A stretch of 64,000 bases of DNA, taken from contig CALGSZ010000158.1 in assembly GCA_937901745.1 (NCBI GenBank), positions 4,515 through 68,514 on the forward strand, read 5' to 3'. The first letter of the stretch is position 1, and each line of letters starts with the position of its first letter. Positions 1 to 64,000 of this stretch are shown here, piece after piece. The stretch is from an uncultured Chloroflexota bacterium. Lineage in GTDB: Bacteria > Chloroflexota > Chloroflexia > Thermomicrobiales > UBA6265. Below the pieces are notes generated by a model that had not been told where the DNA came from, searched no databases, and saw only the letters and a program-made list of their open reading frames with translations. The translations under genes and the position numbers were made by a program.

Positions 1-231
1 GAAGTTTTCGATCGCTACGTCATCACCGGGCCGGCGGTGCCAGGTCTGATCGTCCCGAGCGCGATGCCGGGAGCGATCATCGAAGTACTCTTCATCTCGA
101 ACGACGCTGACGCCGCGTTCCTGGCCAGCAGCGAGGGGCGGAACGCGATCGTGACCGCCTACGAGCGGGCGATCATGCGCTACTTCGATGAGACGAGCGG
201 TGAATCTTCGGAAGGTACACCTTCGGAATAA
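1..231 (+). CDS. N-acetylmuramoyl-L-alanine amidase (Amidase_3-like), C-terminal fragment entering from upstream of the window
   Basis: Frame 1 is open from base 1. The tail GAIIEVLFISNDADAAFLASSEGRNAIVTAYERAIMRYF resembles the conserved C-terminal block (E-x-x-F-x-SN ... L ... A ... I) of cell-wall amidases. The 5' end is outside the window. Confidence 0.55.
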   Translation, partial: EVFDRYVITGPAVPGLIVPSAMPGAIIEVLFISNDADAAFLASSEGRNAIVTAYERAIMRYFDETSGESSEGTPSE

Positions 232-270
232 GTCGCCGGCACCGAGAGGCGCGGGCCGGCTGAGGGCGTC

Positions 271-1890
271 ATGACGACAGAGCGACCAATCTTCTCTTCC
301 CTCGCGCCGCTGCGACAGCGCGTGAGCCGGCGAGCGGTGCTGACCGGCGCGGCTGGAGTTGGGATGGCGGGCGTGGGCACGGCGATCGGCCTGAGCCTGC
401 GCGGCGATTCGGGAAGTCCGGGGAGGCGCGCGGCGACGGCGGCCGCGTCGCAAGCGCAGGCGACTGCCGAGGCGTCGCCTCAGGTGGCGCAACCAGTGGG
501 GAGCCCGGCGCCGAACGCGTTGGCGCGGCAGGACCTCCGCGCAACGGCGGCGGCGCAGGCAACGCTGCCGGACGGCACCGCGCTGGTCTCGTCGCTACGG
601 CTGCCGCTCTTCGGCGTTGGCAGCCGCGACGTGCCCAATCTCCTGGCAGCGAGCATTCCGAGCTGGGTGGAAGTCGGCGCGGCGGTCGCGTATCCGGTCG
701 AGCCGGTGGGGCTCGAGGGGTACGTGCCGGAGGGGATGGCGCCGGTGACGACGGTGCCCGATTATGAGGCGCTCGTCGCGGAGTTGGATCGCCGGCCGGG
801 AGGCGTCGCCGTTGTCCCGCTCGATCAGATTGACTGGCGGGTCAATGTGCTGGCGGTGGACGGCTTTGATCCGCTGCGCCACGGGGAGAGCGACGAGCCG
901 GTGATCCGTATCGGCGTGGTCGGGGACATCGTTCCCGGGAGGAACGTCCACCTAAAGATGTCTGCCTACGGCGATTTCACCCGACCGTTCCGTAAGGTCG
1001 CCGCCGAGCTCAGCTCCTACGATCTGACGTTCGCCAACCTGGAAGGGAACATCTCGGCGAACATCGCGCCGCCCGATGACCCGCATACGTTCTCGTTCGT
1101 CTCCAGCCCGGAAATGCTGGAAGGGTTCAAGCTGGCCGGGATCGACGCGGTGAGCCTCGCCAACAACCACAGCACGTGGAACAGCGCCGGCTGGGGCGTG
1201 AGCGCGCTGCTCGACACGCTGGACGCGCTGGATGCCGCTGGTATCGGACGGTTCGGGGCGGGGCGGAACCTCGATGAGGCGCGCGCTCCCTGGACGACCG
1301 AGGTGAAGGGGCGGCGTATCGCGATCATCGGGATCGACGGCGTGACGGCGAACGAGCTGCAGCGGGAGCCGGACGCGACCGTCTACGAAACGTGGCTCGG
1401 CGCGCCGAATTACGCCGGCGCTGGCCCTGACCAGCCGGGGACCAACCCGTACATCCTCGACCAGTTCACCGCGGACATCGCGCAGCTCGCCGCCGAATAC
1501 GACATCGTGATCCCGTATTTCCATCTCGGCCGGGAGTACGTCGCGCTGCCGCCGGAGTGGGCGGTCGAGGGGGCGCGCGCCGCGATCGACGCGGGGGCGA
1601 CGATGGTGGTGACGAACCATCCGCACGTCGTGCAGTGCCTTTCCTCGCACGCCGGGCGGCCGATCGTCTTCTCCCCCGGCAACTTCATCTTCGACCAGAT
1701 GTTCAGCGCGGAGGTCCGCCAGGGGTTCATCCTCGAAGTCGCCGTGCGCGGCTCGGCGGTCGTCGGCGTGCGGATGCGGGGCGTGGAGATCGTTGATTTC
1801 CATCAGCCGCGTCTCATGACCGAGGCGGAGAATGCCGCGCTGATGGATCGCTTCTGGCGCCACACCGACGAGCTTGCCGCGCGCGGCTAG
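271..1890 (+). CDS. CapA/PGA_cap family metallophosphatase-like protein with a Tat-type signal and a long N-terminal extension
   Basis: Motifs RIGVVGDIVPGRNV, DLTFANLEG, SLANNHS and VTNHPHVVQ are typical of CapA (poly-gamma-glutamate capsule synthesis family). The N-terminus SRRAVLTGAAGVGMAGVG looks like a twin-arginine signal. Confidence 0.85.
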   Translation: MTTERPIFSSLAPLRQRVSRRAVLTGAAGVGMAGVGTAIGLSLRGDSGSPGRRAATAAASQAQATAEASPQVAQPVGSPAPNALARQDLRATAAAQATLPDGTALVSSLRLPLFGVGSRDVPNLLAASIPSWVEVGAAVAYPVEPVGLEGYVPEGMAPVTTVPDYEALVAELDRRPGGVAVVPLDQIDWRVNVLAVDGFDPLRHGESDEPVIRIGVVGDIVPGRNVHLKMSAYGDFTRPFRKVAAELSSYDLTFANLEGNISANIAPPDDPHTFSFVSSPEMLEGFKLAGIDAVSLANNHSTWNSAGWGVSALLDTLDALDAAGIGRFGAGRNLDEARAPWTTEVKGRRIAIIGIDGVTANELQREPDATVYETWLGAPNYAGAGPDQPGTNPYILDQFTADIAQLAAEYDIVIPYFHLGREYVALPPEWAVEGARAAIDAGATMVVTNHPHVVQCLSSHAGRPIVFSPGNFIFDQMFSAEVRQGFILEVAVRGSAVVGVRMRGVEIVDFHQPRLMTEAENAALMDRFWRHTDELAARG

Positions 1891-1893
1891 ATC

Positions 1894-2415
1894 TCACGCT
1901 TCCGCGACCGGCGTCGCGTTTGGCGACGCGATCGGTGTTGCTGGAGCGGGCGTTACCTCTGGCATCGGCTCGACCGTGATGCGCTCACCGGCGGCGGTGA
2001 ATGGGCCGGTCGTGCGCTCCGGCATTCCGTCGCCGGCGGTCACGGTGTAGGTGATGGTCAGGCGATCGCCGCTTGGATCGACCTCGGCTTGCGCGTGGAT
2101 GATGACGAGAGCGGACACGATGCGGACCGGGCCGACCGTGTATCCGACGATGGTCATGTCTGCCGTTTGCGGGCCGGTGGATTCCCAGGCGCCGTGGCGG
2201 GTGCCTTGGACGTTGGTACCGATGACGGTGCCGTCCGCGGAGAAGGTGTAGAGGCTCGGCGGCACTCCGGGATCGTCGGGAAAGGTGAGGACCCAGGAGC
2301 CGACCAAGGGGTGCTCATCCGTTGCATCGTCTTGCGCGGTCGCTCCCCGGCTCAGCGCGAAGGCGCCGGCCAGAATGACGAGAGCCGCGGCCGCTAGCAG
2401 GATCGGTCGTCGCAT
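1894..2415 (-). CDS. secreted hypothetical protein
   Basis: ATG at 2415 is preceded by GGAGGAGGGG. The N-terminus MRRPILLAAAALVILAGAFALSRGATAQD is a classical signal peptide. Composition is non-shadow-like. I recognised no family. Confidence 0.6.
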   Translation of the reverse strand: MRRPILLAAAALVILAGAFALSRGATAQDDATDEHPLVGSWVLTFPDDPGVPPSLYTFSADGTVIGTNVQGTRHGAWESTGPQTADMTIVGYTVGPVRIVSALVIIHAQAEVDPSGDRLTITYTVTAGDGMPERTTGPFTAAGERITVEPMPEVTPAPATPIASPNATPVAEA

Positions 2416-2511
2416 CGCGTCCCCTCCTCCGTCAAAACACGCATTCGCGCGGTGACTCATGTGCTCGCGCCGCTCTCCCCTGCATGGGCCGTGCCGCGAG
2501 CGCCCAGAGGA

Positions 2512-2880
2512 TCAGGCGCGAACAATGACTTTCCCGTTCTTGGCGACGATCAGGTACTCGCCGCTTGAACGGCGAAACTGCACCTCGACATCCGGCACGA
2601 GATCGACCGAGACGACATCGGTGAAGACGACGGTCGCAGCCGTCGAGATCGCATCCACCCGCCGTATTGATGGCCAGATGGTCAGCATGAGGGTCGGCCG
2701 CTCCTCGCCACCGGGGACGAGGAGCTGGTAGACAGCGCCGCTCGGCAAGCGAAACGGCGCGGTTTGGACCGTGGTTTCGAGGTTGTCCGCGATCGGCTCG
2801 AGGGCCTGCGCGTCGAACGGCAGGTGTCGGATGCGGCTCGAGATCGGGTATCGGCGCTGTTGTTCCGATTGGTCGGTCAC
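2512..2880 (-). CDS. hypothetical protein (start may be 2940)
   Basis: The ORF has normal amino-acid composition. GTG at 2880 lies 10 nt downstream of AGGAGA; the longest ORF starts at 2940. No recognisable domain. Confidence 0.45.
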   Translation of the reverse strand: MTDQSEQQRRYPISSRIRHLPFDAQALEPIADNLETTVQTAPFRLPSGAVYQLLVPGGEERPTLMLTIWPSIRRVDAISTAATVVFTDVVSVDLVPDVEVQFRRSSGEYLIVAKNGKVIVRA

Positions 2881-3077
2881 GGTTGTGCGGTCTCCTGTCG
2901 GGCTGCCGCGTCGCGTGGCACGGGCGGCTGGTCGGTACATCTCTACCGAATCCGATTATGACGTTTAGGGAGCGTTCATCCGCCAGGTGGGCTAGTACTC
3001 TTGGACTAGCCTAATGAGGCCAGCCTGAAGAGGCCAGGTGAGAATCGAACGCCGGGCGGATTGGGAAGGATTTGGCT

Positions 3078-3695
3078 ATGGATGGCATCTACCAACTGCG
3101 AAAGCGACCGGTGACGCGCCTGTGGTACCGGCAGATGCCGGCGAAAGACTCGTGGGAGAGCTTGCTGGAGAGCTCGATCGCGTGGGATGAGTCGGATCCT
3201 TTCGATGCCTTGCTGCGAGAAGAGTTCGCCGCGACGGAGAGCGAGCGGGTAGCGATGCCGGCTCAGACGGTAGAGCCGGCGGCGCAGATCCAGGCGGAAG
3301 AGGCTCCTGCCGACCCGCCAACCAGCGTCGCGGCGGAGGCGGCGTCGAAGGACGACGCGCTTGCGGAGTGGGGCGAATGGAGGGCAGTGCCGGCCGAGGC
3401 GCCATCGCTGCTCCTCTCGGGTAGCCCGATGCTCGATGTCCGCGTTCCGGGCCCCATTCTCCGGCCGGGCTGCCACTACCGCGTGACGAGCCTGCAGAAC
3501 GGAGTCGTCGGCCTGAGCGTCACCGATCCCGATGGCGTGACCTCGCAAGGCTATTGCGCCTCGATTGATTTGGGCTGCATTGATTCGCGATTCGCCGAGC
3601 GCTCCGTGGCCCGCGCGGCCGCTGGCTCGCTGCGGATGAAGGTGCAGCGACTGAGCTGGAGCTTGAGCCAATCAACTGCCTCCTTGCTGAGCTAA
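3078..3695 (+). CDS. hypothetical protein with an acidic, Ala/Glu-rich middle region
   Basis: ATG at 3078 lies 7 nt after GGAAGGA. It is divergent from the 2512-2880 gene. No recognisable domain. Confidence 0.45.
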   Translation: MDGIYQLRKRPVTRLWYRQMPAKDSWESLLESSIAWDESDPFDALLREEFAATESERVAMPAQTVEPAAQIQAEEAPADPPTSVAAEAASKDDALAEWGEWRAVPAEAPSLLLSGSPMLDVRVPGPILRPGCHYRVTSLQNGVVGLSVTDPDGVTSQGYCASIDLGCIDSRFAERSVARAAAGSLRMKVQRLSWSLSQSTASLLS

Positions 3696-3901
3696 CTCGA
3701 CCTGGGCGGTAGTCCCGCGGCCCTTGACGTGCCGTTCCCGTTCCCTCCCGCCCTGCCGGCTCTGCCGGCGCGATGACGGCCGGTAACGCGCCTCCCCCCG
3801 GGCGCAGCCGGCCGTCGTCGTGTTTGCTGAGGATATACTGCCGCCCAAGGTGGTCCGCGCTCGGCGCGCAGACGTCGAGCATTTCCCAGTGGAGGAGAGA
3901 C

Positions 3902-4894
3902 GTGAGCGAGGCGCTCCGCGAGGACTCGCGGTCGGTGGTTGATGTGCCGATAGGGTTGGACGACGTGCGCAAGGCGCGAGAGCGCATCGCCGGACTTGTC
4001 CACCGGACACCGCTCTTGACGAGCCGGACGCTGAGCCAGATGACCAACACGGACCTCCGGCTCAAGGCGGAAAATCTGCAGCGGACTGGCTCGTTCAAGC
4101 CGCGTGGCGCGTTCAATGCCGTCATGCAGCTGACGAGTGAGGAGCGGAGACGCGGCGTCGTCACCTTCTCCGCGGGGAACCACGGGCAGGCGCTGGCCTA
4201 CGCGGCTACGCAGGCGGGTGTCGCCTGCACCGTCTTCATGTCCAAGAACGCCGTGCCCGCCAAGGTGGCGGCGATTCGCGGCTACGGCGGCGAGGTCCGG
4301 TTTGGCGAGGGCATCAACGAGGCGTACGCGGCGATGGAGGCGTTCATCCGGGAGACCGGGGCGACGTTCGTCTCGCCGTTTGCCCAGCCGCCGATCATCG
4401 CGGGTCAGGGGACGGTCGGGCTGGAGATCCTCGAGGACGATCCGGAAGTCGAGCAGATCGTCGTCGCGGTTGGCGGAGGCGGCTTGATCGCTGGCATCGC
4501 GCTGGCGGCCAAAGCGCTGCGGCCGGACATTCGCATCGTCGGCGTCGAGCCGGAGGGATCGGCGGCGGTTTACCGAGCCCTGGAGGCGGGCAAGCCGGTG
4601 CGGCTGGAGCGCAACGAGACGATCGCCGACGGCCTGGCAGCGCCGTTCACGGAGGAGCTGCCCCTCGCCATCATCCAGCGCTATGTTGACGACGTGGTCT
4701 TGGTCACGGACGACGAAATCCTTGCCGCGCTGCGCCTAACGCTGGAGCGGACGAAGCTGCTCGTCGAGCCGGCCGCGGCGGCGGCGGTCGCGGCGTTGTT
4801 GACCGGCAAGGCGGCGATCCCGCACGGCGCCCGGACCGTCGTGGTCCTCAGCGGCGGCAATATTGGGATCGACCGGCTCAAGGCGGTTCTCTAA
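3902..4894 (+). CDS. PLP-dependent threonine/serine dehydratase (threonine ammonia-lyase family)
   Basis: LKAENLQRTGSFKPRGAFNAV contains the PLP-lysine motif S-F-K-x-R-G, and GGGGLIAG is the glycine loop. GTG at 3902 follows GGAGGAG. The upstream part of the ORF-track call (from 3773) is Arg/Pro-rich and unlikely to be coding. Confidence 0.85.
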   Translation: MSEALREDSRSVVDVPIGLDDVRKARERIAGLVHRTPLLTSRTLSQMTNTDLRLKAENLQRTGSFKPRGAFNAVMQLTSEERRRGVVTFSAGNHGQALAYAATQAGVACTVFMSKNAVPAKVAAIRGYGGEVRFGEGINEAYAAMEAFIRETGATFVSPFAQPPIIAGQGTVGLEILEDDPEVEQIVVAVGGGGLIAGIALAAKALRPDIRIVGVEPEGSAAVYRALEAGKPVRLERNETIADGLAAPFTEELPLAIIQRYVDDVVLVTDDEILAALRLTLERTKLLVEPAAAAAVAALLTGKAAIPHGARTVVVLSGGNIGIDRLKAVL

Positions 4895-4920
4895 CACCCC
4901 TCACAGACAGCGTCGCTCCG

Positions 4921-4950
4921 CGCGGTGGCGTCGACTCAGGCGCCACCGCG
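4921..4950 (+). terminator. 10-bp perfect stem-loop downstream of the dehydratase gene
   Basis: CGCGGTGGCG (4921-4930) pairs with CGCCACCGCG (4941-4950). It is followed by the partly T-rich tgctattgtc. Confidence 0.4.
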
Positions 4951-5115
4951 TGCTATTGTCGAGTTACCTGCCCTGTGGCATCGGACTTGCCGCGCGGCGA
5001 GTCGGTGGCGCCTCGCGCTGACGATCGTTTGGTGGCCGCTTGGAGACGGCGGGCCGCCACACATCTCGCGCCGGGATTCGCCAGGCGACCGCAAGCACGG
5101 AAGGAGGGCGGAGCG

Positions 5116-6468
5116 ATGCGAGACCGGAAGACCCTCTCCCGGCGCGCGCTGGTGCGGCGCATCGTGGCCGCGGGCGCTGGAACGGCGCTGCTGGCAGGGC
5201 CAACCGGGCGCCGGACCGCGGCACGGCAGCTCGAAGGCAAGATCGCCGTAGGGTACGAGGATCCGCTCGGCATCCTGCAGCCGCAGATCGAAGCGGCGGT
5301 GGCGGCGGTCACGGCGGAGCATCCGAACGCGGAGATCGAGCTGCGCAAGGCGCCGGGCGGAAACTTTGCGACGCAACTCCTCCTGGCGCTGGGCACGAAC
5401 CGGGCGCCGGACGTCTTCCTCTTCACTAGTCTCGGCATCGGCGAATTGGCGGAGGCGGGCTTTCTCGCTCCGCTCGATCCGTATCTGTCCGGCTGGGAGG
5501 GGTGGGCGCAGTATCCCGACCAGGTCAAGTACGCCCTCACCTACCAGGGGCAGGTCTGGGCGCTGCCCTACGGACTCGATACTCACTTCCTCTACTACCG
5601 AAAGGACCTCTTCGAGCAGGCGGGGCTGCCTCGGGAGTGGCAGCCAGCGACACCGGACGACATCCTCGCCGCGGCTCTGCAGATCAAGGAGCGAGTGCCG
5701 GACGTCGTGCCGTATGCGCTCTACGCCGGCGCGAACGGCGGAAATGGCACAGCGATTCGCGGGCTGCTGCCGCTCCTGTATGCCTTCGGCGGTGCGATGC
5801 AGGACGAGCAGGGGAAGTGGATCATTGATTCCTGCCCGCTGCGCCGGACGCTCCAGTTCTACGAGCGCGCCTACCGGGTGGACGGCACCGTCCCGCAACA
5901 GGCGATGACCGCGGCCAACCCGGTCGCGACGATGCGCGAGCTGATGGGGAAGGGGGATTTGGGCATCCTCTACGAGGGGAGCTGGGCGTACAGTCTCTGG
6001 GAAGCGTCCGATCCAGAGACGACGCACGAGCAGATCGGGTACGTCCTCTTCCCGGCGGCGGACGGGCGTCCTCCATTCACGATCGGCGGGCCGGGCGACG
6101 CCTGGTACGTCAACGCGCGGAGCGGGAATCCCGATCTCGCCTGGGCGTTCATCGCCGCGATGAACACGCTGGAGGCGCAGGTCGCGCTCAATGCCGAGGA
6201 TCTGCATGTGCCGGCGCGGCAGGACGCCGCCGCCGATCCGGCGTTCCAGGAGACGCCGTTCCGCCAGGCGGTGATCGAAAGTGTCGCGGCGATGCAGATT
6301 GCGCCGCCGGATCCGGCGTACCGGCAGCTCGTCGGGATCGTGCAGAACGGGACCGGATTAGTCGCGACAGGCGACGCAGCGGCGGGCGAAGCGGTCGAGC
6401 GCTACGCGGAGGAATTGACGCGGGTGCTTGGCGAGGGCAACGTGGTTCGTCAGGCATGCGCTGAGTAG
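5116..6468 (+). CDS. ABC transporter substrate-binding protein (family 1, CUT1 sugar type)
   Basis: ATG at 5116 follows AAGGAGGG. Tat-type signal RRALVRRIVAAGAGTALLAG. Typical SBP_bac_1 blocks (PDVFLF, WALPYGLDTHFLYYRKDLF). Two CUT1 permease genes follow. Confidence 0.9.
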   Translation: MRDRKTLSRRALVRRIVAAGAGTALLAGPTGRRTAARQLEGKIAVGYEDPLGILQPQIEAAVAAVTAEHPNAEIELRKAPGGNFATQLLLALGTNRAPDVFLFTSLGIGELAEAGFLAPLDPYLSGWEGWAQYPDQVKYALTYQGQVWALPYGLDTHFLYYRKDLFEQAGLPREWQPATPDDILAAALQIKERVPDVVPYALYAGANGGNGTAIRGLLPLLYAFGGAMQDEQGKWIIDSCPLRRTLQFYERAYRVDGTVPQQAMTAANPVATMRELMGKGDLGILYEGSWAYSLWEASDPETTHEQIGYVLFPAADGRPPFTIGGPGDAWYVNARSGNPDLAWAFIAAMNTLEAQVALNAEDLHVPARQDAAADPAFQETPFRQAVIESVAAMQIAPPDPAYRQLVGIVQNGTGLVATGDAAAGEAVERYAEELTRVLGEGNVVRQACAE

Positions 6469-6506
6469 GCCGCGGCGCTGCCGGTCGCGGAGAGCGGGCG
6501 AGGACG

Positions 6507-7475
6507 ATGCTCTCGCGGGCGTGGGGAGCTGGCGAGCGTCGCCGGCGTCGAATTCCGGGCCGGCCTGCCGAGCCGGGTCGCGAGAGTGGCACGCGACGCT
6601 GGCGGCGCGAGGCTTCCTACGCCGTGGCTATCCTGCCGGCGGCGCTCCTGCTGATCCTCTTCTTCGCGCTGCCTGTCGTCTGGGCGCTCTATACCAGCCT
6701 GACCGACCGCGCGCTGCTCGGCATCGGCGCGCAAGAGACGCGATTCGTCGGACTTGAAAATTACCGGCGGCTAATCAGCTACGTCGAGTTCCCGCGAATC
6801 GTCCGAAACTCGGTCGTCTTCGTGCTCGGCGCGGGGGTGATCGGGCAAACGGTCGGCGGGTTGCTGTTGGCGCTCCTGCTGCACCACGCGGATCGCCAAC
6901 GATACCGGCTCGGCAACGTCGCGTTCGCGGCCGTCATCGCCGCGTGGATCACGCCGCCGCTGGTGGCCGGCTCGATCTGGGGCGAGTTGCTTGACGCCTA
7001 CGGGCTGGTCAACCGCGTCGCGAGCGATTTGGGATTGGGTTCGCCCGATCTGCTCGCGGAGCGCCCGATGCTCTCCGTGATTCTGGCCGAATCGTGGCGT
7101 GGGGTGGGCTTCGCGATGATCTTGTTCCTGGGCGCGCTGCAAGTGATCCCCCGCAGTCTCCACGAGGCGGCCGCGCTGGATGGCGCCGGACCGCTGCGCC
7201 GGCTGTTGGGACTGACGCTGCCGCTGCTGCGCCATCAGGTCGCGCTCGTCTTGATGATGACGACGATCATCACGATGGGCAGCTTCCTCGTCATCTTGGT
7301 GATGACGAACGGTGACCCGGCGCTGGGGACGGAAACGATCGCGCTCTTCGCCTTCCACCGCGCGATCGGCGTCGATTTCCAGATCGGGTACGGCGCGGCG
7401 ATCTCGACCGTGATGCTCTTGGTCAATCTCGTCTTCGCCGCGATCTATCTCCGGCTGGCGAGGGAGCGGGCATGA
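6507..7475 (+). CDS. ABC transporter permease (MalF/UgpA-like)
   Basis: Multiple TM segments and an EAA-loop-like HEAAALDGAGPLRRLLGLTLPLL. Confidence 0.9.
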   Translation: MLSRAWGAGERRRRRIPGRPAEPGRESGTRRWRREASYAVAILPAALLLILFFALPVVWALYTSLTDRALLGIGAQETRFVGLENYRRLISYVEFPRIVRNSVVFVLGAGVIGQTVGGLLLALLLHHADRQRYRLGNVAFAAVIAAWITPPLVAGSIWGELLDAYGLVNRVASDLGLGSPDLLAERPMLSVILAESWRGVGFAMILFLGALQVIPRSLHEAAALDGAGPLRRLLGLTLPLLRHQVALVLMMTTIITMGSFLVILVMTNGDPALGTETIALFAFHRAIGVDFQIGYGAAISTVMLLVNLVFAAIYLRLARERA

Positions 7476-8290
7476 ACGGGCGACGGAGGGGCGCCGGATG
7501 GCTGGCGACGCACGCCGCGCTGCTGGCGGTCGTGCTCATCTTTGGGCTGCCGTTTCTGTGGCTGCTGGCGGCCGCGGTCAGCCGCGCCGTTCCCGAGCTG
7601 CCGTGGCCGACCGAGCCGACGCTGGAGCATCTGCGGGAGCTGTTCCGCGAGCGGAACGCCGGGCGAGGGTTGCGAAACAGCCTGATCGTCGCCACGGCGG
7701 CGATGGCGCTGACGACGGTCACGGCCTCGCTGGCCGGCTACGGGCTGTCGCGCCTGAATATCCGGCACAAGACGGCGGTGAGCTATGGCGTGCTCTTGCT
7801 CCAGACCTTCCCGCTGGCGGTGACGATGGTGCCGATCTACGATCTCGCGATCCGGCTCGGGCTGCAGGGGACCTATCGAGGGCTGATCGTGTCGCACGCG
7901 GCGATTTCGCTGCCGCTGGCGGTCTGGCTGATGAAGAGCGCGACGGACGCGGTGCCGCGCGAGGTCGAGGAGGCGGCGTGGCTGGATGGCGCGTCGCTCG
8001 TGCGGGCATGGCGCGACATCGTCGTGCCTTTGACGGTTTCCGGGCTAGCGGTGACGGCGGGATTCGCCTTCGTGACCGCTTGGGCCGAGGTGCTGATGGC
8101 GGTGGTGCTACTGGCGATCGGCGATGTCGCGAAGGAGACGCTGCCGTTCCAGTTCTACTACCAGGCGAGCGAAGGGAGCGGTGTCGTCGCCGCGCTGGCC
8201 GCTGTCTACATCGTGCCGGTCATCGCGGTTTTTCTGCTCTTGCGCCGGCTGATCGTGCGGGGATTAGCCGGAAGCCTCCAGAGTCTGTAA
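7472..8290 (+). CDS. ABC transporter permease (MalG/UgpE-like)
   Basis: ATGA start/stop overlap with the upstream permease. EAA loop EEAAWLDGASLVRAWRDIVVPL. Confidence 0.9.
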   Translation: MNGRRRGAGWLATHAALLAVVLIFGLPFLWLLAAAVSRAVPELPWPTEPTLEHLRELFRERNAGRGLRNSLIVATAAMALTTVTASLAGYGLSRLNIRHKTAVSYGVLLLQTFPLAVTMVPIYDLAIRLGLQGTYRGLIVSHAAISLPLAVWLMKSATDAVPREVEEAAWLDGASLVRAWRDIVVPLTVSGLAVTAGFAFVTAWAEVLMAVVLLAIGDVAKETLPFQFYYQASEGSGVVAALAAVYIVPVIAVFLLLRRLIVRGLAGSLQSL

Positions 8291-8783
8291 CTGGCGCAAA
8301 CGTGGGATTGGTGGCGTTCCCCGGAGCGGGACAATGGCTCCACTTTCGTCGTACTGCTCGCCGTGGGACGGAATTGCCCGTACTTTGCTCCGCAGGCAAT
8401 TAAGCTCGAAAAATGGTTCGCATCTAGTCCAAACGCGCTATTCTTGTTGCACGGGCACAGCGCGGTGCCGAAATGGCTGCGTTGGCGGCAGGCGCAGCCG
8501 ACCGCAGCGAGGAGTGGCTGACGTGGCACTGCGGTGCCATTCAGATGAGCACATCGTTGCCTCTCTGGCGTGCCGCCTCCGCGCTGCCTCTGTCCCGACG
8601 TTGATTGCGAACGGCGTGACGCTTGCCGTGCAGGCGACGCGCAATTCGACGAGCATCGCGGTTGCCGCCCGCGGTGATTTGGCCCCGGACCGCTCGATGG
8701 CCCTGATTGGTGGCCGTCCTCGTTGCGTGCTATGTCCAACCATCGTCCCGTCCAGTCCGGAAACGTAGCGCGAGGAAAGCGGC

Positions 8784-11700
8784 TTGGCCATGTTGACAAC
8801 CGTTATCGGGCGCATCGCGAGGCTCAAGGCCATTGGCCGACGCGAAACGGAGCCTCGTGCCCGATCGCGAATCGCACCTGAGACGGCGCCCGCGTCGCCG
8901 GGTCAGCCCGAGGACGAGGGGCGCGGCTCAGAAGACTCGCTCCGCGCGACGATTGACGCCGCGCCGGTCATTTTCTGGTCCAGCGATCCGGAAGGACGCT
9001 GCACGTTCCTCAGCCGCCGCTGGTATGCCTTCACGGGTCAGACGCCGGAGACGGCGCTCGGCTTCGGCTGGTTGGACGCGGTTCATCCGGAGGACCGAGC
9101 GGCCGCCGAGGAGCGTTTTTTGGCCGCGCACCGGGAGCGGACTCCCCTCCAGCTCGAGCTTCGCTTGCGGTACCGGGACGGCAGCTACCGCCGGGCGTTC
9201 AATCTGGCGCTGCCCCGGTTCGACGCGCAAGGCAAATTCTTCGGCTTCGCCGGATCGGTGCTCGACCGCACGGAGCGCGACCATCCCGAGGAACGGTTGC
9301 ATCTCCTGCAGGAGGTGACGACTGCCCTGTCGGCGGCTCAGTCCATCGAGGAGGTGCGGCGGGTCATTTTGGGTGAGGTGCTGACGGCGCTCGGCGCGAG
9401 GGGCATCGCGCTCCGCTTGCTTTCGCCGGAAGGTCTCGTCCTGGAGGAAGCTCTCCTGGGCACGACGCTCAGCGATGAGACGAGGCAGCGGATCTCCCTA
9501 CTTCCGACCGATGCCCGGCATCCCGCGGTGGACGCGTTTCGCAGCGGCCGTCCCGTATTCATGAGCGATGTGCAGGAACTGCTTGATGCGTATCCAGAAT
9601 GGATCGACCTGGCGCGCGCGCATGAGACGCGGGCGGGCGCTCATCTGCCGCTGCGGCGTGGCGACGACGTCTTTGGCGTCTTGACGCTGGCGTTCGGCGA
9701 GCCGCGCGAGTGGCATCCGGCGGAGCGGGCCTTTGTCCAGGAGTTGGCGTCGCGCGCGGCAGCGGCCTACGAGCGGGCGCGCCTGACCGAGGCTGAGCGA
9801 GCAGCCCGCGAGCGCGCCGAGCGGTTGCAGGCGTTGACGGCGCGGCTGGCGACGGCGGTGACTCCTGCCGATGTGGTGGCCGCGGTGCTGGAAGAAGGGT
9901 TGCCGGTGCTGGGCGCCGCGGCGTGCGCGATCGTGAAGGTCGAGGGCGAGGATCTGGAAATCGTCGGCGCGACCGGCCTCACCGACGATCTGGTGCGACG
10001 CTGGCGCCGCTTCCCGCTCTCGACCGCGACACCGATCGCCGACGCGGCTCGCGAGCGGACGGCGATCTGGCTGGAGTCGCCGGAAGCTTTCGTGGAGCGG
10101 TATCACCGCTTGCCCGATCCCGCGACATCGGATTCGTCGGAGGCGTGGGCGGCGCTGCCGCTGGTCGCTTCCGACCGGGTGCTCGGCGCCCTGTCGCTGA
10201 ACTACGAGAAGTCGCGTCGCTTCTCGGAGGATGAGCGGCGCTATGTCACTGCCCTGGCCGATCTCTGCGCTCAGGCGCTCGAGCGTACCTGGCTTTATGC
10301 CGCTCTGCGAGAGGCGAACGATCGGTTCGAGCTCGCGGAGCAGGGCTCGGGCGGGTACATCTATGACTGGGACCTGACGACGGGCGTGGTCGTCCGCTCC
10401 GCGAATTTCACCCGTGTGACGGGGTATCCCGAGCTCACCGCGCGGGCGGGAGAATGGCAAGAGGTCATCGCCGCTGACGACCGCCCGCGCATCCAAGCGG
10501 CGTTGCAGGCGGCGCTGCGCGAAGGCGGCAGCTTCAGCGTGGAGTATCGCGTTCAGCACCGGGATGGCCACGAGATTCACCTCTGGGACCGGGGCACCGT
10601 CGAGGTCGGGGAGGATGGCCGGCCGCAACGGGTGATCGGGAGCGTCCTCGATATCACCGCGCGGAAGCGGGCCGAAGAGGCGCAGCGGCAGGAGCGAGCT
10701 CGGCTCGAGACCATCCTGCGCCAGTTGCCAGAGGGAGTGATTATCGCGGAGGCGCCATCGGGCAGGATGGTGCAAGGCAACGAGCAGGTTGCCAGGATCT
10801 TCCGCCACGGCTTCATCGCGGCGCAGTCGATCGAGGAGTACTCGGCGTATCGGGGCTATCACCCGGATGGTCGTCCCTATCTCCCCGAGGAATGGCCGCT
10901 CGCCCGCGCGATCCAGCACGGAGAGGTCATCGAGCAGGAGGAGATCCGCATCGAGCGGGGTGATGGCTCGATCGGCTGGATCACTGCCAATGCGGCGCCG
11001 ATCCGCGATGCGAGTGGGCAGATCGTCGCGGGCGTCGCCACGTTCGCGGACATCACCGAGCGCCGGCGACAGGAGGCGAGGATCTCCCTGCTCGCCGATA
11101 CGGGGACCGCGCTCAATGCCTCTCTCGACATCGAGACGACGCTGGAGCACGTCGCGCATCTGGCCGTGCCGGCGCTCGCCGAGGCGGTTGGTGTCTATCT
11201 CCTCGACGACCGGGAGCGGGCGCGCCCGATCGCGATTGCGCACGCGAACCCGGAGAAGGAGCAGGAGCTGCGCGACCTGATGCCCCAGGCGCCAGACCCC
11301 GACCATCCGCAAAGCGTCATCGCGCAGGTGGTGCAGAGCGGTGAACCGCTGCTGATCTCGGATCTCTCGAACGAGGGAGTGGGGGGAGCGTCGCTGATGT
11401 TCCCGCGGGAGCGGGAATGGGCGCTCTCCCACGGGATGCGATCGGTGATGGTCGTGCCGATGGCGGCACGTGGCTCCGTCTTCGGCGCGATTGCCTTCGG
11501 CGCGAACGCGGCGTGGGGGCTTTTTGACGAGCGCGACCTCGAGCTGGCGGCGGAGCTGGGACGGCGAGCGGCGATCGCGATCGACAACGCGCGTCTCTAC
11601 CGCGAGGCGCGGGACGCCGAATCGCGCGCTCGGTTCCTCGCCGAGGCGAGCGAGGTCATGGCACAGACGCTGGATTATCGCGAGGCGGTCAAGCGCGTCG

Positions 11701-13310
11701 TGAATCTGGCGGTGCCGGCCTTGGCCGATTGGTGCGTGGTGGATTTGCTCGAGGATGATGACAAGCTCCACCGGCTGGCAATCGTCCACAGCGATCCCGC
11801 GCGGGCACAGGTTGCCGAGACGCTGCAGCAGCGGTTCCCGATCATCTCGCCCGAGATGATGCACGCGGTCTGGACGGTGATCCGCACCGGCCGACCTTGG
11901 TTCGATTCGGAGATTTCCACCGAGCGCCTGCTCGCGCGGGCACGAAACGAAGAGCATGCCCAGCTACTCGCGCAGCTCGGGTTTGGCTCCGAGTTGATCG
12001 TGCCGCTCATCGCGCGCGGACGCGCACTCGGCGCGCTCGTGCTCGTCTGCGGAGAGTCGGGGCGCAGGTACGAGGCGAGCGATATCGTGATGGCCGAGGA
12101 ATTGGCCCGGCACTGCGCGCTGGCGATCGACAATGCGCGTCTGTACGAGGCGGCGCAACGAGAACTGGCCGAGCGCCGCCGCGCCGAGGCCGAGGTCCGG
12201 GCGAGCGAGGTGCGGTACCGCGGGCTGTTCGAAGGCGTCTCGGAAGCGATCTTGATCACCGACGAGCGCGGCATCGCGGTGGATGCCAATCACGCGGTCA
12301 GCACGCTGCTCGGCTATCGCCGAGAGGAGATCATCGGCCAGCCGATTGGGGCGTTCGCCATCTCGACCGCCGAGGCCGAGCGAGCGCTGGCGGACGTTCC
12401 TGCCGACGGACCGTGGCACGGGGAGCTCACGTTGCGGCGGAAGGATGGGGGGAGTGTCGTCGTCGAAGCGTCGGTGCAGTGGATCGAGCTACCGGCGGGC
12501 CGGGCTGGCGTCGCCTTCTTGCGCGACATCACCGAGCGGCAGGCATTCGACGCGATGCGGGAAGAGTTTTTGGCCGCGGTGTCTCACGATCTGCGGAATC
12601 CTCTGAGCGCGATCCGCGGCGCGACGCAGCTCCTGATGCGCCGGGTCAACCGGGGCGAGCCACCCAACCCGCAGCGGCTGGCGGATGGGCTGACGACGAT
12701 CGAGACCGCGACGCACAAGATGATGACGATGATTGACGACATGGTTGACGCGGCGCGGCTGCGGATGGGGCAGGAGTTGTCGCTGGAGCCGGAGTCAGTT
12801 GATTTGGTCGAGCTGGCGCGGCGGACCGTGGAGCAGTATCAGGCGACGACTCGCCGGCACGAGCTTGACCTGGTGGCCGATTGCCCGGAGGTCGTTGGCA
12901 CTTGGGACCCGCGCCGGTTGGAGCGGGTGCTCGACAATCTGATCAACAACGCGATCAAGTACAGCCCGGAGGGTGGCCGCGTCGAAGTGCGGGTCGCGCA
13001 GGAAACGGAGCCCAACGGCGAAAGCTGGGCGATTCTGACGGTGGCCGACGAGGGGATCGGAATTCCGGCCGCGGACCTGCCGCACGTCTTCGAGCGCTTC
13101 CGGCGCGGCGCGAACGTCGCCGGCGTGGCGGCTGGCAGCGGCATCGGCCTCTCGGGGGTCGAGCAAGTCGTCGAGCAGCACGGCGGGACGATCAACGTGG
13201 CGAGCGAAGAGGGGCGTGGCAGCTCCTTCACCGTTCGCTTGCCGCTGGAGCCGATGACCAGCGGCGGGCACGACGCCGACGACGGGTTGCAGGCCGGGCT
13301 TTCCGGCTAA
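8784..13310 (+). CDS. cytoplasmic multi-sensor hybrid-less histidine kinase (about 4 PAS and 4 GAF modules, HisKA, HATPase_c)
   Basis: H-box FLAAVSHDLRNPLSAI (His codon at 12585-12587). N/G boxes LINNAIKYSPEGG, DEGIGIP and GSGIGLS. Repeated PAS-like (ITERK/ITARK/ITERR boundaries) and GAF-like (NARLYREA, RTWLYAAL) segments. No TM helix seen. Alternative start ATG at 8790. Confidence 0.9.
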   Translation: MAMLTTVIGRIARLKAIGRRETEPRARSRIAPETAPASPGQPEDEGRGSEDSLRATIDAAPVIFWSSDPEGRCTFLSRRWYAFTGQTPETALGFGWLDAVHPEDRAAAEERFLAAHRERTPLQLELRLRYRDGSYRRAFNLALPRFDAQGKFFGFAGSVLDRTERDHPEERLHLLQEVTTALSAAQSIEEVRRVILGEVLTALGARGIALRLLSPEGLVLEEALLGTTLSDETRQRISLLPTDARHPAVDAFRSGRPVFMSDVQELLDAYPEWIDLARAHETRAGAHLPLRRGDDVFGVLTLAFGEPREWHPAERAFVQELASRAAAAYERARLTEAERAARERAERLQALTARLATAVTPADVVAAVLEEGLPVLGAAACAIVKVEGEDLEIVGATGLTDDLVRRWRRFPLSTATPIADAARERTAIWLESPEAFVERYHRLPDPATSDSSEAWAALPLVASDRVLGALSLNYEKSRRFSEDERRYVTALADLCAQALERTWLYAALREANDRFELAEQGSGGYIYDWDLTTGVVVRSANFTRVTGYPELTARAGEWQEVIAADDRPRIQAALQAALREGGSFSVEYRVQHRDGHEIHLWDRGTVEVGEDGRPQRVIGSVLDITARKRAEEAQRQERARLETILRQLPEGVIIAEAPSGRMVQGNEQVARIFRHGFIAAQSIEEYSAYRGYHPDGRPYLPEEWPLARAIQHGEVIEQEEIRIERGDGSIGWITANAAPIRDASGQIVAGVATFADITERRRQEARISLLADTGTALNASLDIETTLEHVAHLAVPALAEAVGVYLLDDRERARPIAIAHANPEKEQELRDLMPQAPDPDHPQSVIAQVVQSGEPLLISDLSNEGVGGASLMFPREREWALSHGMRSVMVVPMAARGSVFGAIAFGANAAWGLFDERDLELAAELGRRAAIAIDNARLYREARDAESRARFLAEASEVMAQTLDYREAVKRVVNLAVPALADWCVVDLLEDDDKLHRLAIVHSDPARAQVAETLQQRFPIISPEMMHAVWTVIRTGRPWFDSEISTERLLARARNEEHAQLLAQLGFGSELIVPLIARGRALGALVLVCGESGRRYEASDIVMAEELARHCALAIDNARLYEAAQRELAERRRAEAEVRASEVRYRGLFEGVSEAILITDERGIAVDANHAVSTLLGYRREEIIGQPIGAFAISTAEAERALADVPADGPWHGELTLRRKDGGSVVVEASVQWIELPAGRAGVAFLRDITERQAFDAMREEFLAAVSHDLRNPLSAIRGATQLLMRRVNRGEPPNPQRLADGLTTIETATHKMMTMIDDMVDAARLRMGQELSLEPESVDLVELARRTVEQYQATTRRHELDLVADCPEVVGTWDPRRLERVLDNLINNAIKYSPEGGRVEVRVAQETEPNGESWAILTVADEGIGIPAADLPHVFERFRRGANVAGVAAGSGIGLSGVEQVVEQHGGTINVASEEGRGSSFTVRLPLEPMTSGGHDADDGLQAGLSG

Positions 13311-13469
13311 TCTCAGGCAGGGTTCCCCAGACAACGTCAAAGGCAGCGCGGAGGGGCGGCGCGTGGCGCGCGGCCGGGTGAAGCGTCGCTTCCCGCGCAT
13401 TGGCATCTGTGCCCCCGATGCACCGCGTTGTCAGCAGCGCACAAGGGGCACCACTCGCATGCAGCACTC

Positions 13470-13499
13470 TTGACAAGCGGCCGAGAGTGGGCGCATACT
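13470..13499 (+). promoter_or_regulatory. candidate sigma-70-type promoter for the LacI regulator/operon
   Basis: TTGACA (13470-13475), 18-nt spacer, CATACT (13494-13499). Confidence 0.4.
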
Positions 13500-13512
13500 C
13501 CGGCCACTCGAT

Positions 13513-13530
13513 CGCGAAAACGATTTCGCG
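13513..13530. promoter_or_regulatory. candidate LacI-family operator
   Basis: CGCGAAA-ACGA-TTTCGCG, with 7+7 perfect inverted arms around a central CG. It sits between the putative -10 and the RBS of the LacI gene. Confidence 0.45.
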
Positions 13531-13548
13531 CTAGAGGAACCAGCTGAG

Positions 13549-14556
13549 ATGGCAACGATCAAAGAGGTTGCGGCTCGGGCGGGGGTCTCGCCTGGGACGG
13601 TCAGTCACACCCTAAATGGCACTCGTCGAGTCGATCCGGAGACGCGGGCGCGGGTCTTGGCGGCCGCTCGCGAGCTCGGATACCGGCCGAACGGCTTGGC
13701 GCGCGGGTTGCGACGACGCGAGTCGCGCGCGATTGGCCTGCTGGTTCCGGACAACTCCAACCCGGTCTTCGCCGATATCGCTCGCGGCATCGAAGACGCG
13801 GTGTACGAAGAGGGCTACAACGTCATCCTCTGCAATTCCGATCAGTCGGAAGAGAAAGAGGATCGCTACCTGGACGCGCTACTCTCCAAGCGCGTTGACG
13901 GCCTCATCCTCGCTTCAGGCAGCAGCCGGCCGGATGTCATCCGGCGCGTGATTGAGGCGGGCGTGCCGCTGGTGGTCATCCCAGGCGTCCTCACCGATTT
14001 CCCGGCCGACCACGTGCTCGGTGACGACGTGACCGGCGGCCGGATCGCCGCGAAATATCTCCTCGATCTCGGTCATCGCCGGATTGGCTACATCGCCGGT
14101 CCGCGCGTCGGCACCGCCAGCTCTGGCCGGGCGGAAGGGTTCCGGGAAGTGCTGGCGGAGGCGGGTGTCGCCTTGCCGGAGGACGCCATCGTCGGCGGCG
14201 ACTTTCGCGTCGGCGGCGGCGAGGCGGCCATGGCCGAGCTGCTGCGACGGGATCTTGGGCTGACCGCCGTGTTCGCCGCCAACGACCTGATGGCGATCGG
14301 CGCGATCAAGCTCCTGCGGCGAGCGGGCATTCGCGTCCCAGAGGACATCTCGATCATCGGCCTGGACGGGATCTGGATCGGCGAGGTGATCAGCCCGGCG
14401 CTGACGACCGTCGCCCAGCCGATCGCGGAGGCCGCGCGCGTCAGCACACGTCTGCTCTTCGAGCGGATGCGGCAACCGGACTTGCCGCCCCGCCGAATCT
14501 TGCTGTCACCGACGCTGATCGAGCGGGAGAGTTGCGCCCCGCCGGCAGGAGCGTGA
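13549..14556 (+). CDS. LacI family transcriptional regulator
   Basis: N-terminal HTH MATIKEVAARAGVSPGTVSHTLNG plus a periplasmic-binding-protein-like sugar-binding core. Confidence 0.92.
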   Translation: MATIKEVAARAGVSPGTVSHTLNGTRRVDPETRARVLAAARELGYRPNGLARGLRRRESRAIGLLVPDNSNPVFADIARGIEDAVYEEGYNVILCNSDQSEEKEDRYLDALLSKRVDGLILASGSSRPDVIRRVIEAGVPLVVIPGVLTDFPADHVLGDDVTGGRIAAKYLLDLGHRRIGYIAGPRVGTASSGRAEGFREVLAEAGVALPEDAIVGGDFRVGGGEAAMAELLRRDLGLTAVFAANDLMAIGAIKLLRRAGIRVPEDISIIGLDGIWIGEVISPALTTVAQPIAEAARVSTRLLFERMRQPDLPPRRILLSPTLIERESCAPPAGA

Positions 14557-14659
14557 GCGAAAGGAGGGGAGCCGGACTGGACAAGCGAGCATCGAAGCTC
14601 TGCGAGCGTTTTCCGCGTCAGTGCGTTGTTTGCCTGATCGACTTCGAGGAGGAACGACC

Positions 14660-15961
14660 ATGACTCAGCAACGTCTCTCGCGGCGCACTCTCATTCGTGG
14701 AACGGGGGCGACGGCCGCCGGATTGATCGTTGGCGGGAAACTCGTGGGTTCGGCGAGCGCGTCGCCGCGTCGCGCTCCGGCGGTGATCAAGCAGCGCAGC
14801 CAGGGCGGCAAGACGATCACGCTCGCCGTGCAGGCGTTCGCGCACGATGCGCTGCGGCCGGTACTGGCGAAGTGGGAAGAGCAGACCGGTCACACCGTCA
14901 AGCTCGAGAGCGGGCCGGTGACCGGGCAGGAGATGGTGACGCAGTACGCGCCGCAGTTCCAGAGCGAAACCAGCCCGGTCGACATCTTCAGCGACGCGGA
15001 TGATTCGAGCCCGACGTTCCAGCGCGCCGGTTGGTTGGAGCCGCTCGACGACGTGATCCCGCAGGAGACCTGGGACGACTTCCCGGAGAGCTTCGCGGGC
15101 CAGATCGAGACCTGGCACTCGTTCGATGGCCATCGTTATCGCGTCCCGCACGAGTTCGCGATTGGCTACACCTTCTACCGGAAGGACTGGTTCGACGAGA
15201 AGGGCCTGGAGGCGCCGAAGACCTGGGAAGAGGTCGTCTCCATTGGCAAGGAGTTCACGGCGCCGCCGGTCTACGGCACGCTCGAGGCGATCAGCAAGCC
15301 CGGCCTTGCCTATGTCTACGTCGCCTATCTCTGCGCGCAGAGCGGCGGCAACGTCTTCGACTTCGATGATGGGACGGCGGAGGCGCTGCAGTTCGCCTAC
15401 GACCTGATCTACACCCACCAGATCATGCCGGAGACGGCGCTCTCGCTGAATTACGACCAGCAGAACGTCGAGTACACGAACGATCATGTCGCGTTCATGC
15501 GGCAGTGGCCGTTCTTCTACGACGTCTCGCGCGGCACGTCGCCGTGGTATTCGGAGGGCAAGGCGGAGATCGCGCTGCCGCCGGCGGGCCCGGCCGGGGC
15601 CAAGTCCTGGTGGGGCGGCTGGGGCTGGTCGGTGCCGAAGTTCGCGCCGAACAAGGAAGAGGCGCTCGACCTGCTCGCGTTCATCACCTCGGTCGAGAAC
15701 GCGCCGATCCTGGCCCAGGGGCAGAGCTTCTTCGCCACGCCGCGCAAGTCGATCATGGACGCGCTCGGCGACAGCGGCATCGCGCCGGCCATGAAGCTCT
15801 ACGCCGACAACGACGTTCCCTCGGCGCGCCCGTTCCACCCGCGTGTCGCGGAGGCACAGTCGATCGTTGACGACGTCGCCTCGCTCTTCCTGACGAAGCA
15901 GGCCTCGCTGACCGAGGCGCTGGAGCAGGGCAAGGAGCGGATGAAGGCGCTCGGGTCGTAG
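14660..15961 (+). CDS. ABC transporter substrate-binding protein (CUT1 sugar type)
   Basis: ATG at 14660 follows GAGGAGGAA. Tat signal SRRTLIRGTGATAAGLIVG. SBP_bac_1-like blocks. Confidence 0.9.
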   Translation: MTQQRLSRRTLIRGTGATAAGLIVGGKLVGSASASPRRAPAVIKQRSQGGKTITLAVQAFAHDALRPVLAKWEEQTGHTVKLESGPVTGQEMVTQYAPQFQSETSPVDIFSDADDSSPTFQRAGWLEPLDDVIPQETWDDFPESFAGQIETWHSFDGHRYRVPHEFAIGYTFYRKDWFDEKGLEAPKTWEEVVSIGKEFTAPPVYGTLEAISKPGLAYVYVAYLCAQSGGNVFDFDDGTAEALQFAYDLIYTHQIMPETALSLNYDQQNVEYTNDHVAFMRQWPFFYDVSRGTSPWYSEGKAEIALPPAGPAGAKSWWGGWGWSVPKFAPNKEEALDLLAFITSVENAPILAQGQSFFATPRKSIMDALGDSGIAPAMKLYADNDVPSARPFHPRVAEAQSIVDDVASLFLTKQASLTEALEQGKERMKALGS

Positions 15962-15971
15962 GCTCGCGCGC

Positions 15972-16010
15972 GTCACCCTCTCTGCCCCGGCTTGGGACAG
16001 GGAGGGTGAC
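15972..16010 (+). promoter_or_regulatory. 13-bp intercistronic stem-loop just after the SBP stop codon
   Basis: GTCACCCTCTCTG (15972-15984) pairs with CAGGGAGGGTGAC (15998-16010), with one G-U pair. No U tract. Confidence 0.45.
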
Positions 16011-16091
16011 GCCCCTAAGCAGCGCGATCACGGAGAACACCTCGGCGCGCCGGCGGCGTCCCCGCGGCGCGGGCCGGGACCAGTAGGAGCG

Positions 16092-17033
16092 ATGATGGTG
16101 TCGACGACAGCGCGGGCTGGCGATCGCGGCGCATTCGAGCGGCCGACGCCGCGATTGAGCCGCCGCAGCAAGCGCACGCTGACGATCCTGGCGCTCTTGG
16201 CGCCGGCGGTTGGGCTCCGCCTTTTCACGGCGGTCTATCCCTACGTCCAGGCGATACAGCTTTCGTTCTACGACTACAATCCCGCCTTCCCACCGAAGCG
16301 CTGGGTCGGGCTGGGCAACTACGAGCGCGCGCTGGACGATGTCGTCATCCGCACCAGCATTTCCTTCACCATCCTCTTCGTCGTCGCTTCGACCGTCTTG
16401 CAGATCGTGCTCGGGCTTGGGGTCGCGCTCTTGCTGAACCGCGCCTTCTTCGGGCGCGGCTTGGTGCGAGCGATCAATCTCATCCCGTGGGCGATCCCGA
16501 TGGTCGTCGTCGCCGTCGGGTTCCGGTGGATGCTCGATCCGCAGTACGGCATCTTCAACGATCTGCTCGACCGGACCCTCGGCGTCAACATCGCCTGGCT
16601 GATCAAGTACTGGCCGTCGCGGATCGCGGTGATTGGGACGAACGTCTGGAAGAGCACGCCGTTCCTGGCGATCGTCTTCCTCGCCGCGCTCCAGGCGATC
16701 CCGCAGGACACGATCGAGGCGAGCCGGGTGGATGGCGCCAACCGCGTGCAGTCGTTCTTCGGTATCACATTGCCGCTGCTCATGCCGCAGGTCGTCGTCA
16801 TCGGGCTCTTCATGCTCGTCTGGCAGCTTGCGTCGTTTGACCTGATCTTCGCGATGACGGGCGGCGGCCCCGGCTACGCGACGCAGGTGCTGGCTTACTC
16901 GATCTATCAGGTTGCGTTCACTGGTCTCAATTACGGCTATGCCTCGGCGGTCAGCATGATCCTCTTCGCGGTGGTGGCGGTGACGTCGGCGGTCATGCTG
17001 TTCATCTTCCGGCGCGTCGAGGTGACGCTGTGA
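16092..17033 (+). CDS. ABC transporter permease (CUT1)
   Basis: AGGAG RBS, six predicted TM segments, EAA loop IEASRVDGANRVQSFFGITLPLL. Confidence 0.9.
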   Translation: MMVSTTARAGDRGAFERPTPRLSRRSKRTLTILALLAPAVGLRLFTAVYPYVQAIQLSFYDYNPAFPPKRWVGLGNYERALDDVVIRTSISFTILFVVASTVLQIVLGLGVALLLNRAFFGRGLVRAINLIPWAIPMVVVAVGFRWMLDPQYGIFNDLLDRTLGVNIAWLIKYWPSRIAVIGTNVWKSTPFLAIVFLAALQAIPQDTIEASRVDGANRVQSFFGITLPLLMPQVVVIGLFMLVWQLASFDLIFAMTGGGPGYATQVLAYSIYQVAFTGLNYGYASAVSMILFAVVAVTSAVMLFIFRRVEVTL

Positions 17034-17097
17034 CGGACGGGCGAGCGGAGCGGCGTGGAGTGAATCCGGCTAGGCGGGAACGAGGAGAGCGCGATTC

Positions 17098-17991
17098 ATG
17101 GCAGTCCTGACTCAAGACGCGCGCGAGGGCGCCGCGAGAGGCCTGTTCTCGCCGGCTATGTCGAAATGGCTGGACCGGCTGATCTTCCTCCTCCTCCTGG
17201 GCAGCTTCCTCTTCGTCGTGCTGCTGCCGTTCTATTGGATCGTGCTCTCGTCGTTCACGCCGAAGAGCGAACTGTTTACCACGCCGCCGCGCTACTGGTT
17301 CAGCAATCTCACGTTCGATAACTACCGCGCGCTGGCCGACAACGTGCCGCTCTTCCGGTACATGCTGAATTCACTCATCTTCGCGCTCGGATCGAGCGCG
17401 GTGTCGGTGGCGGCGGCGTTCCTCGCCTCGTACGCGCTGGCGCGGCTCAACTTCCGCGGGGCGAATCTCGTCTTCGCCGCGTTCGTGGTCTCGATCGCGC
17501 TGCCGCAGATTGGCACGCTCGTTCCGCTCTTCGAGCTGTTCAAGAATCTGAATCTGATCAACACGCATCATGGGCTGATTCTGTTGATGTCCAGCCTGAT
17601 GACGCCGTTCACCGTTTGGATCCTCGTCCCGTTCCTGCGCCAGATCCCGTTCGAGATCGAAGAGGCGGCCGTGGTGGACGGCGCGCGGCTGCATCAGGTG
17701 CTCTGGCAGATCGTGCTTCCGATGATGCGGCCGGCTTTGGCGACGCTCTTCATCATCAACTTCATCATTTCGTGGAATGAGCTGCTTTACCCGCTCGTCT
17801 TCGCCCAGCGGCAGCGAACGCTTTCAGTCGGCCTGGTCCAGCTTGCCGTGCAGCCGACCGCTGGTGGCGGACGTCCGTGGGACCTGCTGAGCGCGATGAG
17901 CGTGACGATGATCGTCCCGGTTCTGATCCTCGTGCTCCTGTTCCAACGGTTGATCGTTGCGGGCCTGACGCGCGGCGCGCTGAAAGGATGA
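17098..17991 (+). CDS. ABC transporter permease (CUT1)
   Basis: EAA loop EEAAVVDGARLHQVLWQIVLPMM and multiple TM segments. Confidence 0.9.
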   Translation: MAVLTQDAREGAARGLFSPAMSKWLDRLIFLLLLGSFLFVVLLPFYWIVLSSFTPKSELFTTPPRYWFSNLTFDNYRALADNVPLFRYMLNSLIFALGSSAVSVAAAFLASYALARLNFRGANLVFAAFVVSIALPQIGTLVPLFELFKNLNLINTHHGLILLMSSLMTPFTVWILVPFLRQIPFEIEEAAVVDGARLHQVLWQIVLPMMRPALATLFIINFIISWNELLYPLVFAQRQRTLSVGLVQLAVQPTAGGGRPWDLLSAMSVTMIVPVLILVLLFQRLIVAGLTRGALKG

Positions 17992-18181
17992 CTGGCGGGA
18001 TGCGCCGGGCTTCGCCGTGAGCGTGTCCGCGCCCCGGCGTGGCTCAGACGCGAGCGCGAGCCGGCGCCGGATGGAAACGCCTGCAGTGTGGCGGGCGATG
18101 ATGAGGAATCTCGAGGCGAAAGGATCGTATCGAGCCCCGGATGCTCGATGACCGGGGGCAATGGACCAGAGGAGAAGCTCG

Positions 18182-20713
18182 ATGCCTGGCGAGCGCCAGC
18201 CGCTCTACTACACCTTCGGCAACCACATGCATTGGGTCGATATGGAGTGGCTTTGGGGCTATTTCGTCCTGCCCGCTTCCGTCCGCGACATGCTCGACTT
18301 CTGCGAGAAGACGGGCGTCAAAGGCAACGTCAATTTCGAGGGCATCGGTTACGAGAAGCTGGCGGTCGAGGCGCCGGAGGCGCTCGCCGCGCTGCGCGAG
18401 GCGGTGCAGCGCGGGCAGATCGAAGTGGTCGGCGCATCGTACGGCCAGCCGTATGGCCTCTTCCATGGCGGCGAGTCGAACGTGCGGCAGCGCGTCTACG
18501 GCGCGCGCGCCGTCCGGCGGCTGCTCGGTGTTTGGCCGAAGACGTTCTGGGAGGAGGAGTTCGATTTCTTCCCCCAGTTGCCGCAGATCTTGACGAGCGC
18601 AGGATTCTCCTACGCCTCGCTCTTCTTTCAGTGGACGTGGCATACGCCGGAGGTGCCGAAGGAGCCGATCCCAGCCATCTGGTGGGAGGGGCAGGACGGG
18701 ACGCGAATCCTGACCGCTACCCGCAACGCGCTCAACCTGCACCAGTGGCCGGAGGATTTTCAGGCGCTGCTTGGCAGCTCGGTGCCGCGCGAGATGCCGG
18801 CGGCGGGCATCGTCCAGTGGCTGGAGCTGATGCCGTCGCCGGACTGGATGTGCCGCTCGGAGCTGATGCTGCCGCCGCTCCGAGAGCTGCTGGCCCGCGA
18901 CGATCTGGACGTGCGGCCGGTGACGCTCTCTGAGTACCTGGAGATCGCGAAACCCTACGCCGAGGTGCGCCGCTACACGATGGACGATGTCTTCCACGGC
19001 ATGAGCCTCGGGAAGAACGGGGACCGGATGCGGCGAATGAGCCGGCAGGGGGAGGCGGACCTGCTGACCGGCGAGGCGCTTTCGACGATCGTCGGCTTCT
19101 TCGGGCGGCCGTATCCGAGCTGGAACGTCTATCCCACGTGGGAGCTGGAGGAAGGCTGGCGGGAGCTACTTTCCGCCCAGCACCACGACAACGACGAGTG
19201 CGAGGGGTTGAACGGGCACATCGGCTACCGCTCGTATGAGCGCAGCCGCGGGCTCGTCGAGCACGTCATCACCCGCACGCTGCAGAAGCTGGCGGACCGC
19301 TCGCCCGGTGCGCCCGGCCGCGTGCTGATCCATAACCCGCTCGGCTGGACGCGCGACACCGTCGTTCCGGTGCCAGGGCAGCCGTACCCGGTCCAGGTCA
19401 AGGACCTGCCGCCCTTCGGCTTCCGGGTGCTTTCCCCGGCGGAGATGGCCGATTCGATCATCCGCCGCCACGGCATCAAGGTCGAGGAAGGGCAGAACAG
19501 CGTCACCCTGCGGCGCGGCGAGCTGGCGGTCACTGTCGATCGCGAGCGGGGCGTGATTCGCCAAATTCGCAGCGCGGAGTTCCCGGATGGGGTGCTCGAC
19601 CAGGAGGTCGGCTTCGGCGATCTGCGGATGACGCGGCAAGGCGCGGTGGAGACCTTCCCGAAGGTGACGGTCGCCGTCAAGGATGGAGGGCACTGGGGAC
19701 CAGAGATCGTCATCACCCGCGAGGGGCAGGATCACGCGCGGGTGGAGGTGGTCGTCGCGTTGCCGCTCGACATCGAGGCAGTGGATGTCCGGTTCAGCGC
19801 CCACGACCTGCCGCGACCGGACGGTCGGATGCATGCCTCGCTGCAGACGGCGATCGCGGTGAATCTCGCCTCGTACCGCCTGATCCACGATCATCCGTAT
19901 GGGCTGAGCGAGATCAAGGCTGAGGGGACGTACCTGCGGAAATATCCGACGGGCGACTGGATGACCTCGCCGCAGGAGTTCGAGACGATCGTCAATCCGT
20001 TCACGGCGTACAGCCTGCTCGATTTCGACGCGGGCGACCGGGGGCTGCTGCTGCTCCACGACGGTAGTCAAGCGATGTTCCGGGATGGCAACGTCGTGCG
20101 GACGATCCTCACGATGTACGACCCGTGGGACGAGGAGTATTTCATCAATAACTTCAACGCCGAGTTTCGGCTCGTGCCGCACGGCGCTTTGCGGCACGCC
20201 GACCGCTGGCGGCTGGCGCAGGAGTTCGAGCGGCCGCCGCGCCTGGCGACCAGCAGCCGTCCCGGCGGTGACTTGCCGACCGTCTTTGGGCCGCTCTGGT
20301 GCGATGCGCCGGGGGTGGCGGTGACAGCGCTTTATCGCGAGGAGCCGGAGGCCGGGTACGGGCTGGAGCGCTACGCGGGCGAGGGGATCGCCTACCCGGT
20401 CATCGTCCGGCTCGTCGAGTTCAATGGCGAGCCCGCGACCGCGCACCTGTTGGTCCCCGGACCGGTCGCGAAAGCGGTGCGAGCGACGGTGCGGGGGGAC
20501 GCGCTGGCGGATGTGCCGATGGAGCCGGCGAGCCCGCCCGCCGGGCACGACGCGCCGGCAGAGTGGACGCGGCTGGCGGTGGAGATGCGGCCGTACGAAA
20601 TCGCGACGATCTATCTCGATCCGGTGCTGGCGCGGAAGGTGAGCCGCAACTTGGACGAGTATCGGTCGGTCTGGGCGACGGTGCACCGGGTCGGAGAAAC
20701 GACGAGCGAATGA
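18182..20713 (+). CDS. glycoside hydrolase family 38-like protein (alpha-mannosidase-like)
   Basis: N-terminal GNHMHWVDMEW, QIEVVGASYGQPYGLFHGGESNVRQ and FFPQLPQILTSAGF resemble the GH38 N-domain blocks (H-x-H-x-D, GGxW..D..GES.IRQ, LPQIL). ATG at 18182 follows GAGGAG; the longest ORF starts at 18161. Confidence 0.6.
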   Translation: MPGERQPLYYTFGNHMHWVDMEWLWGYFVLPASVRDMLDFCEKTGVKGNVNFEGIGYEKLAVEAPEALAALREAVQRGQIEVVGASYGQPYGLFHGGESNVRQRVYGARAVRRLLGVWPKTFWEEEFDFFPQLPQILTSAGFSYASLFFQWTWHTPEVPKEPIPAIWWEGQDGTRILTATRNALNLHQWPEDFQALLGSSVPREMPAAGIVQWLELMPSPDWMCRSELMLPPLRELLARDDLDVRPVTLSEYLEIAKPYAEVRRYTMDDVFHGMSLGKNGDRMRRMSRQGEADLLTGEALSTIVGFFGRPYPSWNVYPTWELEEGWRELLSAQHHDNDECEGLNGHIGYRSYERSRGLVEHVITRTLQKLADRSPGAPGRVLIHNPLGWTRDTVVPVPGQPYPVQVKDLPPFGFRVLSPAEMADSIIRRHGIKVEEGQNSVTLRRGELAVTVDRERGVIRQIRSAEFPDGVLDQEVGFGDLRMTRQGAVETFPKVTVAVKDGGHWGPEIVITREGQDHARVEVVVALPLDIEAVDVRFSAHDLPRPDGRMHASLQTAIAVNLASYRLIHDHPYGLSEIKAEGTYLRKYPTGDWMTSPQEFETIVNPFTAYSLLDFDAGDRGLLLLHDGSQAMFRDGNVVRTILTMYDPWDEEYFINNFNAEFRLVPHGALRHADRWRLAQEFERPPRLATSSRPGGDLPTVFGPLWCDAPGVAVTALYREEPEAGYGLERYAGEGIAYPVIVRLVEFNGEPATAHLLVPGPVAKAVRATVRGDALADVPMEPASPPAGHDAPAEWTRLAVEMRPYEIATIYLDPVLARKVSRNLDEYRSVWATVHRVGETTSE

Positions 20714-20800
20714 GGTACGTCGCGTCCGGGTGGCGTGGCATCGTGGCTAGGTCTCGCGATTGGTTCATGAATGATGACGGCAGAGGAGTGAGGGGGCAGT

Positions 20801-21946
20801 ATGACGCTCGAGCATGGCGCGCATCGTGACTTTCAGACGACGGCGCGGCCGCCCCGGTTCACGAAGACGACGTCCCTGGATGAGCAGCTTGGCGTTGGCG
20901 TGGTTGGGCTGAATGAGGGGCGGACGCTGCTCGTCGCGCTCGATCGCGCGCCACATGCCCGCGCGGTCGCCGGCTGCGACCTGAGCGAGGAGAAGATCGA
21001 GGCGACGCGCCGGGACTGCCCCGATCTCTTCTATACGACGTCGTATGACGAGCTGCTGGCTCATCCCGAGGTGCGCATCGTCGCGATCTACACTCCGGAC
21101 CCGCTCCACGGCGAGCACATCGTCCGCGCGTTCGAGGCCGGGAAGGACGTGATCTGCACGAAGCCGGTCGTCAACTCCTTCGCCGATGCGCGCCGAGTGC
21201 TGGAGGCTGGTCGGCGGACTGGACGCAAGCTCCTCGTCGGGCAGAGCATCCGGTTCTTCGAGTCGTTCATGCGCCAGCGGGCCGCCTACGAGCGGGGAGA
21301 GATCGGCCAGCCGGAGCTGGTGGACGCGCATTACATCCATCGGATGGACTGGTACTACGACAAGAGCGCGTGGGCGGTGGCGGAGACGGATTGGGTCTTC
21401 CTGGGACTCAGCCATCCGGTCGATCTCGTCCGCTGGTATCTCGGCCGGATCGAAGAGGTGCACGCGCTCGGCTACCGCTCGGCGCTGGCAAACGAGTACG
21501 GGGTGCGCGGGTTCGACGTCTACATCGTCAATCTGCGCGCCGCTGATGGGCGGATCGGCCGGGTGATGGGGCACTACGGGCTGCACGAGCTCCCGTCCGC
21601 GCGGAACGCGATCGAGCTCGTGCTGTACGGCTCGGAAGGGACGAGCATGGCCCAGTACCACGACATGCGCTACTGGCACACACTGCCAGACGGGACCGAA
21701 GTCAAGGAGGACATGCTCTACGCTCGCCGCGCCTACTACTTCAACAACGACGTGCATGGCATGCACTACGGCGAGTTCGCGAACTACACGGATTATTTCG
21801 CGCGGGCGTTGATGAGCGGCGCGCCGTACTCGCCGGACCTGGAAGAGGGGATCGAGACGTTCTGCGTGATGGAGGCGATCCGCCAATCAGCGGAAAGCGG
21901 CGCGCCGGTGAAGGTCGCGCCGCTGCTCGCCGAGATCGGGTTGTGA
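20801..21946 (+). CDS. Gfo/Idh/MocA family oxidoreductase
   Basis: Rossmann N-terminus LGVGVVGLNEGRTL, with IVAIYTPDPLHGEH and GKDVICTKP blocks typical of this family. Confidence 0.85.
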   Translation: MTLEHGAHRDFQTTARPPRFTKTTSLDEQLGVGVVGLNEGRTLLVALDRAPHARAVAGCDLSEEKIEATRRDCPDLFYTTSYDELLAHPEVRIVAIYTPDPLHGEHIVRAFEAGKDVICTKPVVNSFADARRVLEAGRRTGRKLLVGQSIRFFESFMRQRAAYERGEIGQPELVDAHYIHRMDWYYDKSAWAVAETDWVFLGLSHPVDLVRWYLGRIEEVHALGYRSALANEYGVRGFDVYIVNLRAADGRIGRVMGHYGLHELPSARNAIELVLYGSEGTSMAQYHDMRYWHTLPDGTEVKEDMLYARRAYYFNNDVHGMHYGEFANYTDYFARALMSGAPYSPDLEEGIETFCVMEAIRQSAESGAPVKVAPLLAEIGL

Positions 21947-21967
21947 GGTAACTCTCGCGATTCGTGA

Positions 21968-22010
21968 CGATCGCGGCCGCGGGATCAGGCTCGAAACGCG
22001 GCCGCGATCG
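21968..22010. terminator. 14-bp perfect GC-rich hairpin between convergent genes (bidirectional terminator candidate)
   Basis: CGATCGCGGCCGCG (21968-21981) pairs with CGCGGCCGCGATCG (21997-22010), with a 15-nt loop. Confidence 0.5.
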
Positions 22011-22017
22011 CGAGGGA

Positions 22018-22677
22018 TTACGCCGCGGACCGGCGCAGCGCCCACGTGGCAAGGCCGGCGAGCGCCAGCAGGGAAGCGAAGACCGAGATCAGGCCCAGCT
22101 GGCGCGTGGTGTCGAGCGCGGTCGTTCCGGCGCCGGTGCTCGGCAGCTGTTCAACGTCTTCACCGTCATCAACGTCATCACCACCGCCTGCCGGGATGTT
22201 GTACCACTCGCAGGCGATCTCATCACCGGTCTCGAACTCGAAGCTGATGCCCAGCAACGGTCCGCCCGGCTCGAAGTCGATCGTCTCGTAGCTGAAATCG
22301 AGCGCTTCTCCGCCATTCTTGGAGCAGAAGACAGCGTAATCGAGACCCTCCGCCGCCGGCTCGCCAACAACGACGGGATTAGGACCTTCCGGGTTGAGAT
22401 CGAAGTTCGCGAGCGAGAAGGTCACCAGGCCGTCGCCACGGGAGGTTGTCATCTCGACGTTGTCGGTGTGCGGCGTCGCGAGCGCGAAGTCGATGCCTTC
22501 GGCTGGGGTTGTGCAATCTTCGGCATAGTTATCGCCGGCGTAGCCCTCCGGGCACGTGGCAACGCCGATGATGAGCGAGCCCGCGTTGTCTTGGGCAGCC
22601 GCGGAAGGCGCATGCGCTGCCAACGAGGCGATGGCAAGACCGAGCATCGCTACCACGGCGAGGAATCGAAAACGCAT
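22018..22677 (-). CDS. secreted LPXTG-anchored surface protein
   Basis: Signal peptide MRFRFLAVVAMLGLAIASLAAHAPSAAAQD. The C-terminus has LPSTG, a hydrophobic stretch (LGLISVFASLLALAGLATWAL) and an RRS tail, which is a canonical sortase sorting signal. Confidence 0.8.
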   Translation of the reverse strand: MRFRFLAVVAMLGLAIASLAAHAPSAAAQDNAGSLIIGVATCPEGYAGDNYAEDCTTPAEGIDFALATPHTDNVEMTTSRGDGLVTFSLANFDLNPEGPNPVVVGEPAAEGLDYAVFCSKNGGEALDFSYETIDFEPGGPLLGISFEFETGDEIACEWYNIPAGGGDDVDDGEDVEQLPSTGAGTTALDTTRQLGLISVFASLLALAGLATWALRRSAA

Positions 22678-22875
22678 TCCACTCTCCCCCCTGTACGTTC
22701 CTTCACTACCGGATCGGTGCCGTCTGAACCGCTGTGGCCACCTCCTTTCGTGCCCGCGACCTCGGCGAGACAGAGTCCACCGCTGGCCGGTTGGACTCGA
22801 AGGCTGGAACGACTGACGCGTTTGGTTGGTTTCGCGACATTGGGGGCGGGCGTATCACGGGGGTGCGAAAAGGAT

Positions 22876-22925
22876 CGCGGTCTCGGTGCGTTCCCCGTCA
22901 TTGGGCGAAGGGAGCCGAGACCGCG
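22876..22925 (-). terminator. terminator candidate at the end of the long minus-strand operon
   Basis: CGCGGTCTCGG (22876-22886) pairs with CCGAGACCGCG (22915-22925). On the minus strand the hairpin is followed by atccTTTTcg. Confidence 0.45.
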
Positions 22926-22956
22926 CTGGAGAGAGATGCGTAGAGGTGCGCCGCGC

Positions 22957-24117
22957 TTACGAGGCTCGGCGGCTGCTGCGGTAGAGATCGTCCAGAGCGT
23001 CGAGTGTTTCGTCGATGTCGCCGCCGTCGCGCAGGAAGGCGTTAATCAGGTCGCCGCTGCGCTCTTGGACGGGCAGGTAGCCGTTGTAGCGGGGGCGAAG
23101 GTAGGCGCGGTCGAGGCTGTCGAGCGTATCGCGGAAGAAGTCGGAGGAAGCCTCATTGACGGCGTCATCCAGCCAGGCGCTCCGGTGACCCGGCTGCCCG
23201 CCAGCGGTGAAGTAGATCGTCCGCTGGATCTCGCCGCTGGCGGCGAAGCGCGCGAAGTCGGCGGCGGCCTCGGGATGTTGGGTCCGGCTCGAGATGGCCA
23301 GGCCGGCGCCGCCCAGGATGCCGCCGCGCGACGGACCGCCGCCGACGGTCGGGACGCCGGTGAACTTGACGATGTGCGTGCGGAAGCCAGGCCGCCCGTA
23401 GTTCGAGTAGCCGAAGAGGAGCGGAATGTAGGCGATCTCGTCGGTCGTGCTCATCCGGTCGAGCGTCTTCGGCGGGTTCCAAGAAAGGGACTCCGGATGG
23501 GCGGCGGCGACCAGGGCTCGCAGCATCTGCAGCGCCTGGCGACCCATGCTCCGGCTGACGATGCAGTTGTCAGTCGCAAAGGGTTCCTCGCCGTGTGCGG
23601 TGCAGATCGAGCAGAAGCACATGATGGCGTCGGTCGGGACGAGGGGTACCGCGACGCGAGCGGTCTCCTTATCGCGCCGCATCTCGGCCGCGCGGATGAC
23701 GTCGTCCCAGGTGCGGGGCAGGCCGCCAATCTGATCGAGGAGATCGGGCCGGTAGGCTGCGACGTGTCCGGCGGCGTCGGTCGCGAGTGCCCATTGATGG
23801 CCGTCATAGACGTAGCTGCGGTGGCTCGGGCCGACGCTGTTTGCCGCCTGGTCCGCGAGGAAGGCCTCATCCAGGTATTCGTCGAGGGGAAGGAGGCAGC
23901 CGTCGGCGGCGGCGAAACCGACGAATGGGTGATCGATGATGAGGAGGTCATAGCGATCGGTGAGGCGCTCGATCGGCAGATCGCCGAAATCCTTCAGGCT
24001 GCGCGTATCCCAGGTGATGCGCACCTGAGGGTTGCGTTCCATGTACGCCTCGGACGTCGCGACCATGCAATCGTGGCCGCGGGGATGATCCCAACTAATT
24101 CCGCGTAGCTCGATCAT
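22957..24117 (-). CDS. solute-binding-protein-like protein lacking any signal peptide (predicted cytoplasmic)
   Basis: SBP_bac_1-like blocks (YDLLIIDHPFVG, WALATDAAGHVAAYRPDLL, GGAGLAISSRTQHPEAA). The N-terminus MIELRGISWDHPRGHD has no hydrophobic or Tat signal. RBS GAAGGGGA. Confidence 0.75.
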   Translation of the reverse strand: MIELRGISWDHPRGHDCMVATSEAYMERNPQVRITWDTRSLKDFGDLPIERLTDRYDLLIIDHPFVGFAAADGCLLPLDEYLDEAFLADQAANSVGPSHRSYVYDGHQWALATDAAGHVAAYRPDLLDQIGGLPRTWDDVIRAAEMRRDKETARVAVPLVPTDAIMCFCSICTAHGEEPFATDNCIVSRSMGRQALQMLRALVAAAHPESLSWNPPKTLDRMSTTDEIAYIPLLFGYSNYGRPGFRTHIVKFTGVPTVGGGPSRGGILGGAGLAISSRTQHPEAAADFARFAASGEIQRTIYFTAGGQPGHRSAWLDDAVNEASSDFFRDTLDSLDRAYLRPRYNGYLPVQERSGDLINAFLRDGGDIDETLDALDDLYRSSRRAS

Positions 24118-24246
24118 CTGATCCCCTTCGTTTGCCGAAGTCCAGTAGCCAATAGCCGAGAGCGGAGATTCCTGTCGCGGCTCGTCGTGGCCGGAGGCGA
24201 TGACCGGTTGGTCGTCGCGCGGGCGGCCGTGACGACGGCGTGGGAC

Positions 24247-26040
24247 TCACCGCTTAGTGCCGGTAGAGATGAGCTCGGTCACCGCCGCTTCTTCGCTCTC
24301 GATCAACGCGGAGAGCAGCGGGCCGCGCTCCTTGCCGGCGACGAATTCGAGCCGGCGCAGGCCGAGCGGATCGATTTCCTCGCGGATGAGGCGAAGCTGC
24401 TCGTCCGTCGGCGGCTCGGTCGTCGCGACGCTCGGAGCGAGCCGGAGCGGGAAGCCGGCGGCCGCTTGGACATCGTCCACGGTGACGCCGGGGTGGACCG
24501 AGGTTAGGGTCAGCTCGCGGGATGCCTCGTCCAGCTCGAAGACGCCGAGGTTGGTGATGAGCTTGACGTGGCCCGGCTGGTAGCCGGCGGCGATCCGCTC
24601 CTCATCGGTGAGGAGGCCACGGGCGGCGCTGATGTACTCGACGCGCTCGACGAGCGAGAGTGGCGATTGCCGTGTGAGATAGAGCAGGAAATGGCGGTGC
24701 ATGTTCGCCACGTCGGCCATGCCGCCCTGGCCTGGCAGCCGGATTTTCCGACCGCTCGGCGAAGTGACCTGGATGTTGTTCGTGTTCGCGTGGCGATCGA
24801 TCTGCGCCGCGCTGACGATCTCATGGGTGACGAGGCCGCGTTGGTAGTACCAATGGTAGCTCTCGTCGCCGCCGCAGTGGAAGACGGCCGTCTGGAAGTC
24901 GAGCGGCTCGGCGAGCGCCATCAGCATCGGGCGAGGCGCGACGTCGATCAGGCCGCCGTTGGATGTCATTAGCAGTAGGTTCGGCGCGTGCGTCCGCTTG
25001 GCGAGGAGGTACGCGGTCGTGGCCAGCGGCGAGACGGAGCCGACAGAGCAGACGCTCTCGTTGTCGAGCTGCCGCGCGATCCAGGCGACCATCACCTCGT
25101 CCACTGTCGCCGCGCCGGCTTCCGCTTCGCCTGTCCGGTGCTTGAGCAGCGCTGGCCCGGTGACCTTGGCAGACTCTACTTTCGCCGCGGCAGAGAGGAA
25201 GCGCTGCCGCTCCGGCTCGGGCGACTGTGGCTCCAGCGTTTCGGCGGACGTGAGCCGGTGCAGCTCGCGGTAGTCGGCGGCGTAGTAGGGGACGCAGGAA
25301 GTCGGGTAGGCGCCGAAGGGGACGTGCGCGACGGCGGTGACGAAGGATCGCCCGAGGATGAATGCACGTGGCGCGGCCGACCGCTGGAAGGTGCCGCGCG
25401 GGACGATCTCCTCAACGGTGACGAGGACGCGCCGCGCCGCGAACGCCATGCTCAGGTCGAGTCCGCGCGCGCCTTGGATCTCGACGTTGCCGTCCTCATC
25501 GGCGCGATGCGCGTGGAGGAGTAGGACATCCAGCGGCAGCGCCCGGGCCGCGCCGACCTGCTTGCCGGTGATGGGGTCCGGATACGGCGTGGCGAATCCG
25601 GAGCGTTCCACGATCTCGGAGCCGAGCGGGAGCGGGAAGGGCATGGAGGGGACGCCGTGCTGCGCGGCGTGGAAGCCCTGCATCATGCCCAGTGCGGTCC
25701 ATTCTTCCAGCTCGACGGTGCCGTCCTCGACCGCCTTCCGGAAACGGGGAGCGAGGCCGAAGACGTCGAGGCTGTTGAAGCAGAGCGCCATCTTGCGGAC
25801 GGCGCCTGCCTCCAGCAGCAGCTCCAGACCGAGGCTCCCGCCCCAGGAGACGTAGTCCAGGTCCTTGACGCCGCGGGCAATGACGGCCCGGATCAGCGCG
25901 ATCGGGAGGCGAGAGAAGTGGAACCCGCCGATGGCAAGGCGATCGCCGTCCCGGACGTGGGCCGCGAGATCGTCGAGGGAGACGATGCGCGGCTGCTGGG
26001 CCGGGACGCCGACGACGGCGCTGCCGCTTGTCGCGCTCAC
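24247..26040 (-). CDS. family I CoA-transferase, fused subunit A + subunit B (glutaconate/3-oxoacid CoA-transferase-like)
   Basis: The N-half (DGDRLAIGGFHFSRLPIALIRAVI) is GctA/AtoD-like. The C-half (VCSVGSVSPLATTAYLLAKRTHAPNLLLMTSNGG ... LPGQGGMADV) is GctB/AtoA-like. GTG at 26040 overlaps the upstream stop (GTGA). The ORF-track extension to 26844 is Arg-rich shadow overlapping the CaiB gene. Confidence 0.8.
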   Translation of the reverse strand: MSATSGSAVVGVPAQQPRIVSLDDLAAHVRDGDRLAIGGFHFSRLPIALIRAVIARGVKDLDYVSWGGSLGLELLLEAGAVRKMALCFNSLDVFGLAPRFRKAVEDGTVELEEWTALGMMQGFHAAQHGVPSMPFPLPLGSEIVERSGFATPYPDPITGKQVGAARALPLDVLLLHAHRADEDGNVEIQGARGLDLSMAFAARRVLVTVEEIVPRGTFQRSAAPRAFILGRSFVTAVAHVPFGAYPTSCVPYYAADYRELHRLTSAETLEPQSPEPERQRFLSAAAKVESAKVTGPALLKHRTGEAEAGAATVDEVMVAWIARQLDNESVCSVGSVSPLATTAYLLAKRTHAPNLLLMTSNGGLIDVAPRPMLMALAEPLDFQTAVFHCGGDESYHWYYQRGLVTHEIVSAAQIDRHANTNNIQVTSPSGRKIRLPGQGGMADVANMHRHFLLYLTRQSPLSLVERVEYISAARGLLTDEERIAAGYQPGHVKLITNLGVFELDEASRELTLTSVHPGVTVDDVQAAAGFPLRLAPSVATTEPPTDEQLRLIREEIDPLGLRRLEFVAGKERGPLLSALIESEEAAVTELISTGTKR

Positions 26041-27224
26041 CCCAACACGACTCCTTGCTCGCGCAGCTCCTTGATCTCTTCGTCGCTGTAGCCCGCGAAC
26101 TCCCGCAGCAGCTCGGCCGTGTGCTGGCCCGCCAGTGGCGCGGGGCGCCGGATCTCTCCCGGCGTTTCGCTGAACTTGACCGGGATGCCGATGCCGCGGA
26201 CCTTGCCCGCCTTGGGATGCTCCCACTCGACGATCATCTCGTTCTCCGCGACCTGCGGATCCTTCTCGACGTCCGCGAAGGTGTTGACCGGCGCGCACCA
26301 GATATCCTCGGCCAGCAGGATGTCGAGCCATTCCTGCGTGGTCTTGTTGATGAACGCCTTTTGGAAGTCGGCGCGGATCTCGTCGCGTCCTTCCATGACC
26401 TGTGAGGCGGTGCAGTCCTCGTAGCCGGGCACGCCGACGAGCTGCGCCAGCTTGTTGATCGGGTTCATCGCGATGGCGATGTAGCCGTCCTTGGTCTTGT
26501 AGAACCCGTACGGCGCGCCGAGATACGGGCCGGGGATGCCGCTGCGGCTGCGCTTCGGCAGTCCGCCGCCGTTGAGATAGACGCCGAACTCCTGGATGTG
26601 CAGGTTCATGATGGAGTTGAGGAGGTTGACGTCGACGCGCTGCCCTTTGCCGGTCCGCTCGCGCGCATAGAGGGCGGCGAGGATGCCATAGACGATGTGG
26701 AAGCCGGCGGTGAAGTCGGCTAGACCAACGGCGACGCCCTGCGGGGGATCGTCCTCGTTGCCGTTGAGGTACCCGACGCCAGCGACGGCTTGGACGAGCA
26801 GGTCTTGTCCCGGCCGCTTGACGTACGGCCCGGTTTGGCCCCACCCCGCGCTGGCGCAGTAGATCAGGCGCGGGAACTGCTTGGATAGCTCCTCGTACCC
26901 GAGACCGAGCCGCTCCATGACGCCGGGCCGGAAGTTCTCGACGACGACATCCGACTTGGCGATCAGGCGCAGCGCGACTTCTTTGCCGCGCGGGTGCTTG
27001 AGATCGAGGCAGATGCTTCGCTTATTGCGATTGAATGAGAGGAAGGAGACGCCTTCGCCTTCTAGAAAGAGATTGGCCATGCTCCAGTGGCGCATCCAGT
27101 CGCCCTTGGGCGGCTCGATCTTGATGATCTCCGCGCCCAGGTCGCCGAGCATCTGGGTAGCGAAGGGCCCCTGCGCCAGCTGGGTGAAGTCCGCGATTAC
27201 GAGTCCTTCGAGTGGTCCGGACAT
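26037..27224 (-). CDS. CaiB/BaiF family (family III) CoA-transferase
   Basis: LEGLVIADFTQLAQGPFATQMLGDLGAEIIKIEPP and VVVENFRPGVMERLGLGYEEL are hallmark family III blocks. ATG at 27224 follows AGGAGC. Confidence 0.9.
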   Translation of the reverse strand: MSGPLEGLVIADFTQLAQGPFATQMLGDLGAEIIKIEPPKGDWMRHWSMANLFLEGEGVSFLSFNRNKRSICLDLKHPRGKEVALRLIAKSDVVVENFRPGVMERLGLGYEELSKQFPRLIYCASAGWGQTGPYVKRPGQDLLVQAVAGVGYLNGNEDDPPQGVAVGLADFTAGFHIVYGILAALYARERTGKGQRVDVNLLNSIMNLHIQEFGVYLNGGGLPKRSRSGIPGPYLGAPYGFYKTKDGYIAIAMNPINKLAQLVGVPGYEDCTASQVMEGRDEIRADFQKAFINKTTQEWLDILLAEDIWCAPVNTFADVEKDPQVAENEMIVEWEHPKAGKVRGIGIPVKFSETPGEIRRPAPLAGQHTAELLREFAGYSDEEIKELREQGVVLG

Positions 27225-27235
27225 GTAGGTGCTCC

Positions 27236-27694
27236 TCATACAGAGTGCTGAGTGCTGGGTGCTGAGTGCCAAGTGGAGGACGGGGCTGAGCGGGTTGGGT
27301 GCTGAGAGTGGCGAGAAGTTTGGGTGGCGCGGCGTTGGACGGCGGCGCGGAGGCCGCCGATGACGCGGCCGGTTTCGGTTGCCTGACCGTGAAGCCGCTG
27401 GAAGGTGGCTTCGTCGAGGAAGCCGTAATCCCAGGCGGCGTACAGCAGCGAGCGGACCTCCGCGCACGATGCCTTCGCGACCGACAGGACGTGCTCGAAC
27501 TCGGCAGAGCCGTCGCGTTCGAATCCTTCCGCGATGTTGGACATGGATGACACCGCCGCGCGCCGGAGCTGACGCGCGAGGTCGGCGTCCGACCACTGCC
27601 GCCGATCGCTCGTCACCGCGTGAATGGAGCTCACGAGTTCTCTCGCTTTCTGCCAAGCGATGAGATCCTCAAACCGGTCCGTCCCACTTGCCAC
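27236..27694 (-). CDS. four-helix-bundle protein (23S rRNA intervening-sequence protein family, TIGR02436-like)
   Basis: FEDLIAWQKARELV ... LARQLRRAAVSSMSNIAEGFERDGSAEFEHVLSVAKASCAEVRSLL matches the family signature (W-Q-K-A ... Q-x-R-R-A-A-x-S-x-x-x-N-I-A-E-G ... E-F ... A-x-x-S-x-x-E). The C-terminal tail is encoded by the flanking repeats. Confidence 0.85.
   Translation of the reverse strand: MASGTDRFEDLIAWQKARELVSSIHAVTSDRRQWSDADLARQLRRAAVSSMSNIAEGFERDGSAEFEHVLSVAKASCAEVRSLLYAAWDYGFLDEATFQRLHGQATETGRVIGGLRAAVQRRATQTSRHSQHPTRSAPSSTWHSAPSTQHSV
27245..27306. repeat. left flank repeat block: 4 copies of (G)TGCTGAG
   Basis: GTGCTGAG at 27245, 27259 and 27299, and GGCTGAG at 27284. This is the reverse complement of the right-flank block. 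Confidence 0.8.
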
Positions 27695-27713
27695 CCCACT
27701 CCATCACTCAACA

Positions 27714-27756
27714 CTCAGCACGTTCCTCTCAGCACTCAGCACTTGCTCCTCAGCAC
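27714..27756. repeat. right flank repeat block: 4 copies of CTCAGCAC
   Basis: CTCAGCAC at 27714, 27728, 27735 and 27749. They fill the 65-nt spacer between the SDR stop (27760) and the four-helix-bundle start (27694). Confidence 0.8.
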
Positions 27757-27759
27757 TCT

Positions 27760-28563
27760 CTATCCATTGAATAGCGGCGACAGTAGGCCGCCATCGACCC
27801 GGTAGCAGCCGCCCGTGCAGAACGAGGCTTCGTCGCTGGCGAGGAAGAGGACGAGGTTGGCCACCTCCTCCGGCCGGCCGACGCGGCCGATTGGGTGCAT
27901 CTGGCCCCAGGCGCGGATCGCGCCTTCCGGATCGTCGCCGCCGAAGGTGTGGGCCGAGTGCTCCAGCATCGGCGTGCGGATGCTGCCCGGCGCGATGCAG
28001 TTGCAGCGGATGTTTTCGTGCGCGTGGTCGAGCGCGACCGTCGTCGTGAAGCTGACGACGCCGCCCTTCGAGGCCGAGTAGGCGGCGACGGTCTTCTGCG
28101 AGGCGAACGCCTGGACCGACGCGGTGTTGACGATGGCGCCGCCGCCGCGCTTCCGCATCTCCGGGATCGCGTACTTGCAGGTCAGGAACGTGCCCTTGAG
28201 GTTGACGTCGAGCTGGAAATCCCAGTCCTCTTCGGAGAGCTCCTCGACGGTGCCGTACCGCGCCACGCCGGCGTTGTTGTAGAGCACGTCAACGCCGCCA
28301 AAGGTGCGAACGGCGGTGTCGATCAGGTTCTTGACGTCGGCGGCATTGCGAACGTCGCACTTGACGGCGACAGCCTTTCCGCCGGCTTCCTTGATCTGGC
28401 GAACCGTCTCGTTGGCATCCTCTTCGCTAACATCGCCGATGACGACGGAGCCGCCCTCCCGGGCGAAGGCGAGCGCGGCCACGCGCCCGATGCCCTTGCC
28501 GGCGCCGGTGATGACGATCACTTTGTTGACGAACCGTTGGTTGCGGTCGATGCGATCGGTCAT
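27760..28563 (-). CDS. SDR family oxidoreductase
   Basis: TGAGKGIGRVAALAFAREG (TGxxxGxG), NNAG, and catalytic S ... YSASKGGV. Confidence 0.9.
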   Translation of the reverse strand: MTDRIDRNQRFVNKVIVITGAGKGIGRVAALAFAREGGSVVIGDVSEEDANETVRQIKEAGGKAVAVKCDVRNAADVKNLIDTAVRTFGGVDVLYNNAGVARYGTVEELSEEDWDFQLDVNLKGTFLTCKYAIPEMRKRGGGAIVNTASVQAFASQKTVAAYSASKGGVVSFTTTVALDHAHENIRCNCIAPGSIRTPMLEHSAHTFGGDDPEGAIRAWGQMHPIGRVGRPEEVANLVLFLASDEASFCTGGCYRVDGGLLSPLFNG

Positions 28564-28670
28564 GTGCCTCTCCTCGTTGAGTTACTTGCCTCCAAGCCCG
28601 CTCCCTCGCACCTTGGGGAGGGGACGCCTAGCCAAACTCCCTTGCCCCGGCGCGACCGGGGCGAATCGAC

Positions 28671-29594
28671 TCACGACGCCGCGATGCGCGGGTAGTGCAG
28701 CGGCTGGCCGGCGACCGGCATCCGGCCCTTGGCCAAGTGCCAGCGGGAGAGGCTGCCGACGACGAGCGTCTGCCGATCCTCCCCGCAGAAAGCGATGTTC
28801 GTCGGCGTCGCGAACGTCACGCTTTGCCAATCGCTCGCGAGGACGGCCAATTCACCCTCTGGCGTGAGCCGGTAGATGATGTCCGGCGTGTAGCAGCAGA
28901 TGTAGAGATTGTGCTGGACATCGAAGGCCAGGCCGTCCGGCACGTGATACGGCAACTCGACGACCGTCTCGATCTCGCCGAGCGTGCCGTCCGGTTTGAT
29001 CGCGCAGCGGACGACGCCGGGCAGCTGGGAGACGACGACATAGAGCCACGAGCCATTCGGATGTAACGCCATGCCGTTAGGGAAGGCCGAGAGCTCGTCG
29101 GTCAGCAGCACCGTCTCGCCGCCGGGTCTGACCAGGAAGAGGCAGCCGTCGTTGCCATTCCAGGAGCCCGAATCGGAGACGTAGAGGTTGCCCTTGGCGT
29201 CGAAGACTGGGTAGTTGGGCGTGACCATCTTCCGGTTCGGCGCGCCGTCGGAGTAGACGGACGTCTCGCCGCTCGGGGTCACGCGGATGACGGCGTGCCT
29301 GGCCAGGTCGCAGGCGTAGACGTTGTAGTCGGCGTCGAGGCAAAGGCCGAGGGCGAAACCGCCGGTTGTGCCCAGTTGCGTGACGGAGCCGGTAGCAAGA
29401 TCGACGCGATAAACCTGACCGGCCTCGCCGCTCGCGTAGAGCTCGCCCCGCGGTCCGCAGGCAACAGCCTCCGGGTGGTCGAGACCTTCGACGAACGCCG
29501 TGAACTCGGTGATGTCCATCAGGGTTTCGGCCGGGTGGCCCTGCATGATGTTCCAGATCCCGCTGGTCGATCGCGCGGCTGCGGTCTCCTTCAT
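28671..29594 (-). CDS. SMP-30/gluconolactonase/LRE family protein
   Basis: Beta-propeller repeats with the LDHPEAVACGPRGELY, NLYVSD, FPNGMALHPNG and PDGLAFD blocks typical of the family. RBS GGAGGAGGA. Confidence 0.85.
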   Translation of the reverse strand: MKETAAARSTSGIWNIMQGHPAETLMDITEFTAFVEGLDHPEAVACGPRGELYASGEAGQVYRVDLATGSVTQLGTTGGFALGLCLDADYNVYACDLARHAVIRVTPSGETSVYSDGAPNRKMVTPNYPVFDAKGNLYVSDSGSWNGNDGCLFLVRPGGETVLLTDELSAFPNGMALHPNGSWLYVVVSQLPGVVRCAIKPDGTLGEIETVVELPYHVPDGLAFDVQHNLYICCYTPDIIYRLTPEGELAVLASDWQSVTFATPTNIAFCGEDRQTLVVGSLSRWHLAKGRMPVAGQPLHYPRIAAS

Positions 29595-29636
29595 TCCTCC
29601 TCCTCGTTGGTCGCGCCGGCGCGCCTGGCGGCGCCG

Positions 29637-30716
29637 CTACGCCTTGGTCACGACCGTGCCGTCCTTTTCGATGCGCTCGATGCCCTTGGCCGACTCATAG
29701 AAGACGACGCGCAGCTCGGCTTCGGCCGATTCGCCGGGCGCGAGGGTGCGGTGCGTGCCGGTCTTCTCCATCGCGGCGACGAGACCCTGGCCGGGGATGG
29801 TGGTGCCCGGCTCGATTGCCATAACGTAGACGCCCTTGTACCAGGGGAAGCCGGGTGAGGCGTTCATTTCCTGCCAGAACCAGGCGTGGGGAAACGCGGA
29901 CACCGGCCAAACGAGTCCGACGCCGAACCCTAACTCGGTGTTCGTGATTCCGTACCAGGCGGTGTCGCCCTCGTAATCGGCGAAGTAGGCGAGGAGCGCC
30001 CGCGTCTCGTCCGGTCCCGGCACGCGGGAGAGATCGGTGGTGGCGCCGTCGCGCTCGGCCATCGGCCAGGCGTAGCGGGCGCCGGGGGTGACCGGGTTGC
30101 CGGGCGGCTCGTAAAGGTCGTCGGCGATCAGTGTCCGCGCGTTGGTGTCGATACGGCAGGCGCCGGAGAGGAAGGGGGCGCCGAAGGCCGGATGGTGGCC
30201 CCACATGTAGTCCATCGGCTCACCGGCCTCGTTGATGATCCGCTCCCGGAGCGTGAGGACTGGCGCGCCTTTCGTGACGCGCATCGTGCGCTCGATCCGG
30301 AACGGGCTGCGGGCGAGCCGGGTGTGGAACCGGACCTCAGCGGCGGCGTCGTCCTCCTGGACGACCTCGACTTCCCAGGCGATGACCGAGGCTTCGCCGT
30401 GGAAATTGAGCTCGACGCCTTTGTAGACGCACGGGCCGCCGCCGCTCGGGAAGATCTCCTGCCAGCCGCCGCCGTAGGCTTCCAGCCAGGCGACCTGCGA
30501 GTTGGCGGCGGTCTCGACTCCCGCGCCTGGTCGCCGGAGTCCCCAAGGACTCTTCCAGAGGACATCGAGCCCTCGTGGCTTGTAGATCAGCTCGTAGATG
30601 TCCGCTCCCTTGTCGGGCAGCACCGTCGCGGCGATCAGGTCGCTCTCGATCGCGATGGCGCGGTTGCCGCGAGGGAGCATGACTTCCTTGACAGAACACG
30701 GGTGCCGTTCGGTCAC
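29637..30716 (-). CDS. aldose-1-epimerase-superfamily protein (DUF4432-like)
   Basis: LNFHGEAS, MWGHHPAFG and GGWQEIFP blocks resemble mutarotase-like/DUF4432 proteins. GTG at 30716 follows AAGGA; the alternative ATG is at 30680. The ORF-track start at 30848 overlaps the upstream permease gene. Confidence 0.7.
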   Translation of the reverse strand: MTERHPCSVKEVMLPRGNRAIAIESDLIAATVLPDKGADIYELIYKPRGLDVLWKSPWGLRRPGAGVETAANSQVAWLEAYGGGWQEIFPSGGGPCVYKGVELNFHGEASVIAWEVEVVQEDDAAAEVRFHTRLARSPFRIERTMRVTKGAPVLTLRERIINEAGEPMDYMWGHHPAFGAPFLSGACRIDTNARTLIADDLYEPPGNPVTPGARYAWPMAERDGATTDLSRVPGPDETRALLAYFADYEGDTAWYGITNTELGFGVGLVWPVSAFPHAWFWQEMNASPGFPWYKGVYVMAIEPGTTIPGQGLVAAMEKTGTHRTLAPGESAEAELRVVFYESAKGIERIEKDGTVVTKA

Positions 30717-30838
30717 GAAGCCATCCTTTCTTCGACGCGGCGCAGGGGCGCAGAGGCCCTTGCCTCCAGGCGGCACCCTGGTGGGCGTGGGCCAGCGGGG
30801 CGACGAGCGCGATCCCGATCTCGCCCGGCCGACGCCCC

Positions 30839-31864
30839 CTACGTCCAATCACGACTGCGCAGCACAAGCTGCTTTCGCATCCGGTGGTAATAGACCGCCA
30901 TCAACATCAGCACGCCGGTCACGACGAGCTGCTGGGTCGTGTGCACGTTCATGAGTCGCAGCCCTTTGCCGGTCATGCCGAGGATCAGCACGCCGATCAT
31001 GGCGCTGATGAGTCGCCCTTCGCCGCCAGCAAGGCTGACGCCGCCGAGGACGACCGAAGCGATCACGATGAGCTCGAATCCTTGGACGCCCGCGTCGAAG
31101 TAGCCGGTGCTCGTCTGCGAAGCGATCAATAGGCCCGAAAGCGCGGCAAGCGTGCCGGAGATGACGAAGAGCGTGAAGGTGATGCGCCGGACGGGGATGC
31201 CCGAGACGCGGGCGGCCTGCTTGTTGCCGCCGATCGCGTAGATGTTGCGTCCGAACTCGGTGCGGGTCAGCAGGATATAGGCGAGGGCGATGAGCACGAT
31301 CGCGATGACGCCGGGGACGGGAAGCGGGCCGATATCGCCGTTCCAGAGTTTATTGAACGACTTGAAGCCGTTCTCGTCCGTGATCGGCGCTTTGTCGGTG
31401 TAGACGTAGACGAGGCCACGGATCGTGAACATCGAGCCGAGGGTCGTCATCAGGGAGTCCATCCCTTGGACGGTGACGAGGTACCCGTGGATGGCGCCGA
31501 CGATCGGGCCGGTCAAGAGGCCGGCGATGATGCCGAGCCACATGTTGTCCGTCCGATTGAAGACGTCAACCGTCACGACACCGGTTAGGGCGAGCATCGC
31601 GCCGACCGAGAGATCGAGCTGCCCCGCGAGCAGGAGCAGGGTCATGCCGATGCCGGTGAGGAGGTGCGGCGAGGTGTCCCGCAGCAGGTCCGGGTAGATG
31701 CGCGGCTCGCGGGCGCTCGGCTCGAAGATGAGGAAGAAGCCGACGACCAGGGCGAAGAAGAGCACGAGGCTGAGATCTTCATAGCGGGCCGCCCGAGCGA
31801 GGCGCCGCTTCCAGCCCGGAACCGTATCGGAGAGGCGAACGTCTGCCCCTTGTGCTACCGCCAT
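30839..31864 (-). CDS. sugar ABC transporter permease (CUT2, RbsC-like)
   Basis: BPD_transp_2-type membrane protein (LDLSVGAMLALTGV, IYAIGGNKQAARVSGIPV). Confidence 0.9.
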   Translation of the reverse strand: MAVAQGADVRLSDTVPGWKRRLARAARYEDLSLVLFFALVVGFFLIFEPSAREPRIYPDLLRDTSPHLLTGIGMTLLLLAGQLDLSVGAMLALTGVVTVDVFNRTDNMWLGIIAGLLTGPIVGAIHGYLVTVQGMDSLMTTLGSMFTIRGLVYVYTDKAPITDENGFKSFNKLWNGDIGPLPVPGVIAIVLIALAYILLTRTEFGRNIYAIGGNKQAARVSGIPVRRITFTLFVISGTLAALSGLLIASQTSTGYFDAGVQGFELIVIASVVLGGVSLAGGEGRLISAMIGVLILGMTGKGLRLMNVHTTQQLVVTGVLMLMAVYYHRMRKQLVLRSRDWT

Positions 31865-31985
31865 TCCAACGTCCTCGAAAGTGTCTGCATCGCTGAAGGT
31901 GAGACGAGCTTGGTGTCAATGCTCGGCTGGCGCGGGGCGGTGACCGGATTGCCTGTGACGGTGCCCCGGCCGTGGTGAATCACGC

Positions 31986-33599
31986 TCATCCCCGCGCTCC
32001 TGCCGCGCTTGCGGCGCCCTGGTGCGTGCTGGCCGCGGCGTGGTCGCCGTTCGTCGCGACGGCGGCTGCCGCGATGAGGCGCTCGTGCGTTGCCTCGGCG
32101 CGCGTGAACTCGGCGGTGATCCGGCCTTCACGCATCACGAGGATGCGGTCGGAGATGCCGAGGATTTCTGGCACCTCGGTCGACATGAAGAGGATGCCGA
32201 GCCCCCGATGGGCCATCGCGTCGATCAGCCGGTAGATTTCGGCCTTCGAGCCGACGTCAATGCCGCGCGTCGGCTCGCAGAGGATCAAGACTTTTAGGTC
32301 GAGCAGCATCCAGCGCGCCATCAGCACCTTCTGCTGATTGCCGCCGGAGAGGAACCGCACCGGCTGGCGCAGCGATGGCGTCTTGATCGCCAGACGCTTG
32401 ACGTAGTCGGAGGCAGCTCGCGTCTCCTTGCGCGACCGGATCCAGCCGAAGTCGGCGAACCGGCTGAGTGAGGCGAGCGTCATGTTCGTCTTGACCGGCA
32501 GCGGGAGAACGAGACCGTCGTCCTTGCGGCTCTCCGTCAGCAGGCCGAGTCCTTTGCGGATGGCATCGGCCGGGGAGCCGGGGGAAATCTCGACGCCGTC
32601 GAGCTGGACGCTGCCAGAGGTGCGCTCGCTGGCGCCGAAGAGGACGCGGCCCATCGTGTTGATGCCGGCGCCCATCAAGCCGAAGACGCCGACGACCTCG
32701 CCCTCGTGGACCGTAAAGGAGACATCGTGGACGCCACTGCCGCTGACGTTGCGGACCTCGAGCAAGGGCCGGCCGATCTGCGGCGGTGTCTTCGGGAAGA
32801 ACTCCGAGAGCTCGCGGCCGACCATCCAGGCCACGAGGTCGTGCGGCGTCGTCTCCTTGATCGCCTTCGTGACCACGCGCTTGCCGTCCCGGAAGACGGT
32901 AACCCGGTCGGCAATGCGATAGATCTCATCCAGCTTGTGCGAGACGTAGATGATGCCCACGCCGCGCTGGCGGAGTCGCTCGATCACGCCGAACAGGAAC
33001 TCGACCTCAGCCGGGCTCAGCGCCGAGGTCGGCTCGTCCATGATGAGGATCTGCGCCTGGCGAGAGATGGCGCGGGCGATCTCGACGAGCTGTTGCTCGG
33101 CGACGCGAAGCTCGCCGACCGGCCGATCCGGGTCAATGTTGAGGCCGAGATGGCTCAGTACCTCGACCGTCTGCTGCCGCAGCGCCGGCCAGTCGACCAG
33201 GCCACGCGGCGTCTTGGGATAGCCACCGAGGAAGACGTTCTCGGCGACGGAGAGGCCCGGGACGAGGTCGAGCTCTTGATAGACGACCTTGATTCGGCGG
33301 GCGATCGAGTCGGCGGGAGAGCGGAAGTCCACTTCCTCACCGTCGACGCGCATCGTGCCACCGTCGCGCCGGTAGAGGCCCGCGATGATCTTGATCAGCG
33401 TGCTCTTGCCGGCGCCGTTCTCCCCGACGAGCGCGTGGACCTCTCCTGGAAGCAGGTCGAAGTCAACGTCATCGAGCGCGACGACGCCGGGGAAGACTTT
33501 CCGGATGCCGCGCATCTCGAGGAGGGGGCGAGCGCCGTTCGCTCCGAGCTCGGCGCGCGTCTGGGGGCTGGTGGCGTTGGTCGTGGTCTCCGCCATCAT
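31986..33599 (-). CDS. sugar ABC transporter ATP-binding protein (CUT2, RbsA-like, duplicated ATPase)
   Basis: Walker A GENGAGKST, signature LSGGNQQKV, second domain GLMGAGINTM, Walker B ILIMDEPT / LILCEPTRGID. Confidence 0.93.
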   Translation of the reverse strand: MMAETTTNATSPQTRAELGANGARPLLEMRGIRKVFPGVVALDDVDFDLLPGEVHALVGENGAGKSTLIKIIAGLYRRDGGTMRVDGEEVDFRSPADSIARRIKVVYQELDLVPGLSVAENVFLGGYPKTPRGLVDWPALRQQTVEVLSHLGLNIDPDRPVGELRVAEQQLVEIARAISRQAQILIMDEPTSALSPAEVEFLFGVIERLRQRGVGIIYVSHKLDEIYRIADRVTVFRDGKRVVTKAIKETTPHDLVAWMVGRELSEFFPKTPPQIGRPLLEVRNVSGSGVHDVSFTVHEGEVVGVFGLMGAGINTMGRVLFGASERTSGSVQLDGVEISPGSPADAIRKGLGLLTESRKDDGLVLPLPVKTNMTLASLSRFADFGWIRSRKETRAASDYVKRLAIKTPSLRQPVRFLSGGNQQKVLMARWMLLDLKVLILCEPTRGIDVGSKAEIYRLIDAMAHRGLGILFMSTEVPEILGISDRILVMREGRITAEFTRAEATHERLIAAAAVATNGDHAAASTHQGAASAAGARG

Positions 33600-34663
33600 C
33601 AGGCCTCCTCGCGCGTCACGCGCCGGCGAAGCGCGTCAAGGAAGACGGCGATGACGATGACGATGCCGGGAACGGCCGTCTGCCAGTTGGTGTCCCATTT
33701 CAGGAGCGTGATGCCGTTGCTGATCGTGCCGAGCAGGATGGTGGCGAGGAGCGTGCCGATCAGCGTGCCTTTCCCGCCGGCGAGGCTGGCGCCGCCGAGT
33801 AGCACCGCGCCGATGACTTGCAGCTCGAAGCCAAAACCGGCGTTGTTCTGTCCAGAGTTCATGCGCGCGATCAGGATGAACGCGCTGAGGGCGGCCAGCA
33901 TGCTCGTGATGACGAAGCACGCCGTCTTGACCAGGTTGACGGGGATGCCGGAGAGGGCCGCCGCTTTCGGGTTGCCGCCGACCGCGTAGATGTAGCGGCC
34001 GAAGGTGGTGCCGCGTAGGACGAGGAAGAAGATGATGAAGACCGCGGCCATGATGATGACTGGCCAAGGAATGCGGACCGGTTCATCAATGATGGCGCCG
34101 ATGCCGATGGTCCGGAATGCGGGAATCTTGTGCTCGTTTTGCACCGCGGCGTCCGTGCTGGTGTAGGCCGCGCCGCGGACGATTGAAAACATCGCAAGAG
34201 TGACGACGAAGGAGCTGATGCCGAGTCCGAGCGTCAGCCCAGCGTTGATGAGCCCGACGATCGCTCCGACGAGCAGCGCCACGACCAGGCCGACGAAGAG
34301 ATTCTCCGTGGCGTTGAGCGTCTGCATCGCCAGGACGCCGATGAAGGCCTGCATGGAGCCGACCGAGAGATCGACCTCACGGGCGATGATCAGCAGCGTC
34401 ATGCCGATCGCCGTGATGGCGACCATCGAAATCTGGGTCAGGAGGGTGCCGATGTTGCGCTCGGTCCAGAAGACAGGGGACCGATTCGCGAGATAGAGGA
34501 AGAGAGCCACGATGCAGAGGAGGAGGATGCCCTCCTGCGCGGCGAACAGCCGTCGCGCCGCTCCAGCCAGCGGGTTGGCTCGCCGTCCTCCGATTTCGAT
34601 CTCCGCCGTGGTCCTGACGGTCTCCGCGCTCACCTGAGTTGCCTCGATCTCTGCCGTCCTCAC
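33599..34663 (-). CDS. sugar ABC transporter permease (CUT2, RbsC-like)
   Basis: VDLSVGSMQAFIGV and IYAVGGNPKAAALSGIPV. The stop overlaps the ATPase start (TGATG). Confidence 0.9.
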   Translation of the reverse strand: MRTAEIEATQVSAETVRTTAEIEIGGRRANPLAGAARRLFAAQEGILLLCIVALFLYLANRSPVFWTERNIGTLLTQISMVAITAIGMTLLIIAREVDLSVGSMQAFIGVLAMQTLNATENLFVGLVVALLVGAIVGLINAGLTLGLGISSFVVTLAMFSIVRGAAYTSTDAAVQNEHKIPAFRTIGIGAIIDEPVRIPWPVIIMAAVFIIFFLVLRGTTFGRYIYAVGGNPKAAALSGIPVNLVKTACFVITSMLAALSAFILIARMNSGQNNAGFGFELQVIGAVLLGGASLAGGKGTLIGTLLATILLGTISNGITLLKWDTNWQTAVPGIVIVIAVFLDALRRRVTREEA

Positions 34664-34724
34664 CCGGAGACGGGTCGCCCCATTGCCGGTCGTCCGGGGA
34701 GGTGATGCTGGTTCCGTCTAAGCG

Positions 34725-34765
34725 GGTGGGGCTCCCTGCCCCATATAGGGAGCGGGAGCCCCACC
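34725..34765 (-). promoter_or_regulatory. 12-bp perfect intercistronic stem-loop between the SBP and permease genes
   Basis: GGTGGGGCTCCC (34725-34736) pairs with GGGAGCCCCACC (34754-34765), with an extra inner CCC/GGG. It lies directly downstream of the SBP stop on the minus strand. Confidence 0.5.
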
Positions 34766-34775
34766 GAGCTTGCTG

Positions 34776-35891
34776 CTACTTCTCGCCCTCGACCGAGATC
34801 TGTGCGATCGCGTCGAAGTTGGCGGTGTACTCGCCATTCTCGAGCGTGTAGTACTCGGAGAGGTTCTCAGCGGTGACCGGCGTGGACGGCGCGACGACGT
34901 GCGGCGGCAGCTCGACACCGTTGAACGCCGCGACGGCCGCGTCGATCAGGAGCCGGCCCTGATACTCGGGGAACATCGCCGCCGAGACCTTGTACGGGCC
35001 GCCTTCCATCAGCGCGTCCTTGCAGGCCTTGCCCTCGCAGCCGAAGCCGACGACGAGGAGGTTGGAGGTGTCGCCACCGGCCGCCTCGAACGCCTGGAGA
35101 CCGCCGAGCGCCGAGTCGTCGTTGATGCCGAAGATGACGTTGACATCCGGATTGGCCGTCAGCGCGTCGGACGCGACCTTGACCGCCTCATCCTTCAGGC
35201 CCTTGCCGTCGACCGACTGCGCCACGCGAGCGCCATCGCCGAGGACGGAGGTGATGCCGTCGATGAAGCCCTTGGAGCGGTTGACCGTCGTCTGCAGCGC
35301 CGGCAGCCCGATGTCGAGGATCACGGCCTGGCCGCCCAAGTTCTCCTGGACGTACTCGCCGGCCCAGACACCGACCTTGTAGCCAGCGGCATAGTCGTCA
35401 ATCGAGACGAGGGTCGTGCAGCCGCCGGTCGGGGAGGACTCGCAGATGATCGGCTTGCCCGTCTCCTCGGCCAGCCGGGTGATCGTCGCCGCCGAGGGCT
35501 CCTCCTGAACCGGGGTGAAGTTCAGGACGTCGACGTTGCGGATCGCCTCCTCTGCCGCGGCGAGGGACGCCTGGAGGTCGAGGTTCGCGTCGACCTGCTC
35601 GAACTGAATGCCGTACTCCTCAGCGCGAACGGCCTCGCCCTTGGTCAGGTTCTGATACCACTCGTGGACGCCGTAGTTGGTGACGTGCGTGATCCGGGCC
35701 GGGATCGTCCAGCCCTCGGGCAGGTTCTGCGGATCCATCGAGCGGACCGTCTGGTCGCCCGGATGGGGAGTCGCTGCCGGCGTGGCGTCCTGCGCGAGGA
35801 CGATCGCCGGAGTGAGCATCAGCATCGCCGTCAGGACGACGGCAAGCCGACCGATCCGGCCAAGGAGCGGATGTTCGGTGCTTCCCTTCAC
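34776..35891 (-). CDS. sugar ABC transporter substrate-binding protein (CUT2, RbsB-like periplasmic binding protein)
   Basis: GTG at 35891 follows GAGGAGAGGAGAGGAA. Signal peptide LLGRIGRLAVVLTAMLMLTPAIVLAQD. Peripla_BP-type blocks (VNVIFGINDDSALGGLQAFEAAG). Confidence 0.88.
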   Translation of the reverse strand: MKGSTEHPLLGRIGRLAVVLTAMLMLTPAIVLAQDATPAATPHPGDQTVRSMDPQNLPEGWTIPARITHVTNYGVHEWYQNLTKGEAVRAEEYGIQFEQVDANLDLQASLAAAEEAIRNVDVLNFTPVQEEPSAATITRLAEETGKPIICESSPTGGCTTLVSIDDYAAGYKVGVWAGEYVQENLGGQAVILDIGLPALQTTVNRSKGFIDGITSVLGDGARVAQSVDGKGLKDEAVKVASDALTANPDVNVIFGINDDSALGGLQAFEAAGGDTSNLLVVGFGCEGKACKDALMEGGPYKVSAAMFPEYQGRLLIDAAVAAFNGVELPPHVVAPSTPVTAENLSEYYTLENGEYTANFDAIAQISVEGEK

Positions 35892-36061
35892 GGTTCCTCT
35901 CCTCTCCTCAAGTCGCTTGGCCACGGTGATCTGGGCATGGTAGCCGGTTCCGGCTGGCCTTGCGACGGTGAACGTGTACGCTTTGCGAGATCACATCGTC
36001 TGAAAGGCGCGTTCCGACGTCCTCGGCGGAGCCACCTCCTTTCCGGGGGAGCGTGTTGCCC

Positions 36062-36838
36062 CTACAGCCCCCGGAACACCGGGGTTCGCTTCTCCTTGAA
36101 CGCCGCAATCCCCTCCTGCGCGTCGGCTGACGAGTAGAGGGTGGCGGTCATCCCCATCTCCAAGGTCAGCGCGGCGTCCAGGCTCGCGTTCAAACCGTCG
36201 TTCACCAGTTGCTTGGCCATGCGTACCGCGAGCGGCGCCCGCTCCAGCAACCGGTCCGCCAGCGCCTGGGCGGCGTCCATCAGCTCGTCGGCCGGGACCA
36301 CGCGGTTGACGATGCCGAGCCGCTGTGCCTCTTCGGCGGTGATGAAGTCGCCGGTCATCAGCAGCTCTTTCGCCTTCATTGGGCCGACGATGCGCGGAAG
36401 CCGCTGCGTGCCGCCGCCGCCTGGCAGCAAGCCGAGCTTGCACTCTGGCAAGCCGAGCGTGGCCCCTTCGGCCGCGACCACCAGATCGCAGACGAGGACC
36501 AGCTCGAAACCGCCGCCGAGGGCATAGCCGTTGACGGCGGCGATCGTCGGCTTGCTCAGCCGCTCGATGCGCTCATAAGCGCGGCGGCCGAGGCGCTGGA
36601 AGTTCACATAATCCGTGAGGGAAATGCCGATGTACTCGTTGATGTCCGCACCGGCAACGAACGCCCGTCCGCGCCCGGTCAGGATGACGACGCCGACTTC
36701 CGGATCGCTCTCGAGCTCATCGCAGACGGCGACGAGATCGCGAAAGGTTTGGCTGTCGAGCGCGTTGAGCCGCTCCTCGCGAGTGAACGTCAAGACGGCC
36801 GTGCGTCCCCTGCGTTCGAGCGCGAAATTGGCGTACAC
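36062..36838 (-). CDS. enoyl-CoA hydratase/isomerase (crotonase) family protein
   Basis: LTFTREERLNALD, ILTGRGRAFVAGADI and AAVNGYALGGGFELVLVCD are crotonase hallmarks. GTG at 36838 lies 11 nt after AAGGAGA and gives a typical 258-aa length. The alternative ATG is at 36916. Confidence 0.85.
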   Translation of the reverse strand: MYANFALERRGRTAVLTFTREERLNALDSQTFRDLVAVCDELESDPEVGVVILTGRGRAFVAGADINEYIGISLTDYVNFQRLGRRAYERIERLSKPTIAAVNGYALGGGFELVLVCDLVVAAEGATLGLPECKLGLLPGGGGTQRLPRIVGPMKAKELLMTGDFITAEEAQRLGIVNRVVPADELMDAAQALADRLLERAPLAVRMAKQLVNDGLNASLDAALTLEMGMTATLYSSADAQEGIAAFKEKRTPVFRGL

Positions 36839-36959
36839 CGTCGTGTCGCTCTCCTTCTTGCTAACGCTCTTCTCGACGGGCGAAGAAGCATGACCGCGTG
36901 GCCGGGATCGTAGCATGTAAACGTTTACAGTGTCGAGTGCCCAATCCCGGCCGTGAGGC

Positions 36960-38513
36960 TTATGGATAGAACACAGTTCCGCGCCACTGGTTGTAGCCGC
37001 CGGTGTCCGGCAGGTCGAGTCCGGCGATCGCGTTCCGGCCGCTGAAGGGGACCGCCACCCGGCTCCAGTTACCGCCGTCCTCCGTCGCCCAGACCGTGAA
37101 ATGGAGATGGTCAAAGCCCATGTTTCCATCCTGTCCTGGGCCGGAGATGAAGCCGAGATATTGCCCCTGGCTGACTCGATCGCCCCAGCGGAGGCTCGGA
37201 TCGACGGTCATATGGAACATTGCGACCGCGTACCCATCGCCCATGTCGATCGAGATGCCTCCGGACGCCCGCTCGGTCCAGCGGATCGTCCCGTTCACTG
37301 GCGAGTAGACCGGTTGGCCCGCGGTGTTGCCGTCGGTGCGAATGATGTCGAGCGAGTAGTGGTACTGGTAGGTGCTGCTGCCATTGTAATGGCTGGAGCC
37401 ATTGTAACCCTGGCTGATCATCCACTCTCCGCCGGAGACGGGCCAGATGATGCGGGAGGATGACGAAGACCGGGAGCCGCTGGAGCCGCTCGAGCCGAAG
37501 GAGAGGAAGTCGCCGTGGGCCCAACCGGTCTCGCCGGCGTAGCGCACCGGGTAGAAGCCTTGCTCGGGATCGCCAAGGATCTCAACGTTGCCGCCACTGG
37601 GGATCACGAGGATGACGGCGTTGCCCGTTCCGGGACCGGCGCGCAGATTGAGGGCTGTCGTCGTGGCCGCTTGGCCGATCGCCTCCGCGCTGCTCAGCCA
37701 ACTGCTGCCGCTGCTGCTGCCGCTGTCCCCGCCGTCCCGGATCTCGAGGTAGGCGCCGTAGGCCCAGCCGTTGACGCCGTCGTAGCGGACGTGCAGGAAG
37801 CCGTTCGACTCCTCGCCGAGCAGCTTGACGACGCCGCCATCTGGCATGACGAGGAGAACCGGGTCGGCGGTGCTCGGGCCGGAGCGCAGGTTGAGCGCCC
37901 CGTCGATCACTCTGGCGCGGCCGGTCGCGCTGGGCTTGACGAGGGGTGCGCCACCACCGCCGCCGAAGTCGAGGTAATCGCCGTAGGCCCAACCATCGGT
38001 GCCGCGGTAGCGGACGGGATAGAAGCCGTTGACGGGGCCGCCGGTGACCGTCACGCCGGCGCCGGGCGGCATGACGAGGAGGACTGAATCACCGGTGCTT
38101 GGACCGGAGCGGAGATTGAGGTCGGACGTCGTTACAGCGTCGCCGCCTCCGCCCCCGGACGTTCCGCCGAGGGAGAGGTAGTCAGCGATCATGTAACCGC
38201 GGAAGCCGCCGTACGCGACTTTCCACCAGAGCGAGCCGTCGCTCGCTTCGACGAGTTGGCCGACCACGGCGACCTCGGCGCCCTCGGGGACGAGGGTCAA
38301 GATCTCCGAGCCGAGGCCGGGACGGCGGCGAAGACGGACGGGATCGCCATTGGCATCACTGACGATCGCCGTGCCGCCGACGATGAGATTCGTTGCGGCT
38401 CGCGCCGTAGGGAATCGGTGGACTGCTAGAGCGGGAGCTAGCAGCGCCATGAGCCCGAGCAGCGAGACGACAACGGTCGTGCGGGCGACCCGTTGGGTCG
38501 TTGTCGAGGCCAT
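36960..38513 (-). CDS. secreted M23 family metallopeptidase with four SH3b domains
   Basis: ATG at 38513 follows AAGGGAGGGAAGGGA. Signal/TM RTTVVVSLLGLMALLAPALA. Four repeats of the LNLR(S/A)GP...G(W/F)..V.Y.G..GWA.G.YL type are separated by Gly/Ser linkers. C-terminal M23 motifs (ISQGYNGSSHY ... DHLHFTVW). Confidence 0.88.
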   Translation of the reverse strand: MASTTTQRVARTTVVVSLLGLMALLAPALAVHRFPTARAATNLIVGGTAIVSDANGDPVRLRRRPGLGSEILTLVPEGAEVAVVGQLVEASDGSLWWKVAYGGFRGYMIADYLSLGGTSGGGGGDAVTTSDLNLRSGPSTGDSVLLVMPPGAGVTVTGGPVNGFYPVRYRGTDGWAYGDYLDFGGGGGAPLVKPSATGRARVIDGALNLRSGPSTADPVLLVMPDGGVVKLLGEESNGFLHVRYDGVNGWAYGAYLEIRDGGDSGSSSGSSWLSSAEAIGQAATTTALNLRAGPGTGNAVILVIPSGGNVEILGDPEQGFYPVRYAGETGWAHGDFLSFGSSGSSGSRSSSSSRIIWPVSGGEWMISQGYNGSSHYNGSSTYQYHYSLDIIRTDGNTAGQPVYSPVNGTIRWTERASGGISIDMGDGYAVAMFHMTVDPSLRWGDRVSQGQYLGFISGPGQDGNMGFDHLHFTVWATEDGGNWSRVAVPFSGRNAIAGLDLPDTGGYNQWRGTVFYP

Positions 38514-38875
38514 TCCCTTCCCTCCCTTGGGGATACTGGTGCTGCAAGGACCGGGAGCCACCCGGCCGGGCATGATTCACGCGATGCTGGCTTTCTCAAT
38601 CACCTCCTTGCTGTGCGTGCCTTGCCGCGCTGGCACGAGTAACAGAGGACGACAGTCCAGCCACTTCAGTCCCCTGACGCGCATATGCGGCTTGGCGCCT
38701 ATGCTGGCGGCGCATTCTAGCAATGTCGTTCGCCGGTGTCTCCAGGTCAAGGGGAAAACGGGTTGCACCTGCCCTCAGAGCGTAGGGCCGAGTACACTGC
38801 GCGGCGGCGGCGCGCCGATGACTCGCGCGCCAGCCCCGACCGGCCAGCCGCATGATGTGAGTGAGGCCATAGCTG

Positions 38876-39451
38876 ATGGCACAGCAACCGGAAATCCGGA
38901 TTACCGACCTGACCCTCGATTTGGCGCCGAGCGAAGATCCTTCGCTGCCACTTCAGCCCGTCGTGACTGGGGCGCGCCTGCGACTCGATGAGGCGGCGCT
39001 GGTCAAGCTGGCGCAGGTAGCGATCGCGCAAGCGAAGGGGCGAGCGCCAGTCGATGTAGAGCTAGATTCGGCGCGATTCACCGATGGGGGGGCGGAGATC
39101 AACGCCGTCGTGAGCCGGGGACGGTTCATGCGGGCAGATGTCCGCGCGGTCGTCGGCGTGAGCGCTCAGAACGCGGAGCGGATCACGGTCGAGGTGCAGG
39201 ACGTCAAGGCGCTGGGCATGCTCCCGCTCGATGCCTTCGTGACGCCGGTGCTGGAGAAGGCGTTCGCGATGGCGAGCGCGAAGCCCGGCATCGCCCGCGC
39301 ATCGGGGAATGCCCGCGCGCTGCTCGTTGATCCGGCGGCGGTGCTGGCCGGGATGGGCGTGCCTATGCGCTTCGCCGCACCTGGTGTGTGGTCTATCCAG
39401 GTGGCGCCGGGCGGCTTGGAGGCGGAATTCTCGGCTGGCGCGCGCGAGTAA
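38876..39451 (+). CDS. hypothetical protein
   Basis: ORF with ordinary composition, no signal peptide and no recognised family. It is convergent with the SorC regulator gene. Confidence 0.5.
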   Translation: MAQQPEIRITDLTLDLAPSEDPSLPLQPVVTGARLRLDEAALVKLAQVAIAQAKGRAPVDVELDSARFTDGGAEINAVVSRGRFMRADVRAVVGVSAQNAERITVEVQDVKALGMLPLDAFVTPVLEKAFAMASAKPGIARASGNARALLVDPAAVLAGMGVPMRFAAPGVWSIQVAPGGLEAEFSAGARE

Positions 39452-39474
39452 GCGCGACGCGGGCGTCTCTGGGA

Positions 39475-40473
39475 TCAGGACGCTGCTAGGAGCGCCTCGG
39501 CTCCTGGCTCGTCAATGACGAGCGAGGTCACGAGCCCGCCGCGGAGGGCAGCGCGGACCGCGGCGGCGCGGCTCGGGCCGTTGGTGACGCCGATCACCTC
39601 GGGCCGGCGGCGGAGCGTGTCGAGCTCGATGCCGATGACGCGATCCCGGTACGAGGTGACGCACTCCCGACCAGCTTCATCGAAGAAGTGGCCGCAGATT
39701 TCCCCGACCGCGCCGGCCGCTCGCAGATGGGCGAAATCGGCTTCGCGCAAGACGCCCCGCTCCGCGAAGGCGGATTCTTCGAGAGCGCCGATGCCGACCA
39801 TCGCCACGTCGAGCCGCTCGAAGAGACTCCAGATCAGCCGGTTGTGCTCGTGGCCGAGGAAGACATCGCGCGTCTCGCGGTCCTGGACAAAGGCGGGCGC
39901 GTTGAGGGTGTAGCACGTGCCCCCGAAGCGCGCGGCGAGGCGATGGCTCATGTCGAGCGCATCGATGTCGCTCACGGTCGGGCCGATGTTTCCCATCAAC
40001 TGAACGGTGGTGACGCCGGGAGCCGGGGAGACCGGCTCTAGGCAGTGGATCAGCGCTGCCAGCGTGCGGCCGCCGGAGACGCCGATCATTCTCGCCTGCG
40101 TAATCCATGTCGCGACGGCCGGCGCGGCGAAATAGCCGACCGCTCGGCGCACGGCTTCCGGTGTGCTCCCGAGCGCGCGGACGACCAGGGCGCGCCGCAG
40201 GGGATAAGCGCGCAGGAGCTGCTTCTCGAGCTCGCGGGCGCGAAGGTCGTCTTCCTCGATCGAGATGCGAACGATGCCGCGCTGGCGGGCCTCGGCGAGC
40301 ATGCGAGAGACGGTCGAGCGGGAGACGTCGAGGATCGCGGCGATCTCCTGCTGGCTGAGGCCGTCGATGTAGTAGAGACGGGCGGCGGCGGTCAGCAGCC
40401 GCCGCGAGCGATCCGGACCGATCGCCGTCTGAGCGCCGCTCGATACGTCCCTCATGGATGCACGTTTGTTCAC
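39475..40473 (-). CDS. SorC/DeoR-type sugar-binding transcriptional regulator
   Basis: HTH LYYIDGLSQQEIAAILDVSRSTVSRMLAEARQRGIVRISI followed by a SorC sugar-phosphate-binding domain. Confidence 0.88.
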   Translation of the reverse strand: MNKRASMRDVSSGAQTAIGPDRSRRLLTAAARLYYIDGLSQQEIAAILDVSRSTVSRMLAEARQRGIVRISIEEDDLRARELEKQLLRAYPLRRALVVRALGSTPEAVRRAVGYFAAPAVATWITQARMIGVSGGRTLAALIHCLEPVSPAPGVTTVQLMGNIGPTVSDIDALDMSHRLAARFGGTCYTLNAPAFVQDRETRDVFLGHEHNRLIWSLFERLDVAMVGIGALEESAFAERGVLREADFAHLRAAGAVGEICGHFFDEAGRECVTSYRDRVIGIELDTLRRRPEVIGVTNGPSRAAAVRAALRGGLVTSLVIDEPGAEALLAAS

Positions 40474-40593
40474 GCTCGAATGTTCCTAGGACACTCGCCG
40501 GACGTACGATAGTGTTCTGCCGCCGTCGCGTCAACAGGTTGAATTGGCTGATTGGTACGCGTCCGTACCAGATCGGCGCACCTCGGATTTGTA

Positions 40594-40622
40594 TTGACAG
40601 TGCCCAGACCGGCCGGTAAGAT
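40594..40622 (+). promoter_or_regulatory. near-consensus sigma-70-type promoter for the divergent ABC operon
   Basis: TTGACA (40594-40599), 17-nt spacer, TAAGAT (40617-40622). Confidence 0.55.
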
Positions 40623-40631
40623 GCGGCCAGG

Positions 40632-40660
40632 TTGCACAATTGACGATGCACATTTGTGCA
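40632..40660. promoter_or_regulatory. candidate operator: three TGCACA/TGTGCA half-sites
   Basis: TTGCACAA (40632-40639) and the palindrome TGCACA-TT-TGTGCA (40647-40660), immediately downstream of the -10 element. Confidence 0.5.
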
Positions 40661-40722
40661 ATGTAGCTCCGGAAGTGGCGGCGCGCCACGAGGTTGTGAC
40701 AGGCGGAAGGAGGGATGGATGG

Positions 40723-42120
40723 ATGAATACCAGGGACTCTCTGTCTCGTCGAACCTCTCGTCGGACGATCCTCAAGGGAATGGCAGCTGGGGCGGCTGCC
40801 GGCGCGGCGACGCGTATCCACGCGCCCGCGATCATCGCCAAGCAATCGACTTGGGATCTCGCGAAGGCGGCCGAGCCCTATCGGGGCGTTGAGATCAATG
40901 CCTTCTTCCTCGAGCGCCCTGGCTACGTGGCGGCCGTTCAGATGATTCCGGAGTTCGAGGAGATCACCGGGATCAAGGTCAACCACGACACGACGCCGTA
41001 CGAGAACGCGCATGAGAAGCAGGTGATTGACTTCACCGGCGGCACGGCGCAGTACGACATCGTTCTCGTGGACGTCGTCTGGATCGGTGAGTTCGCGGCG
41101 TCGGGCTGGATCGTCCCGATGGACAAGTTCTTCAACAATCCCGAGCTTGCCGACCCGGACCTGAATCTCGAGGGCTTCTTCCCGATTCTGCTCGAGTCGT
41201 TCGGCACCTGGGACAACGTGATTTACGGCCTGCCGTTCGACAACTACTCGGGCCTGATGTTCTACAACAAGCGGATGCTCGCCGACGCGGGTTTCGAGGC
41301 CCCGCCGTCCAGCTGGCAAGAGCTCTTCGAGGTCTACGGGCCCGCGTTGACCAAGGATGGCAAGTATGCCTTCGCGCTGCAGTCGCGCCGCGGTGAGACG
41401 CAGTCCTGCGACTCCTTCATGCGGATGGTTTGGGCGTTCGGCGGCTCGCTCCTCAATCCGGAGACCTTCGAGCCGAATCTCTCCTCGCCGGAGTCCTTGG
41501 CTGGCCTGCAGTTCCGCCAGGATCTGATGCAGTACATGCCGCCGGACATCGTCGAGTGGGACCACGACGAGACGGTGCAAGGCCTGGCGCAGGGCAACGT
41601 GGCGATTATCACCGAGTGGAGCGCGAACTGGACGACGATCACCGACCCGAGCAAGTCGACGATCGTGGAGGACGCGGCGGTGGCGATCGAGCCGGCCGGC
41701 GCGGACGGGCAGCCGCATCCGGCGCTCGGTGGATTCTCGCTGGCCGTCAACTCGGCGAGCCCGGAGGAGAAGCAGGCGGCGGCCTACCTCTTCATCCAGT
41801 GGGTGACGTCGGAGGCGAAGGCCAAGGACTATGTCATCAACGGCGGCGTCTCCGGCCGGCAGAGCGTCTACCAGGATCCGGAGATCCGCGAGCGGTACCC
41901 GTACGCGGACGCGCTGGTCGAGTCCTGGAGCAAGTACGGCAACCCGATCTTCCGCCCGCGGTTCCCGGAGTGGCCGCAGATTTCCGAGCTGATCGCGGAA
42001 ACGGGCTCCGAGATGATGCTCGGCTCGATCTCCGTCGAGGATGGCGCTAAGCAGCTTGACGACCAGATCCGCGAGATCCTGAAGGACTACATCGAGGGCA
42101 ACAAGCCTCGGTTGCAGTAG
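40723..42120 (+). CDS. ABC transporter substrate-binding protein (CUT1 sugar/polyol type)
   Basis: ATG at 40723 follows GGAAGGAGGGA. Tat signal [30 protein letters not shown]_bac_1 blocks. Confidence 0.9.
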
Positions 42121-42734
42121 TGGCGATGGCATCTGACCGCGCAAACGCAACGAATGCGCCGGCGGCGGATGCCGCGTACCATGACCTGGCCAGGCGCGCG
42201 CTGGCGGAGCTTGGCGCGGCGCTGGAGGCAGTCCCGGCCGACGCGGCGACGCGGATGATCGACGAGATCGTCCGCGCTCGCCGGATCGCATGCTATGGCG
42301 TCGGCCGGGAAGGCCTGATGATGCGCGCGCTGTGCATGCGCCTGGCGCATCTCGGTCTTGACGCGCATGTCGTCGGAGACATGACAGTCCCGCCGCTTGG
42401 CGAGGGGGACCTCCTGCTGGTCAGCGCGGGACCGGGCGGCTTCAGCACGGTGAATGCCCTGCTCGGCGTGGCGCGTGACGCGGGCGCGCGGACGATGGTG
42501 GTGACGGCGCAGCCGGGTGGCTCCGCCGCTCAGCTTGCCGATACCGTCATCCACCTGCCGGCCCAAACCATGGCCGACGACGTCGGGAGCGCGAGCCGGA
42601 ACAGTGTCCTGCCGATGGGCAGTCTCTACGAGGCCGTGCAGCATCTCTTCTTCGATGTGCTGTCGGTGATGCTCCGGGACCGGCTGGGCCAGACGCCGGA
42701 GGAGATGCGGGCGCGGCATACGAACCTTGAATAG
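42120..42734 (+). CDS. SIS domain protein, 6-phospho-3-hexuloisomerase (PHI/HxlB)-like
   Basis: [33 protein letters not shown] ... [15 protein letters not shown] ... [10 protein letters not shown] ... [10 protein letters not shown] matches the PHI-type SIS pattern. The GTG overlaps the SBP stop codon; the alternative ATG is at 42126. Confidence 0.75.
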
Positions 42735-42819
42735 GCGCACGGCTGATTTCCGCAGGAATGGGAGGAGGTGGAGCGGTGGCTCGAAGCTCCGGCTTCGCGC
42801 TCCTCTCCTCCTTTGACTC

Positions 42820-43791
42820 GTGAGTAGGGACATGGATCGCATCGGAGCAGATCGTCCCGGCGGAGCGATCGCGGCTGGCTGGACGGACGAGATGCCGCGC
42901 CGCGCCACCCTGAGACGGCGGATCAATTGGACGGCCGTCTCGATGATCGCTCCCGCGGTGCTGGCGCTCCTCGCCATCGGGCTCTTTCCGCTGCTGTATG
43001 CCGTCAACGCCAGCTTCCGCTTGTATCAACTGACCAAGCCGTACCTGGGGCACCCGTGGGTTGGCTTGGACAACTACCGTGCCGCGCTGCAAGACGATCT
43101 CTTTTGGGCGTCGCTGCGGCGAACCGCCGTGTTCTTGGTCGCCACGCTGCCGGTGCAGGTCGTGCTGGGGGTAGCGGTCGCGCTGCTGCTGCACTCGACG
43201 CGCTGGCGGAAACTGTCGGCGGTGACGCGGGTGCTGCTGGTGCTTCCCATCGCGACGACGCCGACGGTCGTCGGACTCATCGGCCGGCTGACGTATAACC
43301 GCGACTTCGGCGTGGTCAACTGGGCGCTCGGTCAGATCGGGCTCGGGCCGTTCTCCTGGCTCGGCCAACCCCGGCCGGCGTTCTTCGTGATCGCGTTGAC
43401 GGACACCTGGCAGTGGACGCCGTTCGTGGCGCTCGTCGCGCTGGCCGGACTGACAGCGGTGCCGGAGGACATCGTCGAGGCGAGCCGGCTCGATACCGGC
43501 AGCGGCTGGGAGATCTTCCGCCACGTGCAGCTGCCGTTCCTCTGGCCGGGCATCACCGCGATTCTGATCATCCGCACGGCGGATATGTTCAAGCTCTTCG
43601 ACATGGTCTTTATCATGACGCGCGGCGGGCCGGGCGTGTCCACCGAGCTGGTGAGCCTGTATTTGCAGCGGCTCGGGTTCCGCATCTTCGACCTCGGCGT
43701 GGCGTCGGCACAAGCCATCTTGCTGCTCGTGCTCTGCATCGCGCTGTCGCGCTTCTATCTGCGCGTCTTCTATCGGGAGATCGAGGCATGA
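42820..43791 (+). CDS. ABC transporter permease (CUT1)
   Basis: TM-rich, with EAA loop [23 protein letters not shown]. Alternative start ATG at 42832. Confidence 0.88.
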
Positions 43792-44660
43792 GCCAAATCA
43801 GCAATCTTGCCGAATTCCCCGCCTGGACGCCGCGACGGCGACGGATGACCGTGCCGGACATCCTGCAGCTCGCCGCGTTCGCGGTCTTGATCGGATTTCT
43901 GATCTTCCCGATCTATTGGATGATCTCGACGTCGCTGAAGACGACGAATCAGACGTTCGCGGTGCCGCCGGTCTTCTTCTTCAAGCCGACGCTGGAGCAC
44001 TACCGCGCCCTGTTCGAGGCGGGGGACGTGCCGCGCAGTCTTGTCAACAGCCTGGTGGTCGCCTCTGGCTCGACGGCGCTGGCGTTGGTGCTCGGCACGC
44101 CGGCCGCGTACGCGCTCGCGCGGTACAAGTTCCGTGGCCGGTCCGACCTGTGGTTCTGGATCATCTCGAACCGGTTCATCTCGCCCATCGTCGTCGCGTT
44201 GCCGTTCTTCCTGATCGCGCGGGACTTGGGGCTGCTCAATACGCGGCTCGCCCTGATCTTGGTCTATCTGACGTTCAACGTCCCGCTCGTCATTTGGCTG
44301 TGCGCCGACCAGTTCCGGCTGGTGCCGAAAGAGGTGGACGACGCGGCGCTAGTCGACGGGGCGAATCAATGGCAGGCGTTCCTGCGGATCAGTCTGCCGC
44401 TGGCGGCGCCCGGCGTCGTGGTGTCGGCGATCCTGTGCTTCATCTTTAGCTGGAACGAGTTCCTCTTCGCGTTGACGCTGACGCGCAGCGGCGACGCGCG
44501 CACCGCGCCCGTCGAGGCGAACAACTTCCTGACTGGCATGGGGACGCGGTGGGGAGAGATGATGGCGACAGGCACGCTGATCGTGTTGCCGGTCGTGCTC
44601 TTCGCGGCGATCGTCTCGCGCTATCTGGTGCGCGGGTTGACAATGGGAGCGGTCAAGTAA
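43788..44660 (+). CDS. ABC transporter permease (CUT1)
   Basis: ATGA overlap with the upstream permease. EAA loop [23 protein letters not shown]. The ORF-track start at 43413 is an out-of-context extension overlapping the previous gene. Confidence 0.88.
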
Positions 44661-44721
44661 GCGGGTGGCGCTCGGTTCGAGTGGCGAATCGGGGCGCGGC
44701 CCTAATGCGAGGTGTGACGAG

Positions 44722-45795
44722 ATGGAATCGACAATGCTCGCGGTCGTCTGCCACGGCCCAAAGGATTACCGGGTGGAGGAGGTGCCGGTCCCGCAGCCAG
44801 GGCCGGGCGAGATCCTGATCGAGGTGGGCGCGGCCGGCATCTGCGCGTCGGACATGAAGTGCTTCCTCGGCGCTCCCTTGTTCTGGGGACGGGACGGCAA
44901 GCCTGGCTACGTCGAGGGGCCGTGCATCGCCGGCCATGAGTACGCCGGTCGGGTGGTCGCGCTCGGAGAGGGCGCGGAGGAGCGGCATGGCGTCAAGATC
45001 GGTGACCGGGTGGTTGCCGAGCAGATCGTGCCGTGCGGCACGTGCCGGTATTGCCGCGATGGCTACTACTGGATGTGCCAGCCGCACCACATTTTCGGGT
45101 TCAAGCGGTATCTGAACGGCGGCATGGCGAAATACAACCTCTTCCCGGCCAAGGCACGGGTGCATCACGTGCCGGAGAGCCTTTCGGACGGGGAGGCGGC
45201 GTACATCGAGCCGCTCGCTTGCGCCTGGCACGCCGTCGAGCGGGGCGAGATCAAGCCCGGCGATACCGTCGCGATCGGCGGCGTGGGGAACATCGGGCTC
45301 TGCATGCTCCAGGTGGCGAAGCTCTACAATCCTGGGTGCTTGATCGCCCTCGACACGAAGCAGTACCGGTTGGATCTCGCGAAGCAGTTCGGCGCGGATG
45401 TCGCGATCGACGTGACGAAGGGCGACGCGGTGCAGCAGGTGCTCGATCTAACCGAGGGCTACGGCTGCGATGTCTACATCGAGGCGAGCGGGAGCCCGGC
45501 CGGCGTCGTGCAGGGGCTGCAGATGATCCGGAAGCTGGGCACGTTCGTCGAGTTCAGCGTCTTCGGCGAGCAGACGACGGTGGACTGGACGATCATCGGT
45601 GACACCAAGGAGCTGAACATCCACGGCAGTCACCTCGGCCCGTATTGCTACCCGAAGGCGATCAAGGCGCTGGCGGAGGGCAAGGTCAATGTGAAGCCGC
45701 TGCTGGCCGATTCCTATCCCATCAGCCGATTCCCGGAGGCGATGGAGGCGGCGCTGAGCGGCGGCGTGCTCAAGACGCTCGTCGTGCCGGAGTAA
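44722..45795 (+). CDS. zinc-dependent alcohol/polyol dehydrogenase (MDR family)
   Basis: GICASD, GHEYAGRVVALGEG, structural-zinc Cys cluster CGTCRYCRDGYYWMC, Rossmann GGVGNIGL. Confidence 0.9.
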   Translation: MESTMLAVVCHGPKDYRVEEVPVPQPGPGEILIEVGAAGICASDMKCFLGAPLFWGRDGKPGYVEGPCIAGHEYAGRVVALGEGAEERHGVKIGDRVVAEQIVPCGTCRYCRDGYYWMCQPHHIFGFKRYLNGGMAKYNLFPAKARVHHVPESLSDGEAAYIEPLACAWHAVERGEIKPGDTVAIGGVGNIGLCMLQVAKLYNPGCLIALDTKQYRLDLAKQFGADVAIDVTKGDAVQQVLDLTEGYGCDVYIEASGSPAGVVQGLQMIRKLGTFVEFSVFGEQTTVDWTIIGDTKELNIHGSHLGPYCYPKAIKALAEGKVNVKPLLADSYPISRFPEAMEAALSGGVLKTLVVPE

Positions 45796-45816
45796 TTTGC
45801 GGGGAGGAGCGAGCGG

Positions 45817-46800
45817 ATGGGTGGTGCGGCCAAGAGTGGGCAGGCTGGCCGGCCGTTGAAGGTTGGCGTCTGGCTCCCGACCATCGAGCGGACGATGGCC
45901 GGAGAGACACCGCGCTGGACGGACATCCAAACGCTGGCACGAGTCGCCGAGGATGTCGGGTTCGACTCGCTCTGGATGTCGGACCATCTGATCTACCGGC
46001 TGCCGGGCCGGGAAGATCAGCCGGTGGGCATTTGGGAGTGCTGGTCGCTCTTGGCCGCCTTGGCCGCTACCACGCAACGCGTGCAGCTCGGCCCGTTCGT
46101 GAGCTGCATTCCGTTCCGCAATCCGGCGCTGCTGGCCAAGATGGCCGAGACGGTTGACGAGATCAGCGGCGGCCGCCTGATCCTCGGGCTAGGGGCGGGT
46201 TGGCACGAGCCGGAGTTCCGCAACTTCGGCTACCCGTTCGACCACCGCGCGGCCCGGTTCCAGGAAGCGTTCACGATCATCCACGGTCTGCTGACGACCG
46301 GGAAGGTGGATTACGAAGGCCGGTATTACCAGGTGCGGGAGTGCGAGCTGCGGCCGCGCGGTCCCCGGCCGAACGGCGTGCCGATCATGATCGGCAGCAA
46401 CGGTCCACGTGTACTCCGTATGACGGTCCCCTACGTGGCGGCATGGAACAGCGACTGGACGACGCACCCGAGCGAGATTCCGCCGCTGATGGAGCGCGTG
46501 GACGCTGCTTGCCGTGATGTCGGCCGCGATCCGGCGGAGATCGAGCGGACGGCCGCCGTGCAGATTGATCTGCCGATCCGCGACCCGGCCCGGAGTGGCC
46601 GCGCGGTCATGTCCGGGGCGACGGCGCCGGGCGTAAATCCGGTGCAGCCCGCCACCGGCGACGCCGACGAGCTGGCCGAGTTGCTGCGGGGGTACGCGGC
46701 GGTCGGGATCAGCCACGTCCAGCTTTGGCTCGAGCCCGCGACGACGGCTGGCTTCGAGTGGTTCGCCAGCGTTCTCGAGCGCCTGGACCGGTCCGGGTAG
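45817..46800 (+). CDS. LLM class (luciferase-like) flavin/F420-dependent oxidoreductase
   Basis: VAEDVGFDSLWMSDHL, SGGRLILGLGAGWHEPEF and the overall TIM-barrel LLM pattern. RBS GGGAGGAG. Confidence 0.85.
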   Translation: MGGAAKSGQAGRPLKVGVWLPTIERTMAGETPRWTDIQTLARVAEDVGFDSLWMSDHLIYRLPGREDQPVGIWECWSLLAALAATTQRVQLGPFVSCIPFRNPALLAKMAETVDEISGGRLILGLGAGWHEPEFRNFGYPFDHRAARFQEAFTIIHGLLTTGKVDYEGRYYQVRECELRPRGPRPNGVPIMIGSNGPRVLRMTVPYVAAWNSDWTTHPSEIPPLMERVDAACRDVGRDPAEIERTAAVQIDLPIRDPARSGRAVMSGATAPGVNPVQPATGDADELAELLRGYAAVGISHVQLWLEPATTAGFEWFASVLERLDRSG

Positions 46801-46844
46801 ACGGCAGCCACTCGACCGACTGGGGCGGGCCAGGCGCTCGCGCG

Positions 46845-47690
46845 TCACTCGCGGGGCGTCGTCCCGGTTTCTAGCCAGCCCGCCTTGGCCCGCGCCGCCC
46901 ACCGGCCGCAGTCGTAGCTGACCTGAACGGGCACGCCGAAACACGCCGAGACGAGCTCGCTGGTCAGGACCTCGGTGGCCGGGCCTGTGGCGATCGCCTC
47001 GCCCTGACGCAAGAGTAGGGCGTGGCTGGTCGTAGGGGGCAATTCCTCCAGGTGATGCGAAACCAGCACCGTCGTCAGGTCCGGCTTGGCGGCCGCCAGG
47101 CTCGCCAGCGCGGCGAGCAGCGCCTCTCGCGCAGGCAGATCGAGACCGGTGGCCGGCTCGTCGAGCAGGAGGAGCGGCGGATCGGGCATCAGCGCGCGAG
47201 CGATCAATACCCGCTGCCGCTCGCCTTGCGAGCAGGTCGTGATCTGCCGGCTGGCGAGGTGGTCGCAGCCGAGGATGGTCAGCAGCTCCCGCGCTCGCTC
47301 CCGCTCCGCGTCGCTGATGCGATCCGGGAGCGGCCAGACGGTGCCCGTGGCGCCGGTCAGGACCACGTCCTCGACCGTGAGCCAGTCGAGCAGCTTGTGC
47401 GTCGGGTTGATGACGCCGATTTGCTCGCGCAAATCCCAGAGATTGGATTGACCCAGCCGGTGCCCGAGGACGGTGACCGCGCCGGCGCTCGGATGGCGGC
47501 CGGCTCTGGCCAGGGAGAGAAGGGTGCTCTTCCCGGAGCCGTTCGGCCCGAGCAGCGCCCAGTGCTCGCCAGCCCGCGCGGTCCAGGTAATGCCGCGCAG
47601 GATCGGTGTCCCATCTTCGACCCAGACCTGCACGTCCTCAAAACAGAGCACTGGCGGTCGTCCGTCTTGCGTTACTGTGTCGCCGTCCAT
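46845..47690 (-). CDS. stand-alone ABC ATPase (ModF/YlmA-like), no adjacent permease
   Basis: Walker A GPNGSGKST, signature CSQGERQRV, Walker B LLLLDEPATGLD. Confidence 0.85.
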   Translation of the reverse strand: MDGDTVTQDGRPPVLCFEDVQVWVEDGTPILRGITWTARAGEHWALLGPNGSGKSTLLSLARAGRHPSAGAVTVLGHRLGQSNLWDLREQIGVINPTHKLLDWLTVEDVVLTGATGTVWPLPDRISDAERERARELLTILGCDHLASRQITTCSQGERQRVLIARALMPDPPLLLLDEPATGLDLPAREALLAALASLAAAKPDLTTVLVSHHLEELPPTTSHALLLRQGEAIATGPATEVLTSELVSACFGVPVQVSYDCGRWAARAKAGWLETGTTPRE

Positions 47691-47804
47691 CCCGTCCTTT
47701 CCATCCGCTCGATGTTGCAGCCGTTACTGCTCGCCGGTACGCCCGGTCGCGGCACGGTGTATAGAATCGCATGAGCGACGGAAATCTTCGCGAGGGGTCA
47801 TGCC

Positions 47805-48830
47805 GTGGGTGTCACTATCGAGGACGTAGCCAGGGAAGCGGGAGTGTCGATCGCGACGGTGTCGCGGTTCATCAACGGACAAACCGTGGCGATCGCGCCC
47901 GCAACGCGCGAGCGGCTGCAACGCGCCGTCGATCGGCTCGGCTACGTCCCGAACGCCGCGGCACGGACGCTGAAGACCGGCCGCACGCGCCTGATCGGCG
48001 TCGCGCTGGCGGACATCGCGCACATGTATTGGAGCGCGATGCTCTCCGGCATCGAGGAGGGGTGCGCCCGACTCGGCTATAGCGTCGTCATCGGGAGCGC
48101 GAGCAATCGCTCCGCCGTTCAAAGCGAGCAGGTGGCGCTCTTCGTCCGGCAGAAAGTGGATGGCCTCTTGCTCAATCCGACCGAGATCGACGAGGCCACC
48201 GTCTCGCGCTGGGCAGCGTTGCGATGCCCGATTGTCATGCTCGATCGGACGGTGCCCGGCCTGCCATTTCCGCTCGTCGCGGTGGATAACGCTTACGGCG
48301 CGCGGCTCGCGGTCGAGTATCTGCTCTCGCTTGGCCACCGTCGGATCGCCTTTATCACCTGGCCAGTGGCGAATTTCAGCAACCGGCAGGAGCGCCTGGA
48401 TGGCTACCGGGAGGCGCTTACCGAGGCCGGGTTGCCGGTGGATCCCGCGCTCATCCGCGTCGCTGAGGAGTCGTGGGATGACGGAGTCCGCCAGACCGTC
48501 GCGCTCTTCAGCCAGCCGAACAGGCCGACTGCCGTCTTCTCGGCAAACATGGAGCTGAATCTGCAGGTCTTGGCGGGCCTCAAGCAGCTTGGCCTGCGCA
48601 TTCCAGACGATGTCTCCGTCGTCGGATTCGACGACTCGCCGTGGGACCCGCTGCTCGATCCGCCGTTGACGACGATCGCGACGCCGCCTCGACGCCTGGG
48701 GATGCTGGCGGCGCTACGCCTGTGTCGCGCCGCCGAGCGGGGCGACCATCTCTCGCAACGGGAGAGCCGGCTCAAGCCGCACCTGATCGTCCGGCGCTCA
48801 GCCGCGCCTGCACCGCACTCGGAGAGCTAA
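47805..48830 (+). CDS. LacI family transcriptional regulator
   Basis: HTH VTIEDVAREAGVSIATVSRFINGQ plus a PBP-like effector domain. GTG start. Confidence 0.9.
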   Translation: MGVTIEDVAREAGVSIATVSRFINGQTVAIAPATRERLQRAVDRLGYVPNAAARTLKTGRTRLIGVALADIAHMYWSAMLSGIEEGCARLGYSVVIGSASNRSAVQSEQVALFVRQKVDGLLLNPTEIDEATVSRWAALRCPIVMLDRTVPGLPFPLVAVDNAYGARLAVEYLLSLGHRRIAFITWPVANFSNRQERLDGYREALTEAGLPVDPALIRVAEESWDDGVRQTVALFSQPNRPTAVFSANMELNLQVLAGLKQLGLRIPDDVSVVGFDDSPWDPLLDPPLTTIATPPRRLGMLAALRLCRAAERGDHLSQRESRLKPHLIVRRSAAPAPHSES

Positions 48831-48884
48831 CGCCGGCCCGGACGCGGGCGGGCGGTACAATGGCAGCGGAGGTCCTGCCGCGCC

Positions 48885-49934
48885 ATGCATCGCCCGCGTC
48901 AAATGGATGTTGCACTCGAAACCGGCCCTGGTGAGGGGCGGCGCGCGAGTCCGGCGCCGGTCAACGCGCTGGCCGAGCGCGTGCTCGAAAACGTCGGCCG
49001 CGTCATCGTGGGCAAGCGCGATGTCGCGGAACTCCTGCTTGTCGCGCTGCTTTGCGAGGGGCATGTCCTGATCGAGGATGTGCCCGGCGTGGGGAAGACG
49101 ACGCTCGCCCGCGCCGTTGCTCGCTCGATCGGTGGCTCGTTCCGACGCATCCAGTTCACGCCGGACCTCCTGCCGACGGATATCAGTGGGTTGACGTACT
49201 TCGACCAGCGGGCGAGCGAGTTTCGGTTCCGTCCCGGTCCGCTCTTCGCCAACGTTGTCCTAGCGGACGAGATCAACCGCGCCACGCCTCGCACACAGTC
49301 GGCGCTGCTGGAGGCGATGGAGGAGCGGACGGTGACCGTCGAGGGCGAGACGATGCCGTTGCCACGGCCGTTCCTCGTCCTTGCGACGGAAAATCCGATC
49401 GAGCTTGAGGGCACCTTCCCGTTGCCTGAGGCGCAGCTCGACCGCTTTCTTCTCCGGCTCGCCGTCGGCTATCCCTCTCATGAGGAGGAGGATGAGCTGC
49501 TGGCGCGGCAGGGCGAGGCGCCGGAGGTCGCCGATTTGCCCGCGGTCACGACACCCGACGAGGTTCTGGCCGCGGCGGAGGCGGCGCGCGCCGTCTACGT
49601 CAGTCCGGAGATTCGCCACTATCTAACGACGATCGTCCGCGCGACGCGGACACACGAGGCCGTCGCGCTCGGCGGCAGCCCGCGGGCATCGCTCGCGCTC
49701 TTCCGCGCCGCGCAGGCATTCGCCGCGATCCGGGGGCGGGAAGCGGTCCTGCCGGACGACATCAAGGCGCTGGTCGAGCCGGTGCTCGGTCACCGCCTGA
49801 TCCTCTCTCCGGAGGCGCGGCTGCGCGGCCGACAGGTGCCGGCGGTGCTGGCCGAAATCATCGCGGAGACGCCGGTCCCGGTCGAGGGAGACGCCGGTCT
49901 GCCGGCCGGCGCCGACGAGCGTGTGCCCCGCTGA
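48885..49934 (+). CDS. MoxR-like AAA+ ATPase
   Basis: Walker A EDVPGVGKTTLA, Walker B VLADEINRA, and TQSALLEAMEERTVTV typical of AAA_3/MoxR. Confidence 0.92.
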   Translation: MHRPRQMDVALETGPGEGRRASPAPVNALAERVLENVGRVIVGKRDVAELLLVALLCEGHVLIEDVPGVGKTTLARAVARSIGGSFRRIQFTPDLLPTDISGLTYFDQRASEFRFRPGPLFANVVLADEINRATPRTQSALLEAMEERTVTVEGETMPLPRPFLVLATENPIELEGTFPLPEAQLDRFLLRLAVGYPSHEEEDELLARQGEAPEVADLPAVTTPDEVLAAAEAARAVYVSPEIRHYLTTIVRATRTHEAVALGGSPRASLALFRAAQAFAAIRGREAVLPDDIKALVEPVLGHRLILSPEARLRGRQVPAVLAEIIAETPVPVEGDAGLPAGADERVPR

Positions 49935-49936
49935 CG

Positions 49937-51232
49937 ATGCGCGCGCGAGCAGCCGCCCCGAGCCAGCCAGAGCCCAGCGACGCCCAGGGGACGGAGCGGA
50001 GCCTCTTCTTCAGCCGGGTCTGGATCGGCGGGGCGGTCGTCGTCCTCCTCATCGGCCTGCTGGCGAGCCAGCCCGCGCTCAGCTTGCTCGCGCTCCTGGT
50101 CCTGGCGACCGCTGGACTCGCGGCTGGCTGGAACCGGCTGGCCCTCCGCCGGGTTGAGTATCGCCGCGAGCTCTTCGCCGATCGTGCCTTTCCGGACGAT
50201 GTCGTCACGCTGACGATCACGGTCGTCAATCGCAAGGCGTTGCCGTTGCCGGGACTCTCGATCGAGGACGAGCTAGACGCCGCGCTTCAGCCGATCGACC
50301 GGGAGACGACGCTGAGCGGGACAAGCGGACGCCGCATTCTGCGCATCGTCACCAGCGTGCGGGCGCACGAGGCGGTCACCTGGCGCATCCCGCTGCGCTG
50401 CACGGCGCGGGGCGTGCACGCGATCGGTCCGGCGACGCTGCGGGCGGGCGACCCATTCGGCTTTTTCTCGACTCGCCGCACGGCGCCGGGAGAGACGAGC
50501 GTGCTCGTCTACCCACGAGTCTCTCCGCTGGCTGAGCTCGGCTTTCCGCCGCGCGCGCCGCTGGGCACGGCTCGACTGCCGCGCCAGCTTCTGACTGACC
50601 CGACGCGGGTGATCGGCGTCCGCGACTATCAACCGGACGATCCGTTCCGGCTCATCCATTGGAAGGCGACTGCCCGGCTTGGGACGCTCCAGGTGCGGAT
50701 CACCGAGCCAGTCACGACTCGACAGCTAGCCATCTTCCTCAATCTCGATACCTTCGAGCGGTATTGGGAAGGGTTGGATGTCGCCACTGCCGAGTGGGCG
50801 ATCGAAGTCGCCGCCGCGATTGCGAAGCATGCCATCGAGGAGCGCGACGCCGTCGGGATCTACGCCAACGGCATTGTTGCCGGCTCCGACCAGCCACTGC
50901 GGGTGCCGCCGAGCCGCAGCGCCACCCAACTCCAGAAGCTGATGGAGGGATTGGCCAGGATCTCGCCATACTCGACGGTCGCGTTCGCGCGGATCCTGGC
51001 GGCGGAGATGCCGCGGCTGCCGTGGGGAAGTACGATCGTCGTCGTGACGTCGCTGGTGCCGGAGAGTCTGATCGCGCAGCTATCCGCGCTGCTCGCCGCC
51101 GGTCACCAGGTGGTGCTGGTCACACTCGGGGAGCCCGACGTGCCGATGCTCCAAGGTCTGATCCTGCACCGTATCCCACTCGATGGCGCCGCTGCCAGTG
51201 ACGTGGCCGTCGCGACGCAAGGAGCGGTATAA
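49937..51232 (+). CDS. DUF58 domain protein (vWA-like partner of MoxR)
   Basis: VRDYQPDDPFRLIHWKATARLGTLQVR is the DUF58 signature. N-terminal TM hairpin. Starts 2 nt after the MoxR stop. Confidence 0.88.
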   Translation: MRARAAAPSQPEPSDAQGTERSLFFSRVWIGGAVVVLLIGLLASQPALSLLALLVLATAGLAAGWNRLALRRVEYRRELFADRAFPDDVVTLTITVVNRKALPLPGLSIEDELDAALQPIDRETTLSGTSGRRILRIVTSVRAHEAVTWRIPLRCTARGVHAIGPATLRAGDPFGFFSTRRTAPGETSVLVYPRVSPLAELGFPPRAPLGTARLPRQLLTDPTRVIGVRDYQPDDPFRLIHWKATARLGTLQVRITEPVTTRQLAIFLNLDTFERYWEGLDVATAEWAIEVAAAIAKHAIEERDAVGIYANGIVAGSDQPLRVPPSRSATQLQKLMEGLARISPYSTVAFARILAAEMPRLPWGSTIVVVTSLVPESLIAQLSALLAAGHQVVLVTLGEPDVPMLQGLILHRIPLDGAAASDVAVATQGAV

Positions 51233-51237
51233 CGCTG

Positions 51238-52749
51238 GTGGCGCCGCCGCGTGGCGCCATCGAGCAACGTGAGATGACCGTGCCCTCCACCGTACCCGCC
51301 ACTCACTCCCCAGAACGATCCTCCCGCCTGCCGCGCGTGGATTGGCGCGGCGAGCTAGTGGTTGCCGCGCTGGCGACGGCTGAGTCGGCGGCGCTCTGGA
51401 TGGTGCTCGATCTCGTCGCGCGGGCGGGCGATGCCCCCGGCGTCCCGGGTTGGGCGATCGGGTTGCTGGTGGTGGCGGCGGCGCTTCTGCCGCGCTGGCT
51501 CGAAGCGGCGGGGTTGTGGGACCGGGGATACGCGGCGGGGACCGTGCTGGCCATCGCCGTGACGACGCTCGTCGCGATCAAGGCTGCCTGCTTCCCGCAA
51601 ATGTCTTGGCTCGACGCGGACTGGATGCGTGACACCTTCGCCGCCTTGGGTTGGCAACCGTCCAGCGCGGAGGTGTCAGTCTGGCTGATCGTCGTCGTGT
51701 CGGCGTACGCGTGGTGGCGTGGACGGACACGCGCCGAGCCGGGGCCGGAGACGGCGCTGACGATGTTGCGGGTCGGGACCGCCGTTGTGCTCGTCGGGGC
51801 GCTGGCGCATGCCGTCGCGGCCGGGAGGGCGACGACGCTCGGTGAGAGCGCCGCGGTGCTGGTTTTCTTCGCCAGCGCGCTCGGCGCACTTGCCGTAGCC
51901 CGACTTCGGCCGGACGGCACGCGCAGCGGCCAGGCATTGGGGCCGCGCTGGCTCGGCGCTCAACTTGTGCCGGTTATCGCGGTGATCATAGCGGCGGTCG
52001 GCGTCGCGGCGATCCTCTCGCCCGGAATCATTGATGCCGTGCTGTGGCTCCTCGCGCCGGCCGTTTGGGCGCTGTCCGTCATCTTCCGCCTGTTCGTCGT
52101 GGTGGTGGCGATCATCGCGTTCATCATTGTCTCACCGATCCTTTGGCTCCTCTCTCGGACCTCGTTCGAGCCGGGAGGGATTCGCTGGCGCAACTCTCTA
52201 GGCGATCCGGGGGCGTGGGTGCAGCAGACGGCGGAGCGCGCGGCCGAGCTACCGCCGGCGATTCGATACGTGGCGGCCGCGGCGATTCTGCTGATCCTCT
52301 TCAGTGGGGCGGCGCGGCTCGTACTGCGACGCCGGCGGCCGGCTCAGTCCGGGGCGGAGGAGGAGCGAGTCTCGGTCCGGGATGAGCGAGGTTTGGTCGC
52401 GCTCGCGCTCGATCTTCTACGGCGGGCTCGCCAGTCGCGGTCGAGCGTGGCCGATCCACTCGCCGGGCTGCGCGGCGATCCACGTTGGCGGTACACCGTC
52501 GCTATCCGCGAGGCCTACGCCGCGTTTCTGCGCTGGAGCCAGTCGCTGGGCGTTCCCCGACCGCCCGGCCGAACGCCGAGTGAGCATGCGGACCGCCTCG
52601 CCGAACGTCTCCAGCGAGAGGACGCGCGTTCGGCCCTCGACGCCCTGACCGCGGGCTATAACCGGGCGCGTTACGGCGCGGCGCCCGCTTCGGCGAAAGA
52701 CGCCAACCAAGTGCTGTCCGCGTGGGCGCGGTTGCGGCAGGGAGAGTGA
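51238..52749 (+). CDS. polytopic membrane protein with a C-terminal DUF4129-like domain
   Basis: At least 8 hydrophobic segments. The C-terminus IREAYAAFLRWSQSLGVPRPPGRTPSEHADRL ... GYNRARYG matches the DUF4129 pattern. No transglutaminase Cys-His-Asp core seen. Alternative start ATG at 51274. Confidence 0.7.
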   Translation: MAPPRGAIEQREMTVPSTVPATHSPERSSRLPRVDWRGELVVAALATAESAALWMVLDLVARAGDAPGVPGWAIGLLVVAAALLPRWLEAAGLWDRGYAAGTVLAIAVTTLVAIKAACFPQMSWLDADWMRDTFAALGWQPSSAEVSVWLIVVVSAYAWWRGRTRAEPGPETALTMLRVGTAVVLVGALAHAVAAGRATTLGESAAVLVFFASALGALAVARLRPDGTRSGQALGPRWLGAQLVPVIAVIIAAVGVAAILSPGIIDAVLWLLAPAVWALSVIFRLFVVVVAIIAFIIVSPILWLLSRTSFEPGGIRWRNSLGDPGAWVQQTAERAAELPPAIRYVAAAAILLILFSGAARLVLRRRRPAQSGAEEERVSVRDERGLVALALDLLRRARQSRSSVADPLAGLRGDPRWRYTVAIREAYAAFLRWSQSLGVPRPPGRTPSEHADRLAERLQREDARSALDALTAGYNRARYGAAPASAKDANQVLSAWARLRQGE

Positions 52750-52752
52750 GAG

Positions 52753-53940
52753 ATGGCTCCATCGCCGCCAGACGCGCCGCTCGGCCTGTATATCCACATT
52801 CCCTTCTGCGCGCACATCTGCCCGTATTGCGACTTCAACACCTACGCGGGGCAGGAGTCGCTCATCCCCCGGTATGTCGCTGCCGTGGAGCGCGATATCG
52901 AGCGGCAAGGAACGGAGCTAGGAGGGCGAGCGGCCGCGACCATCTTCTTCGGGGGCGGCACGCCGTCGCTGCTGCCGCCGGAAGCGATCACGCGGCTCGT
53001 GCGGGCGTGTCGCGCGGCGTTCGACCTGAGCCCAGACGCCGAGATCACGCTGGAAGCAAACCCGAACAGCCTGGATCAAGCTTACCTGGCTGGACTGCGA
53101 GAGGCGGGCGTCAACCGGCTGAGCATCGGCGTGCAGACGTTGCACCGGCGCGGGTTGCGCGTACTTGGCCGGATGCACGAGGCAGCCGACGCCGAAGCGG
53201 CATTCCGCGCGGCTCGGCAGGCGGGGTTCGACAATGTCAGCCTCGATCTCATCTTCGGCTGGCCGGGGCAGACGCTGGCCGGGTGGGAAGAGGATCTCGA
53301 GCGAGTCCTCGCCTGGGAGCCGGATCACCTCTCGCTCTACAGCCTGATCATCGAGCCTGGGACGCCGATGGCCGACGCGGTCTCACGCGGTATCCTGCAT
53401 CCGGCGACCGACGACGAAGCGGCTGACATGTACGAGGCCGCGATCGCGATGCTAGAGCGGGCTGGTTGGGTGCACTACGAGGTTGCCAATTGGGCGCGGC
53501 GATCGCCGGCGGATGTGACTTCGGGATCGTTGCCGGAGCGAGCCTCCCGCCACAACGTCATCTACTGGCGGAACGGCGAGTACGCCGCGTTCGGCGCTGG
53601 CGCGCACGCGCGGATCGGCGACCGGCGGATGATGAGCCACCTCCTGCCTGCCAGGTACATCGAGGCGATCGAGACCGAGCAATCGCCCATCTCGAACGAA
53701 GAGCGCCTGACGCCGGAGATCGCGATGGGTGAGACGATGATGCTCGGTCTGCGCCTGCTATGTGAAGGCGTGGACGATTCCGCCTTTCGGGTACGGCACG
53801 GCGTCGGATTGTTAGAGCGGTTCGGCTCGACAATCGCCGAGCTAGAACGACTCGGCCTGCTGCAGCGCGAGGATGGGCGCGTACGGCTGACGCATCGTGG
53901 CCTGATGGTCGCGAACGATGTCTGCGCCCGGTTCCTCTAG
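52753..53940 (+). CDS. hemW: radical SAM family heme chaperone HemW (coproporphyrinogen III oxidase-like)
   Basis: LYIHIPFCAHICPYCDFN (CxxxCxxC), GGGTPSLL, and a HemN_C-like tail. Confidence 0.9.
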   Translation: MAPSPPDAPLGLYIHIPFCAHICPYCDFNTYAGQESLIPRYVAAVERDIERQGTELGGRAAATIFFGGGTPSLLPPEAITRLVRACRAAFDLSPDAEITLEANPNSLDQAYLAGLREAGVNRLSIGVQTLHRRGLRVLGRMHEAADAEAAFRAARQAGFDNVSLDLIFGWPGQTLAGWEEDLERVLAWEPDHLSLYSLIIEPGTPMADAVSRGILHPATDDEAADMYEAAIAMLERAGWVHYEVANWARRSPADVTSGSLPERASRHNVIYWRNGEYAAFGAGAHARIGDRRMMSHLLPARYIEAIETEQSPISNEERLTPEIAMGETMMLGLRLLCEGVDDSAFRVRHGVGLLERFGSTIAELERLGLLQREDGRVRLTHRGLMVANDVCARFL

Positions 53941-54361
53941 TCGCCTGACTGGCAGGCCGATTCCGTCCCACCTCCCCTCAACGGACGCCCCTTCTTACGC
54001 TTCGGGAAATATTCGGTAGAATTTCCGTCACGTGGCGGGAAGCTTCGATCTACCATCGTCCTTGGCTTGTTCCCCTCAATCGGCTAGTTGCTATACGGCG
54101 CGTGGCGGCGATGCCACGTACGATGGGCGCGGAACAAGGCGAGTGTGAGAGCGCCAGGACGGCCCATGTGCGGGGAGCGAAGGACTGACCTGGGGCGCTT
54201 GCCGAGCGCGGCGTTGCCCTGCTGGCGGGCATGAAGCTGCCGCGCGGCACCTGTCGAAAACGCGGTCGTACATCGGGAATAGACGACAAGGGGCAGTGTC
54301 CGGAGGACCGCTCCTGGATGCTCCGCTGACCGCTTCGCTCGATTCGGGAAGGAGGCTGCCG

Positions 54362-56530
54362 ATGAGCTTTAGCGCCGACGCCGTCCTTGCATCACAGACG
54401 TTCATCAGGCAGTTCAAAGGCCTGCCTCAGGACCACCGGTCGAGTATTTGGAAATGTCTCTGGGAGCTTCGCAAGAACCCGTTCCCCGATGGCCGGACTA
54501 AGGTCAAGTTGAAGCAGTGGAAGCATGACTTGTGGCGCGTTCGATGTGGCCCGTACCGCATCGTCTACCGGTTCGACGCCAATGGCGTGCACGTCATCGC
54601 GGTGGATCGCCGGAAGGATATCTATAAGTGGGACCTCGATTGCCTCGCGCAGCGCAGCGATTGGTGGGGGCTGCCGCTGTCGATAGCGATTGCTGGCGCG
54701 GAGCTCGAGCATGAAGACGACGAGGCGGCGTATGTGCCAGCCGGCGCCGTGCCTGGCGAGGACGGGGCACCGGAGACGCGGCATGACGAAGCTGTCGCGA
54801 TCGACGATATCCTCCCGCGACGGTTGGATGAGGCGTTCCTGCGCCAGCTTGGCGTGCCGCAGCGAGACATCCCGATCCTCGCCGCGTGCCGGACGCTTGA
54901 TGACCTGATCGACGCGAAGGTGCCAGAGCCGATCCGGCTACTAGTCTTCGACAATGTGGTGAAGCCGGACTATGACGACGTCGCTGATGGGCCGCGGCTC
55001 ATCGCGCCGCTCGACGACCTGCGTCGCTACGCGGAGGGAGAGCTCGTCACGTTCCTGCTGAAGCTCGACAGCGAGCAGCAGCGATTCGTGGAGTGGCGGA
55101 TCGGGACTGGGCCGGCGTTGCTCAAGGGCGGTCCGGGCACCGGCAAGACGGTGATTGCGCTCTACCGGACGCGGGAGGTGCTGCGGCAGCTGCGGGCGCG
55201 GGGGATCGAGCGGCCGCGCATCTTGGTGACGACCTACACCAATTCGCTCGTCAACGCCGCGCATGAGATGCTGCGGGCGCTCCTCCGGGAAGATGCCGAT
55301 CTCGTCACGGTGCGCACAGTGGATAGCCTGGTCGCGGAGATTCTGAGAGGCGTCGGCGAGTCGGGGCGGAGCTCTGACGACGGCATCGTGCGCGACCAGG
55401 TAAACAAGGCGCTACAGCAGCTCGAGAATGGCTCCGCGGAGGACCGGATGCTTGCTCGGTCGATCGCGCACCTTCCTCTGGATTACCTCTGCGAGGAGAT
55501 CGAGCGGGTCATCATCGGCCGTGAGCTGGATACGCTGGAGTCGTTCCTGGTGGAGGAGCGCCGGGGCCGGCGCGTGCGGCTCACGTCGCAACAGCGGCGG
55601 GCGATCTGGCGAGTCATGGAGGTTCGGCGAGAGCTGATGCGCCGCCGGAACCATGCGCCGACCTTCGCGGAGAACCGGCGCCGGGCGGCGGATCTGGTGC
55701 GGTCGGGACGAGGGCCCGAGGCGTACGACGCGGTGATCATTGACGAGGCGCAGGATTTGGATCCGGTCGCAATCCGGATGCTCGTCGCGCTTTGCAAGCC
55801 GTCGGGCGACTTGCTGATCACGGCGGATGGCAACCAATCCATCTATGGCGCCGGGTTCAGCTGGCGGCGAGTCCACGAGGATTTGCGATTCCGGGGCAAG
55901 ACGGGCGTGCTGCGCAAGAATTACCGGTCCACGAAGGAGATCGTGGTGGCGGTCACGAGCTATTTGCGCGGCGCGGAAGCGGACAACGAGACGATCGCGG
56001 AGCTCAACGCGGTGCGGAGAGGACCGCACCCGGTGCTGCGGCGGCTGGGCCCCTCGGCGGCGGAGGCGGACGAGCTCGCGAGGTGGCTGCGGGAAGCGGC
56101 GAAACGCCAGCGAGTTGGGCTGGGTTGCCTGGCGGTGCTGGCGCCGACCAATCAGATCGGCCACGCGATCGCTCAGCAATTGTCTGACCGAGGCGTCACG
56201 GCGCGGTTCATGTCGAGCGACCAGGTGCAGCTCGAGAACGGCGAGGCGAAGGTGCTGACGTTCCACGCGGCTAAGGGGTTGGAGTTCCCGGTCGTCGCCG
56301 TGGCGGGGCTCTATCCGAATATTGGCTTCCTGGCCAGGCAGTCGGAGAACCCGGAGCACGAGGAAGAGAAGCTGCAGCTCAAGCGACGCGTGCTCTATGT
56401 GGCGATGGGCCGGGCGATGCGCGAGCTGTGCGTCTTCGCGCCGGCGAATTGCTCGTCGCCTCTCCTGCAAGGCTTCAACGAACAATACTGGCTGGTGCCC
56501 GAGGTGGCCGGGGAGAGATCCGCGGCGTAG
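54362..56530 (+). CDS. RelE/ParE toxin-fold domain fused to a UvrD/Rep-like superfamily 1 helicase
   Basis: ATG at 54362 follows GGAAGGAGG. Residues 1-92 (KLKQWKHDLWRVRCGPYRIVYRFDANGVHVIAVDRRKDIYKW) match the RelE/ParE signature. Helicase motifs: Walker A GGPGTGKT (55127-55150), DEAQD (55742-55756), RKNYRSTKEIV, TFHAAKGLEFPVV, LYVAMGRAMREL. Confidence 0.85.
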   Translation: MSFSADAVLASQTFIRQFKGLPQDHRSSIWKCLWELRKNPFPDGRTKVKLKQWKHDLWRVRCGPYRIVYRFDANGVHVIAVDRRKDIYKWDLDCLAQRSDWWGLPLSIAIAGAELEHEDDEAAYVPAGAVPGEDGAPETRHDEAVAIDDILPRRLDEAFLRQLGVPQRDIPILAACRTLDDLIDAKVPEPIRLLVFDNVVKPDYDDVADGPRLIAPLDDLRRYAEGELVTFLLKLDSEQQRFVEWRIGTGPALLKGGPGTGKTVIALYRTREVLRQLRARGIERPRILVTTYTNSLVNAAHEMLRALLREDADLVTVRTVDSLVAEILRGVGESGRSSDDGIVRDQVNKALQQLENGSAEDRMLARSIAHLPLDYLCEEIERVIIGRELDTLESFLVEERRGRRVRLTSQQRRAIWRVMEVRRELMRRRNHAPTFAENRRRAADLVRSGRGPEAYDAVIIDEAQDLDPVAIRMLVALCKPSGDLLITADGNQSIYGAGFSWRRVHEDLRFRGKTGVLRKNYRSTKEIVVAVTSYLRGAEADNETIAELNAVRRGPHPVLRRLGPSAAEADELARWLREAAKRQRVGLGCLAVLAPTNQIGHAIAQQLSDRGVTARFMSSDQVQLENGEAKVLTFHAAKGLEFPVVAVAGLYPNIGFLARQSENPEHEEEKLQLKRRVLYVAMGRAMRELCVFAPANCSSPLLQGFNEQYWLVPEVAGERSAA

Positions 56531-56537
56531 GGGGCGC

Positions 56538-57746
56538 TCACGCGTTCTCGGTGACTGGGACCACGGGCGTGCTGGCCCTGGCGCGGAGCCGGGTCGCGCG
56601 GCGCTGGGCGAGCAGGAGAGCGGGCACGAGTAGAACCGCCAGCACAGTGCCCGCGTCGAGCGGCAGGCTTTCGCGCTGCGCGTAGAGCGGGCCGGCGACG
56701 ACCGGCCCGAGGGCGAAGGCGAGCCCACCCGCCATTTCCCCAAGCGCAAACGCTCGCGCCCGGTGCGCGGCCGGGGCCAGATCCCCAAGCGCGGCGGCGA
56801 GCAGTGCCCAGGACGAGAAGAGCCCGCCGCGGAAGAGGAAGGCGACGATCACCAGGACGATTGCCCCGGTGGAGCGGAAGAGGACGAAGCCGACCGCCGT
56901 CAGGCCGACGACGATCGCGACCGCGATGAAGGGCGCACGCTCCAGCCGCGGCACGCGCGCCACCGCCAGGCCCATCGCGGCGGAGCCGATCGCGCCTGCC
57001 GAACTGAGCGACGCGATGGTCGCGGGAGCCATCCCGCGCACATCCTCCAGGAACACTGGCACGAACGAAGCGCCGAGGGAAAGGGCGAAGACGGCGCTCG
57101 GCAGAAATGTGAGGACCAGCCGCACGGCCGGGTCGCTGGCAGCGGCGCGGTAACTGGATGGCTTCTCGCCTTCCTTGGTAGGCGCGATCTTCGGCTCTTT
57201 GACCCGCGAGAAGAACAAGATCGAGATGATGGTGCAGACGGCGGCGAGGATGAACGCCGCCCGCATGCCCCAGAGGCTGACCAGCGCCCCAGAGATCAGC
57301 GGCGCGATGATGAGGGCGATCGAGGGGCCGACTGAGAAGACCAGCGCGAAGGAGCGCACGCGTTGCTCGCCGCCCAGACCGGCGACGAGGGATTGCGCCA
57401 GCGGGAAGACGATCTCCCCAACAGCGGTGGCGAGGACCATCACGATCAAGTGGGTCCAATGGGTGGCGAGGGCGGCGGTGACCAGTCCGGCCGCGGAGAT
57501 CGAGCGACCGAGCAGGATCGCGCGGCGGTAGCCGAGACGTTCGGCGATGGTGGCTGATGGGATGAGAACGCCGAGGCGCAGGAAGCCGCTAGCGCCGACC
57601 AGCAGGCCAACGACGGCGACCGGCGCGCCCAGCCGCTCGATCCAGAGTGGCCAGATGCTCAAGTAGGAGCCGAACGTGGCCTCCAGGAACGTGACGGCCC
57701 AGAAGATCGTGGCGATCGGTTTCGGAATCCCAAGCCCAAGCCGCAT
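56538..57746 (-). CDS. MFS transporter
   Basis: About 12 TM segments, with the loop motif AERLGYRRAILLG between TM2 and TM3. Confidence 0.85.
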   Translation of the reverse strand: MRLGLGIPKPIATIFWAVTFLEATFGSYLSIWPLWIERLGAPVAVVGLLVGASGFLRLGVLIPSATIAERLGYRRAILLGRSISAAGLVTAALATHWTHLIVMVLATAVGEIVFPLAQSLVAGLGGEQRVRSFALVFSVGPSIALIIAPLISGALVSLWGMRAAFILAAVCTIISILFFSRVKEPKIAPTKEGEKPSSYRAAASDPAVRLVLTFLPSAVFALSLGASFVPVFLEDVRGMAPATIASLSSAGAIGSAAMGLAVARVPRLERAPFIAVAIVVGLTAVGFVLFRSTGAIVLVIVAFLFRGGLFSSWALLAAALGDLAPAAHRARAFALGEMAGGLAFALGPVVAGPLYAQRESLPLDAGTVLAVLLVPALLLAQRRATRLRARASTPVVPVTENA

Positions 57747-57888
57747 GATACCCTCACCCGGCGGGAGTGTAGAGGAGTTGAGATTCCGGCGCGAGGGTGT
57801 CGAAACCTACGGTATGATGCGGCCGCAGGCATGAAGCGCTCGCAGTCGAGCGTGTGTTGGTAGTCGAATGAGCACACGGGGAGGAGCG

Positions 57889-58695
57889 ATGTTTCGTCCG
57901 GACTTACTCGCTGGCAAAGTCGCGGTCGTAACCGGTGCGGGGACGGGAATCGGCGTTGGAATCGGTGAATGGCTGGCAAGGGCGGGCGCGGCGGTGGCCG
58001 CCGGCTACTACGCCAGCGGCTCCGGCGCCGATGCGCTCGCGGCCAGGATCCGAATGGGAGGAGGCCGGGCGTTCTCGCATCCTTGCGATGTGCGCGACCA
58101 GGCGAGTGTGGAGGCGTTCTTTGACCGGGTGATCGAGCAGTTCGGCCGCGTCGACTTCCTTATCAACAATTCCGGGATCACCGAGCCCAAGCCGCTGCTC
58201 GAAATGACGCAAGAGGATTGGGACCGGACGCTGAACATCAATCTGCGCGGCGCCTTCTTCTGCACGCAGCGCGCGGCCAAGGAGATGATCCGGCAGGGGA
58301 GCGGCGGGCGGATCATCAATCTCAGTTCGGTGCACGGGTTCTCCTCCATGCCGGACCACGCGCACTATGAGGCGAGCAAGGGTGGTATCAATCTCTTCAC
58401 CAAGGCATGCGCCATCGAGCTGGCGCCGTACAACATCCAGGTCAATGCGATCGCGCCGGGAGCGATCGAGGTCGAACGCTATTTCCGGAACCCGAACTAC
58501 AATCGCCGCAGCCTCGAGGTGACGATTCCGGCGGGCCGCGTGGGCAGTCCGGACGATATTGGCCCGCTGGCGGTGTTCCTCTGCTCCGAGGGCGCGAGCT
58601 ACATCACGGGGCAGATCATCTGGGTTGACGGCGGACTCATCAGCTATATGGGACTCGGGCAGCCGGAGCCGAGGAAGATCGAGCAGCAGGGCTAA
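57889..58695 (+). CDS. SDR family oxidoreductase
   Basis: ATG at 57889 follows GGGGAGGAG. TGAGTGIG, NNSG, and catalytic S ... YEASKGGI. Confidence 0.9.
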   Translation: MFRPDLLAGKVAVVTGAGTGIGVGIGEWLARAGAAVAAGYYASGSGADALAARIRMGGGRAFSHPCDVRDQASVEAFFDRVIEQFGRVDFLINNSGITEPKPLLEMTQEDWDRTLNINLRGAFFCTQRAAKEMIRQGSGGRIINLSSVHGFSSMPDHAHYEASKGGINLFTKACAIELAPYNIQVNAIAPGAIEVERYFRNPNYNRRSLEVTIPAGRVGSPDDIGPLAVFLCSEGASYITGQIIWVDGGLISYMGLGQPEPRKIEQQG

Positions 58696-58697
58696 GG

Positions 58698-58750
58698 GAA
58701 GGCTAAGGGGCGAGCGGGAGGCGAGATCCAACGCTCGCCCCTTAGCCTTC
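58698..58750. terminator. 19-bp perfect stem-loop between the SDR and MlrC-like genes
   Basis: GAAGGCTAAGGGGCGAGCG (58698-58716) pairs perfectly with CGCTCGCCCCTTAGCCTTC (58732-58750), with a 15-nt loop. It starts 3 nt after the SDR stop. Confidence 0.6.
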
Positions 58751-58770
58751 GCTGCCCTCCGGAGGCGCGC

Positions 58771-60270
58771 ATGCGAATCGCTATCGGCGAGTTTTCCCAC
58801 GAGACGAATACGCTGTGCGCGGGCCTGACAGAGCTCGCGCACTTCAAGGCTCGGGAATGGTCGGAGGGCGAGGCTCTGCTGCAAGCGCACACGGGAGTGC
58901 GCGACCCGCTGGGCGGGATGATCGCGGCGGCCGAGCGGCTCGGCGTCGAAGTCGTGCCGACGCTGGCGACCTCGACCGAGCCGTCGGGAACGATCGCGCT
59001 GGCGACCTACCAGGCGATCCGGGACGCGCTCTTTGCCGCGATCCGCGCCGCCGGTCCGATCGATGCGCTCTGCCTCTCGCTCCATGGCGCTGGCACCGTC
59101 GAGGGGATGGATGACCTCGAAGGGACGCTGCTGACGGAGCTGCGGGAGGCGTTCGGGCGCGACCTACCAGTGGTCGTCACGCTCGATCTGCACGGGCATA
59201 CGACGCCGGCGATGCTCGAGGGCGCCAATGCGCTCCTCTATTGCCACGAGTACCCGCATATCGACGGCTACGAGCGCGGTCTCGAGGCGCTGGAACTGGC
59301 GGTGAAGATCGTGCGCGGGGAGGCGCGGCCGGTGATGTGGTTGGAGCGGCTGCCGGTGATGATCCCACCCTCGACGACCCGGCATGGTCCGGCGCGGGCG
59401 GTGAACGAACGGTGCTTCGCCTGGGAAGCGCGGCCGGGGATGATCGATTGCGCCTTCGTCCATGGCTTCCCGCACACCGATGTGACCATCACTGGCGCCG
59501 CCGCGCTGGCGACCGCCGATGGCGATTTGGAGCTGGCGCGGGAGGCGGCGCGGGACGTGGCTTCGTTCATCTGGCAGACGCGCGAGCAGTTCCTCGATCG
59601 GCTCCCTGGCGCGGAGGAGGCGGTGCGCCTGGCGCTGGCGGAGGATCGAGAGCCGGTCATCATCGCGGAGGTGTCGGACAATCCCGGCGGCGGTTCTCCT
59701 GGCGACGGCACGCATCTCCTGCGGGCGCTGCTGGCGGCGAACGAGCCACGGACCTGCTTCGGCTTCATCTACGATCCAGAGACCGCGGCGCAGGCGCATG
59801 CCGCCGGAACGGGGAAGACGATCGAGGTCCGGCTGGGCGCTAAGACGGATCGCCTGCACGGGGAACCGATCGAGGCGACCGCCTACGTGAAGTGCCTGAC
59901 CGACGGGCAGTTCCGCTACACGACCCCTATGGGCGCCGGGACGTTGGTCAATCTCGGCCCGATGGCTCGGCTGGTGATCGGGAACGTCGACGTGCTCGTC
60001 TCGTCGGTCCGGACGCAGACGTTCGACGCCGAGGTCTTCCTGCTGCACGGCATTGACGTCACGCGGTACCGGATCGTCGGGCTCAAGTCGCAGCAGCATT
60101 TCCGGGCGGGATTTGAGGGGATCGCCGGGACGATCATCCGCAGCGATCCCCCAGGGATTACGACGAGCAATCTCGCGGCGCTGCCGTTCCAGCGCGTGCC
60201 CCGCCCGATCTGGCCGCTGGACGAGATCAACGAGTGGGAGGCCAGCCAGACGGCACCGGCTCGGCCTTGA
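58771..60270 (+). CDS. M81 family metallopeptidase (MlrC-like)
   Basis: The N-terminus MRIAIGEFSHETNT, LSLHGAG and HEYPHID are MlrC N-domain hallmarks. An MlrC_C-like tail is present. Confidence 0.85.
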   Translation: MRIAIGEFSHETNTLCAGLTELAHFKAREWSEGEALLQAHTGVRDPLGGMIAAAERLGVEVVPTLATSTEPSGTIALATYQAIRDALFAAIRAAGPIDALCLSLHGAGTVEGMDDLEGTLLTELREAFGRDLPVVVTLDLHGHTTPAMLEGANALLYCHEYPHIDGYERGLEALELAVKIVRGEARPVMWLERLPVMIPPSTTRHGPARAVNERCFAWEARPGMIDCAFVHGFPHTDVTITGAAALATADGDLELAREAARDVASFIWQTREQFLDRLPGAEEAVRLALAEDREPVIIAEVSDNPGGGSPGDGTHLLRALLAANEPRTCFGFIYDPETAAQAHAAGTGKTIEVRLGAKTDRLHGEPIEATAYVKCLTDGQFRYTTPMGAGTLVNLGPMARLVIGNVDVLVSSVRTQTFDAEVFLLHGIDVTRYRIVGLKSQQHFRAGFEGIAGTIIRSDPPGITTSNLAALPFQRVPRPIWPLDEINEWEASQTAPARP

Positions 60271-61456
60271 CCGTTTCCCAGGGCGGCAGACCGATCCCCT
60301 CCGGGTTGTAGACGATCTTCCCGGCGCGGATCGTCAGGCGACAACGGAGTCGCTGCCGCCCTTTCAAGGTCGTCTTGCCGCAGTCAACAAAGGTGAAGTC
60401 GCCTTCGTCGAGCGCGAGGACGGCGATATCGGCCTCGGCGCCGACTCTGAGCGTGCCGAGGTGCGGGCGACCGATCTCGCGGGCAGGGGCGACCGTGGCG
60501 CGGGCGATGACATCCGGGAGCGGTACGCCGAGATTGAGAATCTTGTTCATCGTCGTCAGCAGATCGAAGACCGGCCCGTTGACGTTGCCCGTGTGAAGAT
60601 CAGTGCTGATCGAGTCGGGGATGAACCCCTGAGCGATCGCGGGCGCGGCGTTGCGGAACCAAAAGCTGGCGGCACCGTGCCCGACGTCGAAGATGATCCC
60701 GCGATCGCGCGCGGCCCACATGAAATCGGATACCCGGCCGTTGGCGTCGAGGACCGGGAACTGCTGGGCGAAGACATGGGTGTGGATGTCGCCGGGCCGC
60801 AGCTTCTCGAGGATGAGTTGGGGATAGGGGCGCTCTGGCAGCCAGGGGTAGAAATCGACCATTACCGGCATGCCGCAGTGCTCTCCCGCCTCGACCGCGG
60901 CATCAACCGCCGCCCAGGGCGGATGCTCCGCGTCGAAGGGGAGTTTCGCCCAGTAGTGAGCGGTCTTGATCCCGACGACGACATCGGAAAAGACCTCGGC
61001 GATGGCGGCGGCCGCCTTCGGCTGCATCTCGCGCACGTCGTGCTCCCAATCGCCGCCCATTCCAGAGCCGACGATATTGACATAAGCGAGAACGCGAATC
61101 GGCGCGCGGTCAATGACTTCCAGCTTGAAGTCGAGGAAGTCGCGCCAACCGACCGTCCCGGCGTCCACGACGGTCGTCACGCCAGAGGAGAAGGTGTTGA
61201 CGAGCGGGTGGAGAGAGAGCGTCGAGCGGCGGTGCGTGTGCGCGACGTGAGCGTGCATGTCGATCAAGCCGGGGGTGACGATCGAGCCGCTGACGTCGAG
61301 AACGGTTTCGTCCGGGGCTGGAGCGAGGCCGGGTCCGACCTCGGCGATTTGGCCGTTGCGGACGCGAACGTCTGCGAGACCGTCAGTGCCGCTGTCGGGG
61401 TCAATGACGCGGCCGCCGGAGAGGAGGAAGTTGGGCAGTGGTGGGGTGTCACTCAT
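60227..61456 (-). CDS. amidohydrolase family metallohydrolase (deacylase/dihydroorotase-like)
   Basis: GGRVIDP ... VRNGQIAEVG ... VTPGLIDMHAHV is the amidohydrolase metal-binding H-x-H block. The 3' end overlaps the convergent MlrC-like gene by 44 nt. Confidence 0.85.
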   Translation of the reverse strand: MSDTPPLPNFLLSGGRVIDPDSGTDGLADVRVRNGQIAEVGPGLAPAPDETVLDVSGSIVTPGLIDMHAHVAHTHRRSTLSLHPLVNTFSSGVTTVVDAGTVGWRDFLDFKLEVIDRAPIRVLAYVNIVGSGMGGDWEHDVREMQPKAAAAIAEVFSDVVVGIKTAHYWAKLPFDAEHPPWAAVDAAVEAGEHCGMPVMVDFYPWLPERPYPQLILEKLRPGDIHTHVFAQQFPVLDANGRVSDFMWAARDRGIIFDVGHGAASFWFRNAAPAIAQGFIPDSISTDLHTGNVNGPVFDLLTTMNKILNLGVPLPDVIARATVAPAREIGRPHLGTLRVGAEADIAVLALDEGDFTFVDCGKTTLKGRQRLRCRLTIRAGKIVYNPEGIGLPPWETVKAEPVPSGWPPTR

Positions 61457-61462
61457 CGGCGC

Positions 61463-61987
61463 TCACTCCGCGTTGCGGCGACGCTGCAGGAGCGCGGTCG
61501 CCGCGAATTCATACGAGGCAGCCTTGTCCGGGACATCGACGAGATGGACCGTGAAGCGGGCGGGCACGCCGTGATCGGGGTAGTTGGTCGCCCAGAAGTT
61601 GGAGTAGGCCTCGGCGTAGGCGGCGCGGAGGCGCTCCTGCTCGGCGGCGAACCCGACGGGATCGACGAGGGGATTCGGGCTTTTCGGCTGGCAACCGAAG
61701 GCGTGCACCTCGAGGAAATCCACGTCCGCGAGCGATTCGCAGATGCCCGCTTCCTGCAGCCAGTGCTCCCAGCAGCGGAAGACGAGCGGGATTTCCCGGT
61801 GCGGGTCCATCGTAACGAGCTCGTCCAGGCCGAGGACGTTCTTCGCCGAATAGCCGCCGGTCAAGCCGGAGAAGTAGATGCGCAGGTCGCCGTCCGGAAG
61901 CTCCTCGGTGACGAGTGCGGACAGGACCGGCCGCTCGCCTTGGTAGTAGTAAGTCACCTTGCCCCGTCGCTTGACGTTGAACGGCAT
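61463..61987 (-). CDS. hypothetical protein (174 aa), translationally linked to the amidohydrolase gene
   Basis: ATG at 61987 follows GGAGGTG. The stop lies 6 nt upstream of the amidohydrolase start. Ordinary composition, family not recognised. The ORF-track extension to 62215 is unlikely. Confidence 0.6.
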   Translation of the reverse strand: MPFNVKRRGKVTYYYQGERPVLSALVTEELPDGDLRIYFSGLTGGYSAKNVLGLDELVTMDPHREIPLVFRCWEHWLQEAGICESLADVDFLEVHAFGCQPKSPNPLVDPVGFAAEQERLRAAYAEAYSNFWATNYPDHGVPARFTVHLVDVPDKAASYEFAATALLQRRRNAE

Positions 61988-62303
61988 GCTCACCTCCGTG
62001 CAGCGTTCAGACCGTGCCGCCGTCTGGCCCCGGCGGATTGGGCGGCATTTTCTCATAGGCACCTGGGGAATCTGGCGGCTGGAGGGGGGATGTGAGGCAT
62101 GGGACAGACGGATGAATGAGTGTGTGGCGCGATCCGCCCCGTGGCGCGAAGTCGAGCGGCGGTGCACGATTCCGCACGGGCGGGACGATTTACCATGCGG
62201 CGCATGGATTGCCATCGGTGACGGAGTGGGATGATGATCCGGCCCGCAAGTCTCGCCGACTACTCAAAGTCAAGCGTAAGTAATGTGAGAGGAACCAAAT
62301 GAC

Positions 62304-63584
62304 ATGGCGGAGGTCCGGGCATTTCGCGGGGTGCGGTACGGTGAGCGGGTGGCGGCGGCGCTCGGCCAGTTATTGGCGCCGCCGTACGACGTTTCGTCGC
62401 CGCACCTGATCGCGGATCTGCGGGACCGGCACCCGTACAACATGGTCCACTTGGAGCATGTCGCTCCGGACCCAGGCGAAGACCCGCATGCCATCGCCGC
62501 CGCGCAGTACCGCGCTTGGCGCGCGGCCGGGATCCTGGCGCGCGACTACCGGCCGGCGCTTTACGGCTACGAGCACGAGTTCACGGCGGACGGACGGCGC
62601 ATCACGCGACGGGGCCTCTTTGCCGCGGTGCGCCTGGCACCCTGGCGGGAGCGGATCGTGCTCCCGCATGAAGCGACCTTCCCCGGACCGGTGCGGGAGC
62701 GGCACCGCCGGCTGCGCAGCGTCCGCGCGAATATCAGTCCGGTGTACTTGCTGTACGAGGACCCCGCCGGGGAGATCGCGGCGGCTTTGGATGCGGGGAA
62801 CGCGGCCACGCTAGTGGCCGAGGGGAGCGATCCCGAGGGGGAGACACACCGGCTCACGGCGATCGCGGACGCCGAGGTCATTGGTCGCGTTGGTGAAGCC
62901 TTCCGCTCGCGGCGCCTCTACGTCGCGGACGGTCATCATCGCTACGAGGCGGCCGTCGCCTACCGCGACGAATACCGCGCGGTGAGCCGCGACGAATCGC
63001 CGCCCGATCCGGACGGCCCGGGCGCGTCAGATTACCTGCTGGCGCTGCTGGTCGAGGCATCCGATCCGGGAGTGCGAGTGTTGCCGACCCACCGGCTGGT
63101 GCGCGGTTTGCCCGCGTTCGATCCGCCGGCGATCCGGGAGCGGCTGGCCAGCTGGCTGAGCCTGGAGCCGGCCGAGCGAACGAGCTTGCCAGGCAAGAAC
63201 GACCTCGCGGTGCTTCTCTTTGCTGGCGAGGCGGGAGCTTGGCGCGTGCGGCGCCGGCGGGACGAGCGCCATCTCGCGCTCCTGCCGCCAGAGCGGAGCG
63301 AGGCGTGGCGACGACTGGCGGTGGCGGTGATCGAGCGGGTGGTGCTGGAGGAGGCGCTCGGGATTGGCGCCGCCGTGCTGCCCGAGCATGTCACATACGC
63401 ACACGAGGCGGATGTTGCTCGCGAGGCGGTGACGTCCGGCGATGCCCAGATCGCCATTTTGCTCGATGCGACGCCGGTTTCCGACATCATCGCCGTCGCG
63501 GAGGCGGGAGAGACGATGCCGGCGAAGTCGACCTACTTCTGGCCGAAGGTGCCGGCCGGGTTGGTGCTCCGGGACCTCGGGTAG
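62304..63584 (+). CDS. DUF1015 domain-containing protein
   Basis: VRAFRGVRY ... LLAPPYDV ... NPYNMVHL ... YVADGHHRYEAA ... LPTHRLV match the DUF1015 family blocks. Confidence 0.85.
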   Translation: MAEVRAFRGVRYGERVAAALGQLLAPPYDVSSPHLIADLRDRHPYNMVHLEHVAPDPGEDPHAIAAAQYRAWRAAGILARDYRPALYGYEHEFTADGRRITRRGLFAAVRLAPWRERIVLPHEATFPGPVRERHRRLRSVRANISPVYLLYEDPAGEIAAALDAGNAATLVAEGSDPEGETHRLTAIADAEVIGRVGEAFRSRRLYVADGHHRYEAAVAYRDEYRAVSRDESPPDPDGPGASDYLLALLVEASDPGVRVLPTHRLVRGLPAFDPPAIRERLASWLSLEPAERTSLPGKNDLAVLLFAGEAGAWRVRRRRDERHLALLPPERSEAWRRLAVAVIERVVLEEALGIGAAVLPEHVTYAHEADVAREAVTSGDAQIAILLDATPVSDIIAVAEAGETMPAKSTYFWPKVPAGLVLRDLG

Positions 63585-63647
63585 GGCAGCGGGAGGGCCA
63601 GGTCGCGCCGGTTGTTGTCGTCAACAACAGACGGATGAAGGATCTGA

Positions 63648-63995
63648 TTGACCACCCGAGCGGGCGACTGGCTGTCGCAGGCGGGCCGCAAGTCACGGCC
63701 TGCCCGGCGCTCGCATGACGGTGGCCATTACGAATGGGCATGCTTCGCCGCGCACCAGGCGGCCGAAACATCGGTTAGGGCTGCTTTCCTTGCACTAGGC
63801 GGCGAGGCGATCTTCCTCTTCGGCTCCTTTGCCCACGGGACGCCGACGCCGCGTAGCGATGCCAATCTGCTGGTCGCCATCGGCGAGGGGGCCGACCGGC
63901 GGCAGATCTTCGACTGCTGTTTGGGGGTCTTCCTGACCGTCGCGGTGCCGGTCGCTCTCTTCGTGCAGACATGGGCGGCGATCGAGGCAAGCTAG
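63648..63995 (+). pseudogene. chimeric HEPN-N-terminus / minimal nucleotidyltransferase remnant
   Basis: GHYEWACFAAHQAAETSVRAAFLALG resembles the first HEPN helices, but the R-x4-6-H motif is absent. It runs directly into IFLFGSFAHGTPTPRSDANLLV (a G-S ... D-x-D NTase motif with the second Asp replaced by Asn). TTG start, atypical tail. Confidence 0.5.
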
Positions 63996-64000
63996 GCCGA

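Follow-up and report, generated by a model that had tools for sequence, protein, structure and literature searches.

What is a gene of the 23S rRNA intervening sequence (IVS) protein family doing between two genes of an operon, and why are its flanks built of complementary repeats? The locus lies in a 64,000-nt stretch of DNA (the window) from an uncultured Chloroflexota bacterium of the Thermomicrobiales, in an operon with the order permease, DUF4432, lactonase, short-chain dehydrogenase (SDR), the cassette described here and CoA-transferases (Table 1). The preliminary description had the four-helix-bundle (4HB) gene filling the gap between the SDR stop and the CaiB start, and the minus-strand ORF coordinates bear this out. 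The inserted cassette is ~520 nt long and runs from the SDR stop codon to just ahead of the downstream ribosome-binding site; the downstream Shine-Dalgarno (SD) sequence overlaps the 4HB stop codon (TGAGGAG) and, in the minimum free energy (MFE) structure, lies directly 3′ of the stem base. No promoter-like or terminator-like sites were found on the cassette strand. We favour, at a probability of roughly 55%, an overall explanation in which this is a promoterless operon cassette whose arms pair as an IVS-like stem.

Table 1 Coordinates (in the window) of the cassette, its parts and the neighbouring operon genes
Feature	Position	Strand	Basis
SDR (short-chain dehydrogenase), upstream host gene	27760..28563	(-)	ORF list; Pfam adh_short_C2 5.6e-68
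SDR stop codon TAG	27762-27760	(-)	ORF list
5′ arm of cassette	27692..27763	(-)	Sequence, inverted repeats, RNA fold, Tandem Repeats Finder
4HB gene (PF05635 / 23S_rRNA_IVP, Avd-like), 152 aa	27236..27694	(-)	Pfam 3.2e-28
4HB ORF ends	start GTG 27694-27692; stop TGA 27238-27236	(-)	ORF list
SD GGAG of 4HB gene, inside 5′ arm	27702-27699	(-)	Read from sequence
3′ arm of cassette	27238..27306	(-)	Sequence, inverted repeats, RNA fold, Tandem Repeats Finder
SD GAGGAG of downstream gene	27232..27237	(-)	Read from sequence
CaiB-like family III CoA-transferase, downstream host gene	26037..27224 (ATG 27224)	(-)	Pfam CoA_transf_3 5.7e-120

The encoded protein scores 98.5 bits against PF05635, for which the cut-off is 33.8, and the match spans profile positions 1-105 of 106. 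Its core domain is encoded by positions 27320-27694, and the final ~24 codons arise where the ORF runs on through the 3′ array. An AlphaFold2 model of the monomer (pLDDT 93.6; helices 12-28, 37-59, 63-89 and 95-124) was matched by Foldseek to 2GSC, 2RLD and 4DWL, with TM scores of 0.82-0.89 to 2GSC and 0.76-0.87 to 2RLD, and is an up-down four-helix bundle like XCC0516 and BT_0352. The RxxxSxxxNxxE motif, a conserved feature of the PF05635 / TIGR02436 family (PMC3936711), is present as R45, S49, N53 and E56; S49, N53 and E56 do not vary across 77 homologues, conservation of R45 reaches at least 90%, and the invariant residues number 20 in all. The dN/dS ratio is 0.08-0.10 against same-site orthologues and 0.04-0.14 overall, and at the level of sequence comparison the protein is under strong purifying selection. 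At 50% identity the family falls into ~30,000 clusters, and it continues to be described as “uncharacterized” in function (PMC11270868). Similarity extends to Avd of diversity-generating retroelements (DGRs), which shares the fold (TM 0.7-0.8 to 4DWL and 8UB7) and belongs to the same or a closely related Pfam family (PF05635/PF22296), although identity is only ~13% and neither a reverse transcriptase nor a template/variable repeat lies near the 4HB gene. A DGR context was rejected because no reverse transcriptase is found nearby: the eight operon genes scanned (permease, DUF4432, SGL, SDR, 4HB, two CoA-transferases and a solute-binding protein) include neither that enzyme nor template/variable repeats, and the neighbours of the cassette serve metabolism or transport.

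Exact copies of the octamer GTGCTGAG occur seven times in the window against 2.8 expected, and all seven flank the 4HB gene: the minus strand has four of them (27714-27756) and the plus strand three (27245, 27259 and 27299). The 3′ block also has one-mismatch copies (GTGCTGGG at 27252 and GGGCTGAG at 27283), as does the 5′ block, whose fifth copy is GTGTTGAG at 27707-27714. Thus, of the four plus four octamers initially counted, the four upstream are exact, whereas the downstream block holds three exact and further one-mismatch copies. The repeat unit itself has to be revised from an octamer to a tandem heptamer, (GTGCTGA)n, with period-7 arrays called by Tandem Repeats Finder at 27243-27269 and 27705-27743; the window contains no other substantial heptamer arrays. 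The 5′ arm starts at the SDR stop codon and consists of four GTGCTGAG and one GTGTTGAG, interspersed with GAGGAG/AGGAAC; the SD and GTG start of the 4HB gene also fall within it. In the 3′ arm, which is complementary to the 5′ arm, CTCAGCAC copies and variants stand on the minus strand (plus-strand positions 27245-27306). Read directly, (GTGCTGA)n has TGA in all three frames, and its complement (TCAGCAC)n has no stop codon in any frame, so that the ORF reads through the 3′ array into the peptide tail SQHPTRSAPSSTWHSAPSTQHSV; the repeats do encode the odd tail remarked on earlier. The inverted-repeat arms (27238-27288 / 27692-27763) are 40-46 nt long and 72-75% complementary. When the RNA from 27225-27765 was folded, the two blocks closed a long stem around the ORF, in keeping with the pairing first suggested for them (MFE -273.5 kcal/mol, z = -7.8; 0 of 100 shuffles as stable).

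Relatives show the junction in several states. CaiB-like orthologues with 80-90% identity are present in Thermomicrobiales, and in one orthologous operon (L086/L087) the SDR/CaiB junction is empty, at 26 nt, while the identical site in L088 and L089 holds the same cassette. Elsewhere the site carries a 113-nt hairpin without an ORF (L082-85), a 205-nt palindromic filler (L090/91) or a different array, CCCTAAC/CCCTCAC (L081). Occurrence among close relatives is therefore sporadic, since the same junction may be empty, filled or occupied by another element. The SDR C-terminus (LLSPLFNG-stop) does not differ between orthologues that have the cassette and those that lack it, and GTGCTGA arrays are retained at the same site across dS 1.2-1.7. 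The empty junction in one operon and the same cassette in two others support the earlier view of a discrete insertion, and comparison of these sequences makes it very probable that the element is an inserted cassette with a heptamer-arm / 4HB ORF / heptamer-arm architecture.

The same layout recurs across the family. We surveyed 81 homologous loci, which span more than ten bacterial phyla, and found tandem heptamer arrays upstream of the 4HB gene in 62, downstream in 62 and on both sides in 50, with an array density in the flanks 16-fold above that in the rest of the loci; the concern raised at the outset that repeats might be absent around other family copies is not borne out, as they flank most of them. 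In 41 of the 50 two-sided loci a single heptamer is present as complements on the two sides (permuted mean 8.3, maximum 17), and one locus (L037) contains two cassettes with different heptamers and matching arms in each. At least 14 heptamer types were recorded, with the consensus G[T/G]NN[T/C]GA. The upstream stop codon abuts or falls within the first heptamer in 59 of 68 loci, and the median position of the stem base is -1 nt relative to the upstream stop codon and 8 nt before the following start. Arm complementarity scores have a median of 51, compared with 27 in a reversed-arm control. A clear same-strand context on both sides was assigned to 45 of 81 loci by an ORF-strand heuristic, with shadow ORFs at high GC blurring the rest; longest-open-frame orientation is unreliable in such loci and mis-assigns even the window's own SDR. 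A Calothrix plasmid has the ORF on the strand opposite to both neighbouring genes. Distant representatives keep the layout with other repeats, namely GGTTYAA in Riemerella and GGGAATC around Xanthomonas XCC0516, which lies between accB and accC and whose stem has a mismatch at every seventh position.

The 4HB gene is missing from most arrays. Of 80 metagenome loci seeded on (GTGCTGA)3, just two carry it. The repeats are therefore not specific to this gene, and the cassette is one form of a wider class of heptamer arrays beside stop codons; arrays are far commoner without the gene than with it. A long ORF ends within -12 to +15 nt of 47 of the 86 blocks seeded on the array, compared with 11 for the control. 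Unpaired and mosaic arrays are numerous, and since most arrays also lack the 4HB gene, they seem to exist in their own right.

The record of heptamer tandem repeats in bacteria goes back to the cyanobacterial STRRs. Described examples include STRRs, Xanthomonas GGGAATC and the Nostoc GGGGAYT “G-quadruplex” repeats (PMC4692102), TAACTGA repeats in Beggiatoaceae (PMC4679880) and MTYCTGA sites in Geobacter metallireducens (PMC2700814), none of which these papers link to a four-helix-bundle gene. In Xanthomonas the arrays are transcribed, occur as inverted pairs and are found no more than 50 bp from stop codons (PMC4692102), and the repeats flanking XCC0516 are exactly the GGGAATC repeat of that study. 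STRR-type repeats resemble the cassette arms in being tandem 7-nt units between same-strand genes, often as inverted pairs and transcribed, and the cassette has just such tandem 7-nt units beside a stop codon between same-strand genes. The distribution of arrays seen here nevertheless reaches well past the taxa of the published repeats, and G-quadruplex formation is not a general explanation, because GTGCTGA and GGACTGA contain no G-runs.

One close parallel to the whole cassette is the rRNA IVS. ORF-bearing 23S rRNA IVSs include those of Leptospira and the Coxiella “S23p” (Ralph & McClelland 1993, as cited in PMC3936711), and RNase III cleaves rRNA IVSs, which may carry a PF05635 ORF (PMC11270868). 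Shared with the cassette are the PF05635 protein, complementary flanks that can close a stem, a sporadic distribution and, by prediction for the cassette, transcription within a host RNA. The cassette differs in that its host is a polycistronic mRNA, with the insert between a stop codon and the next start, and in that its arms are tandem heptamers with one stop codon per unit. An IVS inserted in rRNA itself was rejected, because both neighbours of the cassette are protein-coding genes and the interval 26800-28200 has no match in Rfam. Correia/NEMIS and ERIC elements are MITE-like hairpins that are transcribed together with operon genes and cleaved by RNase III or RNase E; their terminal repeats are fixed, they come with target-site duplications, and they lack an ORF. 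They too are inverted-repeat inserts in transcribed intergenic DNA that form long RNA hairpins affecting mRNA processing, whereas the cassette has no duplication, has arrays for arms and carries a conserved ORF in its loop.

In the explanation that we favour, the cassette would be co-transcribed with the operon, and its two arms would pair as a 25-50 bp stem with the topology of that of a 23S rRNA IVS, looping out the ORF and bringing the upstream stop codon beside the downstream start. Such a stem would be a natural RNase III substrate, and a ribosome that finishes translation at the upstream stop codon would open the base of the stem, possibly keeping the host genes translationally coupled. 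The 4HB ORF often runs into the stop-free 3′ arm and so acquires meaningless tails, and the cassette represents the ORF-bearing form of the far more abundant heptamer hairpins and arrays next to stop codons (STRR-type, Xanthomonas GGGAATC and Geobacter MTYCTGA). From this arrangement we infer in-vivo RNA pairing, RNase III cleavage, a coupling role and whatever role the protein may have. It is an even question whether RNA pairing of the arms is their functional point, and cleavage of the stem by RNase III is put forward tentatively. The IVS-like insertion module of the preliminary description thus survives in its insertion, its complementary arms and its recurrence, but its octamer unit needs correction, and the repeats are not specific to the gene. 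Among stem mismatches, G:U is no commoner than A:C (195 vs 204 overall, 15 vs 17 isolated). Selection acting over long periods on the sense RNA should have left a G:U excess, and the stems lack this mark of it. We regard the result as uninformative or mildly against selection on RNA alone; it would fit a DNA-level process that homogenises the arms, or recent arm formation, equally well. Also weighing against the favoured reading are the abundance of arrays without a 4HB gene or a partner arm, the mismatch at every seventh stem position in Xanthomonas, the antisense ORF in Calothrix and the limited number of loci with a clear same-strand context.

The 4HB protein might instead act in trans, as a pentamer, on the arrays at large, in the manner of REP/REPIN elements and their RAYT genes, with ORF-less copies as non-autonomous members. 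Both systems have many dispersed intergenic repeats and one small gene between inverted cognate copies, and arrays vastly outnumber 4HB cassettes; Xanthomonas alone has ~186 GGGAATC sites (PMC4692102), the same repeat that flanks XCC0516. Hairpins lacking the ORF are built of cassette-type heptamers, and where a locus holds further arrays, these match the cassette in heptamer type in 25 of 107 cases (6.7 expected, permuted maximum 18). Strong conservation of the protein (20 invariant residues, dN/dS around 0.1), the binding of RNA and reverse transcriptase by its homologue Avd (10.1101/2023.10.23.563531) and the absence of G:U bias, which suits a symmetric process at the DNA level, would also agree with such a role. 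RAYTs, however, are HUH tyrosine transposases with a known catalytic motif, whereas the 4HB family is not known to have a catalytic fold, or any fold or motif of a nuclease or recombinase; a REP is one palindromic unit instead of a row of tandem heptamers, and target-site duplications are lacking. Heptamer type tracks protein relatedness only weakly, being common to 48% of protein pairs at ≥75% identity and to 5-16% below, so it was dropped as a protein-clade marker, and together with the recurrence of GTGCTGA and GGACTGA across the protein tree this argues against a tight co-evolution of specificity. We offer REP/RAYT as an analogy only, and a PF05635 pentamer that is a dedicated partner of the arrays, binding them or helping to create and spread them, seems unlikely.

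Arms without any function, generated by slippage beside stop codons and by hairpin template switching around an ordinary accessory gene, are less probable again. In favour of this reading, unit number varies from 2 to 17, orthologous Nostoc sites differ in number and composition of units, the mismatches look mutational (32 transitions vs 17 transversions, without G:U bias), and unpaired or mosaic arrays are numerous. Neutral slippage would not be expected, however, to keep GTGCTGA and GGACTGA in phyla of 41-75% GC and, at one site, through saturated synonymous divergence, nor to set the stem base so precisely against stop and start codons or to associate arrays with this family at 62 of 81 loci on each side. 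Nor would it be expected to yield the strict polarity of the arms, with stops in the 5′ arm in 60 pairs vs 2 at 4HB loci and 52 vs 2 at array-seeded loci (112 vs 4). A classical transposon or MITE, with the arms as terminal inverted repeats, a transposase elsewhere and the 4HB gene as passenger, is very improbable. It would account for inverted ends, presence/absence polymorphism and short ORF-less versions, but target-site duplications do not exceed chance (flanking direct-repeat lengths equal those of a permuted control), and variable-length tandem arrays of at least 14 sequences are unexpected for a transposase-binding site. The GC content of the ORF also follows that of the host (r = 0.80), and carriage by mobile elements was discounted, with 10 plasmid records, no phage match and one viral contig of 2.9 million. 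An ordinary conserved gene with coincidental low-complexity flanks has only the low complexity of the repeats in its favour, and is refuted by the comparative data to the point of having next to no probability: the empty site, repeat counts, fold, arm matching, stop/start placement and polarity all contradict it.

Neither a link between the IVS protein and heptamer arrays nor the repeat strings of the cassette turned up in the literature searched (subscription journals lay outside its coverage), and the 4HB-in-heptamer-hairpin layout is apparently undescribed. It may connect two long-standing orphans, the 23S rRNA IVS protein family, for which two crystal structures exist, and the bacterial heptamer tandem repeats. 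The sampled family members usually lie inside a complementary heptamer hairpin between a stop codon and the next start, which gives both orphans a testable context, and the accB-XCC0516-accC region of X. campestris offers a tractable model, for which a structure has been solved, RNA-seq has been published and genetic tools exist. The N- and C-terminal extensions that vary among 4HB proteins are array read-through and lie outside the protein proper, which matters for annotation. If the stem is processed, or the host genes are kept coupled, a gene could be added to an operon without breaking it, and the IVS principle would extend from rRNA to mRNA. If the protein were instead a partner of the arrays, rRNA IVS ORFs, STRR/GGGAATC/TAACTGA repeats and operon cassettes would all belong to a single phylum-spanning genetic system, as yet unrecognised and directed at the site immediately behind stop codons.

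The 64-kb window contains exactly seven copies of the octamer GTGCTGAG (2.8 expected), all of them at the cassette between the SDR and CaiB-like genes: four on the sense strand 5′ of the four-helix-bundle (4HB) ORF (27714-27756) and three as exact complements in the 3′ end and tail of this ORF (27245, 27259, and 27299). The ORF list, Pfam hits, and repeat positions confirm the repeat-flanked 4HB gene of the preliminary description. Its count of four plus four octamers holds upstream, but the 3′ block comprises three exact copies plus variants (about five copies per block once one-mismatch versions are counted), and the true repeat unit is a tandem heptamer with a period of 7. As had been proposed, the blocks pair around the ORF in the predicted fold of RNA 27225-27765 (MFE −273.5 kcal/mol, z = −7.8). 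The predicted stem extends upstream to the SDR stop codon and ends downstream one base short of the CaiB SD GAGGAG, a motif that shares bases with the 4HB stop (TGAGGAG). Only one PF05635-family gene and no other substantial heptamer arrays are present in the window; searches of the cassette strand yielded no promoter-like or terminator-like sites, and no Rfam families were found at the cassette. The mechanical ORF list also includes a 539-aa TTG ORF (26037-27656, minus strand), an out-of-frame read of the cassette fused to CaiB, and such array-derived open frames can mislead gene callers.

Features of the window cassette, of the SDR/CaiB junction in relatives, and of the L013 operon
Locus	Feature	Position	Strand	Detail
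Window	SDR gene	27760-28563	minus	TAG stop 27762-27760; Pfam adh_short
Window	4HB ORF, 152 aa	GTG 27694 to TGA 27238-27236	minus	Pfam 23S_rRNA_IVP (PF05635), 98.5 bits
Window	CaiB-like CoA-transferase gene	starts at ATG 27224	minus	Pfam CoA_transf_3
Window	Cassette arms	27238-27288 and 27692-27763		72-75% complementary over 40-46 nt
L086, L087	Empty junction			TAA, then 26-nt spacer with SD
L088, L089	Same cassette, GTGCTGA arms			TGA directly followed by GTGCTGAG
L082-L085	113-nt ORF-less hairpin	2888-3000		Other heptamer-like units (GCCAGCY/GCTAGCR)
L090/L091	Unrelated 205-nt filler	about 2296-2500		Several internal palindromes
L081	Contig begins within CCCTAAC/CCCTCAC array			16 nt before CaiB
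L013	Arrays	1674-1718, 3917-4438, 5498-5522, 6826-6912

CaiB orthologues at 80-90% identity come from Thermomicrobiales, and the gene order of their operons is identical. Among these orthologous operons the SDR/CaiB junction takes five states, including the empty site sought as a check on insertion, where the spacer is all that separates the two genes. The 4HB proteins of the two relatives with the same cassette share 76-81% identity with that of the window over the core, and the closest CaiB orthologue (90%) is that of the truncated contig L081. Wherever the end of the SDR gene is retained, the encoded C-terminus LFNG* is constant, save for the empty loci, which read LFN*. The window cassette is a promoterless insertion, and the proposal of an IVS-like insertion module in an mRNA is supported for both its architecture (complementary arms) and its insertion status (junction states).

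Generality was assessed on 81 loci, comprising the window and the 80 best of at least 597 genome matches, which come from named genomes including Chloroflexota, Nitrospirota, Nostocales, Planctomycetota, Acidobacteriota, several “delta” lineages, Desulforudis, Kapaibacterium, Gemmatimonadota, and beta- and gammaproteobacteria. Array detection relied on exact 7-periodicity, and ORF boundaries are heuristic in high-GC loci. In this sample, period-7 arrays lie upstream in 62/81 loci, downstream in 62/81, and on both sides in 50/81, and 41 of the 50 two-sided loci carry the same heptamer as complements on both sides (permuted mean 8.3, maximum 17; 2000 permutations). Flanks contain 3.96 arrays per kb, compared with 0.24 per kb in the remainder of the loci, and flanks without strict arrays are still complementary (median score 51 versus 27 in a reversed-arm control). 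At least 14 heptamer types with the consensus G[T/G]NN[T/C]GA were recovered from the 81 loci, most commonly GTGCTGA (21 loci) and GGACTGA (15), followed by GTGATGA, GTAATGA, GTTCCGA, GTGCCGA, and others. One Terriglobia MAG (L037) encodes two 4HB cassettes 3 kb apart (901-1342 and about 3860-4400), one with GTTCCGA and the other with GTGCTGA arms, matching within each; the second has 17 upstream units. The arms are complementary and co-vary across many loci. The arrays are kept at one site through synonymous saturation (dS 1.2-1.7), and they persist in genomes with GC contents of 41-75%. Elements measure 435-772 nt (median 509). Three of the 81 4HB genes (L012, L058, and L061) contain an in-frame stop, and L061 also has a duplicated 4HB 3′ end with a second TCAGCAC array (4330-4590); these cassettes look like decaying or rearranged copies.

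The stem base is set against stop and start codons, and arm polarity is fixed. The upstream long-ORF stop abuts or falls within the first heptamer in 59/68 loci of the same sample (window plus best 80 of at least 597), as in TAA, TGA, or TAG followed directly by GTGCTGAG, GTGCTGAG, or TGCTGAG, respectively. The outermost stem base pair lies at a median of −1 nt relative to the end of this stop codon and a median of 8 nt ahead of where a long same-strand ORF begins downstream. Among complementary array pairs at most 800 nt apart, the stop-containing arm is the 5′ arm in 60 versus 2 cases, and in 52 versus 2 for loci found by the repeat alone. Since the palindrome is identical on both strands, a ribosome arriving from either side first meets stops in all three frames. 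Every frame of the 3′ arm is open, and this accounts for junk C-terminal tails. The C-termini of homologues from unrelated MAGs (55-65% identity) are ...STQHSAPSTQH, and WVLSAES appears in those with N-terminal extensions; both peptides are translated arrays, and array read-through explains the spread in homologue length (91-209 aa).

Heptamer arrays are much commoner than the 4HB gene, which was present in only 2 of 80 metagenome loci seeded with (GTGCTGA)3G. The blocks in these loci comprise 31 in ORF-less hairpins, 38 unpaired or mosaic with other heptamers, and 32 at contig ends. Independent of the gene, a long ORF ends −12 to +15 nt from the array start in 47/86 blocks (11 in the shifted control), and 20 of these 47 ORFs stop at the array's own TGA. 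Near cassettes, ORF-less hairpins of complementary heptamer arrays occur, for example, in L020 (6627-6706, −63.7 kcal/mol), L052, L026, and L016, and other arrays in a locus match the heptamer type of its cassette in 25/107 cases versus 6.7 expected. A phage-tail-like (baseplate) operon of Trichormus sp. (L013) carries GTGCTGA/TCAGCAC arrays at several successive gene junctions; one 5′-type/3′-type pair brackets a 434-aa operon gene, not a 4HB gene, and a single array provides the TGA of the upstream gene as well as the GTG start of the next one. Side-by-side or nested mosaics of different arrays were observed in metagenome and Thiohalophilus loci (L120 3115-3290, L142 7782-7990, and L032 1099-1502), for example (GGATTGC)n outside (GTGCTGA)n, with the outer pair complementary and the inner array unpaired.

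The cassette layout recurs in distant family members, among them the crystallised XCC0516-type gene of Xanthomonas spp. (L215/L218/L220, 1915-2380), located between accB and accC in the conserved acetyl-CoA carboxylase operon. Its upstream arm reads GGGAATC GGGAGTG GAGAATC GGGAATC and its downstream arm repeats these variants as a mirror image, so that the predicted stem consists of four 6-bp helices with each seventh position mismatched. GGGAATC is the “quadruplex-forming” repeat of Rehm et al. (PMC4692102), reported to be transcribed and to form about 70 inverted pairs in each genome; that paper nowhere mentions the 4HB gene. Related unexplained heptamer arrays are described in Beggiatoaceae (TAACTGA; PMC4679880) and Geobacter (MTYCTGA; PMC2700814). 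In Riemerella (Bacteroidota), the 4HB gene follows a TAA stop, with GGTTYAA arrays upstream and a complement reaching the next ATG. The ~100-kb R. anatipestifer “plasmid” records (L212; NZ_CP081938 and others) carry lepA and other housekeeping genes beside the cassette, and may instead be pieces of a chromosome. On a plasmid of Calothrix sp. PCC 7716 (L213, 1336-1960), the 4HB ORF has GTTAGCT and AGCTAAA arms and runs antisense to the toxin-secretion genes on either side; as the arms are symmetric, this could stem from arm-arm inversion or opposite-orientation insertion.

The AlphaFold2 model of the window protein is a confident four-helix bundle (pLDDT 93.6), with XCC0516 (2GSC), BT_0352 (2RLD), and the DGR accessory protein Avd (4DWL, 8UB7) as top structural matches; a search of the neighbouring operon genes found no reverse transcriptase. 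Of the residues aligned across 77 homologues, 20 are invariant; they include S, N, and E of the RxxxSxxxNxxE motif (PMC3936711), whose R is at least 90% conserved. The protein is maintained under purifying selection, as indicated by dN/dS values of 0.04-0.14 in the eight comparisons yielding an estimate. ORF GC tracks host GC (r = 0.80), yet is 6.7 points lower. The PF05635 family comprises 30,138 clusters (50% identity, E ≤ 0.001) and is nearly absent from the plasmids, phages, and viral contigs searched.

By analogy with rRNA IVSs, the arms would pair in the operon transcript and loop out the ORF, and the 25-50 bp stem would be a plausible RNase III substrate; processing of the cassette by this enzyme is our hypothesis. 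Because the stem starts at the stop codon, a ribosome that terminates there would unwind the stem base beside the downstream SD, which would preserve translational coupling of the host genes. Stem mismatches show no G:U excess (G:U versus A:C, 195 versus 204 overall and 15 versus 17 isolated), and matched arms persist even as heptamer type changes faster than the protein, with only 48% of pairs at ≥75% protein identity sharing a type. Both observations count against a purely RNA-level account and suggest a DNA-level process that makes one arm like the other, or an ORF that moves among hairpins already present; target-site duplications were looked for at the elements and none were found beyond chance. 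The main rival is a system resembling RAYT/REP, in which a 4HB pentamer would be the partner of the heptamer arrays.

No description of the PF05635-heptamer array association was found in the searchable literature. The window cassette is one instance of this phylum-spanning association of PF05635 genes with complementary heptamer arrays beside stop codons, a larger finding than the single cassette initially described.
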